Source of the DNA: Podarcis filfolensis
Taxonomy: Eukaryota
DNA length: 64,000 nt
Direction: 5' to 3' (one strand)
Assembly (NCBI GenBank): GCA_964270895.1
Contig: OZ185444.1
Shown here: positions 1 to 64,000 of the stretch, piece by piece
Position numbering within the stretch: the stretch's first letter is position 1
Layout: each line of letters starts with the position of its first letter
Program-made: the position numbers and the translations under genes
The notes under the pieces: model-generated
The model's database searches: none
Told to the model about the DNA's origin: nothing
Seen by the model: only the letters and a program-made list of their open reading frames with translations

Positions 1-211
1 CGTATTCCCTGTCCCGCTACAATAGTACCGAAATTAAGGCTTGCCTGTACAAATCAATGGGGAAGTCTATTAGCTTAGCGTAGCTGAGGAAGAGCAGCGC
101 GTTCACTTAGAAACAAAAAAAAGTAGCAACATTAGGAGTATTATGTTATTTCTGCCTCGGGTTGCTACGCTAGCATCGTTAATTCCTCCCCAAATTTCTA
201 TGAGCAGCTCT

Positions 212-345
212 CACTTCCGCCCTTAGAGAGGGAAAGCAAACAAAAGTTGAGGCCTCGGTAAGCGTTTCAAGTCTAACTCTACGCTGCCCGTCTGAAAAAT
301 GGGTCCAATCTCTAGCGTGCTAATGACGTCAGTCGAGAGGGCGGT
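212..345. promoter_or_regulatory. PHF5A proximal promoter motifs (ETS, CCAAT, CRE, GC box)
   Basis: CACTTCCG (ETS/GABP) 212-219, CCAAT 305-309, perfect CRE TGACGTCA 324-331, GC-box-like GGGCGG ~339-345, in CpG-rich DNA about 270-400 bp upstream of the PHF5A ATG. Confidence 0.65.
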
Positions 346-615
346 ACTCTGCCAGGTCCTGAAAGAGAGAGAGTTGTAAATTGCCGACATTTCCCCTCTT
401 CTAAAAATATTCTAAGGGCTACGAAGAAACACGTTGTTGTTTATTTGCGGGATATTCGAGTGTGGTAACCCGACGCGGTAGCGCGCGAAAGGCAATTAAA
501 AGCCGGTTTGTGTGGAGGTGGGCGAGTGTGTAGGACCTCCGCTTTCCCCGGGACCTGAAGGGGTCAAAGGTGAAAGGCCAGTAACGACAGCGGCGCGAGG
601 CGAAGGGGTTCAGGG

Positions 616-667
616 ATGGCCAAGCACCACCCGGATTTGATCTTCTGCCGCAAGCAGGCGGGCGTAG
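616..667 (+). CDS. PHF5A: PHD finger protein 5A (SF3b7), coding exon 1
   Basis: Encodes MAKHHPDLIFCRKQAGV plus 1 nt, matching the PHF5A N-terminus; donor G|GTGAGC at 668. Confidence 0.98.
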
Positions 668-1514
668 GTGAGCCCCCCCTTCCTTCCCCCTTTCCCTCGG
701 ACCGGGAGCCTCGGGGTGCCTGGGCTGCGCGCGCGGCGGGAGGCGGGCGGAGAGCAGCGGCCGGGAAGGCCCCACCGGTCGGGTCTCCCAGGCGGGAGGC
801 TCGACTGACTTCTGCCCTGGTCCAAACGGCAAAACGCGGCGGCGGCGCCTCACGTCTGAAACGGAATTGCGAACCGGCGCGTGCACTGAGAGCGCTTGGG
901 CCTCACTCGTTGTGCCTCACTCGGAGCCGCCCAATAAAATCGATCGGCGGGAGATTCAGAAATGGACAGGCGAAACCTCATTCCCCGCACTCGCAAGCGG
1001 CAGTGAACTCGGGGGATTCCGTGCCCTCAGATGCAGTGATAGTCGCAGGCTTAGGTGGCTTTAGAAGGAGCTTTAAATCAGCCGAGGTCTAGTCCGTTTA
1101 ACCGCTAGCCGTGGTAGCTGAATTCAGAGCATAAGTTCTGTATAAAGTAGTTGCTCCTTAATGACTCTCCCATCCTCAAGTTGCCAGCTGGCCCCTAGGA
1201 TGGTTTATATTGCATACAAATGCATCTCTGGAGCCCATCACTGTTCGTCTCTCCCCCCCCCCCCGTCAGATATTCCTTAACACAGTGCAGTGTTTGTCTG
1301 CCAACCTTGCAGCTGTCATAAGCAGACCTAGATGGGAAAACAAGTACTGTATATCTGCTGCATCATTGTGGCTTGTAGATGGAAGCACTTAGGTCCTGCT
1401 TTATAATATTAGAACATGATTTGCACACTTAAGTTCTGATCAATCCCTAGCATCTAATTAAAAGGATTTCAGCTAGCTGGGCTGCAAAAGAGGAGATCCT
1501 CTTGCAACCAAATA

Positions 1515-1756
1515 CAGTGGTACCTCGGGTTACATACGCTTCAGGTTACATATGCTTCAGGTTACAGACTCCACTAACCCAGAAATATTACCTCGGGTTA
1601 AGAACTTTGCTTCAGGATGAGAACAGAAATCGTGCTCCGGCGGCGCGGCAGCAGCGGGAGGCCCCATTAGCTAAAGTGGTGCTTCAGGTTAAGAACAGTT
1701 TCAGGTTAAGAGCGGACCTCTGGAACGAATTAAGTACTTAACCCGAGGTACCACTC
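1515..1756. mobile_element. Tc1/mariner-type MITE, copy 1
   Basis: TIR CAGTGGTACCTC...GAGGTACCACT(C), TA flanks; internal sequence shared with five other copies. Confidence 0.9.
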
Positions 1757-2589
1757 TACTTGCTTAAAGTGGAATGAATGTTGTATCAGTTACAACAGTT
1801 TTACATGTTTCCTATATGAGTCACATAGTCCTAGCTAACGTCCTACATTTCTGTCCCCTTCCCTCCTGCTTTTAACTGATATTTTATTAACTGCTTCTTA
1901 GCAGCAAGGATTTTTTATTTTATTTTTAATCATACTTGCTACAAGATTTTCCTACCATATAACTACAGGTATTGGGCCTCCTGTCCTCTTATTTACCTTT
2001 GGAAGTTGTAAGTTTACATGATGCTGCGTCACTCTCGGCCTGTGACGTACATGAGACATAAGGCTTTGCTATTGTATTTTCATCAAAATAGCGCATTCTT
2101 TGCCTTCATTCCCTATGAGTATTACATTCTTACTGTTGTTTTGAAAATGACAAGCTCTAATCTTGGCAAAACACGTTAGGCAGAGTGAGGAAAGATTATT
2201 TTTGCTTTAAGTTTAATCTTGCCAATACAGTATTAACAGTGAAAGCCTAGGGTTGCATTCCTAAACATACGTGCCTGGAAGCAGGTCCCACTGTTTGAAA
2301 CTGAAGGGAAAATATAAAGGCTGCTTCTTAAAATATACTCAGGTACTTTGTGCCATGTGGCCTTGCTGCCACTGCACTGTAGCTACTCACTGATTACAGT
2401 TCATTCAGTTTACCTTTGACTAAGCATGGATAGGATCAGCCCCGAATATCAGTCTGGATAGGATCTTCTTACGGAATATTAAAAGTTAAGTGTTTATTAA
2501 ATGTTTTAGTTAATTGCCTTTAAAACCTATTATTCTCTCATAGTTCACCCATCCCCACCTGAATATGAGGTTAATCCTGAAGAGTAGTA

Positions 2590-2815
2590 CAGTGGTACCT
2601 CGGGTTAAGAACTTCATTCGTTCTGGAGGTCCGTTCTTAACCTGAAACTGTTCTTAACCTGAAGCACCACTTTAGCTAATGGGGCCTCCTGCTGCCGCTG
2701 CGGCACTGCTGCACCATTTCTGTTCTCATCCTGAAGCAAAGTTCTTAACCCGAGGTACTATTTCTGGGTTAGTGGAGTCTGTTACCTGAAGCATCTATAA
2801 TCCGAGGTACCACTG
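2590..2815. mobile_element. Tc1/mariner-type MITE, copy 2 (inverted relative to copy 1)
   Basis: TA|CAGTGGTACCTC...GAGGTACCACTG|TA. Confidence 0.9.
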
Positions 2816-2892
2816 TACAGATTCTAGAAATAATGTGGAACTTTCAGAATTTCCAAATGAATGTTATTCATTTTTCTCCATTTTTATTGCAG

Positions 2893-2916
2893 CTATTGGA
2901 CGACTATGTGAAAAAT
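2893..2916 (+). CDS. PHF5A: PHF5A exon 2 (24-nt microexon)
   Basis: ttgcag|CTATTGGACGACTATGTGAAAAAT|gtgagt encodes (A)IGRLCEK(C); phase 1-1. Confidence 0.97.
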
Positions 2917-3040
2917 GTGAGTATAGCTTTTTACATACTGTGTGTCTTCTGTGATTTGGAGTCCAATATAGTGAATCAGGATTTCTTCCAAGCTGAGTAA
3001 AGTCTGTCTTCTAAAATGCAATTAAACCTATAGGTATAAC

Positions 3041-3172
3041 CAGTGCATTTTTTCTAGAAAAATAGGTGCCAGTACTCACCGTGAAGTTGTTACAGTAAGT
3101 GCCACAATTTTTAACAACAAAATGAGGTGTTGCTAGTGCATACTCTTGAGTACCCCCTGAAAACAAGCACTG
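3041..3172. mobile_element. hAT-like MITE
   Basis: Imperfect TIRs CAGTGCATTTTT / AAACAAGCACTG; degenerate 8-bp flanks ggtataac / agtatgat. Confidence 0.55.
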
Positions 3173-5444
3173 AGTATGATGCCATTTTAAGTTTAAAATT
3201 CTAGCTACACATGTAGTATAATCCTATATTTGCATATTCAGAATTTTCCCACTATGTTCACTGAAACGTACTCCCAGGCAAATTAGTATAGAACTGCAGC
3301 GTGGATGTTCAAGACTTGCCATAGACTTGAGAAACTTCACCTTTTCACCTAAACCTGAAACACTTTCGAATCTAAACCCAAGAGAAGAGAAGGAATATAA
3401 AAATTGGCAACATACCTATATGTTTACTTTAGATAATTTAAAAATAAAGTAGTCATGGTGGATCAATGCTATATAGATTATAAGGGGGGTGAAAAAAGTT
3501 GGTAAGAGAAGAAAGGAAAGGTTTGAAAAATGTATCAAAACATGGCAGCCATTCCCTCCAATCCCCTTTTAACTTCATGCTTCCTAAGACCTTTGCAGTG
3601 TTAAGCAGGGATGTCTGTGTTGCTCCAGTACTACGGTAGCTACATTTTCCTCAAACTTAGAATGTCTGAAGAGACTATGGGCTGTTTCAGATGTAACGTT
3701 AAACCATAGTTTGGCACTGGCAACTTAAGACTTCACGGAAGCAGACCAGGAAAGCAAGGCACCTGTGAAAAGAAGGAAGGTGTGCACCAGCCACATCATG
3801 CTTTGGACTTTTGTCCAATCCAGCCCACAGAAAACACTCTTAGCATTCCTGATATGCTGCAGCTGTCTTTACTGGCATTTTAAGACGTAACAGTCACACA
3901 TGCATTAGCATGTGTGCTAATCAGGGGCAGTGAAATTCAGGCTCAGGGGCCAAATTCCAGGCCTTTCTGCCTGGCCCCTGGAATTCTCCCCAGTACACAC
4001 CTCACTGACCATGCTTCACACCCCAGGAGCTCTTGCCTGGCTGGAATGTGTCCTTGAACTCTGATAATTCCTCTTGTAGTCATGGATGGAGGATAGAGAG
4101 GGTTGATTGAGTGTGCTAACTAAGCTATTTTACAAAGCTATTTTACAAAGGTAAAATTTAAATTTGGTGCCATGCCCACTTTTGCCCCACCTCACCCCAC
4201 CCACCATTGGCATGTAGCCCCAGGAAGGCTGCCCAGAAAAGAATGCAGCCCTTGTGTTGAAAAAAGACACACATCCCTGCACTCCGGAGTCTCCAAAGCA
4301 CTATTGCAGCTGTTCCTCTGGTCCTTAAAAAGCACAGGTACCTGTAAAGTGAAAGCAAAACTTCAGGCCACATAATGACCAGGCTGTCCATTTTGAGGTG
4401 AAACTAGGCAGAAGTAAAGGATGTCAGAAAGAATAAAAGGATGTCAGAAAGGATGAAGTTATGGGCAGATTATGGCTTTTCTTAATATCGCTATTGGGGT
4501 AACATATGCTGTCTCTCCTGGTCATATAAAGGACAGGATAACAGCACAAGCTATTGCAGACAGGAAAGAGATGCTTTTTCAGCCCAGCGATGCAGAGTAA
4601 GAGAGTAGAAGTTACTGCACTTGGGTGCTTCCCAGGGCTACTTGCCACACAAATGAAATGGCTCCCTACTCCTGCCCCATCCTCGAAACTAGAAATACAG
4701 CAGGACTGGGGGGAAACTATGAGATGGTCTATTGTAGTTGTCACCCAGGAGATTATCGGCATTCTTAAAAATAATTTGTTCACCTTCCAAAAGAAAGAGC
4801 AAGTTAAACAAGTCCTTAGTCAGAATAAAGATTAGATAGACGAGGGTAATGGGATATGAAGCTCTTCGTCTTTAGGTCATTTGCTTGGATATGGTCCAGG
4901 CTGGCAGTGCTTGTCATTGCCATCTGTTGGCTATTTACTTACTTGCTAACTTTGGTTCCATACCTCAAGAGCTATCTACAGCAATAATGGCTTCAATTAT
5001 GTATGTGTGCACTTGCCCGTTCAGCCTTTCCTAAAGCCAAATTACGAAAAGAAGATCACTGAATATACCTTTCAAGTGTAGAAGATTGCATTGGCATTAT
5101 ATGATTGATGTATCTGTGATGCTGCATTCTGTGTTCATCCCTGCACAGAGATGCTGATTTGGTGTTACATATGATTAAAAAATTCAAAAAATGTGGCAGA
5201 CTGGTTTATGGCGAAGTTCAATCAAATGCCAATTGCTTTGGGCTTTTATCTGTAAACAACTCAAGCCATTGTATTTGGGGTGTGGCAACTCCACCTTAAT
5301 CACATCTGCCTGGAAGCAAACCCAGTTAACGCCTTGCTTTTGTAGCATGTTCTGTGGGTAATCTAATAGGCTGTGTATATTCTTTCTGTGAGTGGCTTGT
5401 CTGCATCTTTTCTTTCAGTTGAAATACGTGTATTTATTTTGCAG

Positions 5445-5611
5445 GTGATGGCAAGTGTGTTATTTGTGACTCTTATGTGCGGCCCTGCACACTGGTGCGC
5501 ATATGTGATGAGTGCAACTATGGGTCTTATCAAGGGCGCTGTGTGATATGTGGAGGTCCTGGTGTCTCTGATGCATACTACTGTAAAGAATGCACCATCC
5601 AGGAGAAAGAT
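5445..5611 (+). CDS. PHF5A: PHF5A exon 3
   Basis: ttttgcag| then (C)[55 protein letters not shown] |gtaaga; 167 nt. Confidence 0.98.
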
Positions 5612-6074
5612 GTAAGATTGTTACAGGGGTTTGCATTTTTCTGCTCTCTAAGTTGCAATTGTTTGTTCTTAAATATTATCGTTGGCCTATGTGTTGGGAA
5701 ACATCTGAAGCCTGGGATGTTTATATTCTAATATCTATATGCTCTCATGTCCAGTACCTTCAATAAAGGCCTATTCATACTTGTCTCTTTCGAAAGCGCC
5801 CTAAAACGAACATAATTTATGGCTGAACACCAGTAGACAGATTTCATGCATGCCTTAGATTACAAGAGATCAAGGACAGGGGTTTAAAAAATAAAAATCA
5901 GCATTGGCAGTTGAACCTTTTACATAAAATTATAGTATCAACTACCAGCTGTTGTAGTGTAGTAATATTCTAAACAGCAATCTGGGTTAGCAGTCTTGGG
6001 GTGGGGTGGTTTGTAAGTAGCAATGGTATCAGATTTTCTCCCCAGTGACACAGTCCAACAAATTCCTTTGTAAT

Positions 6075-6140
6075 GCCACTTGTTGAGATTCCTCTGTTGC
6101 AGGAGGTTAGACTAGATGACCCTCAGGGTCCCTTCTATGA
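6075..6140 (+). mobile_element. CR1-type 3' tail fragment
   Basis: gagattcct..gcaggaggttagactagatgacctcagggtcccttctatga, the typical CR1 3' end. Confidence 0.6.
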
Positions 6141-8797
6141 ATTTGGGACACCTTATATTTTTGTGTGAGGATGGGTATTACAGTGTTGCAACAGTAGAGC
6201 TGGTGTTCTTCTGTACCAGAAACCCTTACAGTAAGAGCAGATTCAGACTGTTTTAACAATGAATGAGTACAGGAAAAAATGCCTTGACTCTAAAGTGGCC
6301 TTGTGAAAAATAGGTCAGGGCTCATGCATCTTTAATAGTTGTAGAGAAGAGGGAAGGTACATCTGTTAAAGGTGCAGGAGCTCCTGTGCTCTCTTTTTTC
6401 ACCTCGCTGCTCTAATTGTACCACAGAAATGCAATTATCTATAAAGTGAAATGCACCTGTTTTGCTGGTTACTACACAGGGACAATAGAAGTGACCTTGT
6501 TCCTACCCAGCCATCTCGCATTTGAGTTGAAAAATAAGCAGAAGTAGAGAGCATGGCTCTTGAAAATGGAGTAGCTGACAATTAGCTTCATTCTCTCTGA
6601 TACTAACTGTGTAGGAAGAGCTTGGGAGGAGGAGGTTTTTAAAAAGGACAGGCTTTTTGAATTTGCATATACATTACTTGATGATTTGCAGTTGAATGTG
6701 TATTGACTACCTCCATTTAAAAGTACTGTTTGAGATGCTGTGACATTAGAGCCATCTATGGTGTGATAGATGCTTTATGAGTAAATTGACATTGGATTCC
6801 ACAGTTGAGTGCATGTTGAATGTGTGCATAAACTCGTCTCAGCTGTAGACAGAAAAGAAGGCACTAGGGCTGCTAGACAGTATGAAGAAAATGGGTCAGT
6901 AACAATGGGTTCTTTTAGCATAAAGTACTGCTGCACCCAGGTTAAGATGGAATTCTATGAAGAGGATCCTCTCCAAATCAGACAGATGCTGAAATGGCGA
7001 GGCCATGAAGTGCAGTTGGAACTGGTTTTAAAGCTATTTCTATACTTGTGGGAAGTTTGTCAGGGTAGGGTAGCCAGGTGAAAAAGAGGCCAGGGCTCCT
7101 TCACCTTTAACAGTTGTGTGGGCGCCCTATCTGCTTTTGCATCTGATCACACCGTAGTGAAAGTGCCCCTCCAGAAAACGTAGCATAGGGCACGCACAAA
7201 ATGTGTCTCTTCAGACTGGGGAGGTATTTATTGATTTCCTGTGTCAAAGTGTAAACTAAGGAAAATATTGCATCTGCTGAGAGGGTAGGTTGGTGAACAG
7301 AATCCAGTACTCTGCAAAAAGTTCACAGATCTATCAGCTTAAATGTAACTGAAAATTATCTGTAAGGTGGGTTCCTCCAGCTGTAACTGTACCACGCTCT
7401 GTTTCTTCATCCCTTCACAGCAGCTATTGGAACAATAGGCAGTCCCTGCCTACCCTGAATCCAAACTACCCTGGCATATTCAACAGCAAATGATCTTCTA
7501 CCTGCCTAACCCTGTAGCTGCCATGCCAGTAGTGTTAGAAACTGAGATATGGAAGATAGGAGCCAAATGGCACCTTAAACCTATGTTATGGGTGCAGCAA
7601 CAGAATGTCTAGGTGCGCTCTTTTTGTAACAAGCATACAAAGCTGAAAATGAATGAACTGCAGCTAAAATATTATGTTCATTTTTCACGTGCTCCAGTCC
7701 TTCCCCTGCCTATCCTCCTAATATTTTTCAGAGGGTCTCTTCTCCAGCCTTCAGAGACTAGCTGGAAGTGGGGAGGCAGAAAAGGGTCCTCCTTTCCTTC
7801 CACTCTGCAGTTTTTAATCTGAACTCTTAGGCACAGTACTGCGCCCGGAGCTCAGAAACTGCTCGTGCTAATGAAATTCCCTGTCACAAAGGGAGTTTCG
7901 AACACTGCATGCCAGTAGCAGTCTGTAAGGTGCCACAGAAATGAGAAAGAATGCAAAATGGAGAAGCTTCTCAAAAGTGCCAACTGAGATTCATTACAGC
8001 TCAGTGCATTTCAGAACATCAATTCTTTCTTCAGGAACTACCATAAGCCATCAAATTCTGTAAGTCGAACAGCGGCATGCTATTTGACTCCTTGAGGAGC
8101 TCACATATTGGCTTTCTGTTGCTTTTTCATTTTCTAGCTCTTATGGTGGTTTAGATAAATCTGAAAATATGCTGATGTGTCCGCAGAAACCTGAAGCAAA
8201 GTTTTTGAGTTGGGCTTGCAAAGTGCTTAATCTTCTTGCCCTGTACAGCTCTTAATATTTCTCACTGTCCATGCCTGCTTTCTTTGGGTAGCCATGTCAT
8301 ACTCAGAGTAGACCCATTAAATCAATGGACTTTCAGTAAGTCAGCCATCACTAACTTAAATATGTTGATTTTCATGGGTCTACAGAGTATGACTTTGATC
8401 TTTTAATTCCTCTGTCTTTGCAAAAACACTCCAAATTCCGCAAAGCCCCAAACACCAAGGCCAGATTAAATAAAGGAACTTTGTGCAACTTATTCTGGAT
8501 GTAGAATTCATACGCCCCTGGTAGAGAAAATTGAATTGCAGCACTATCCTAAAATAGTGTACTCAGAAATAATTAAGAATATGTAGAATTGCAGCCTTTG
8601 TGGCAGAATCACTGTTGGACTTCAAATGGAAGGTTGGCATAACTATCTGTAGCCAGTACGTGTATCAGAATCAGGTCTAGTGTTGAGTGATTATTAATTT
8701 TTTCTTGCACACCTATCTGAGCTGTGAAGTAACTTGTATGATACATTTATTAGCATTACCCTTGTTCTAACCATATCCCTTTTCTGTTCCTTTTCAG

Positions 8798-8887
8798 CGA
8801 GATGGCTGTCCCAAGATTGTCAATCTGGGCAGCTCAAAAACAGATCTCTTCTATGAGCGAAAGAAGTATGGCTTTAAGAAAAGGTGA
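8798..8887 (+). CDS. PHF5A: PHF5A exon 4 (coding part)
   Basis: ttttcag| then [32 protein letters not shown]. Joined CDS is 52+24+167+90 = 333 nt = 110 aa. Confidence 0.98.
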
Positions 8888-9274
8888 TCCCATCTCCACC
8901 ATGGTACATTTGCTGGAGACTGCAAGGATTCTTTTTTTTAAAAAGGACTGCCATCTTACTGGAAAGCAGCTCATTTGTTCTTAGTACTTAAAATTTGTTG
9001 CAGAAACTAGTATGTAAAACTCAATTTGGAGGTTGCTGTCTTCCCTGCCATTCCTCAGTGGTCCCTAATGTTACCAAGGGAGTTGAGCATTTTTATTGCA
9101 TCTGTGTCTCAGAGGAAGGAGATTTACATTTCAGCCCCTGTGACTTCCAATCTACCCCTTTATAGATAAGCAACCTAAATTTCTGTTGACTGAATCCTTT
9201 CACTTAGTGTTATGATTGTGCCTATATTTTCTCTGACGTAAGCCAAGCCACAGCATCTTTGTGAATTATGCATC

Positions 9275-9280
9275 AATAAA
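9275..9280 (+). terminator. Likely proximal PHF5A polyadenylation signal
   Basis: AATAAA about 390 nt after the stop, followed by T-rich sequence. Confidence 0.6.
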
Positions 9281-10073
9281 GTTTTATAGTAGTCTTCTAA
9301 AGGAGGGTCCTGTCTCTAAATCTCTCCATGTTGTTCTTTCTGGGCTCCTGTTGTTAGATATGTATAAAATGATATCCTCCAACAGTGGCAAGTTTGAAGT
9401 CCACAGCACTGAAAGGTTTTAAAGAACAGCAGTTCATATTGTCTTAGCATGTGTCTTGCATCAGTGTGAAATGCTTATGCTGTAAAACCACCATTCTTGC
9501 CTACTGTTGAAAAAGTCTAGTTGCCATTTGAGATTTACCCAGTTTTGTTCTAGTGCAATTATCCACACAGAACTAGTTCAGCAGCAGGAAAATGACATCC
9601 TACTGCTGCTACAGACAAAGACCCATGAGAAGCAGACTATAAAAAGATGGGTGTTGCCCTGCCCAGATTATTCTTCCATCCCATAAATGGCATTGTTATG
9701 AGCTGTGATTACCAGATTCCAAATCACAGCCAGACATTGTGCACAAGTTGTCGTCTCTGAAGGGAAATAGTTGGTGTGGTAAAAGGTGTGGTAATAAACG
9801 TGTACTTCTAAGCACCAAGGTGCCTCTACATAGTAGAAAGCTACTCTCCACAGAACAGGTTCAGCAAGAGAAGCAGCAAGCTTTCTACATACTCGCAACC
9901 CTGGACCTCAGCCTTTGCTTCCAGGGTTTCTGAAAACAGGTCACTCTTAACTGACCTTATTCAATTCCATAGTCCACTGTGCCTGTTAGGCAAAGCATAT
10001 TAACACACCACTACAGCATAGCCATGAATAACATTGTTTCTCAAATGCTATAACTAGAACAGGTCTCGATATA

Positions 10074-10190
10074 CAGTGGTACCTCAGGTTACATACACTT
10101 CAGGTTAAGAACTTTGCTTCAGGATGAGAACAGAAATCGTGCTCCAGCGGCCTCCAGAACAAATTAAGTACTTAACCCGAGGTACCACTG
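10074..10190. mobile_element. Tc1/mariner-type MITE, copy 3 (internally deleted, 117 bp)
   Basis: Same TIRs and TA flanks; shorter core. Confidence 0.9.
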
Positions 10191-10466
10191 TACTCTGTAC
10201 TAGCTCCAAAAGCTTACTTTTGGAATTTTGTTTTTCATAGCTGGTTTTGTAATATTTCTTGCCTTTCCTATTTTTTTAATGCAGGTGAAGCTTTTTCTTC
10301 TTCCTTTTACAAAAAATGGTAATGGCTCTAGAGGGTGTTACTGAGCTAGTGCTGGGGACCAATAAGATATATTACCTTTGGGGAGCAATTGGATGGGAGG
10401 ATGGGCCCAGAATAGAAAGACTCAAGACGCAAAATATTGTAAATCTATCCAGTCATGTAGCCACCA

Positions 10467-10619
10467 GTGCCACAATGGGGCAGTGTGTCTGGGTGTTAAC
10501 CAGAAGGTTGGTGGTTTGAGCCCCCCAGGGACGGCTGTGGGCAGGATTCCTGCATCGCAGGGGCTGACTAGATGACTCTTGAAGTCCCTTCCGACTCTAC
10601 AATTCTATGCTTCTATGAT
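10467..10619 (+). mobile_element. SINE-like element with CR1-type tail
   Basis: Degenerate tRNA-like head (ggtttgagccc, B-box-like) plus gactagatgactcttgaagtcccttccgactctacaattctatgcttctatgat tail. Confidence 0.65.
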
Positions 10620-11014
10620 AAATTAATTCTCAAAATGAAGACTCTGTACTCTAGATTGGTAGTGCTTGCAACCCCAGTTTGGCACGGCCATGTCTTCATC
10701 TGTCCTACATCAGACATCATATCAGGTATAAAGCAGGTAGGCATGGCTTAGCCCAAATAACCTAATGGGCCAAATGGAGAGGACTGGTGGGCCATAGGTT
10801 CCCCACATTGGGTATATGATGTGGAATGGTTGAAAATGGCAAGAAAAAGAAGATGATGTGAAAAAGCATGAAAAGTGTTCAGAATATGACTTGTGACACG
10901 ATTTGTGGATCTTGTCTTGGTCTACTCTATGTTATAGACTAAAATATTTGATAAAAAGAGAAGTGACATTCCTTTTAATGTGAGCTACTGTCTTGTTTAA
11001 TGTGAGCTACTATC

Positions 11015-11293
11015 TTGAATCCCCGCGACGGGGTGAGCTTCCATTGCTTGGTCCCTGCTCCTGCCAGCCTAGCAGTTCAAAAGCATATCAAAGAGCAAGT
11101 AGATAAATAGGAACTGCTCTGGTGGGAAGGTAAACGGCATTTCCGTGCGCTGCTCTGGTGCGCCAGAAGCGGCTTAGTCATGCTGGCCACATGAGCTGTA
11201 TGCCGGCTCCCTCGGCCAATAAAGTGAGATGAGCACTGCAACCCCAGAGTCGTCTGTGACTGGACCTAATGGTCAGGGGTCCCTTTACCTTTA
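11015..11293 (+). mobile_element. Sauria-type SINE, 5'-truncated
   Basis: Collinear with the full-length copy at 34403-34755 (opposite strand); ends in an ACCTTT-type tail; flanked by ctgtcttgt(t)taatg duplication. Confidence 0.85.
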
Positions 11294-12279
11294 CTGTCTT
11301 GTTAATGAGGAGTTTTGCTTCTACTTGACACAGATATCTTAAATTTGATGTCTTTGTGTAATGTAGCCTTTCTCAAACTTGTTGGACTACGACTCCCATC
11401 ATCCCTGACCACTGGTCCTGGTATCAACAACATCTGGGGACCCAGGTTTGAGAGACTGGTTTAATGCCTAAGAGTCCAACAAAAGTGACAATGTAAAGCA
11501 GGCTGCTCAGATAAGAAATTTATTCTGATTTCTTTGCAACTTTTTGTTATGAGACTAAACATCTTATCACCAAGCTGGATGAATTCCACTAGCCGCATGT
11601 GGCAGCCTCTAGGGGCTCAATAAACTTGATTTTACTTCCTTCCTGGACCTGCAAAATTGGAATGGGGGAGTGCTTGGCATGCCACAATAATGTGGCTGGT
11701 GGGCTATTTTCAACTTGAAAATTACAAATTATACAGGCCTGCATTAGTAAATCTCCAGGGAAACCAATGTTACCAAGATACAGTGTGCACTACTTTTAGC
11801 GACCTTGGCACTCAAAAGCTTGTACCACTTGATGTGTAGTCACTAATGGCATAGGCTCCTTATCCTTCAGTTACAAAATTTAAAGAGTGCTTTTAAAAGA
11901 TTTAAAAACCAATGCAGCCTCTACGGAGAATAGCTTCTCCAAACCTGCATTTACCAATCCTAAATCCAGTCACTGTATTTCAGCCTGGCTTTTCCTCTGA
12001 AAATGGAGCCCAAAGCCTGCCTTGTGAGATTATTGTATAGAAAGAATGAAGCAAAGATTTATGGTATGGATGCTGTACTCATGTTGGTCCTACAATAATA
12101 CAATTTGTAAAAAAAAAAACCATACACACAAAACTTGCATGAAGGTCTGTGTAAATTGTGCTCTTTGGTGTTGAGAATATATTATGTACCTTTCAACTAG
12201 CCCTGCTTAAAATGCATTGTTATGTTCATATATATGCCTTTGTGTCCCATTAGATGCACGGCTGGCCAAGTTCTATGAA

Positions 12280-12285
12280 AATAAA
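12280..12285 (+). terminator. Candidate distal polyadenylation signal (PHF5A)
   Basis: AATAAA followed by ..CA and a GT-rich tract (atgttttgtct), ending a 3'UTR-like AT-rich block. Confidence 0.35.
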
Positions 12286-13412
12286 ACTTGCAATGTTTTG
12301 TCTAGGCCTAGAAAGGAGTCATAACTACTAAGCTGAAATTTGGTCATGTGAGGAGACGTGGAATGGCCCATAATAGCCCATTAGTAATATGCTTTAATCA
12401 TGTGTATCACATGCCTGATCATCTTCCTGAGTCTTACATGTAACCATCTTAAAATGGGTGTGATCAACTCAGTAGTTTTCTGTCTCATGGCTTCTCAGAC
12501 TATTCTTGTCAAGGGAGCAATTATCTTACCTGGTCAAGTTTTCCCAAGTCAGGTGAGCACTTGAGGGAAGGCATAAAGACTGTGAAAAACAGAGTTGCCC
12601 CCAAGATTCCCAGCTTGGTAAGTCAGCTCAGGGAAATGGACATAAAGGAGGGATGAGGAATCTATGGTGTTGGATGCCTACATCCTATCATCCCCAGTGA
12701 GCACGATCAGTCATCAGGAGGGATGGAATTTGTAGTCAAATCATATCTGGATGGCCACAGGTGCCCTATTAATGCCATAAATCAAGAAGAGGATGGAGGA
12801 GAATGGCTTCTTCCTCCCCTCACAAAAGTCCACACCTCTCACCTTCCAGTCTTAAGATATAGAGAACTAAATTGGAGGATGATTTGAGATGAATAAGTCT
12901 GACTTTGTAGTATATATTGTGTTTTGCACCTTCATGGTGAGTAACTGCTTCTTGTCAAACCGTTTCTTCATTTGAAAGGCAGGAAAGAACTAATTTCCTT
13001 GGGTTGTAAGTGTCAGGTGATGCAAAGGTAAAGAATGCTGGGCAATGAGTAAGTGCTAATTACACCTAATTATAGACTGACTGGTCTTTCTTGGTATTAA
13101 AAACTCACAGCAAAGCTAGTATGGTGGAAGGAATGTTTCTCTCGCCTATGAATAGGATTTATTCAGTCATCGGCAGCAATATTAGTTTTCTGGATTATTT
13201 TTAAAGTGTATTAAATGTGTATGTTAGTTTCCACTAAAAAGTTCCAAAGCAATTTACAGATTAAAAAATACAATAATAAAATTACTAAATACTAAAAACT
13301 GATTTAATAATGTAATAAAATACCATTAGGGCTGCCCATGTGCCTGGGAAATTTTTTAAAAAGTGCAAAACAATTTCATCCAATTTAAAGTCAATTAATT
13401 AAAAAGTAATCT

Positions 13413-13500
13413 TAGGCTGCAATCCTATACTCACCTAGGAATAAGTCCCACTGAAGTCAGTGGAGTTTACTTCTGAGTAGACGTATAAGATATTGCACTG
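13413..13500. mobile_element. Short (~90 bp) palindromic MITE-like repeat
   Basis: taggctgcaatcct...tattgcactg; related copies at ~23110, ~38790 and 61073-61160. Confidence 0.55.
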
Positions 13501-13560
13501 TTAGAAAAGCTACATAAATTGCAGTGTCAGTTTGAAACTGGACCGGTCAGTCTAATGTAA

Positions 13561-14323
13561 GGCTGGTTTACTAGAAGCAAAATAAATTTAATAATAAATT
13601 GTGTGTCTTTGCTGAAAACGTTTTCTATTTAGTTTGTCTTCCTAATTCTCCCTGACTGGTTCCAAATGGATATGAATGATGAAAAGATGGTGGAAATATA
13701 GATGCAATCATTGACGGATATATGTGAGAATAGATGTATGTGCTGCATTTCAATGTATTGTGGAGCAAGCCTTACTGAATATACAAGGATCTGTTTTTTT
13801 TTCATAAACATACATAGTGGTTCAGGGTGCATGTATTCCTTCAAGTATAGCATTGATGACTGGAATATTATATTTCACCTTTGTAAAAAGACCATATGAA
13901 CCATAGAAAAATTAATGCTTGAGGCATCTCTACATAGTATGTCAGTGGACAGTTCTGGGTGTGTGGGGAAATTCATTGCCTTTATTTAAATATTTGGAAC
14001 ATTGTCTGCCTAATAAACGTCCAAATATGCTGGCAAAAAAATATGATATTACAAGTGGGGCCTGCAACAAAATGTTATTACAATTTATATAATTATTTTT
14101 CCCTACTTTTGCTTATTTTCGGGTTCTCTCAAGCATGTTGATATTTTTACTTCTTGTATTTTCAGTAGCCCCATTTTGGCTACATAGCCGTCATAACTCA
14201 GCAACTGAGTTTGCTATGAATATACATAATGATTATGATGATCATATAGCCTACATATAGAACATAACCTGTTATGCTAGATTGCATACTGGGCTGTACA
14301 TTTATTACATTCTAATTATATGA
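13561..14323 (+). pseudogene. Unprocessed pseudogene of the PMP22/EMP/LIM2 (PMP22_Claudin) four-TM family
   Basis: Exon-like blocks with phase-1 junctions: 13633-13735 FVFLILPDWFQ...EI*MQSLTDICENRC; ~13806/13818-13958 VVQGACIPSSIALMTGILYFTFVK...HLYIVCQWTVL; 14166-14323 ...NDYDDHIAYI*NITCYARLHTGLYIYYILII*. In-frame stops at 13699, 13904, 13913 and 14258. Aligned by eye to recalled PMP22/LIM2 sequences. Confidence 0.6.
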
Positions 14324-15669
14324 GCTTCCAGGATTTAAGATACAGTAGTTCTAATAGAACTGTGCTGTAAATGAGCTTAAGGTCCATTTACTTTTATGGA
14401 ACAAATGAGGTCCCACTGAATTCAATAAGATACTTCCAGGTAAATGTGTATAGAAATGCTGCTGTAATTTCATTTTACTAGATGTAGATTGAGTTGACTA
14501 TATGAAATCTGAAAAACATATCCTTTTGAGCACTCCATTTAGTCTTCTGGACAATGAGATTTGAACTTAAAAAGACTTGCATTAAGTGTGTTTAGGATAG
14601 GGACATAATATTTAGTCTCATTTAAGTCAAATTGGTATAATTGTATATTAATTCTGTCCTACTTTTCTGTTGTCTGGATTAGCAGGTTTACTAACATCCT
14701 GTTGGACAAACGCATTATTTTAACTGGTGGAGCTGTTATGTTCACTCTGGGCACAATCCACCAAGTTTTCCTACTATGCATAGGAAACTACAAACGTCCT
14801 ACTGAGTGGAATAGAGATGAGCAGTACAATGAACAACAGGAATAGTAATCCAGGTTTAAAACATGTCAAATTTATTTTTAATAATACAGGGCAAATTATC
14901 CTATTGATACAAGTAATATTTCATTTCATATTAATTAATCATTCATAGTATGCCCACAGCAGGTGCATTAATTTCAGTGAGGTTTACTTCCAAGCATATA
15001 TATTTAAAAATGCAGCCTTACAGCTCAGTACTGAACTGTGCTTTTGAGTAAACAAGCCACATTGAAATGTGGACTTTCAAGTAAGCGCAGTTAGGATTAC
15101 ACTCGTTATGTGACTGGCAAAATTGTACTTATATGCTTGTTTACATCTCTGGAGCTTCTAGTAGAGGTGTAATAAATAAATATTATCATACGATAAAAAT
15201 CAGTAACATGAATGCTGTAGAAGATATTTCTACTGGCTTTAGGACTATGCCAAAGCCCCTGGCTTTTGTTGTAAGTAGTAAATGCAGCTCTCGCATGCTT
15301 AACTCTGAATAGGAGGAATAAGGAGTAGAGAGACACTTTATCTACTATAAGACCTAAATGGTTCATACAGGGCAGTCTAAACCTGTCCTGCTTTCCTGCT
15401 TGTGTGCTATACAGACAGGCAAAAGAAAAACAGAGAATAATTTCCATAGCTAATAGGGGTTTAGATGCACAGAATGTGTCTCTACACCTCCCTATAAACA
15501 ACCAATGAATGCTCTATGGAGACACATATTAAACAGCATATTTGTCCACGGGAGTAGATAAAATACAACACATTCCTTATTTTTAACAGCACAGCTTCAC
15601 ATCGTTCCTTAAGTCTTGTTTTTAACCTTCCTTTGGCAACTTCAGGCCTAGGGAACCTACAGGCAAAAA

Positions 15670-16460
15670 ACTACACTTCCCAGCAACCTTGTTGCCTTTC
15701 CAGTTTTACACACAAAACACGCCGACCCCACCCCGCTTTTAGCCTACTGGTTAACGCAGCAGACCAATCTGCAGAACCCCCTAACGACTCCAGCCAATGG
15801 AAAGGCTGTTGCTAGCATGGTGCTGTTATTTTTAGAACAGCCTGCGCTCCTACACCTTGCAGGTTGTTCTGCCTATCTCAGTGCTTGCGTCTGAAGTTAC
15901 GTCGACGAAGGCAAATGCACAGGCGCACTGCTGAAAAAGTAGTCCCTGAATCGTGCGGAGTAGCACCTGCAATTGAGAGCGGACAAACGTGCTCCATGAA
16001 TAGTTAAAATGCCATCTGACATCCGTGCCTTGTGGGGTTTTGTTTAGGGGCTGTGAGCTGATTTGCATACCCTCCGGCATTTGAAGGATGAAAATAAACA
16101 GGGAAATAGAGGTGCGCTTCTGTGCAGCCTGCAGTTCGCGTGCTTTAACGCAAGGCAGCCAGTGGGGAGATCTGATGGCGCACGCCAGCCCCTTATGCCA
16201 CCGTGTTACAAATACGTATATTCTACGCTCGGATTCCAACGAAAAAAATAAAATTGGGTTTGTCGATCGACGAATAGGACACGCTCGCGCACACGCAGAT
16301 CTCAATAGTCTGGTTTAACCACGGGGATAACTCCCAAGAAAATTGGGGTGGACAGTATTCGGGGAATGGATCGCAGAGATCCTTCTGCTCCAGGATCTGT
16401 TTTCCGTGCCAGCAAAAGGTTTGGGTTGTTGTGAAGCGAGAGCGTATCCTGAGACTGCGC
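15670..16460. promoter_or_regulatory. Orphan promoter/enhancer-like CpG-enriched element
   Basis: ZNF143/THAP11-type ACTACACTTCCCAGCAACC 15670-15688, CCAAT at 15764 and 15794, octamer ATTTGCAT 16061-16068, local CpG enrichment. Confidence 0.5.
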
Positions 16461-18999
16461 AATGTGCCTCTGAGTGCCCTCTCCATAGATTGAAGGGGAA
16501 GGGGCCAAGACTACCTCACGCATTTTAAGCGAGCTCTTAAGAAAGTTCATGCACTCAAAAAGCAGGTAGTTTTAAGCTTGCCACAGAGCTGTGAAGTCGT
16601 AGCCCACGGTTTCCAGGCAAGGGCAAACCCTCCCTTCTCTCTTTCCCTTTTAAAGAAACTAACAGCTGCCATTTTTTGAAAGATCCTATGGTCGGGGATC
16701 CAATTTCCTGCCATGACAAGACTATTTTAGCAGCGTATGGCTCCGCGAAAGAGCTACAGGAACAACAGCCAAATAGGTTTTTGTCTCCGATTCCGCACCA
16801 ACACCACTTTGTCAATGCTAGATACAGACAAGTCATCCGTTGCACACCAAAGGAGTGGACTCTTGCATCTAATGAAACGGATTCTCTTTCACGAAAGCTC
16901 ATGCCATAATAAATGTGTTTACCTTTAATGTGCCACAGGGTTCTTCGATGTTTTTGTAGCAACCAGCTAACATAGCTACCTGCCTGGAAAACGCTACTTT
17001 TGAGTAAGTCCCATGGAACTTAATGGGGCTTGTTTTTGAGTATACATGATGTATAGGATTTCTCTCTTGGTAAGCCTATTCTGCAGAACACCCTCAAAAG
17101 GAAATTATCTTACTGTTCTTTAAAGAAGATTCTTGTCATGCAGAGGTTTGAGAGGAACTTCATAATTAAGATCCTAGAAAAGATGGCTTGAAATTGCTCT
17201 CCCAGCCTCCTCAGAGTGGTTTCTCCTTTGGATGGCCACAAGGAATTTAAAAGCTTACCCCACTTACACCCACTTCATGTTTGGGAACAATGCTTGGAAA
17301 AGGATGAGTGAAATCTGCAGTGCAGGGTATTTAATTTGATTTACAGAGACAAGTATTATAGAGTGTCAGTTTCACCTGTCAAAATATTGTATGTTTAAAG
17401 TGCAGGTGGATTTTTCCTGAGAGGTAAACAGGTACTAAGAGCCAATTGAGTCAATAAGAACAAAATTTTGACTATAATCCTCCATTCACCGAATCAGCTC
17501 ACAGAAACACTTTTATGGCGTAATTAAGCCAGCTGCTACTATCATCATTTCCTGGTTGAAAAAAGCCCATCACTTATGAAAATGAGGGAAGCAACACGAT
17601 TTTGATTTAGTGGACTAAAATTATGGACATATTTTATAATAATAATTAACCTCCATTAAGCAGTTCTTAACTAAACTGAATAATGTGTTTGCAAATAGTG
17701 GTCCTACTCCGTGGTACAAGCGCTGTTGCCCTAATCTACAAATCCATCCTAAACATGTTTAGCTTGTCACTTTATAAAATGCTATTTCTGCAGCATGTTT
17801 ATTTTTTTAAAAATCTAAGCACAGAACCCAATTTTTGTACAGGGCCTACGCTTACCACTAGCCATATGAGGCAACAGATGCTAGGAAGCAGCAGAGGCAG
17901 CCTCACAGGCATTCCTCCTGGCTCCAAGATTCACTCTTCGCTGTTGGATGCCAGAGCTCCACCTGCCACATGGCCTGGCCGCCCTAAATGAACCTGCTTC
18001 CCACAGGTGTGGCGGAGGCCACTGCCCCATTGCCTGTGGTGAAATAAAATCCAGCTACCAGTCCAGTTGCATTGTGTATATAAAATGGAAGTAAACCATC
18101 TTGTTCTTCACCTCAGGCTGAAAAATGTCTTGGGCTGACCCTGCAGTGAGCATATTTCTAATTCTGGACTACATCACTTATCACCCCTGTCTGTCGGCTG
18201 TGCCGTCTGAGGCTGGAGTTGGCATCTGACAGCACCAGACTGGAGGGTTACAGGACTGGGTGAACCAAAATGTTCGGTGGGAAGTGGGAGAGATTGTTCA
18301 GTTTCAGTCTAATTCAAATATCCTTCATTGGTATTATGACATACAAACATTATCAACATTTAATGGAGTAAAGTAGGAGGTAAAGCTACGGTTCTTACTG
18401 GAGAAGCACCGCTGAACATCATGGGGTTTTCTTCCAAATAAACATGCATAGATACCATCAGGCTATACAATATTTCTTGCTGCATTTGTCAGAGGCAGGA
18501 AGCTGCCTTATATCCAATCAGACTATGTGTCCATCTAGCTTAGTATTATCCACACTGCCTGGCAGCTCTCCAGGGCTTTAGTCTGAAATCTTTCTCAGCC
18601 CTAACTGAAGATAGCAGAGTAGAATCAAATATAATTACCAACCCTTGTCTCTATATTCACATTCACTAATTGGTGGTGAAAGGTGCTAACCACCCACTCA
18701 CACCATTAGTGAGGCTTAAGGGTGGGAAATATGGAATTTTCCCACCTCCAGCACATCTTATGGCGCGGGGAGTATTTCTGTCTCCATAAATGATGTCTAT
18801 GGAAGAAAGCTTATTGCAGATTAATTAACTCAGATTACAAGGGGCAAAGTCTTCAGTATAAAAGCTTGATCTCTCATGCAGTCTAAGCCTATATAGGTTT
18901 ACTCGGAAGTAAGTAAAGGGGTCCAATCTATTTAAAATTTCCTTGGTTTGTTCTCAGGAGGGTTCTCTGAAGGGTTGAATACAAGTTGTTGCCTGTCAC

Positions 19000-21900
19000 A
19001 GAATGAAGAGGGGAAATTCATTAAAACGTACCAAAAAAATAAATAAATATCCGTGGCAAATGACGGACTTTGTTTACGGGAGGCGTTTCCAAGCATCTGA
19101 AACAACAATATAACGCGCCCGGCGCAGAACGGGTTAATTTAAAGCCCGTGTTTGGGAAAGTAGTTCCAGCCTGCCCTCCCTCCCCTTCCTTGTCCTTTGC
19201 AGGACGCGTCACCCTGGGTGTGGAAGGGAATATCCATGCGCAGGGTTGCTAAGGGTGAAACTTTTCATTTACTTTGCTCACTTTGGGCCAGGGAGAGGGT
19301 GGCTTCAGGTTCCCTGCGCAGGGAGGGAAGGAAGGAAGTAGGGGGCGCCCCAGTCAACATCCCCCACCCCACTTCTGATTGGGCCTGTAGAAGGGGGAGA
19401 AGTTATCTAAAACAGCATCCATTTAATTTTTTTATATAAAAAAAATCGAACGCCCACCACCATATCAGCACTTTGTGAGAGAGGAACTCCCAAGAAACAC
19501 CCTGGAAAGAAAAAGAAGCCACCAAACCATCTCACCTGGTGCTGAAAAAAAGAAGTAAGTGACGGCTTATTGCTAGAATTGAGGGGTGATGAGGGCAAAG
19601 GAAGAGGAACGATTTCCATAGTCACACGATTTAAATATTTTCTTGAACGATGTTTTTCTTCCGCACGCCGGCTTATCTCGTTGGGGTTTTGCTTGCGCCT
19701 CGTATATTCCTTTAAGGAACGAATTAATCGCATTGTGCTAATAAGATTTTCAGAAGCCGCCAGTCTTCCAACTCCGCTTCTGGTTCCCTCAAGGAGAGAA
19801 GGGCTGGCTTCTACTCAAATCATCGTAGGCAGATCTGCTCTGCCCCTTTAATAGAAAGGAGGAAAAAAATGAATCCCTGCCTTAGTCTTAATAGCGCTGT
19901 GTCTCTTACACGGCACTCCCCACTCCAAAAGCGATTAATGTTTTTCATTTCATCGTGATGGGAGGTTGAAAGTCATTTGGGTTGAACGATTGAAAAATGT
20001 CCCCGGTTCACCATTTTGTTTTTACTCATTTTACCGGAGTGGATTAAAAACAAACAACAACAGCCACCCCAGATCCCTCAGGCAATTCGCGAGGATCGAG
20101 TCCTTGGACCACCTATCGTGCAAAAAACCCTCCTCTCTGCCTTCCTCCCAGGTTCGTGTGAATTAGGGGAGGAAATTTGGATCCTTTTTAAGAACGTAAA
20201 CGGTGGTGGAGGTAACAACAACACCAACAACAACAGGGCTGGACCCAAAGGGGTGGCCGTGGGGGATCTTTGGGATCCGAGCGAGCGAGGAAGAAGATGG
20301 TTTCTGTTTCGCTCAATCCGGATCAATACTCAAAAGCTTGGCTTTTGTCAGGAAAAAAGATGGTTCCAGCCCGTTTTGTGCTCGAACTTTCTTTCCCCCT
20401 CCCTCCTCGGAATAGAGCCCCGGGGGCCTCTTTGGGATTTCTTATGTCACAAACGCAGACCTAAAACAAAGCAAATATAGATATGTTTATATTATAGTGC
20501 GGGGTTAAAAGGGGGGGGGGGAGAAATCCAGCCTCCCGCAGCCGCACAGCTTAAGTGGGATGATGAACTTGTTCTCCTTCCCGCAGTGATTTAATAATGG
20601 GATGGAGGAGGGGAGGCTCAGGAAAACCAAACGGCAGCACTGGACTCGGTTTTGGGAGCAGCTTTCGGTGTGGGAAGGGCCTTTGGCCGTCTTCTTCCTC
20701 TCATTCATCGTGACAGCCACCCTGTGAGGTCAATTAGGCCCAGGGATCTGCCTCGGAGGGCCCTGCAGGTGCGGGCCTGGGGCGGCTTGGAGCCCAAAGC
20801 CACATTTTTGCACTGCCCTCGAATTTAATTTTGGGGTGTCACCTCCGCGCCCCCCATTATTGAGAAGGGAAGGCTCTCAGCTATGGGGCGGGGGCGCCTG
20901 TGACCCAGAAGTTTGGGCGGCCCTGAAGGGAGAGCCCAGAGCCTGGAGGTAAAGGTCAGGGCCAGATCACCTTCACTCGGCCTCCGCTTCTCCTCGGCCT
21001 CCGCCCATCTTTGGGGGGGGGGCTTCCTTTAGGAAGAGGGGGCTGCAAGCGGTTCTTTGGTGCGTGCTTCCCTCGGGAAGGGGAGGCCGGCTGCTGGTTG
21101 GGGAGGGAACAGGGGAAGCGGCCTTTCCTCCTCCTCGCCCCCCAGTGCGGGCCGCATCTCCCGGCTTGGTGCCTTGGCTGTCAGTTTCAAGGCGCACTTG
21201 TACTAGCGGGGATTTACTTTCGAGTATTGCAAGGACGCCTGGCGAAGTCTCTGTTTCGTAGGCCTAGCAGCTCTTCCTGTGTGTGTGTGTTGGTGTGTCT
21301 TTTTTTGGGGGGGGGGGTGTTGTCTACTTCTGAGCTACCCAGCAGGAACAGATGTGAGTTGCAACCGTAACAATAAGCCCTGATTGAAATTTCCTCCGCT
21401 TAATCCATCTCCCGCCCCGCAAGCCGCCTCTCCGCGCGGGGGAGAAAGAGGCCGAGAAATTAGTTATTCCACATAGAAATCCAACAATGCAAGATGGCAT
21501 GTTGAGGCTGGAGGGGGGGAAGCGTTGAGCAATCGAGCACAGAGAGCGCATGCGCCTTGGAAAATTTTGTGCCGTGCTCCACTGAGCAGGCGCTCGCTGT
21601 CTGGGCCAGCTTTGGCGCAAAGCATATTGAGAAGGGTAGTTAAAAGGCAAAGTAGGTCACTCGCCCAGGCGCTGCATCTTGTGTAGGAGAAAAGCAGGGC
21701 TCGCTACGTAGTACAACTCCCGGGACACTCCAGTCGAGGCAGAGCGGAGGGGAGGGGGCTAGCTCTAATGGATGTTGAGGCTTCCTTGGCTGGGTCATTC
21801 ATCCGTGGACCTTGGCACGGGCGATTATTGAAGTTGTGGGGCAGGAGGCGGGCGTGGAGCAGGTCCCCGTGCGGGACGGTAATGCCAGTTTTGCGTGCGC

Positions 21901-22300
21901 GAGGAGGCCTGGGAGGGAGGTGCCCTGTGCAAATAACGCCCACAGACGCAGGAGGTTTTGGCAGGAGAAGAGGGAGTGGGTTGTGCAATCGTGGATCGAG
22001 AACGTGTCTTCCTCGGGCTTGCCCCTCCCCAGGCACCGTCGCTTTGTATTGCATCTGTACGTACTTCAGATTATCCTCTGAAATTGGGTGCATTGGTGAG
22101 GTGGGGTCAACTGAATCGAAGGTTGCTCTTTTGCTTGGGTGTGGCTTGCAAGCAAATGTTAGGAGACTATTATGAGATTCTGGTTTATATTGGGATAAAG
22201 CAATGGTGGCTTTATGAAGCCAGCGTTGTACCGCTTTCCTCCCCCCAATAATTGCCTTATTTTGTGTAAGGGTCAGAAACCTAGCTGACAAGGTCATTAT
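19000..22300. promoter_or_regulatory. CpG island / TOB2 promoter and non-coding first exon region
   Basis: Long CpG-rich tract 4-7 kb upstream of the TOB2 coding exon; perfect NRF1 GCGCATGCGC 21546-21555, ZNF143-like AGTACAACTCCCGGGA 21710-21725, YY1-like CAAGATGGC 21490-21498. Exact exon 1 donor not resolvable (candidates ~20768, ~20949, ~21354, ~21879). Confidence 0.75.
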
Positions 22301-24289
22301 TTAAAGTATTTACTCAGTATGATTGGACCACTGTAGAATTTCCTCATGTGCAAGTGATGTACCTTGACAATGCCTGTATTACTGAGACATTATGCCCTAA
22401 TGCCGGAGATGGTTCTTGCATCGAATCATAGGCAAATGTTGTGTAGCTCATTATTCCACATTGTGTCATGTGCTTGTAATTGTCTCGTGCAAAATAAATT
22501 GCTACTTGCCTCTGACATTTTCAGAACCATAGGCTGTCCTGAGGTAATGTGCACCTTTATTGATGAAGTTCTGCAGAGAAAACAAGGGATTCCGTATTGA
22601 CTGTTATGCTTTGCCACCTGCAGTCGTCCCCTGTGTAGGTTGCCATATTAACAGCCTAGGGATTACTGAATCCTGATGGATATAAAGCTTATTTTGTTGA
22701 CATGTAAGCTAGATTTATATTCCTTAGTGGACCTTTTTTCTAAAATAATTTAGACTGTTGTGCTAAATTACGTGGGGTCAGCTAGTGTTTGATTATTATT
22801 ATTTGTATAGATGCTATAACACAAACATTTAATTTATCATTGTAGTGATAAATGCAGCATGGTATAGCCAAAGAGTAGAAGATTAGATATCTGTAGTTTT
22901 TCATACTATCTTTGAAGACTCACAACCATCAAAGTTCTGCTTGAAGAAAAGTAATACATTCCTTTCATTTCCCTGAGAGAGAAAGAGCCAGATGGACAAG
23001 GGAACTCCTGTGAGAGACAATCTTTCCATTCTCCAGCTGTAGATGCCTGTCTTAAAGCTATACTATGAAAGAGCACCTCTCAATCAGGACAATGCTATTT
23101 AGGTCTGAAGGTTGCAATCCTTTGTACACTTATTGGCAAGTATGTCCCTTTCAACTTGGTGGTATTTACTCCTGTGCATAATTACTCTGAAGTGAGCTGT
23201 AACTTAATATTCTGACCAAGGCATCCAGCATGTACATAAGCAAAAACAGTTTATTTCCTGAAAACATACTTGTAGACAGCTCTGTGTCCCTTTAGAAAGA
23301 AAGAAATACTATCAGATCTGAATTATAGTAGCTAGTTTCCAAAATGTGGCATCCTTATAGAAATATAAGGTCTCTTAATGCCAGTCATGTATTACCCTCT
23401 CAAGTTTGCTAAGCTTTCAGTACAGCAGACTGAAACTTTGCTATATGTGGAATAAATGCAGCCTATTTGTTTACTGAGTGTGGTGTGGGTTGAACTTGCA
23501 CATGAGCTTCTGTTCCAAGCTGATTGTGTGCTTTATGGTAGGGGTTCGCAAACTGAATATCATTCAGGTGTCTCACAGCATGCTGGTGAAGGAATTCTAT
23601 AGAATCCTATGAAATTCAAATTGTAGTGCAACAAAATAACAATATAAGAAAAGAAGAAGCAATAAAAATACAATTAAAAATCATACAGTATTTAGCACAG
23701 TGCATTCTGTTGTGAACTGCCCTGTGATCTTTGGATAAATGGCAGTATGCAAATGTAATAATAAAATTACAAATAATTATAATTGCTGCAAGAGGCATAA
23801 ACAGAATTTAGGGGTTTGCCAAGACCCGCAGGGGCTCTGTGGGGGGAGAAATTTGAGGATCATTGCTTTAACAATAGTTCTTTAGCCAGAAATCCATTGG
23901 AAGGCTCCATCTTAAAGAGTTTGTTTGACTGCCTAGCTTGAAAATGTTCTGCTTCTAGTTGACCTTTCAGAAATTTGCCTTACTCAAATTTCTCCTGTGG
24001 CAATTTCCATTTTAAGAAGCACATTCAAATAGCTGTGATAAAACTTCTCACGGTTTAGTAACTCCTGAAAAACAAGCTCCAAGGTCTTGGGCTGTGCTGT
24101 TAGCGGTCAGGCCATGGTCAACTATATAAGACTGCATTCAGAGGAGTTTTTTTAGAGAGCTCTTCTGTTGTTTGCTGCAACTTGATAATACAGCAGGCAT
24201 AGAATCGGCAGGTTTCTGTGGACATACTTAATGCAGAGTTTAGTTTTTTAAGGCTTTAGTGTGAAACGCAATAACACAAAGTCCTGCTA

Positions 24290-24470
24290 GTTCAAACCAA
24301 AGACCCATCAAATCCAGTTTGTTTCCTACAGTGGCCAACCAGATGCTTATGGGAACAAATACAGCATAAGTCCAATAGTCTGCTCTTGTTCCCCAGCAAC
24401 TTACAGAAGCATGTTGCTTCTGATCCTGGAGAACAGCATACAGCCATCATGACTAGTAGCCATGGCTACT
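24290..24470 (-). mobile_element. LINE (L2/CR1-clade) 3' end fragment
   Basis: Contains cagtggccaaccagatgc; related to the opposite-orientation segment at ~34905-35180. Confidence 0.5.
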
Positions 24471-26556
24471 TTCTATGAATCTGTCTACTCTCTCAAATAC
24501 TGGTGGTGGCCAGTGTTTGAAATTTGCCAGGTGCATTTTGCAGCTGGCTATCAGCCACTTGCAGCCAGGTGAAGATGCCCGGGCGCCAGGATGGTGCCTG
24601 CCATCTTCACCATCTGGAGATGCATGCCTGAAATCCTTGGGTTTTGAATGTTTTCACACACTTGCAACACATCCTGTAGAATTCTTTATATTATATTTTA
24701 TTTGCACAATCAGAATGAATTTCAGGAACCAAAAAGTCATTTTGAAAAATACAACTTTCAAGCTGTCTGGCCCCAAAATGGCAACTAGGCATTCTTTTTG
24801 GCGAATGCAACCCTGGTTTTAAGGAATCACCACCTATAATCACTACATCTTCTGGTAGCAAATTCAATATCTTACCTGTGTACAGTTTGCACAGTCATTG
24901 TGTGCTAATTCCTTCTTTCACACAATTTTGTCTAATTCCAGCTGTTCATATACCAGGGCAGTTTCGAACATTGTAGGCAGATAAGCTGATACAAGTGTTC
25001 AGAAATGGTGTGTAAGATGGAAACTTATCCAGTAGCTTCCTTTGTTGTTCCTAATGCTGTAGTTAGAGGTCTCTTTGTTCCTTCTTCAGGATAAGCTTAG
25101 ATTTTTTCTTAGCTCCAAACACCACACCAGAAGAAGCAGCTTGACATATATGTCAGAAGTTTGGAGTGTATCCTTTGCCCTTGCTTTTTAGTAGGCACTT
25201 GTTATAGGTGATCCTAAGGAAGCAAAAAGCTAGTCTCTATCCTGCTAAGCTGCCAAGATAATACATATAGCTTTCATTTTAAATATCCTTCATTTTCTAT
25301 TATTTTTTTCTGGGGCATTTAGAGTTGTATTTAATAGAATGAGTGATGATTGGAGGTCTCCTAGAATGTTAGTTAAAAAAAAAATGGGGGATAAAGAAGA
25401 AAATTTGGTGTTTGGGAATCTAAGTCAGTCTTCCATAATCTATTGTCCTTCAGGTGTTTTGGGCTTCATCACTGGCCAGTGGTCAGTGATGATGGGAGTT
25501 GTACACCAAAACATTAAAGGTCAGCACGTTGGGAAAGCCTGACCTAAAGTTCTCTTCCAGGCCACATAGTACTAACCTTCCTGAGTCTTCCTGATGAATG
25601 TATGCCTTGTTTTTATATCACTTGGGATCAGAAGCTACTGTTAGTTCCATCCAGGATTATCTTCTGTTTATCTGAGTTGACCTTCTGAAGCTATTTTCAG
25701 AAGAAACACCTTTTCAGCTTTTTGTTATCTATTTAATATTACAATGTCAAGGATCACTGGTGTTACCACAATGGGATGAATCACCACTAAACTAGTTTCT
25801 GTCTTTTGAAATGTATTGATCTGCTTTGCTCCAGTGTCTTAAAATGAAACTTTGACTCATTAAGACAGTAGCAACTACATGAAAGCTCTGCTAGTGGTGC
25901 TATCAATGGCATTGTCCAGACAGCAACACCTCTCTTTAGTGGCACCCCAGTTATGAAAATCCTTCCCATTGGAGTTGCAGTTGGTCTCCTTAGCAATTTT
26001 AGGCACTTTAAAAAATACGTATTTATTTATTGAGGCTCTTGAAGGAAGTTCAGGCACTCCAAGAGTGTATATTTTGCTGGTTTGATTTACTTTATAACAT
26101 TTAACTTACTGTGATTTTTTAAAGGATCTATCATATTTTTTATTGTGTAGTTTTACAGCTTTTTATGTTGTATATCACCTTGCAATTTTTGGCTGGTGAG
26201 TGGCCTAGAGATAAACTAATAAATAATAATGTTTGACAGCATACAAAGAACCAAAGAAATGTGTATGTGTTAAACGCATAAAGGGATATTCTTCTTTACA
26301 ATCGTCAAGGTGCAAATGCACTTTGCACAGTCTTTTATTTATTATTGCCAGTTAAGATGTTGAATTTTCAGGAATCAGTTTCTGCAACTAAAAGTATAAC
26401 TATTGTTCTGCAACAGTATTAAAGATACAATATTTCCACCTTACATTTCATTTCTCTTTGTCTTTTTCAGAATTGTTTGGAGCCAAAATCCGTCTATGTT
26501 TGTGTCCGCTGTCTATTTTTAATATACTGCCCTACCTTGCTTGCTGTGAAGGGAGT

Positions 26557-27579
26557 ATGCATCTGGAGATCAAAGTTGCTCTGAACTTCATCATCTCATA
26601 TCTGTACAACAAGCTTCCACGGAGGCGGGCCGACTTGTTTGGTGAAGAGTTAGAGCGGCTGCTGAAGAAAAAATATGAAGGCCATTGGTACCCAGAGAAG
26701 CCCCTGAAGGGTTCTGGCTACCGCTGTGTTCACATTGGGGAGACGGTGGACCCCGTAGTCGAGATGGCAGCCAAGCGGAGTGGGCTGGCTGTAGAGGATG
26801 TGCGGGCTAATGTTCCTGAAGAACTGAGTGTCTGGATTGACCCATTTGAAGTCTCCTACCAGATTGGTGAGAAAGGGTCTGTCAAGGTCCTATATCTAGA
26901 TGACAGCGAGGGCTGCAGTGCAGCTGAGTTGGACAAGGAGATCAAGAGCAGCTTCAATCCTGACGCTCAGGTGTTCGTCCCCATTGGCAGCCAGGACAAC
27001 TCCTTGTCCAATTCTCCATCCCCATCGTTTGGCCAGTCACCCAGCCCCACGTTCATCCCTCGCTCTGCCCAGCCCATTACCTTCACCACTGCCACTTTTG
27101 CTGCCACTAAGTTTGGCTCAACCAAGATGAAGAAAGGCGGAGGAGCTGGAGCAGCCACCAGTGGCACAGGGGTTCCACCACAGCAGCAGCAGCGCCTGGC
27201 CAGGTCGCCCACCAATGGCCTGCTGAAGCACAAAGGTCTCTCCCTGTCTATGCATTCTCTGAACTTCATCGGGGGCAGTTCGGCCCCTCAATCTCAGCTC
27301 TCCCCCAATGCCAAGGAGTTTGTTTACAATGGTGGATCGCCAGGAGCTAGCAGCCTCTTCTTTGATGGTGTAGCCACCGAAAACCAGGCCGGCGGCATGC
27401 CTCCTGCATCCCAATTCAGTGCCAGTGGCGGCGGCAATTTTGACATGGCTCAGGTCTTTGGGGGCAGCACCAACAGCCTCTTTCTGGAGAAGACACCCTT
27501 CGTGGAAGGACTCAGCTACAATCTGAACGCCATGCAGTATCCCAGCCAGTCGTTCCAGCCAGTGGTTTTGGCCAACTGA
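26557..27579 (+). CDS. TOB2: Protein Tob2 (BTG/Tob family deadenylation adaptor), single coding exon, 340 aa
   Basis: [24 protein letters not shown]... BTG domain, two PAM2 motifs, C-terminus [22 protein letters not shown] typical of TOB2. Acceptor tctttttcag| at 26470/26471 shows the TTG start at 26458 in the track is intronic. Confidence 0.97.
26947..26985 (+). other. TOB2 PAM2 motif 1 ([13 protein letters not shown])
   Basis: Matches the PAM2 PABPC1-MLLE binding consensus. Confidence 0.9.
27292..27330 (+). other. TOB2 PAM2 motif 2 ([13 protein letters not shown])
   Basis: Canonical [11 protein letters not shown]2 motif. Confidence 0.92.
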
Positions 27580-30500
27580 CCACCATGAGAGTATTCTGGG
27601 GAAAATAACTTCCAAAAAAAGAGAAAAAATAATTAGAAATATTTGAAATCTTATAAATATAGCTTCTTGGAAAGAGACAAATCCTGATTCGTTGTGTCAT
27701 GCCAGGAAGCGCTGCTGAAGCACTGATTATTTTTTTAAACTTGTTTCCTGTGCTCTTTCCTAGCCGTTGTTGTACACTTAATGAGGAAGGTTATTGTTCC
27801 AGCCCAGCAGTGGTGGGAACCAGAGCCACTTTATATTATGTCCCATGCTGCTTCTTGGAACTGGTTCTCAAATATGCTTACTGCAAGGATGGCATTTTTC
27901 AGGGTGCTGTCATGTCCCTTGCAGCCAGATACCTTGATTTCCCCCCCTCCCTGTTTTGGAGTGATGGGGGATGATTTAGACGGCTTCTGGATGTGTGAAG
28001 TCTCAAGCACTTCCTAGGGTAGGCCTGGGCTTCTCAATGTGTAATGAGAGGCCCAGACAGTGGAGCAAATGTATTCATTTCTCATAACTCAGTTTTTGTA
28101 TTCCTATTGCAAAATGGGAGTAGAACAAAGTTCTCAGCTTCTGTTTCTTCCTGCGCTAACTGGTGATGGCAAGGCCTTAGCCCCTCTAGCTTCAGGGGAA
28201 TGCTGGAAGGGGCAGCATTGTAGCATCTGGGACAGGTTTTTCCCCCCTACAGTTTTCCATTGTAAGCACCTCCTCTCCCCTTAGCCCCCTTAAGAATCTG
28301 GAGTTAGATGTACTCTTTGGGAAGCTTAGATCCCATGTCAGCTGCTAATGCTATGATGTATAAATAGGACTCTAGATGCAAACACTTCTGACTTGTGAGA
28401 AAAATTGATCCATGTATATTGCACTCTCTTTCAAGGGTAGGAGTGAGAGCTGGCCTTCCAGGGTTTTTTTGTGCCTGAGCAGCCCCCATTGATGTTCCTC
28501 TGGACCAATTGCCTTGGTTTATGGGGTTCTGAGCTCTTCTGTTGACAGCTGAGCATTCGGTTACTAATTCTCATGGAAAGGATGGTTTCCTGCTCTTGAC
28601 TATGATAGCACTACTTTTTGGCAGGGAAGAGGGAGTTACAGTGCAGACTGCTTTCTGGATGAATAGCATGAGGGTTTGCACTTTGAATCTCATGTCTCTT
28701 AAGACTTCTGACCAAAAACCTTATGATTTTTCATTTGAAAGGAAGCAGGCATTCCTGTACGGAAGAGCGCCCCACATATCAGGTCCAGTCTGGACTTGTT
28801 CCATTTCGAGACTCTGTATGAGGAATGAAGTGGGCTTGCTGTAGAATGTTGCTCAACATGTGGTGAGAAGAAAGTGTTCTCTGATAAGAATGTAGAGTCT
28901 CTCCTTCCTTATTGTTGCTATTGAACTAGGAATCCTAATGGTATTCCCTGCATCTCCCTTTTCTGTCATGAGAGGACAGCCTGGAAGACAGGGACAGTAG
29001 TGGCCTTCAAGAGTGAGTTTTTCTTTTTCTTTTGGCAGATGATTGGCAAACCTTTCCCCATCTATGCCTTGTGAGATAATTACTGAGTCCAAAAGTTGAC
29101 TTATCTATGGCGATAAGGGGGGAGAGAGAACTTCAGGGGAGATAACATAGATGTGGCTGTGGATTACATACTCTAGGCATATTCTCTCCACCATCACTAT
29201 CTGCTCCCCACCCCCAAACAGCATGGTTTGGACCGTGTATAAAGTGTTGCTTTTGCACCTTCTCTGGCAAAGTCATATTGAATAAATAAGCTACAATTCT
29301 AGAGCTCTCCGGTGACTTGACCTGGAGACTTGCGTTTCCACTTAAGCTAAACTGAGGATTCCCTGTAGGACTGTATATGAGCCTTAACTGCTACAAGCAT
29401 CTGTCCTCCTGTGAAGGATGCCTAACTCTGCACTAGAGATCATTCGGTGAAATGGATGGGAAATGTCTCCTGCCCAGGCCACAGTGATGTGGCTTATGCA
29501 TGAGATCTTCTCTAGGTATCCCCAAGTTGAGCCCTTTTTTGTTTCTTTGTACCCCCTTCTTACCCCTGCCTCTTTACTGGGCTGAGGAAAAGGACACTAA
29601 AAAAGAAAAAACTTATTTGCATTCTGCCTGTTTTCTGTGAGCCACTAAGGGGTTGAGGAGGGAAGATAACTATTGGGCAGTAATGTGATGGGTGAAGTTT
29701 CATGAAGCTAGAAGTCTTCAACCTGAACAAGACACGTTAGACCTCTTCAGTAAACACATTTGTTTGTCTTCCCCCCACCCCACCCCCACTCCCAACATTA
29801 CCACTGCCACCCACTTCTTTCCCCTCAACATGTACTGTAGACTGCCATGCTTTTACACTGGACTTCCTCCCTAGGAGAGCTGCTGGCTCCCTATCTGCCC
29901 AGCATAATCTCCGCCGAGAACTTCCACATGCAGCAGAACGCTGCCCTGAGCCACTGCCTTGGGTTGGGGTTATGTACCCTTCTCAGGCTTAAGTATATTG
30001 AAGGGAGGGAGAGAACCTCACTAGCACCTGCGACATGTGATGTTTCACACTGCTTTACCCTGTTAACTGCTTTTTGAAAAGAAGTCTGCGTTCATAAGGA
30101 GGAAAAGGGGAAGGACCAACCTCTGTATTTCCTAAAGGAACACATACCGTGCTTCAGAAGCATTTCCAGTGCTGGCGACAATGAAACTCACGGCCTCTTT
30201 TTTGGTCTTGTTGTCTCAAGAGTTAGACGTTCAGCTTCAATTTTATTTTTAAAACCTGCACTAATTTACCTGGTTTCTTAGGAAGAAAAAGAGATTTTTT
30301 TTAACTTTTATTTTTATGGGTTTGTGTTAATTTTTTTGTTGTCCGTTTATATTGAATAATTTGCTACATTTGTAAAATGTAAGAGGTATATATAATATAT
30401 GTATATTTCTAACGTAAAAAAAAAATTGAACTTTTTTCTTTTCAAGATTTTTTCTTAGAGGAGAGAGAAAAAAATATTTTTTCAGGAAAATTTTAAAAAA

Positions 30501-30910
30501 GCAGCAGTGAAAGCTCCTTTTCTCCCCTCGCTTCCCTCCTTCCTGACCCTTTTTGAAGAGCGAATCAGCAACGTGTGATCTTGGAGTATGGATGGACACA
30601 AAGAGGACAGAATTATGTATGTTTTTTAATGCAGAGGTCCATGCTGTTCTTGTTTGGTTTTTTGGTTCTTACATGCAGGGGGCCATTGAGTAGGGATCCA
30701 GAGGGGGTTTCGTTCTTTTTCTTTCTTTTTTCTCTAGCGAAGGAGGAATACAATCAGAGTTTTGTATTCAGAATGTTGTGCAATATTTTGGAACAGGACA
30801 TTGGCGTGTCTAGAGATTTAGTTAAAAAACAACAAAGGTTGATCAAATCTGTACAGTTTCTATTGTTCCAGATTTTTTTAAGTTTGTATTAAAAGCATGA
30901 TATATAATAG
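27580..30910 (+). other. TOB2 3'UTR (~3.3 kb, predicted)
   Basis: Free of recognisable transposons; very U-rich distal block 30240-30900; ATTAAA at 30888-30893. Confidence 0.65.
30888..30893 (+). terminator. TOB2 polyadenylation signal (ATTAAA)
   Basis: ATTAAA at the end of the U-rich block, followed by a GT-rich tract (ttgtccctgttgtttgtg). Confidence 0.65.
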
Positions 30911-31808
30911 CCTCTTGTCCCTGTTGTTTGTGCAAGGGCACTAAGGGTTTGAAGGGTGGGAAATAGATTTTGGGGGGATTGGGAGGAACATTTCTCCAGA
31001 TGGGTGCAGTAGTGTAAAGCCAGAAAGTAAATGTCCTGAAGACAGGCTCAGCTCTTTGGAGACATCCCCAGGGTGAGCGAGGAGCTCACTGCAGAAATAG
31101 CACAGACCAGACGTGACTGATACCTGCTGAAAGCCACCTGGATGATAACGGGAAATGTTGCAGCAATGAAATCGCCCAAAGTATGGTTGGAAGCCACTGA
31201 ATGCCGTATATAAAGCAGAAAATGCTGTTTAGCACCATGACCCTTTCCTGGCTATTACATCTTTAATTGGACTACATTTCTACCACAGTGTTTCTATGTG
31301 GAAGTAAATTTGACTGAATTCAGTGAGATTTGACTTAACATTTGTGTATTAGAAGTAAGTCGGGGTGTATGAGACAACACCTAGCTTAAAGGATACCAAC
31401 ATTTTCTAAAATTTCTGCCTTATATAAGAAAACCCTTAAGTGTATTGGTTATTCCAAATGCTATTGGTAAATGCAATCGGAGGGCTTTGCGAAAATACTC
31501 GCTTTGCTTCCAAATAGTGTTTAAAACATGGCAGCATGACAAGTGCTAGTGATTGTCGGAGCATGCAAAGTTAACCGTAACAAAATTACGAAAAGTGCCC
31601 TAATTATATGAATAAAATGAAAGCATGTTACTACATAATGCTATACCAACCAAGAACTCAGAAAATAATGTTGCACTGGAGTTTTGTAATACTACTACCC
31701 CTGCTAGCCTGTAAGGTCAGACATGTCCAGAAATCAACTAGGATCCGCAACACACTGCCCTTATTCCTGGATTAAACAAAATAGGTTTTTTGGGTAGCAG
31801 TAGCAATC

Positions 31809-31822
31809 GCCACTAGGGGCTT
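31809..31822 (+). promoter_or_regulatory. CTCF-like site
   Basis: GCCACTAGGGGCTT, close to core CCACTAGGGGGCGC (imperfect 3' end). Confidence 0.45.
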
Positions 31823-34402
31823 CTTGTGGCAGACCGTTTTAAGTGTTCAGTTGGTTCAGTGCTTCAGGATTTGGTGTCCTGACATGTGCAAAGAGTATTA
31901 TGATGGTTTCAACGTTGCTTGAGTGTTGATTGTAGCTGCATGCAATGGTTAGAAAGCCAGTATTTTGGAAAGAATGTACAGTATTTGTCATGCAGCACTT
32001 AAGAAGCCGCCATTATGAGACCTAAAAAAGGAAAAGTGTTTTCTTCAAGTTAAGTGCCTTCCTCTAAGTAACAAACTATACCAAGTTTGGTCACAATAGT
32101 GCTTTGGTAGCCTAGCCAGAGCACCAAGTTCTAACATGTCTCCAGAAACTCCTGGATAGTTTCTCCCAAGCTAGGGTGTGGGGTGGTGGTTAGACATTCA
32201 TCACAGGGGACTCCCATGTTAAGAGAATTTGAAATATTGAGTCATTTGAGAGGGAGGGATCCTACCTGAACATGGGTTATAATGTCAACAGCACTGGTAT
32301 TTCTGCTTGCTGTCATTCCCTCTTAGGGCAACAGCAACTTACAGCATGAGTCATCCATGAAGGGCAAGGGAGGGCTGTCGGAGAACTGAAAAGAAGGCTG
32401 ATCTTGCAATGCTTAAGATGTGAAGACAGAGCAACAGGCCTGGAAAAAGTGGATTGGAATGTAGGACTGCCGAAGCCTCAATTGTTTAGATTATTGGATT
32501 TAAATAGGAGATACATGCTTCCCACACACAAAAGCAACTGGAAAATCACAGCTTCACAGAGGGCCTTGCATTCTACAGCACTGCAAGCCCAGATTTTGCT
32601 AAATAATCCATAGTAGCTAGAAGAGTTTGATGTGGTAATATGTCTTAAGGTTTTTGAGCTGTTCCCCAACAGTACAGGGGCTGGTGTAAAAAACCCAGAG
32701 AAATAGTAAATACTGGTTTTACTTTTTAAGTTTGCTGGCTTTTACATTATGTGTTCAGAGTTTATGTACATATTAGCAGTATCAGTCATGTTAAAACTTT
32801 CAATTTACAAAACAACAAGATCCAAACCAAATTCCAAGTTAGCTACCACTAATTAAAAACCAGAGTAAAAATGTCAGTTACCCTGTTAAGGAAGAGGCTC
32901 AGGTTTTAACTTTGAGCTTCCACAATGTGGAGTTTTTGCAACTGTAAAGTAGCCATCTAGAATGCTTTCCTACAGGCTTCATTGATAGACAGAACATGGC
33001 TTTCTGAGAATTTCATGTACGTCATGGTGGAATCCAAATATAAGAAAATGAAATATTTTTAGGGAAGATGTGTTTAGAAATTCACCTATTGTGTAGAAAA
33101 CAGTCAAGAATGTATACTTAAATATGAATTGGTACAGTTTCATAATTTGCATAGTAATGCAAAAAAGGGGTGGAACAGAGTTGCGTATGTGAAACTGACA
33201 CAGATCAGAATCGGACTGATCCCTCCCTTTACATCATTGTAACAGCAGGCAGGCACTAGAAAGGTGGTGTGGCTTCCACAAAGTAAACCTTTGCATCTCT
33301 CCAATTCAAAATGTACCAGTGCCAACTTTGCTGGCTGGACTTGTTGGAAGTATGGAGTGGGCAAAGGCAGAACAATTAACTGAGGGGGGGAAAGCAGGCT
33401 TCCTAGGTGTGCAAGACCCCCAACCAATTCAGTCTACATGCTGGGATGCTGATCTAATGTTTCTTTTCCCTTTCCCTATTGCAGAGCTGGTCTCCTGGCA
33501 CCTCTAGGTTAGTTTTGTCTTTCCTGAATGCCATGGCATGTCATAGGCTGGATGAGTGGCAGAATACACATGATCCCTCTGAATCAGGCCCCACCTTCAA
33601 GGGTTATGGTTCAGGCTAATGCACACATTTCATGACTCTTGTATAAATGAACAGTTAATAAGATATGTTCCATAACATCCTTCCTCTTCCCCACTGTACA
33701 TTATGTTTCTTACTCAGGAGTGTGATAATTCTATACCCTACAATGCAGGTTTGCGTTTGGGGATGTTAAGTCTGCCAACAAAAACACAGGCAAGTAGGAA
33801 AGGCCTGGGCCAAGGATAGCCAGCCTTAAAACCTTAAGTGCCTGTCTGTGCTCTTACCTCTGCTTTTCTGGCTGCCCTCCAACTTAAGCTGAATGAGTCT
33901 CGTTCACCCTGACCCCTCCACTAATTCGCTGGAGGGGTTACGCTTCCAGGCCTCCTGCTCCTCCCCACCTCTGCTGTGCTGACCTCACAGTGTGGTCACC
34001 TTAGACAACCTTTTGTGCTTATCAGAAACAATTTCGTCTAGTTTTTCTCTCTCCTTTAACTTCATTGACTTCCGTAATGAATGGCTAGCATTAATTAATA
34101 TTGCAGTCATTCCCAGTGAGAACAAAACCTGGGCTGTAAATAAGGCAAAAACACTCAGCTGTAGGTTCAGGGGCAATTGCATGTTTAAAAAATTGCTGAT
34201 TATTATTTGCAAATGCACAGAGTCACTTGCAGGGCTCATTGCCTTTGAAAGGATCAGCATATTTGAAAAGCAGGCCAATGTGTTCCTTTGCTGAGATGGC
34301 TTGCTCTACTTTAGCTTTAGGAACCATGTGAAATTATGTCACTGATTTAACACAGTTGCAGCAAGGTTCTATTTTTCTTTATCCCAGCATTGTGAGGATG
34401 CC

Positions 34403-34755
34403 GTAAAGGTAAAGGGACCCCTGACCATTAAGTCCAGTCGTGGACAACTCTGGGATTGCAGCGCTCATCTCGCTTTATTGACCAAGGGAGCCAGCGTACA
34501 GCTTCCGGGTCATGTGGCTAGCATGACTAAGCCGCTTCTGGCAAACCAGAGCAGTGCACGGAAATGCCGTTTACCTTCCTGCCAGAGCGGTACCTATTTA
34601 TCTACTTGCACTTTGACGTGCTTTCGAACTGCTAGGTTGGCAGGAGCAGGGACCAAGCAACGGGAGCTCACCCCATCGCAGGGATTCAAACAGCTGACCT
34701 TCTGATCGGCAGGCCCTAGGCTCTGTGGTTTAACCCACGGCACCACCCGCGTCCC
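34403..34755 (-). mobile_element. Full-length Sauria-type SINE
   Basis: On the minus strand: tRNA-derived head with A/B-box-like motifs, body, ACCTTT tail; TSD tgaggatg on both sides. Confidence 0.9.
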
Positions 34756-34904
34756 ATGAGGATGGGGTACTCATGTCCAAAGAGTAATGTTCTCATTAAG
34801 GCCTGCTTCCATAAAGCCCCCTGTTTTTAGCAAGAGCTGGTGTGTTTGCTCCCACAAGAGGCAGTTGATGGCCACCAACGTGGATGGTTTTTGAAGAGAT
34901 ACAC

Positions 34905-35340
34905 TTATGGAGAATAAAGCTGGCCACCAGTGGCCACTAACCCTGATGACTATGCTCTACCTCCACTGCCAGAGGCGGTATGTTTCTGAATACCCAGTTG
35001 CTGGAAACCGCAGGAGCTGCACTCAGAACCCACTTGCAGGCTGCCCATAGATATCTGGTTGGCCACACTGAGAACACAGTGCAGAACTAGGTGGGACACT
35101 GCTCTGGCCCAGCGGGCTTTTCTTGTGGTGTAATGGTTATGATGCTGGACTAGGACTAGGACAGTCCACTGGTGCTGAACTAGGTTCAAATCCTTACTTG
35201 GCCGTGAAACACTAGGGCTGGTGGTCTCTCAGCCTGACCTACAGCACAGAGTGGTTGCAAGGCTAAATTGCCTGGGGGGTGGGGGGACAGGTAAGAGAAA
35301 TCATGTATTCTGCCTTGAGCTCCTTGGAGGAATGGTGGGA
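34905..35340 (+). mobile_element. LINE 3' end fragment followed by MIR-like SINE fragment
   Basis: atctggttggccac..gagaac..ggactag LINE tail; then ggttcaaatcc B-box and gccttgagctccttggagga tail. Confidence 0.45.
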
Positions 35341-37015
35341 TATAACCGTTAATTTTAAAAGGCCAAGCTTTGCCCCCCGCCCCAGGAGATCAACAAGTGA
35401 CAGAATGGGAAGTGTGCGGCAGGAGAGACAAAACAAGAGCTAATAAGCAAAGTTCAATTCAACCTTCAGGTTTCTGTATCTGACTCCAGAAAAAGTATCA
35501 TTGCTTGTTACTGTCCTCACAGCATGGCAAGTGTGATTTAAGTTTTTCAAAGTAAATGAGACTTGATTCATGAGCAATACAGATGGGCATCTTTATCTAC
35601 AAAAGGAAGGATTTTATGTTCGTTTAAAGAAGAGCCTTTGAGTCAGTGAAGATAAAAGCTATTTGGCCTATTTATGTTGTGTTAATATTTAAAACTTCAA
35701 TCCATAAATCATGAGTAGGAGAAGTGCTTTATATCCCGGCAAGCAATACTATTACGTTTAACTTGTGCTCAGCAAACGCAACCACAAATGGGATAGAAGC
35801 TGCTGGGTTGTTCCAATTCTTTTGGTTAATGATTGGAATGATGCGTCTCGACAGCTGCCATGTAGTCTTTCAGCATCACAATTCCCTACAGCACAATCAG
35901 TCCATCCCTTCCCAGGGAATGGTAGCTCTGTGGGGGTAATGTGGCTCTTCTGATGACTCTTTGCATCCTTAACAAACTGTACTTCCCAGGATTCTTTGTT
36001 TGCAGGAAGCCATGACTGTTTAAAGTGGCATAATATCACTACAAATATGTGGTGTGCATGTGGCCTCTGACTGCCATCTACAATATGTGTCTCCAGAGTT
36101 CCAAGGAAAGTCACATTTCTACCTCTCTTATGCAGGAGGCAGAGGATGAACAACCCACAGGAATCTGTCTCAGCTTGCTGTTGCCATCACATCACAATGC
36201 CAAACACATGCAGCAGCAGTGTTTAGATCAGTATGTAAGTGGAGGCATACAATCCACTCCCTTGATAAAATGTTTTGTATCTTAAATAAATGGGCTCTGC
36301 TGCACAAAGTCTTGTAGAAAGGAATCAAGAAAGGCTCCAAAATAGCCCCCAAATAGATCCTGATTTTAACACAACAGGTCTACTTAGCAAAGAGAAGCTT
36401 TCCTTGTGAATTTTAGGGAGCATATAGAAGAATGGATCTCTTACATATTTTTCTGATTACATCTGATCTTTGTTTCCGATCTATTGTGTACTCCTCATTC
36501 TTTCAGGAGGATAGGCATGTTTTGCAGGAAAGCTAACAAAGAATTGCTTGGCATAATGTCTTTATAAATTTGTTAGTCCTTGAGGAAGGGGTGGGGAACC
36601 TGTGTTCCTTCAAATGTTGGACTGCAACATCCATCACCCCTGCCTATTGGCCAACATGGATGGGCTTCATTACAGTGTGCATTTCCTGTCCCCACCATCC
36701 AACGATGTGATCTACACAATGAGGTGGGTATTCACACATTGTGATGACATTGGACCCTGGCTAAGCTGAAAACTATGGGGATGCTGGTTTTGGTGTCAAT
36801 TTGAGTTTTGTAATGTGTATTGACTGTACTGCAGGAAGTAAAGGGAGATGCCATCAACCATGACTGATTGACAAGGGTGCCTATAGGATTCATGGTTTTG
36901 CAACCATTTTACGCTCATTCACAAATTAGACTGACATCACAAATGCTGCTGCATGTGCCCCAAATCCAGCCCCAGATGCTGGTATTACAGATTGCTGCAG
37001 AGATTATAAGCTCCC

Positions 37016-37021
37016 GTGTGT

Positions 37022-37055
<34 letters not shown>
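37016..37055. repeat. (GT)n microsatellite
   Basis: About 20 units with one interruption. Confidence 0.95.
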
Positions 37056-37058
<3 letters not shown>

Positions 37059-38164
37059 GGCTAGACATGCTATGTTCCAGTTAAAAGATACTACAATCTC
37101 TAGGTGGAAACGAAGATCACAACACACATTTCTGTTTCATACGTCAGATAACTAGGAGAGAAGAAAGACTTCTTTGTTCCATTGCCAAAAAGCACAAAAG
37201 GGAATGCAACAACAGAACTCCGCAATGATTATGCATACTCAAAATGCTGCAGAGGAGAGACTGAAAGTAGCACAGTGATTATTCCTAGATTAGAGAATTA
37301 AATACATCTTTAGGATTGGAACTTTGTGGGAAAAAATATCAAAGGAGCATTGTGTTCAAGCTAGGACATTTTGCAGTTGTGCCATCCTCCACGATAGGAC
37401 TGAAAGCTTGGAAGTAAATGGCAACAGTGGTATCACAGGGCACAGGACTCTGTGTTTTGCTTTTGCATAAATCTTATAACCTGGAGAGAAGACTGGTTGC
37501 ACAGATGTTATGCCTGAGGGCTCCTCCGCCCCTTTTTTTCCTTTTCTTTTTTAGCAATCCTTTCCCATGGAGACAAGGAAACAGATAACATGGCAACAAC
37601 ATTCAATCAGGTAATTTAAGTTCCCAAAAGAATTTGCAATTCTTTCCTGGGAATATGAGCAAATATTGACATGAGTCAAGACCGGGATGGATTTACCTGC
37701 AAGTATCTGTTTTCAGTACCAGATCACAGCCTCAGAACATGTAAGGCACACCTCGGATTCCACACAGAGTACCTTTCATTCACCACTGCCAGCCCCCATG
37801 CATTTGGGAAAAGGGTTAAAGACTTGTAGGTCACAGGATAAAATACTAGGAATTATTCACTGAATATGAGCCTAGCAAAAGAGATTTATCATATACTGAA
37901 AGTACCGGTACTGCATTTGGACACTAAATGAATTATATTAGGAGGATGTGTAACCATTCTATGAGGTTGTGTAGGAAAGGAATGGGGAGGACATACAGAC
38001 CAAATGTGGCCAGTGGAGAGAGCCCATTTCCCTCCCAACAAGGCAGCTGTGCCAGCTAGTGGGGCAGCTGCCTGCACTGTTAAGAACAGAGAAAACAACC
38101 CTGCAAGCACAAGCCAGTGAACAATCTCTCTGTCTGTGCGTCTCCCATTCCCTTTGGAACAGCC

Positions 38165-38203
38165 CTATAAATAGAGTCTTCTATTCTGGCCCTCTTGACG
38201 TCA
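38165..38203. promoter_or_regulatory. MEF2 + CRE composite module
   Basis: Perfect CTATAAATAG 38165-38174 and perfect TGACGTCA 38196-38203. Confidence 0.55.
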
Positions 38204-39789
38204 GACTCCCAGCTCCTTAACTCTCTGCTAGTCTCCAGGAGCTGGCAGGCAGAGAGAGGAGAGCCCTTTGCTGCATGTGGCTGCTGCTGAGAGTTAACCC
38301 TTCACCTGTCGTCTTCTCAACAGAGATATACCGGTATTTCCTGGCCACGGTTTGAATCTCTAGAAAACATACCTGCCCAATGGATCAGATTCAATTGGTG
38401 TCATTTTGCCCAAATATTGGCTGAGTCCTGTGGCCTCTATTCTGCACACTTGGCCAACTGAAAGGTCATGTTGGCTTACAGAGGTGAAGATTTAGCAGCC
38501 GATTTACTTCTTCTGCCTCTTCCCCCACCTGCTCTCCTGCCCACCCCAAAAAAAGACCATTCAGAAGCTTTTTAAGAGGGTCACACATACTGGATAAAGA
38601 CAATTCCTCAGCAGAAGTGTTCCATGTAATAGAAGCAAGACAAGGTGTTCAAATTAAAAACAGCCTGTGGATTCCCAAGCGAAAATACTTTTGCCACATA
38701 GAAGAGATGCTCTTTTCCAGTTTGAAACATTAGCTAGCCAGGATGCCAAAGCACATACATCAAGGGGATAAGAAATACACTTGTTTTACATTAAGGTTGC
38801 AATCCAATGCCCATCTTTCTGGCTCCAAGAGGGCCTTTGGTTCTAAGGTAAGCACGCCTAAGATTGCACAGTAAGAGGAGCAGTCACTCAAAGGGCACTT
38901 TGAGATTGTTGCTATTTAGGTGAGTGGGTTTGTGGATGGGGAAAGGCAATAGGAAGGTTTGTAACTAATGATGCAAATGTGACCAGGTCCAAAGTTGGAA
39001 TAAATGCCATCAAATTCACCCTTTCCTCCCGCCCCCAACCCTAAATGAAAGCTGTCTCCTGCCAAAATGTCCTCTTCTATACAACTACTATTGATGTTAC
39101 AGGAGTATCCTAACTGAGGTGCAAGTTTTGTGAACAAGGCGGGGCAGGTAAGGAAGAGAAAAAAAATCTAGAGTACTAAGCAGCAACAGTTCACCAGATG
39201 CAGTCTGAAAGAGCCATCATGAGATTATCTGTAACAGATCATGCAAAAGAAAAAAGAAAAAGTAGTTTGGAAGAGCTCATAACAGGATTGTGCGCAGCAC
39301 ATACTTGAAGGAACTCATTCCCTGCATGTCATCTGCTTTGTGTTTCTACCCTTACTTGATCCCTATCCAGAGAGGCAGCTCAGCCTTCTTGGAAATCTGG
39401 ATAGACCCGTCTTACTGGGTCATCCAAGGACCACAACAAAGCCACAGCTAGCACAGACTGCCGCCTAGGAAGTAAAACATGTATGAAACACGCTGCATTC
39501 ACACTACACCTTTAAATCACATTTGAAACCAGAGCCAGCCCACCCATGAGGCAAGGTGAAGGAGCCGCCTCAGGCAGCGGAAATACAAGAGGCGGTGCCC
39601 CCACTGGTGCTCCACCTCCCCATTACTCTCACCACTGCTGGAGAAGCAATCCAGGTAAGGGATGCCTCTGTGGTGGCAGAGCTGCTCAGCTTTCCTGCTG
39701 ATCTCCCCCCACCCCAGGGGCGGAGAGAGCCAAGCGGTAAAAGAATGGGAGACCTATCAAAATCAGTAGTCTGCTAAGCTTTAGTAATA

Positions 39790-40036
39790 CAGTGGTACCT
39801 TGGGTTACATACGCTTCAGGTTACAGTCGCTTCAGGTTACTGTAACCTGAAGCGTAACCCAGAAATAGTACCTTGGGTTAAGAACTTTGCTTCAGGATGA
39901 GAACAGAAATCGTGCTCCGGCGGCGCGGCAGCAGCGGGAGGCCCCGTTAGCTAAAGTGGTACCTCAGGTTAAGAACAGTTTCAGGTTAAGAACGGACCTC
40001 TGGAACAAATTAAGTACTTAACCTGAGGTACCACTG
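39790..40036. mobile_element. Tc1/mariner-type MITE, copy 4
   Basis: Same TIRs and TA flanks; near-identical to copy 1. Confidence 0.9.
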
Positions 40037-42294
40037 TACATGTTAGTCTTTCCTTAAACATTTGAGGAATAGCTAATGAAAATAGAGCTTCTTTTTACTT
40101 CCAACCCCTCTATTTTAGCCTGCTTTTATTCTCATGTTGGTTTCTCTTGAATAGCACAGCATAGGGTGGCTTGTGCATAACTTCAATCGTGTTGTTACTG
40201 GAGCATGGAAAGGGAAAAGATAACTGGAGGACAGGTGGGTCTACAGATATTGAGACTTGTTGGTATCTTTGTTATGTGCTGAAGTTTTTAAGCCACTGGC
40301 TCTTAACATATTGAATTAATAATAAAACATTAACCTGGAGGAAAAAGGAGGAGGAGGAGATTTCCTAATACTGTATCTCCATACTAGGAAAAGGCTGAAA
40401 TGTTTCCATACTAGGAAAAGGCTGAATTTATGTCTTTAATGCATCTGATAAAGGCTGAAAAACCTTGCTGGAAAAAGAGGCTGGCAACCTCACTGCTGAA
40501 TTAATGGGGAATTGCCAGGTTGACTGTTGCATTTGACACCCCAACGCCATATCTTACTACCCTTCTTTCCTGGAGACATTCCAGTAACTGCAGCCTCTCT
40601 GCCATGCACAGTTGCTGATTGGGGTCACTGTTCCCAAGCATTTGAAACTACCTATGAGGAGCACCTCATATCATATCCATGGCACTACTTAAGATTGTAA
40701 ATGCCTATTTTTCTTCTTAGGCACAGAGAGAGGATCTTGGACAATTAATAAAAATTACTGGAAATGTAGAGAACAACAGGCATGTGGAAGGAGAAAAGGC
40801 TTCCATAGCAAACTATCTCCCTTGCCAATGATGATAGTTATTGGAAATTGCTTCATTCTTTCTGGAAATACTTAACAAACAATTAGCAACCAAGGTATTG
40901 AGAATGTTATTTATAAATCCAATGAGGCAACAATATTCAGGAGGGACAAACCATCCTACATCACCCACACTTCCCTTCTCTGGGGCCTCATCAAAGTCCT
41001 CTCAGAGGCAGCTGTTTCTGTAAAGCAATATTTGAACATAAGAAAACTTAAGTAGCTGCTCATAATCCAACTTGCTCAGGAAAGTTTCTCCAGTCATGTG
41101 AGTCTCTCCTTGTCATAACCAATGAGAACAGAGCAGAGCAAAGGTTCCTGTAAAGCACTACACCAGGGTAATTTAACTATGTCACTAAATAATATTTACT
41201 CTAGAAGGGCTGAAACATCCTTATAGAGTCACCAGTCCTCATCCTTTAAGCCTTCTAGAACAGAGACGGGAAAGCTACGACCCTCCAGATGTTGTCAGAC
41301 TCTGCAGCTCCCCATCATCCACAGCCAGCATGGCCAATGGACAGGGATGCAGTCCAACAACAACTCTTACCTATTTCAGAAGCTAGGGCTGCAACTCCAA
41401 CCCAATTACCTAACTATATGCACACTGGACTCACTTCTGTTGACTAATCGATATATATTATTCCAATGGAACAATGAGAAAATCTACAGTCACTGTTGAT
41501 CTCAGACAAGGCAGTCAGGACAAAGTAAACACTCAGCATTTGGTCCTTTGATTGCCATCGACAGAGCCCTGCTGTTTCTCCTTGTATAGTATGCGTGCAG
41601 GTCTGATTCCACAGATGTTGTTCAAACACATGCATATTAAATTTTAAAATAAAATGATTCATCACTGCAGGCCCAAGAGAGTCTGGCCGTAGACATTTAC
41701 GTGCAACCCAAACTGGATTACCTTTTGCCAACAAAACATTAGTTGCAACTGCATGGGAAGAGGCCAGTGTTTAGCAGGTCATTTGGGTTGTTCCTAATAA
41801 AGGAATTGCCCTACTGTGAATATTGGAGTGCTCACCAATTGCCCTTTTCATACTACTCTGGTACTGTTCTTCTATATATTAATTGACCAAATATTCCATG
41901 ATCCATGGTTGGAGAGTTTCTGGACTCAACCCCATCTCTCCACCCCATATGGACTTCTGGAACTTCCTTGCTGGCCTGTTTTTTACTCAGTACTTACCAG
42001 TTCCAGATCCTTCTTCAAAGGATGAATTAGGACGAGTGGCTCAATAAAAACTTCCAGGAGAGAAACACAGAAGAGGGAGCCCCTTTTGTTGCAGCTGAGT
42101 ATTCCTGGCAGGAAGCCTCACAGAAGTTTGTGCTGCTTGACATTGGGAGGCAATAGCAGCCAAAAGTGAAGCTGAGAAGCAGTATTTTTTCTTTTTCTTT
42201 TTTGGTATTCCACTCTGCTGAAAACCATATGGCAAAATGTGAGGAGACAGAAGGCTTGGGCTGTGAGAGTGTGTGTATTTGTGTGTGCGTGTTT

Positions 42295-42322
42295 GAGTGA
42301 GTGAGTGAGTGAGTGAGTGAGT
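42295..42322. repeat. (GAGT)7 microsatellite
   Basis: Read directly from the sequence. Confidence 0.95.
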
Positions 42323-43058
42323 GTGTAAGACAGGACTCTCTGCAGATCACTGGCCAGTTGTTCTAACCCAGGAAAGACCCAATATTACACCACACATTTA
42401 AAACACACACTCCAGGAATCCTAAGAACTATACTCCTTACAGAGCTATAATTCACAGCACCCTCAACAAACCACAGTTTTCTGGTTTCTCAGGGGGAAGT
42501 CATGTGCTTTAAATGTGTGGTATGTACACAGCCCTAACTCCTTTGGGGGTGCACGCAAACCTCCCCACACGAGCAAATCCCCATGTATTATTCCAACTAA
42601 GCCCTCCCTTTCCAAACACTGAAACCTATATTGGGCATGTGGCAGTTAGTACTATATTTTATAGACTATAAAATGGCTTGTTCATTCAAAGCAACCTAGT
42701 CCCTGGACACTTGCCAATGGCTTAATCTTTCCACAGCAAATACTCCTAACTGGACACCTTAGAGCTTTTTTCCTTTTTCTTTGACTCTCTTCCTGCTCCC
42801 TCAAATTATATTCATTCTCGAACAAGGCATTCTACTGCCCCTACCCACGTCAACCGCCGCTGCCCTCTGGTGCAAAATGGAAATGCTTTATTTTCACGCT
42901 CTCTGGGTGCCTATCAACCCCTCTGAAAGCAGCTCAGCATTGACATGCTTTGGAAAGCCCAGCTGGAGGAACATATTGGGAAGCGCAAGCGGTGTAAATG
43001 TCACGTCACTCTTTCCCTTTCCCTTTTCTGAGGCTGAAGTGATGCCTGAGTGTCTCCC

Positions 43059-43068
43059 ATTATGTAAC
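43059..43068. promoter_or_regulatory. D-box (PAR bZIP / E4BP4 site)
   Basis: ATTATGTAAC is a perfect match to RTTAYGTAAY. Confidence 0.45.
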
Positions 43069-44322
43069 ACACAGTGCACATGGGAGCCAGGATGCCACAG
43101 GGTGGATTACAGGCAGTGAGTGGAACAGCCGCAGCCATCGGACAAAGCTATTTTTATAGCTCATCTCTTGCCGCCGCCCCCCTTCTCCTTTAGCTCTTCT
43201 CATAGTGCCAAGCAGAGGAATAAGATATTGCAAAGTTTTGTTGAAAGGAGTACAAGAATTCCTTCACTGTAACTTCGTTAGACAACCAGCAACACTAAAA
43301 AGCTGAGGTAAATCTGGAGATTCTGACGTCCAGGCCAGACTCTGGAGGTGCCTCATCATCCTAGAAGCAAGTATGGTCGCCTGAGCTGGCACTTATCTCT
43401 GCTGGGGAAGATTTTTCCTCAAACACCAAAGGTTGTACACCTCCTCATTTCAGCCACCACCCATCCCCCTTTCCTGACCCTGGTGTGTCTCCGTAATCCC
43501 CATTCCCCGCAGTACTGGCAGTCCCCTCTCTCTCGTAGTAATATTAGAAAGGTCACTCCACTGCCATTCCCACCCAGGGCGACCAGAGCAGGATGTTGGT
43601 GGAAACTGCACCATAGTGAATAGGGAATCTAACACCCCTAGAATCGCCCCATCAGCTGAACAGAGAGGGAGAGACAGATGGTCAGGAGCAAGAGAATGCC
43701 TGCAAAAAGAGGCTACATGTGACCAGCTTTCTCTCAAAAGCCCTGCTCATCCACTCCACTCCCTGGGCTGGCTGTTGCTGAATCAACCAGCACCAAGGCA
43801 AATAGCTCTAGCTCCTGTCTGCAGATCAACCTGGTCAATGCAGAAGAGGGCAGGGGACTTTTCGTTGTCATCAGAGACCAAAAGTGGTCTACAGCAATCA
43901 AACAGCCTAATGTCTGAAGTAGAAATTTTGACAAAAGTTCAGAACATCCTGCCCCTGTGCTGGGTGCAGTTTCAGGCATAAATCTTAATTTCACTTAATT
44001 CCCAAAGGAGTAATGTTTTAGGGGAGGGGGATGCTTCATAAATAGAACTACAGTATATATTAATTTACTGGCTTTCTTTGCAAAATGAAAGAGATTTAGG
44101 GCATCCGGTAACGCTCTGGGAAACTATAGGTATTGTTCTGCATGCCAAGCAGTTGTGGAAGTAGAAAGGGCCTCCCTTTTCACTCCAGTTGGTAGGGCAG
44201 TGAACTCCTTCTCTCCTCTGGGGGACAGATAACTGGCATGGTTGGTTTCCCGCTGGCCTCTTGGTTTACTTTCCTCATTTTTCTAGCACTGGATATCATT
44301 TTCATTTGTGGAGAGGGAAATA

Positions 44323-44553
44323 CAGTGGTACCTCTGGTTACGAACTTAATTCATTCCGGAGGTCCGTTCTTAACCTGAAACCTTTCTTAACCTGAGGTAC
44401 CACTTTAGCTAATGGGGCCTCCTACTGCCGCCACACGATTTCTGTTCTCATCCTGAGGTAAAGTTCTTAACCCGAGGTACTACTTCCGAGTTAGCGGAGT
44501 ATATAACCCGAAGTGTTTGTAACCCGAGGTGTTTGTAACCTGAGGTACCACTG
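44323..44553. mobile_element. Tc1/mariner-type MITE, copy 5 (inverted)
   Basis: Same TIRs and TA flanks. Confidence 0.9.
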
Positions 44554-44825
44554 TACATGCTGAGGGTGCGCTCCCCCCCCCATTTTCTTGCCCTGGATGG
44601 CATGGGGTGGGGAGTGAAGCAGGGATGGCTCTACCTTCCTTCTTTTCCTCGCTCAGGAGGACATTTTGATGGGGTGGAAAGAAGAAGGGAGAGGGCTGGC
44701 TTTCCTTTGTTTCTTGTATTTTGATCGAGTGTTGGGGAGGAAGAGGCAAAGGGGATGCCATCCCCACTTGCCTTAAGGCTTGTCTCATTTCTTTTCTGCC
44801 CAGAAGGGCATATTTATTTTTTAGT

Positions 44826-44826
<1 letters not shown>

Positions 44827-44867
<41 letters not shown>
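44827..44867. repeat. (TAA)n microsatellite (tail of adjacent MIR-like SINE)
   Basis: About 13 units; the adjacent ~44868-45050 resembles a minus-strand MIR-like SINE. Confidence 0.9.
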
Positions 44868-46271
44868 TCCTCCATGCAGCTCAAGGTGCTATACATGGTT
44901 CTTCCTGCATGTCATTATATCCTCATAGGTTGGGCTGAGAGAATGGCTGGCTGAAAATTGCCCAGCAAACTCCATCACTGAGTGGGAATTGAAACCTTCG
45001 TTTCCCAAGTCAACCAATCAGTTAGTTGATGCTTTGCTACATAGGAATAAAAGTATTCCCAGTTTTGTGTCAAGCCATGCCCTCATGACAGCCATTTTGC
45101 ATCAAGCCACGGCGCCTTGTGGCAGCCATTTTGTGGCTGGTGGCTTCAACATTCTCTCAAAATTCCAAAAATGTTGACGACCGCTGCTTAAGTAGCACAC
45201 TCAATGAGAATTGCTCCTCAGTCCTAACCCAGCTCTATTTCAGATGCAGTCTGATGTTGCATTGTTAACAGTTTCCATTTCTTTGCTATAAAATTGGTCC
45301 CTCATGGTTGGAAGCGCTGTCCAGTAAAGGTACTTCAGTTACATTCATTAGCAGTTTAGCTTACAGCCTCAACCGATTGGTTGAAAGCTCAACAAAACAA
45401 TGTTAAAATCACATAGTAGCAACCATGACCCTGGAATGCAAAGCACCTTAGATCTATGAGATTAATGGGCATTTTACTATAAATCAAGGTATAAAAATAA
45501 CTTAAAAATCAGGTTCACATGGGGAAGTCACACCTTTGGATGCATTCACGTAATGCATTTAAAGCACGTGGCCAGCGCCAAGTAGTTAATACTTGCTTTT
45601 TTAGTGTTAATGACTCAAAATGTCAGGTACACACTTAAGGGGCAGTGGCCAATGGAGTTTGTGGTACAAAACTGACTGAGGTTTTGAGAGGATACCAGAT
45701 TTTAGGGTTGGTAGCTAATGGCAGGCAGACATTTTCATTATTTATTTGTATTTATATCCTACACTTTCAGCACAAAATAATCCCAGGGCAGCTGTTACAA
45801 CATTTTGAAAACAATCCGACTATAAAAAGGAAGCACACGCACTGAAAACACAACAATGGTAACAGCAGCAGCATTGAATTAATGCAGCAACCACAAGAGG
45901 TTGGTCAAACACAATACAGTATTTTTAAATGTCTAAGGAAAATAAGAGGGGTTCATGAAGCACCAAAAGACACAGAGTGCCAGGCTAAGCTTCCTGGGGA
46001 AAGTAGAGTTGTTACAGTTGAACAGGTAACTCCCATGTCCCCTGATGCACCTCAGGTAGCAGAGACACCTGGAGAAGAGCTGTTTACAAAGATCTTAACA
46101 CATCAGCTGGTAGATGTGAGAAAAGGCAGCTCTAGAGGTAACCAGACCTAAAGCCCCATAGATCATTAAACAGCAAGTATCAGCACTTGCAATTATGCTT
46201 GGAAACAGGCAGCCATGATATGTTTGCTAGGCCTGGTGCCAGTTGGTGACTGTATGACGTGCTTTTATTTA

Positions 46272-46495
46272 CAGTGGTACCTCTGGTTATGAATGCTTCA
46301 GGTTACGAGCTCCGCTAACCCAAAAGTAGCTGCTCCAGGTTGTGAACTTTGCCCCTGGATGCGAACGGAAATTATGTGCTGGAGGCGCGCACAGTGGGAG
46401 GCCCTGTTAGCGAAAACGTGCCTCAGGATAAGAACTGTTTCAGTTTAAGAACAGATTTCCGGAACGAATTAAATTCGTAACCAGAGGTACCACTG
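46272..46495. mobile_element. Tc1/mariner-type MITE, copy 6 (diverged subfamily)
   Basis: TA|CAGTGGTACCTCTGGTTA...TAACCAGAGGTACCACTG|TA; core more diverged. Confidence 0.85.
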
Positions 46496-46920
46496 TAATT
46501 TTTAATTCTTTTGTTTTACTACTTTTGTTGTTTTCCACTTTGGGTTCCTTTGGGAGGCAGGGCAGGATAGGAATTTAATAAATATATATATTCCGAACCA
46601 AATGAAGTTTGAGAAATCTGCAACATATTCACACATATTGTATATACACAGGTAACGCAGGTGTGTAATCTACACACCAAACATGTTGCAGTGATCTCGT
46701 CTGGAAATGACCAGAGCTGGATCACTGTGGCTAAGCTCTCTCTGTCCAAGAAGGCCATGGCTGGCATGGCAACACCAGGTGGTGAAAAGACACTGCAAAG
46801 CACATCATGAAGGCCTCCAGTAACAAAGCTAAATTAAGTACCACCCCAAGACTGTAGGTGTAATCCTCATCTTTTAGTTTGTATTGAATTTTTAAAATGC
46901 CACAAGGTTAGGTAAAAGTT

Positions 46921-46949
46921 AAGGTAAAGGTAAAGGTAAAGGTAAAGGC
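46921..46949. repeat. (GGTAAA)n hexamer repeat
   Basis: aaggtaaaggtaaaggtaaaggtaaaggc; the same unit as the Sauria SINE tail. Confidence 0.85.
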
Positions 46950-47730
46950 AGTTAGGAAAGTTATTTTATTTTATTTTGTTTGCCTTCTTTCTGCTGTTCA
47001 TTCTCTTCCACCATATGAATCCAACTAGGCGGGATGTGTGAGCGGATTGCTCCAAGTCCTGACTGCATGTTCAGAAACTTTTACCATTATTTTGTAACCT
47101 GGCTTTCTTTGCTGCTGTATGGAAAAACACATGAATATGACTGTTGATGATTTTGTAAGTATACTTATTTTAAAATTACCAAACTGTGTAATCTATTCAA
47201 TTCTAAGAGGGTAGAAAGGGAAAGTCGCCGTAAACAACTTAGAATGAGATATTTAAAATGTCTAAGAGCCTATATTTCCATGCTTCACTTTGCTGTGTGT
47301 TTTGCATTTTAAAATCTCTGCTGAGGCTCTCTCTTTCCAGAAAGTATTCTACCCCGTGTTTGGATCTAGGAATCTGGCATTCTTTTCTTTAAATCAATCA
47401 TAAACCAGCACCAACATATGGCAAACCACAGGTTGCCCATCTCTGCTGCAGAGGAAAGGGGTAGCCTTGGAACGATTTTCCTTCTTTTTATAGGGCTACA
47501 AGAGCACTTGCGTGATAAATTGGATAAAGGTCCCTTTCACTGCACTTTAAATGAACACACAATACAGGAGAAAAGAGCACTTAAGCTTCTGTGACTTAGT
47601 ACTATCTGTCAAAACACTCATTTATATAATTTGGGCTAAATGCAGAACACTTTCTGCATGGGAGAGTGAAGAATAATCTCCTTTTGGGCAGGGAAGTAGA
47701 TCCTTTGCCAATGCAGTTTGCAGTTGTCGC

Positions 47731-47867
47731 CATGGGCGTAGCCGGGGAGGGGAGAGGGGGGCAGCTGCCCCCCATCAATAAAAATAAATTAAAACACATA
47801 GCTAACTTAAGTTCTGCCCCCCCAACAAAAGGCCTACCCCCCAACAAAAATCCTGGCTACGCCCAAT
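47731..47867. mobile_element. Non-autonomous hAT-like element
   Basis: TIR (CA)TGGGCGTAGCC / GGCTACGCCCA; 8-bp TSD gttgtcgc / gttgccgc. Confidence 0.7.
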
Positions 47868-48389
47868 GTTGCCGCTACATATCTCTCTGAAAAAAATATT
47901 TTGCTCCCCATGCAGATTGGTTTTGACAAGCCTAGATCCTTCTTATCCAGACTGGCAGTCCCTGGGGTTGCAATCCTTTTCACTTGTGGCACAAAGACTT
48001 TTTTCTATAATTCATTATCCTTGAAACTGCTCAGTCATCCATACTAAACAAACTTGAGAAGAAGTGGACCAGAATGTAGAGTCTTAAGACTCTAGCCTGA
48101 TCATCCATCATGCTGGTTCAACTGGCATATAAAAGGAAAGAAAGTGTGATTGTTTGCTAATGGGAGGTTTATTTATTTACAATCATTTTTTTACTGCCTT
48201 TCAGTTAAAGAAAATAAAAACCATTCCAAGACAGCTGGTTGCAAAGCTTTGGCTGGATTAGTGTCAAAACAGTATGCTTCTCTCTCTCTCTTTCATTTCA
48301 TATCAATAACCTTTAGTTTCTTGTGCAATCCCATCGGGAGGGTTATTTATTTTTAAAGGGACAAGGTCACAGCACTTGCTATGCTGCAA

Positions 48390-48406
48390 CAGCGCCATCT
48401 GGTGGT
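48390..48406 (-). promoter_or_regulatory. CTCF site
   Basis: Minus strand reads ACCACCAGATGGCGCTG, a textbook CTCF core; AP-1 TGAGTCA abuts at 48406-48412. Confidence 0.75.
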
Positions 48407-50976
48407 GAGTCATTAGAAAAGCAGAACGTTTCTTAACCAAATTAGAAGACTGGACAAGGAGTAAGATGAACGTGATGAGGGCACATGCATAAATGTGGGG
48501 GGACCTGCATGCTGAAAGGGATGATGAGTCCTCCCTCCCCTGATTTCCCTGGACTCCTTTGCCCCAGTTTCAGACCTTGGCCAGGATCTAACAAGGCCTC
48601 ATGTGAAGAGCCCAATGCCGGGGCAAGCAGCCAAGGTTCATAATGGCCAGAAGTAATATATGGTTGAAAACATGAGACAAGGAGAGAGAGAGATTGCATG
48701 GTTACTTGGTAAGTTGTTCAGACTAAGAAGCTCAGTTGGACACAAGGGCTAGAAAGGTGAATAGAGAACAGAGAGGGTCAAAGCAGAGCAGAAAACGAAA
48801 TCTAAACCCCTTCCCTCAAAATCAGAAGGGATGGAAGTTGTTCAGTAACCCTGAACTTCACTGGCCCCATTGGTGAGGGAAGCTGCTTTCAGGTCAGTCT
48901 TGCTGACTGTGCTCTCCTCTCCCAAAGCAAAGTTCAAAACCAGAAAATCAGTGTCGCCTCCAGCATTGTAACTCCAAGTGTATCCCAGGTAAATTGTACA
49001 TAAGGTCACCTATTGCAATGCCTGGAGTACTGCCAGTACTTTTACTCTAAAGCCTTGCTACTTCCAGCTGCCCACTCACTTCCACCAATCTTAGCTCTTT
49101 CCGTGCCACTCCCCCTTTTGCAGAAGATAGTTCAGATGCAGTTTTTTGATTCAAACAACCACTACTTAGAACTGTCTCTCTCTCTCATCTCCCAATGAGG
49201 CAGCAATTAAAAAAAAAATCCTTCCAATTTTAGGAAGGCATGAAAATAACAAAGCACTAAACTTTCCAAGATGTGAGGTACAAACTCTTAAATACTACAT
49301 GGAAGTCTCCCAACAGACTTGTGGAGGGACACCACATAGTATCGGAATAACTGGGAAACGGCAAAAATGGGGCAGGTGAGATGTATATCCACCAAAAAAG
49401 AGATTTGGCAGGTGAGATGCAAAACAAAAAACATGAACCATGTTGCGCACAGGTAATAGGCAACTGCCCCTCTTTCCATAATACAAAAGTTCTGAAGCAC
49501 CTCCTCTGGAATACATTTTCTCATCACACAATTAAATTTTATTCCTTGCTTCCATTCCAGCTTGCCCACACTTTTAAGTCATTCTCACCTGCCTGACACC
49601 CAGAGCAATTAAACTGATGAGTCTAAAAGGGCATTCTCTGTATTGTCACCATAGCTCTTTACCATCTGGGTTCCTTCAGACCGCAACATTTCAGGACTTT
49701 AGGAAAGGGTTAAAAACTTACCTGCTCACACTGGCCTTTCCTTGAATTTATTTTTTCTTGCTGCAGTTGATTCTGGCTATATATGGGGGGGGGTGGCTGG
49801 ATGTTTATTGCTACCGGCTTATTAAATGTCTGTAATTTTTTGATGATATTGTATTTGTATTATTTAACAGAAGCCACCTTAACAGGGTTTGACTCTTAAA
49901 GCCAGCATACAAATAGATCAAATATATAAACACAATTTAAATAAAACGATTTGGTTTGGAGGAAGGGCCAGTGGTATGACTGGGGTTGATGTAGAAGACA
50001 GCTCCTTCAGTTGCAAGGGGACAACTGTGAAGAGCTGAAATGTATCACCATGGTGTCTCATTACAACCAAATGTCAGATGAAAGAAAGTGGAAAATAGAG
50101 ACTGATTTCCAAGGTTGGAGAAAGACAATAGTTTAAAAGCTGGAAGTGGTTGGAGAAATTGTTTCCAAGAAAGACAGATATTTCATTGATTCCATTGTTG
50201 CCTCTTATCAAGCAGGTTTTTTGCAGCCAATATAAAATCCTGCAAAACCCATTTAAGCAGAGTCAAAAGGAGGATAGTGTGTGTGTGTGTGTGCGCGCAC
50301 GCGCGTATACACACACACAAACCACACACACACACAACATGCAGCAATCTCTCTTTCAAACCACCTTTAATTCTTTGAAAAAAACATTTTTTAATCTGAC
50401 CCAAGATAGCCCTATTTCCGCAAAGGTCCCTTTGGAAACATTTAGCATTCTGTTCTCGGGAAGGAGACAGTCTAACCCAGTTCTTGTGGATGATGTGCAA
50501 GTCATCAAAATCAATGGACGTAATTCGAATGATTTCAATTTATCCACTCAAGAGTTTGACCAACCTTGGATATCACCAGTTTTTTTAATGAATAATTTTT
50601 ATTAATTCTAGTTTGTTGAGGCATAGCACTGCTTATCATCCTCACAGACTCCCGAGTCCCAAAGATTTCTACACTTTGTCATTTAAAAGCCATATTTAGC
50701 TCAAGTTGCACAAAGATAGCCAAGTTTCTTCTGTCTTTCTACCTCCATATCCAAACCCCATTTGTCAAAAACAAAAACCCGAGAACATTTATGATCAATA
50801 GTTGCTATCTTAATGCCAAACACTACCACAAAACTCCTACTGCCCATCAGCATTCAGAGGGCAACAGGCAGGTATCCGGCAAGGGGGGGGGGGCAGTCTA
50901 GGTATCATGTTGTGCAAACTCTACCAAGTGGGGGATTTTTTTGTCTCTTTGTTCATGTTTGCCACATCTTCTTACC

Positions 50977-51223
50977 CATGGGAAGGCAAACTAAGGCCTG
51001 GGAGCTGGAGCTGGCCCAATCGCCTTCTAAATCCGGCCCACGGACGGTTTGGGAATCAGCATGTTTTTACATGAGTAGAATGTGTCCTTTTATTTAAAAT
51101 GCATCTCTGGGTTATTTGTGGGGCATAGGAATTTGTTCATTTCCCCTCCTTCAAAATATAGTCTGCCCCCCCAAGGTATTGAGGGACAGTGGACCGGACC
51201 CCTGCTGAAAGTTTGCTGACCCG
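50977..51223. mobile_element. Non-autonomous hAT element
   Basis: Degenerate TIRs (catgggaaggcaaac / gtttgctgacccg); perfect 8-bp TSD ttcttacc. Confidence 0.8.
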
Positions 51224-52319
51224 TTCTTACCCTACTGGAAACTGACTTCATTGCTAAGGAAGCAGTAAGTGACTTGTGGCATGACTAGCTCCAGTAGGCA
51301 ATTTAATGTTCTCTTTTCATCTGCATAGGATGTAATTTGACTTGCATGATTGGCATCTAACTTCAGTACTTATGCTCTAGGGAAAGCTTTTAGTACTCTT
51401 TTAAGCAACCCTTTCTGGTGCTTAAGAAGATTAACTTACTATTGATTAGTGGTGCTTCGGAGACAGTCGATAGATTCTTCACGGCATGTGAAGTTTTAAT
51501 TCCCACAAAAGGTCCCATCCCCACTCCCCTTTTAAGGCAGTTCCAGTATATAGGAACAGATTGATTTTTTGCCTTTTGTTTCAAGATTTTCAACAAAAGG
51601 CTGCAGGAGACCATTTGTGAAATAGGTGGTTTCCATAAACATTAGGAGTGTTAAGTGCTTCAGGAGGGATTACTCAGGATGTGACTTTGCCCACACACAT
51701 TTTAAGAAGCGCAGTGCGTGGCACTTGCTTTTCCTTCTCAGGAGAAGCAACCCTGTTCAGCTTTATTGCGCTCCACAGATATTGGCTGTAGTTGCAGCAA
51801 GCCGGGCTGCTTCCAGGGAAAGCTCGCTCCCTGACGCTGCTGCTTCTCTTCTGGGCGCTGGAGTGGTGGGGGCTAGGGCTGGAGCCGGGTTTTCCCCTCT
51901 CACACCTGCAGCCAGGGGGTCTGGCTTAATAGACTGCATTAAAGTATAAACAACGCTTTTATATGCACTGGGAAAGAAAAGAAAGAAGTTTGACTCCCTT
52001 TACTGTGATATTTGTTTTAATACAGTGGTCTGGAATATCTCTGAGGTATGCCTGTATTTCTGATACACTCACAAGGTAAAAACATGAGGAGAAATAAATA
52101 TAAATAAAATAAACTTTTGTGTTCATTCATGGCCAGAACTAGCTTGTAAATATAGGAAGCAAGGGTACAGCCAGACTTCTGAAAGTGATTATTGACACCA
52201 ACTCCTACAGACAGACATCAGAGACAGCTGAAGGATCTGCACCACATCTTTATGTTCTGGTGGCAGTTTGCAAACAATATACTGCAGTGACTATATCTTG
52301 TACTTAGTAGAATATACAC

Positions 52320-52325
52320 TTTATT
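52320..52325 (-). terminator. Candidate distal TEF polyadenylation signal
   Basis: Minus-strand AATAAA ending a strongly 3'UTR-like U-rich block (52330-52900). Confidence 0.45.
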
Positions 52326-54696
52326 TTTTTTAAGGGGGAAAAATCCAACAATTCAATACAGTCAAAACTTTACATTTTTAAAACAAAAGCATTCTTTTTA
52401 AAAAGACACTTAGCAGAGAGACTTACATACCCAGACAATCCACCATCAGAGAGCTCATATCCTTAATTCTATCATTTAGAAAGTGTCATAAAAATGAATA
52501 CCAGGTAGGCTTTGAATATGAAAATGTGTGGTTTTTTTTCTTACCAGGAGTATCATTTTTAAGTCCTTTCAACAGTCATCCATTATTCATTTGTGTGTAC
52601 AGTAAAAAAAATGGGTAGGGATAGACATTTTTACCCTGATGTTTTTATAAATGGTAACGGTCCTACTATGTAGTGCCTTAAAATCCATGACTGAAAAGCA
52701 TTTTATATACTAATCTACACACTTTCACTCAGTACATACTGGAACACATCAAAGAGAAATGCAAATGTTGTACAGCAAAAACAAAGAGTAGTTTTGACCA
52801 AAAAAGGTCACATTTTATATTGCAGTCACATTTCCCCTGTTTAATGACAAATGGAGATAAACGCTCACCTGCTGCTCCAAATGAACAGAATGAACTAAAG
52901 ACAATGAAACTCCTGAGTAGTTAATCTCTCTAACTATGGAAAAATAACATAGCTACGCTGCAGGATTATCTGAGAACATATTTTTAAAGGGACACTGTAT
53001 TCAGCTATGTTATAAGCAGACCAAGCTTTCCATGCCAATGATAATGGAGTTTTAACAGCAGAAATAATGTCACTAAGCTGGAGAAATGCTAAGGGAAGTA
53101 TGTTGCATGCAACAGATGCCAATGTAGAATACTGACAAAAAAAATATATTTCCAAATTCATCTACCATTTTTTTATGGCTAAGCTACCATAAACCTAATG
53201 TATAGTGTGCTGAATGACAATTCACACCAGGCTGGTGCAAAGAGCACGTATCAACACAACATTCAGAGTAGTTTGCGTTTCTGAAATCATCATGTGCTTT
53301 TTGTCAACAGGAATTAATGCATGAGGATACTGCTAACTGGCAAGATAGGCTTGCCTCCAAACAAAACCAGTTGAGCATGATTATGAATAAACTCGAGTGA
53401 CCACAGAAATAGCTCCCATGCCAATTCTCAGTGTCTCTGCTTTTTGTGGTTTATTAAACATTTTGTAAATAGCATCACAAACCAAAGCTCTACAATAATT
53501 TAATTTTGCTTGATTTCTGCAGTTTTCTAAGAAACAAAATCCTCAAACCATGCTACATTAAAATATCTTAATGAGTTTGCAGAGGTTACAGTGAAAGCAC
53601 TTATTACTCCAGGAGGACTGAGATTAATATTAAAGTGTATTTACATATTTTGTCGTACAAAATACAGTATTCCAATAATCATGTTATTACTGTGTTTCAG
53701 ACACAAATGGAAAAACACTACACTTCTGCTATTCTGGACCCAACTAAACACCTTGCCAGCTGATGCTTCAAAGCACAAGTTAATTGTTATCCTAGTTCAG
53801 CAAAACAATACAAAGAACACCTCAGCCTCAGTTTTGTATTAGGAGGCTGCCTTGCTGATTAATTCAGATAAAGTTCACAAGACAGCACTACTAGGAACCA
53901 CAAGTAAGAACCATGTGCATTAATGGAGCAGTGGGGGAGGTTATGTGTGGGGAAAGATCTGTTATTAAGAGTCTGAAAAATAGAATTATTATATTCCCTC
54001 CTCAGCCTCACCTACTTTTCATTATAATTAGATAGTACAAGTTCACCAGAAAGATAATCAAGTTGACAAGCTTTCACATCAAAAGCAATTCTCATTATAA
54101 ATTAACTCAAATGAAGAGAATTAGTATCTAAACTTCACAATGAGAATGACTTTGAACTCAGCAATGCCTTGTCTCTTACAACGTTGCATCTTCCTTGCTG
54201 GGCATCATCCAGCCAGGAGAGCTTAAACTTGTGTTGTTTTCATAAGAAAGATGTTTAGCAAGGCGGGGCGGACATGCCAGGCATTGCCATTGTGAGGGAA
54301 TGTAGTTGCCATTAAGTATTTTTATAGGTTCTGTGACAAATTTGGGAAAAACAGATGTAATATATATGGAGTATGTTTTGGAGCCACAGGGGGAGAGAGG
54401 GTGTTTTATTCCGACTACACCCAGTGAAATTACTGGACCTAATTTAAGTGAGGTTCGTTAGTTTCAATGGGTCTATTTTGAGTAAAACATAGTTGCGTAG
54501 CTTAGTTGAGTAAAACATCCCGTGAATTCTTCCCTGCTTCTCAGCTTAATGAGATCTGCATACCAGTGAATTCAATGCTGGCTCAGAAATCAGCCTTGCC
54601 TTATTCTGTTAATGAAAAAAGGACAAAAGTGTTTTTTAAAGTGGAAAACTGTGTGTGTGTGTATTGTTCTGGTTGCCATCCTATCAATGCCACATG

Positions 54697-55043
54697 CAGC
54701 GGCGGAGCATATGCCTGCACTGCCCAGGGTGGGCGTGCTCCCGAGGGGGTCAGAACGCGGCACAGAGGGTGCCCTCCCAGGCGCAGGATAGCCACTCGGG
54801 TGCACAGAGCGGTGCACGCGCCCTGCAGCTGGGGGTGGAGGGAGCCACTGAGGGCGGACATTCCCCCCCCCCTCCAGTTGTCAAAACGAAGGGGGAAGGG
54901 GGGAATGCTGCCAGCAAAGTGGCGCAGCTCCCCCTTCCCCCGACGGCTTGGGGTAGGCTTCGGCAGCACACCGAATGTCACCCCCCTGAGCGAAGACACC
55001 TGGGGGAACCTGCCCCCATCGCACCTCCCTTCCTCCGCCCCTG
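54697..55043. mobile_element. GC-rich non-autonomous hAT element (347 bp)
   Basis: TIR CAGCGGCGGAGC / CCTCCGCCCCTG; perfect 8-bp TSD gccacatg at 54689-54696 and 55044-55051. Confidence 0.88.
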
Positions 55044-57884
55044 GCCACATGCACACCTGGCTTGGGCTGCAAACTTGCGAAACAGTTTTTTGATATTTTA
55101 TTTTCTTTGTTTTTAAAGAACATGCTTGAACAAGATGAAGCTTCTTCCAAACAAATCTCACAGGTCACATCTGTCTTCTCTCTCTAACTGGTTTTCAAAC
55201 TAAAAAAGGGACAGTAATCAGTTAAGAATTTTCGATTTGCCAGCATTGTCACGGCTATGCACACTGCACAGAGGCAAACCTCAGATCTGTCACAGACTGT
55301 GTGCTCCATAATGAGGTGCAGTTAATCAAGGCTGCCTGGAGATGTGTCCATGGATGCCTGAGGCTCCAGCATTGCAGGTGAAGCCAAGCAGGTGTGGACC
55401 TGATCAATTATTTGGATGGGAGACTATTGGGGGCATCCCAGCTAGATGGGTGGGGTATAAATAATAAAATTATTCTAATTATAATTATGTATACGCAGGA
55501 TATAAAATTATATATTAAGTGCGTCTGCGTGATGTATGTTTGCAAACACATGGTTATCACACTCACAAAATTTAGGTGAGCATTTAAAAAGGCAGATCTA
55601 AAAGGGTGCACACATGAAATACATGAAGTAGATATTTAGCTGAAGAGTATATGAATACTAGTGAATCAGTGTACACATTTTTCCAGGAAAGCAGAGGTGC
55701 ATATACAAAAAGATAGATAATGCGCCTTTTTTTCCTTAGCAAAGGTTCAGATTTGAAAGATTTCTGTTACTCTAGAAGTTGAAACAATTCAGTTTTGTAT
55801 AGCTGCCTTTAGTGGGTGAATCAGCCTCAACATGAGTATATGTGTTAAAACATCCCCAAATTCTGGGGGTTTTTTTGTTTTTGGGGTGGGGGTAGAAAAA
55901 ACACTGAACTAGATGCTTATGGCCCAGAGGTGTTTAGGAATTCTGTAAAAAAACAACACCATAGATTCTAGTATGTCTTAACTATTCAAAATATATTTGC
56001 TCTTAACAATTTTACAGTATCTCTGTAAGCTTTAGCTGCTGGTTCTCTTTTACTGCACCTGTTATCTTGATACCTGACAGAAGGACTGCCCACTAGGGAG
56101 TACTAGAAGCAAGCTCTACATCTAGAATACTTGGTTATTCGGCACAATACAGCACAACACAGCACAGAAAGGGAAAGTGCCAATGAATATCTTTTTTTAA
56201 AAAACCCACCTGCAAAGACATTGGGAATTTATACAAAACAGCAACCAAGATTAATATCATAGGTTTAATATAAAAACTTATAAAGGCTTCAGCACCCACA
56301 GCACTAAATATATGCCTCCATTACTTCTTGAATGAATGATACAAAAGTAATGAATAAGGGAAAACTCCACCAAAATTTCACATGAAACCTGCACAGAGAT
56401 TGATCACAAAGAACCACAAATTATCCCTTAAACCTAAATCATTGCTCTAGTTGCAAAGTAGAAATCTCACATGACTATTAAAGAATGATTAAAAACCAAT
56501 AAACAGAGTTAAATGCCTATGCTAAGCCTGTACAATGAAATGAAATCTTTAAGAAAAGGAAGATCAGCTTCTAAATTATTATTTAGAAATTATTATTATT
56601 ATTCAATTAATTTCATCTATGGATGAAATTCAGTTAGGGGGATATTTTATTTCAATCTCTCTCAAGGGGATGATCATGTACATTAAGATTACCATAACAA
56701 AATTCTCTATTATATAGATCATTTGCTTTTGAAGATTTTCTTTCTTGTCCACAATATTTATTAAAAAATTAAAAGTTGTTAACCCTTGGATCTTCAGTGG
56801 CATGTTGATAGTAACTGGGTAACCATAAAGAGATTACTGTTCCCCTCAAACTGTTCCCAGCAAGGTCTGTAATCCTACAGATCACACTCTGGTCATTCCA
56901 TTATATAATTAAACAGCAGTATGTAGAAGAGTTTGCATACTTATAGCAGGCATCCTGCACTATTTCTTTGGACAAATTAATGTTAAACGTTAGTGCAAAT
57001 TAAGAACATTATTCTCTACTGTTATCACTATATATTGGTTACCAAGATGAAGAGGAAGGTGGAAGACCTGGTTATGCTAATGATATATTATCTACCTCCC
57101 ATACCAAAGAAATAATGCATTTTAAAGAAACAAAGTTGTAAAGTCACATGATGTTTAATGTGTCTCATTTGTTTATCCTGGGAAGAGTATTACAACTGCT
57201 TCATCTTCCTACACAAAGGTACACGTAAAGTTAAACATATAACCTTTGCATCGTGTTGTACAACACATGCAAATCATCGAAGTGACTAACCAAAGCACAT
57301 TAAATGTGGGAATTCATATTCTATTTCAGTTGATTTGTGCTATAAAATGGCTGGAGAACTAAAATTATTAACAGCTATCATGAAGAGCCATATATTACAT
57401 TTCTAATGTAACACACACAGGTATTGGAAATCTGGCTCCAACTGCAAGTTATAAGGGTATGCAGCACATCATTTGGATTAGTACTACAATTCTGATATTA
57501 TTTTCTTTCTGTGTGTATTTAATCGTTATACCAATCTTCTCCAACTTTTGAGAGATTCTATAAAGAGCCCACAGTCAATTTTACTAAGTAATATGCACAC
57601 TGGTGCATTAATTGCAAACAATTAAAATAGTACAGGCAATTTCTTAATTTTGTGGGGATTACGCTTTGAAAACAGCAGAAAATCAGTGTTTTGCAAAATG
57701 TAATCTACTAGCATAGTTGTGTTGGGACTTTCCTGTCAAGTCCAACTTCTGAATCTGAAACAGCAATCTTGAAGCCTCTTGTGCTAAGCAGGGATTGCCA
57801 GCATTGAACTGTACACCAAAAAAATCCCGTGTTGCAAACAGAGCACTCTAAACAACAACAAGCAACACGTTGGCTAATAATGTA

Positions 57885-58058
57885 CTGACAATATTTTTAT
57901 AACATTACACTGTTTCAAAATTCATAAACAGAAAACATGTGCATGGAGTCACAAATTAATAAGAATTGAATAAATGGAACATCCATGCACATGACTCCAT
58001 GCACATGTTTTCTGTTTATGAATTTTGAAACAGTATAACGTTATAAAAATATTGTCAG
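57885..58058. repeat. 67-bp inverted repeat with 40-nt spacer
   Basis: 57885-57951 is the reverse complement of 57992-58058 at 65/67 positions. Confidence 0.95.
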
Positions 58059-61000
58059 CATTGAACTGTAGGCACAATAGTGCCTCTGAGGTCTTCCCAT
58101 GGTTCCGACAGGCCAAATGAGCCCCTCTTACTTTCTGCCCTTTTAATGAGCTGGAATGCATAGAGCTGAATGAGGAAATTGGAAGCATGATGCTTATTTT
58201 CACTTTCTCTTTTAGCGCCATGTCCTTTGCAAGGCCCAGAATAATCATTCTGGATAAGATCACTTGGAAAAGTGATCTTCTTTCTGTGGGGAGGCTGATC
58301 TGGCTGAGGGAAGTGGCCAGAAGGGATGGTGCACTTGTTCAAAATTTCAAAGCCTAAAAAAGTTAGCAACCTCTGTGCTATGCTTTCCTAATCAACTGAT
58401 GGAAGCCTGCTAACCCAGTCATTAGTCCTATGACAAATTGGTGTGGGTTTTATCCAGTTTTGAAATATATCTATTCTTGACACATTTCAAGTTTCATGTA
58501 GCTCATACTCAGGGTGTAACTTCTACAGAATTGAAATGCCCTATTTCCACAAGCTATTTTGCTGTCCCTAGGGTCTAAGCAACAGGTTCTGCTACCACAT
58601 AGGCATGCATCTGATGGGATATTCCAACTGTGCTATGTCTGATGCTTCAGATTAATGAGTCCAATGCTCATCATACTATGTTCAGGCACTCAAGTGAAAT
58701 TCAGAAATCTTTAAGGGAAAAATAGTAGGGGAAAACAGCATAAACGTTGCTTATTTTATTTCTAACATGTACAGGACCAGGTAGAAGTGAAAATCAGCAA
58801 TTATTCCGTAATTATTCAGTTGGGGCAATCAGAAGGCCACCCCAATTTTGATAAGGGACTTGGGGCAATTTGTTCAGCAAGAAAAAGTAAACTAGATGTT
58901 GAACTTGCATCTTCTAGAAGATAGGCAACAGCAGATAAAATGAGTAACTGAGTGAATAACTGAGTCACCCTACTATCGCAACCTGTCCTTTTATTATACT
59001 GCTCCCTCTTCATTACACATCTAGGTTTATGAAAGTAAGGAAACAGAAATCTCTTAGGATTATTACAAGGAGTAGATTGTGAAAATGCATCAGCATGCCA
59101 TCACAATCATTCTATTGTCAGTCAGCAAGCTTAAGAAAAAGTGCTAATTTCAGAAAGTGAGTGTCAGCTTTAATCAGCCGAGAAAATAAGGTGCATCTAA
59201 CTTGCTAGCATTTGTTAAGATATAGTGCATCTTGGGGTACGTGTTATTTTCCATTACTTCTATTTTAATTGATATGTTGGTTGTATAGTGTACCAAAACT
59301 ATTTCTTTTTAATCTGTTTTCCACATATGCTGTTTCTGTTCCAATAGTACAAGATACAATAGATTAACAGAATTTAGCTGCAATATTGATATCCATTCTA
59401 AAGCACAGAACAGATATGAAAAAGAAACACAGAAGGAAATCTTGAATAATTATAGTTATATTCCCTTAATACTTGCCCCTTCCTCCCAATAAAGGATCAC
59501 CACTAATTATTCAAACTGAACTCAAGGACACGAGCACCAAGTGTCATTGAAAAGAGTTAATAACTGTACTGCATGTTGTGGGTACAAGGAAAAATAGCAG
59601 TACAACAGAAATGTACCCTTAGAGACCTTGGTCTTTTCATCATGCTCAGCCCTTGGGTAGTTCAGAGGGAGGTACTTGCAGGCAAGCAGGGTCATCATCA
59701 GTTGTGGAACACCTCACATCTTTCACTATTCATTCTGATGGCAGGTGGTTTCATGTGTAGTTTTTAGTTTCTTTGTGATTTTAAGAGTCTTTAAAGTTGC
59801 ATCACTCGGAATCGGATAAGTCACTTTAAACAAAGCAAAGCAAGAATATGACTATTTATAAAACAGCATATTGTTACATTCACTCTCAGGGATGTTACCA
59901 ATTCCCTATTATAAAGGAAACAGACTACTTGGGGAGCAGTACACTAGCACTGACAGTAAAACCACTCCGCTGAGTCAAGGTATCACGAGAAGGAACAACA
60001 ATTCTAGGAAATTTATTTTAACTGCACAAAATTAAACTGCTTCCCATTTCTATCAATAAGCCATGGTAGAGCTTTTCCAACTGTTGATCCATACCCAATA
60101 CCTGGTGTTTTTTAACACTACTAACGTGACCTCCCTTTAAAAAGTGGGTGGGTGGGCACAAAGGAGGACTGTTACTGGCTGCAGCACATCTAGATTATAT
60201 TATCCTAAAACAGCAGCAATGTCCCAAACATTGCCTTTAAGAAAAACCTCCATTCTGCCTGAAAGCTAGTTCAGCATTCAGACATTTTTCTCTCCTTGAT
60301 CATTAAGAAAGCGTATTACATGCTGAAAAAAATTGCTACAAGGGGATGTGTGCACCTGAACTGGCTCTGCTAAAATTCAAGGTACCCACTTACTTCTGTA
60401 TTACTGACATTCTTATGTATCCTTGCAACCAATGGCCTTGAAGAAGGTCTCCAGGATTACACCAATGTATGCTGCTTTAGCTGGAGGAGGTTATTAGCAG
60501 CTAACAGCAGCTATGGGGAAAGCCTTGTGTGTTCTTTTCAAGATAAGCACTAAAATATGCTTGAGACATGACATGCAGCTGTCAGGGAAACCATATGCAA
60601 GGCAACCCAAAAGGATGAATAAATTAAATAGCTTGCAGCAAGGTAATGTGCCCCACCCACCTCTTACATTGGTCAGGTCAGAACCAACACTGTAGCAAAG
60701 CATCACTTTAATGGGTCTAAAGCAAGCTCTCCCAGGACTAATATTACCCTACAACTCTAGGTCACAAATATTGTGGCTCATTACTTTTTAATAAAAATAA
60801 GAATATACTCCTTTGAAGAATTAAGTGCAGGAATTTACTATAATGAATTGAACCTGTAATTTAAGTGAATATGGTTATTTTCTCAACAGCCACTCATATT
60901 AGTTAAAAAAACTAATGCAAGTGATTTGGAGACAAATTGCTTAAATGAAAGTAAAAAAATCCAAATCAATAAAGAGGAAATGCTTCCATTTTACAATATG

Positions 61001-61072
61001 CAAAGGAATTTATAAATTTTTTCAGAAGTAATACCCCCACAGCAGTGTTGTTTGGACAGATACACAGCTGAT

Positions 61073-61160
61073 AAGGTTGCAATCCAAAGCCCACTTATTT
61101 GTAAGTCCAATTGCATTCAACAGGACTTACTTCTGAGTAGTCACATTTAGGATTGAAGCC
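61073..61160. mobile_element. Short palindromic MITE-like repeat
   Basis: aaggttgcaatcc...taggattgaagcc; same family as 13413-13500. Confidence 0.55.
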
Positions 61161-61671
61161 AAAGCCTCATTTCTGCCCAAAAGAATCAAAAGGCCCAGAA
61201 CTGAAAAGAAGATTCATACTTGTTCTCAAAGTAAGAGAAAACGATCAGTCCTGCACATCATATTATTTTATATGTATAACTTGGAAAAGGGAGCAATTAC
61301 AAAATTATTTCAGCATGATTCCTTCCACATTATATAATTTGTTTTAAAGGAAAATACTTTTGAACCATTTGCCTTCCATTCCAGACATGACAGCAGTAAA
61401 ACACCTGCCAGTCTAGCAACATAGACAGATTTATTCCTCAAGTTATCAAATTAGTGTTATTTGATTAGAAACACCACTCTTAAAATGTGTTAAATTTGTT
61501 TTTTAAAATATTAAAAATTGGCATATTGCAACACAAGGATCAGAAAGCGCCTGACCAAGTTGTGTCAGAAGAAGTGGATCCTGTTCAGGGTTACAGAACA
61601 ACCGAGCTACAGACATTAGTCTCTATTGAAACAGAGCAAGCCAAGGAACAAAGTAAGGGAAAAGGATTTGC

Positions 61672-61887
61672 TTACAAGGGTCCATATCTGCTCTCATATT
61701 TAGAGACAATGTTCTTGCATTTCCCCATTTCCTTTCGCAACTCTGCCACCTCGGTCCTCAGAGCTGTATTCTCCTTCTCCAGAAAGGCAGCTCGGACTGT
61801 GATCTGGTTCTCTTTCAGGCGACGAGCATCACGAGATCGTTTGGCTGCCACATTATTCTTCTTCCGCCTAGTCCAATATTTTTCATC
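61672..61887 (-). CDS. TEF: Thyrotroph embryonic factor (PAR bZIP), last coding exon
   Basis: tctctctag| then [74 protein letters not shown] (basic region plus leucine zipper); synteny with TOB2 supports TEF over DBP/HLF. Confidence 0.96.
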
Positions 61888-62212
61888 CTAGAGAGAAAAT
61901 AATCAGTTCAATAGTGAAATACTTCAGGTATCAAAAAGTACCTACCATATGGCCTCTTCTTATGACCAGCTATACAACCCAGCCTAGCAAGAGTTATCTA
62001 TGCCCTAGCAACTTCCAGGAAAATTGCTGTGTCTCATATGTGGGGACTACTAAAGAAATCTGGCACAGGAAACAATCTGCTAGATTGAACAGTCCTGATC
62101 AACAGACAGAACACATCTTAAAACAGCTCCAGTGGTTACCATCCACTTCAACAGCTGGGTTTACTTATATAACAGGATTTAGTGGGACATACTGTAATTT
62201 TGCTTTATTCGA

Positions 62213-62797
62213 TCATAGAGTCTACAGTTATATGAGTTGGAAGGGACCCCAAGGGTCATCTAGTCCAACCCCCTGCAATGCAGAAATCTCAACTAAAGTA
62301 TCCATGACATATGACCATCCAACCTTTGCTTTAAAACCTCCAAGGAAGAGTCCACCACCTTCTGAGGGAGTCTGTTCCACTGTCAAACAGCTCTTACTGT
62401 CAGAAAGTTCTTCCTACTGTTTAGTTGGAATCTCCTTTCTTGTAACTTGAATCCATTGATTTGGGTTCTACCCTCCAGTGCAGGAGAAAACAAGCTTGCT
62501 CCATCTTCCATATGACAGCCCTTAAGATATTTGAAGATAGCTGTCATATCTCCTCTCACGTTTCCTCTTATCCAGGCTAAACATATCCAGTTCCCTCAAC
62601 CCTTCCTCATAAGACTTGGTTTCCATACCCCCATCATCTTAGCTGCCCTCCTTTGCTTAAGTTCAAGCTTGTCAATACTGTATCCTTCTTAAATTGTAGC
62701 ACCCAGAACTGGACACAGTACTCAAGATGTGGTCTGACCAAGGCAAAATAGAATAATTCTATTACTTCCTTTGATCAGGACACTATACTTCTGTTGA
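62213..62797 (-). mobile_element. CR1 LINE 3' fragment in TEF last intron
   Basis: gagttggaagggaccccaagggtcatctagtccaacccc.. CR1 3' end and adjoining RT-end sequence. Confidence 0.85.
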
Positions 62798-62890
62798 AAT
62801 ATAGAAATATGCTTGACCAAATGCTGGTGACCTTTAAAAGTATGTATATAAAAATATATATACACATATAACATGTATATGTGTATGTTA

Positions 62891-62916
62891 ACACACACAC
62901 ACACACACACACACAC
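62891..62916. repeat. (AC)13 microsatellite
   Basis: Read directly from the sequence. Confidence 0.95.
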
Positions 62917-63202
62917 GGTAGTTGCTAGAGAAAGATGAAGGCATTTTCACATTGCTCATACCTCTGTACCAAACAAACAATACAATGGGTCAAAAGGGGT
63001 CAGCTGATTTACTAAAAAAAAGGGGGGGAGCTGTAGGAAATACCAGTACTATGAACCAGAACAGCAAAGTAGTGAACAAACCAGCTTCCAATAACCTTTT
63101 CATTATTACCTCCCATCTATGCAATAACTCATTCTAAAAAATTACACATGAACACTGCTCTCTAACTCACATTCTAACACTGTGATAACAACCAGGTGTT
63201 AC

Positions 63203-63423
63203 CTTTTGGTCTTCCGGGACAAAGACTTTCTTGGCTTTTTTAATCATGGGCTGTGGTTTCAGGTCCTCTTCAGCAAACTTATGCTTTCTAGGGTTGAAGA
63301 GCTCACCTCCTGGAACACTGGACAGCACTAAATCAGCAGGGTCAGGGTTGAAATTCACATCAACCTCAACACACTCTGGATCAACAGGGCTGGGAGTCAG
63401 TCTCTCGTTATCTGGTGAGGATT
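63203..63423 (-). CDS. TEF: TEF penultimate coding exon (PAR domain)
   Basis: ttctttgccag| then (E)[73 protein letters not shown] |gtaaca; 221 nt. Upstream exons lie beyond the window. Confidence 0.96.
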
Positions 63424-64000
63424 CTGGCAAAGAAAAAAAATTGAAATAGGAAGTCAGTGTGAGGAACATAGCAACAAAGAAACCAAAGGGTCAAAAGCAC
63501 CCCCCCTTTATTTAACACCCCCATGTACATGGCACTTTACAAAGGAGGATATGACATGTCCTCACCCCAAGGGACTTCTGGTCTAAATCTAGACACAAAG
63601 GCGACACCCATGGTAGAGGAAGGAAGAAGGCAAGGGAAGAATGTGTGATTTTAGTTACATATCCTTGACCTTAGTTACAGGAGGATAATTAAAAGACCAC
63701 AGGGATAAAATCACTATAAAGCAGCCTTAAGGCTGTGCTGTTGTGACAGGTGTTAGTGCACCCATTTCATCCCACCAAAACACCCTGATACTTGCAGCAG
63801 GAGCTGGGATACAATCAATTTAAGCTCAGTTAACAGGTCACCTAGCTAATTTAACTCACCAAAAAAATAACCACATCAATCCATGGTATTTCGGAAATAC
63901 ACCTAAGATATGCAAGGAAACCTGGACAGCAGCAAATTGAAAGGTGACAGCAAAACTAAAAAGTACATTCCTTCTTCTAATGTCAAGCCACAGGACTGTC

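Follow-up and report, generated by a model that had tools for sequence, protein, structure and literature searches.

A 67-bp hairpin in the TEF 3'UTR of wall lizards, probably left by a fold-back retro-insertion

The hairpin and the TEF transcript around it

The stretch of DNA analysed here, 64 kb long and called the window in what follows, carries TEF on its minus strand with the stop codon at 61672-61674. Genomically 3.6 kb downstream of this stop lies an inverted repeat with two 67-nt arms, 57885-57951 and 57992-58058, that are separated by a 40-nt spacer and complementary at 65 of 67 positions (97%), the divergence between the arms amounting to 1.5-3%. These are the arms, the 67-bp stem, the 40-nt loop and the distance of about 3.6 kb past the TEF stop that a first-pass annotation of the sequence had proposed, and each was recovered at the same coordinates. 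It had also described two mismatches that change character with the strand, which is what is found: the non-complementary positions, 57904A/58039C and 57908C/58035A, are both A-C mismatches on the plus strand and both G-U pairs on the minus, TEF-sense strand. Folding both strands, the check suggested at that stage, gave -109.9 kcal/mol (z = -19.1 against shuffles) with an uninterrupted stem for the minus-strand RNA and -98.3 kcal/mol (z = -17.8) for the plus-strand RNA, whose stem is broken by the two internal A-C mismatches. The stem is 72% A+U over its 67 bp. An inverted repeat of this kind is far beyond chance, and the window holds no second short-spacer inverted repeat of its quality.

Public sequencing runs from four organisms, denoted A to D with A being that of the window genome, contain this stretch of the TEF 3'UTR. 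Contigs of B and C (DNA) and of D (probably RNA), as well as the raw stranded RNA-seq reads of D, were aligned to 55650-61640, and the starts of contigs were interpreted with the Logan k-mer length of 31. In the RNA-seq of D, 55650-59849 is covered about 60- to 240-fold outside dips, with essentially all first mates on the plus strand, and 112 reads have loose ends at 59823 that match, in reverse complement, the final 30 nt of the TEF coding exon. Because these splice reads carry the end of a TEF exon, the orientation of the library identifies the RNA as minus-strand, that is, TEF sense. The donor of the corresponding intron, GTAAG at 61675-61671, overlaps the TEF stop codon, and its acceptor (...tttaaAG, with the AG at 59825-59824) has a pyrimidine tract; RNA depth in D is only about 10x inside 59850-61640, and the bins immediately past the acceptor (59450-59849) have 115-135x. 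The 3' part of the TEF transcript is therefore divided as follows.

55650-59823, minus strand: terminal TEF exon (3'UTR) containing the hairpin, with its 3' end beyond 55650 (D RNA-seq, stranded coverage of about 100-240x)
59824-61675, minus strand: intron of 1852 nt, removed in most TEF transcripts of the D sample (depth and splice reads)

With splice reads joining the TEF stop codon to 59823, the hairpin lies in a terminal 3'UTR exon, about 1.74 kb into it. Any role in RNA had been made to depend on transcription of the region, and this is borne out by the stranded reads of D, which run in the TEF sense with the hairpin inside the TEF 3'UTR. Read by eye, the spliced frame would have FDLSDSE in place of the final Leu and stop at 59804-59802; on this reading there would be an unannotated terminal TEF exon and an alternative C-terminus. 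Just downstream of 55650 in the TEF sense, 54500-55170 is a GC-rich island in which both strands have long open frames, in several phases; it may be a CpG island or the promoter of an adjacent transcript, or else belong to the very long TEF terminal exon. At the other end of the region, 61050-61249 is a SINE-like repeat at about 36 times the single-copy contig depth in B and C, with loose ends carrying ...GGGAGTAAGCCCCACTGAA..., and one contig in each of B and C skips 60805-61125 (321 nt), anchored by only 22 nt; the skip may come from a polymorphic insertion or from a paralog.

Several look-ups concerned more distant organisms. Exact look-ups of five window ORFs for orthologous DNA in more distant lizards gave no match, as did a word search with the ORF adjoining the hairpin and a scan of one metagenome for a 27-mer of the arm. 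Matches to the ORF antisense to the last TEF exon came solely from distant vertebrates, whose alignment is confined to the coding exon (82%).

Sister species and the two arm differences

Contigs of B and C bridge the left flank into the left arm, and other contigs bridge the right arm into the right flank. The loop is present in contigs of both at 100% identity (B: 57937-58035; C: 57922-58021). At least B and C, both sister species, have the orthologous hairpin, which is therefore not private to the window genome. An assembly artefact was also considered and is ruled out by the independent B and C contigs that span the loop and both junctions. In the flanks, A and B diverge by about 0.8-1.0% (18/2276 nt and 34/3409 nt).

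The two arm differences have different histories. At 57908 a T is present in all contigs of B (10) and C (14), paralogs included, in the contig of D and in 28 of 28 D reads, and the C of the window genome is a private T>C change that gives the sense RNA a G-U pair where it had A-U. For the other position the evidence comes from contig ends. In B as in C, the contigs of the right flank start at 58009, 30 nt short of 58039, and with k = 31 such a start makes it likely that the 57904/58039 mismatch is common to A, B and C, as deduced from the contig starts rather than read directly. The G-U pattern consists of two plus-strand T>C changes, one probably common to the three species and one private.

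The pairing of both positions on one strand had been given about a 1-in-4 probability of arising by chance, and this estimate was correct: with the composition of the arms and equal transition rates, the chance that both transitions are wobble-compatible in the sense RNA is 0.235. That chance, taken with the private nature of the 57908 change, rules out sense-strand-only pairing as a signal. In mammalian transcribed regions, Green et al. reportedly found in 2003 that sense-strand A>G exceeds T>C, and if a mammal-like A>G bias holds here the chance of sense-compatible transitions is above 0.235. At the flank rate about 1.5 changes between A and B are expected in the 174 nt of the hairpin, and at least 1 is observed; by this count the hairpin appears to show no sign of constraint, the comparison having no power to detect compensation. 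Nor does selection on pairing seem to be indicated, the argument being a neutral-looking rate over a very short time. Compared with the window, D has a 9-nt insertion, GGCGAGGGG, after 58152, and an insertion of 11 nt, AATGTGCCCAC, follows 58349 in B, C and D; the TEF 3'UTR therefore evolves freely by indels.

Anatomy and likely origin of the insertion

The arm belongs to a repeat family. Summed contig depth over 57850-58049 is 3371 in B and 552 in C, where single-copy sequence stands at about 121 and 19 (about 28-fold), and the arm sequence itself reaches about 28-35 times the single-copy contig depth in B and C, with 10-14 distinct contigs per species covering 57908. The paralogous contigs are 90-95% identical over 54-68 nt, within 57844-57940 in B and C. 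Their homology extends outside the left arm, as alignments start at 57844-57855 in both species and the loose end of a paralog at 57836 is a diverged version of 57816-57835. Many paralog alignments end at 57938-57940, and two paralogous contigs of B cross the left arm as far as 57976 and then continue into unrelated sequence, without a right arm. These contigs suggest that the family sequence spans roughly 57816-57976 and beyond and that the right arm is a locus-specific inverted copy. Because the family sequence is contiguous on both sides of the left arm, the left arm is taken as the original copy.

Copy number and flanking homology point to a multi-copy mobile element as the source of the hairpin. 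The non-transposon structure implied by the first-pass annotation does not hold, the arm being multi-copy and the insert having a flank of 15-20 bp that resembles a target-site duplication (TSD). Within the 64-kb window no other copies of the family were found with blastn (word size 7) or nhmmer, and the flanking ORFs gave no transposase or reverse transcriptase (RT) remnants with Pfam. A poly(A) or recognisable LINE/SINE 3' tail is absent, the element end reading ...GGGATTTTTTTGGTG. No hammerhead ribozyme family was detected by cmscan of 55000-62000 at E<=1, and the fragment may exclude that part of an element.

Three contigs of C appeared to place a family boundary at 57881. This was rejected, as the boundary is the end of a Tc2-like MITE, AACCCGAGGTACCAC, which lies nested within a paralog, at the TA dinucleotide 57883-57884; AACCCGAGGTACCAC matches the abundant Tc2-like MITE TIRs at 1513-1550 and 44519-44558 in the window. 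Inverted pairs of Tc2-like MITE ends (TACAGTGGTACCTCGGGTTAC...) occur at 1506-2817 and 44519-46306, and a 220-nt inverted repeat, 90% identical with a spacer of 825 nt, is found at 1541-1760/2586-2805.

The insert is bracketed by a direct repeat, ATTGYCAGCATTGAACTGTA, at 57794-57813 and 58051-58070, 19/20 identical and enclosing an insert of 237-245 bp. A TSD had been said to be missing at this locus, which was wrong. The two copies, ATTGCCAGCATTGAACTGTA on the left and ATTGTCAGCATTGAACTGTA on the right, differ by C at 57798 and T at 58055, the right copy having the base of the element, and the sequences outside them are unrelated. The outer 8 nt of the right arm, ATTGTCAG, are also the first 8 nt of the right copy of the repeat, and compared with the target, ATTGCCAG, this arm end matches at 7 of 8 positions, a microhomology located at the start of the duplicated target. 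In the centre of the hairpin the family sequence ends at 57976 and is followed by a 7-nt filler, GGAACAT, and then by the 11-mer CCATGCACATG out of register; the 11-mer stands twice at the junction, at 57983-57993 and 57997-58007. Along the plus strand the insertion reads:

57794-57813: left direct-repeat copy ATTGCCAGCATTGAACTGTA, read as target-site duplication (19/20 against 58051-58070)
57814-57884, minus strand: probable 3' part of the element outside the hairpin, ending ...GGGATTTTTTTGGTG beside the left repeat (B and C paralogs)
57885-57951, minus strand: left arm, the 3' arm in TEF-sense RNA and the likely original copy (10-14 contigs per species, about 30-35x)
57952-57976, minus strand: part of the loop matching the family, up to the putative 5' truncation of the first cDNA (two B paralogs)
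57977-57991: junction, comprising the GGAACAT filler and the first copy of CCATGCACATG, read as polymerase slippage or template switching (pattern positions)
57992-58058, minus strand: right arm, the 5' arm in TEF-sense RNA and an apparent inverted copy of 57885-57951 (inverted-repeat comparison)
58051-58070: right direct-repeat copy, with its first 8 nt overlapping the arm end (microhomology at the putative internal priming site)

Given this arrangement, the hairpin is probably the folded-back 5' end of a short 5'-truncated retroelement that was inserted by target-primed reverse transcription (TPRT). As a candidate class for the element, a non-LTR or Penelope-type retroelement is the most likely. 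Under this scenario, the element would have inserted in minus orientation into the terminal TEF 3'UTR exon ahead of the divergence of the sampled congeners. A nick in the plus strand after 57813 would have provided the primer for a first cDNA from the 3' end of the element (57814 to about 57976), and the staggered 3' end of the bottom strand, ...GCTGGCAAT-3', would have annealed to an internal site in the RNA, AUUGUCAG, with 7 of 8 positions matching and the eighth a G-U. From this annealed end a second, inverted cDNA would have been primed, which is the putative source of the right arm (58058 down to 57992). The second cDNA would then have slipped once, copying the 11-mer twice, and been joined to the first through the 7-nt filler. 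The outcome would be a target duplication of 15-20 bp together with a 67-bp inverted duplication and a 40-nt loop. If there was a single insertion, the site before it would have read ...ATTGCCAGCATTGAACTGTA followed directly by GGCACAATAG (GGCAC… from the junction on).

L1 insertions made by 'twin priming' were reportedly described by Ostertag and Kazazian in 2001. Insertions left by twin priming are flanked by TSDs and contain a 5' cDNA in inverted orientation, often with overlap between the two cDNAs (PMC12016303). The proposed events share with it a TSD of 12-20 bp and the combination of a cDNA primed at the 3' end with an internally primed, inverted one, and also microhomology at the priming site, overlap of the cDNAs and an imprecise inner junction (PMC12016303). 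They differ from it in that the hairpin locus has neither poly(A) nor L1 sequence, and in that an overlap of 67 nt, much greater than the median of 12 bp reported for L1 twin priming, gives a hairpin and not a simple 5' inversion. Penelope-like elements often bear an adjacent inverted 5'-truncated copy (PMC8557442), and their insertions resemble the locus in being short and 5'-truncated, in having an inverted partial copy at the 5' end, in folding back and in lacking poly(A) (PMC8557442). Unlike in those insertions, no hammerhead motif was detected here and the inverted copy is without the outer 71 nt of the element 3' end, whereas two full TPRT events would put the element 3' end on both copies.

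Parts of the evidence count against a fold-back retro-insertion. The element seems to have no poly(A), LINE or SINE tail and no linked RT-encoding relative, and the long cDNA overlap is itself unlike L1 twin priming. The difference at 57798/58055 would further require trimming of the primer, mismatch repair, or a TSD of 15 nt with 3 nt of microhomology. If the proposal is right, the locus would be an unusually legible record of a fold-back retro-insertion, in which the target duplication, the microhomologous internal priming site and the slipped junction can all still be read.

Two other origins were weighed. It is conceivable, though doubtful, that the repeat was inserted unfolded and that a later event in the DNA, replication fork template switching of the FoSTeS/MMBIR type with microhomology at the junctions, produced the inverted duplication. 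The filler, the doubled 11-mer and the 8-nt outer near-homology are typical of serial switching by any polymerase, and the 1.5-3% difference between the arms implies that the duplication is young. However, template switching by itself does not give a flank duplication of 12-20 nt around the whole insert, including the 71 nt that are not folded, and it calls for two separate events where one suffices. That same direct repeat is also left unexplained, over its 20 nt, by a Tc1/mariner-type MITE, an origin we regard as unlikely, in which the 174 bp would be a unit with 67-bp TIRs starting CTGACAAT and a TA duplication, and the copies in the sister species would be other hairpins. Such a unit would fit the TA of the left flank (57883-57884), the TIR-like arms, the multi-copy arm sequence and a minus-strand flank, TACAGTTCAATG, loosely like Tc1-like ends, and Tc1/mariner-type MITEs are common in the window's genome; the right flank, however, is CA (58059-58060) and not TA. 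Moreover, the paralogs share 30-70 nt outside the left arm (57816/57844-57884), which is unexpected for the terminus of a MITE, two of them cross the left arm to 57976 with no right arm, and the sole apparent boundary, at 57881, is that of the nested Tc2-like MITE.

The predicted duplex and its possible functions

Because the terminal exon is transcribed in the TEF sense, a duplex is expected in TEF mRNA, and by the predicted folding this mRNA should form a 67-bp AU-rich one. A length of 67 bp suffices for promiscuous ADAR editing and for dsRNA-binding proteins. In human 3'UTRs, inverted Alu pairs (IRAlus) undergo ADAR editing and are binding sites for Staufen, PKR and paraspeckle proteins. 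As a functional analogy and not a homology, the hairpin is like IRAlus in consisting of transposon-derived inverted repeats in an expressed 3'UTR that are predicted to form long intramolecular dsRNA; it differs in being a single 67-bp fold-back insertion in a lizard, as opposed to two independent elements of about 300 bp. On this analogy the hairpin is most likely passenger dsRNA, expected to behave like an inverted-Alu pair. The earlier proposal of an ADAR/Staufen substrate stands in so far as the hairpin is transcribed in the TEF sense and is a plausible substrate.

The RNA reads of D have irregularities at the hairpin. Depth dips to 35x over the hairpin bin, about threefold, and to 12x at 56450-56649, and some RNA fragments begin at 57996 or end at 57937. 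RT/PCR bias at hairpins, sequence differences in D or processing could each account for the dip at the hairpin and for the fragment ends. At 56450-56649, where TEF-sense RNA falls from about 60-90x to 12x, lies another repeat with about fourfold depth in B; because this repeat dips too, dips over repeats are not specific to the hairpin. Among the differences listed between D RNA and the reference, which is the genome of another animal, T>C (the signature of A-to-I on the minus strand) occurs 23 times and the other transitions 16-18 times.

Could the hairpin be a selected element of TEF RNA, either a lineage-specific Dicer/Drosha small-RNA precursor or an ADAR/Staufen site in which only G-U changes have been tolerated? 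We consider this very unlikely. Transcription in the TEF sense at about 35-100x, the threefold dip and the fragment ends at 57996/57937 would be in keeping with it, but the dip recurs at 56450-56649 and RT/PCR captures hairpins poorly. Likewise, each of the two arm differences still allows a wobble pair in the sense RNA, but two sense-compatible transitions have a probability of about 0.24 by chance, or higher with a sense-strand A>G bias, one of them is private to the window genome, and substitutions have accumulated at the flank rate. Nor is there a clear excess of T>C among the differences listed, with 23 as opposed to 16-18 for the other transitions. Weak matches to miRNA models exist, yet a long perfect stem without a flanking single-stranded basal junction is not a Drosha-type substrate.

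Those matches came from cmscan of 55000-62000 at E<=1, in which the best Rfam miRNA families, mir-2566 and mir-556, scored 37.9 and 37.6 bits against gathering thresholds of 86 and 84. Membership in a miRNA family is ruled out by scores of about 38 bits, far below 84-86. A typical miRNA precursor has an imperfect stem of about 35 bp and gives discrete mature reads. With animal pri-miRNAs such as mir-2566 and mir-556 the hairpin has in common that it lies within a Pol II transcript; its stem, however, is twice as long and essentially perfect, and its conservation is seen in congeners only. The idea of a Drosha-type miRNA precursor in the first-pass annotation finds no support in the Rfam scores or in the perfect 67-bp stem, which is unlike that of an animal pri-miRNA.

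We rate it as highly improbable that wall lizards have recruited a young fold-back insertion into service as a dsRNA switch in TEF mRNA. In that case the 67-bp stem would tune TEF output through ADAR editing, Staufen-type decay or endo-siRNA, and in vivo processing would lie behind the threefold dip and the fragment ends (57937 and 57996). TEF is a circadian PAR-bZIP factor and a clock-output gene. Inverted repeats made by transposons in 3'UTRs are a well-known class, of which the primate IRAlus are examples, and the hairpin adds one more case to it; the finding opens no long-standing question. A perfect 67-bp duplex in an expressed clock-output gene would offer a natural reptile test case for the handling of dsRNA by ADAR, PKR and Staufen. 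Elsewhere in the 3'UTR, on the plus strand and so antisense to TEF, 56656-56738 matches the mir-144 model at 23 bits (gathering threshold 60, E = 0.08), which is most likely a chance resemblance.
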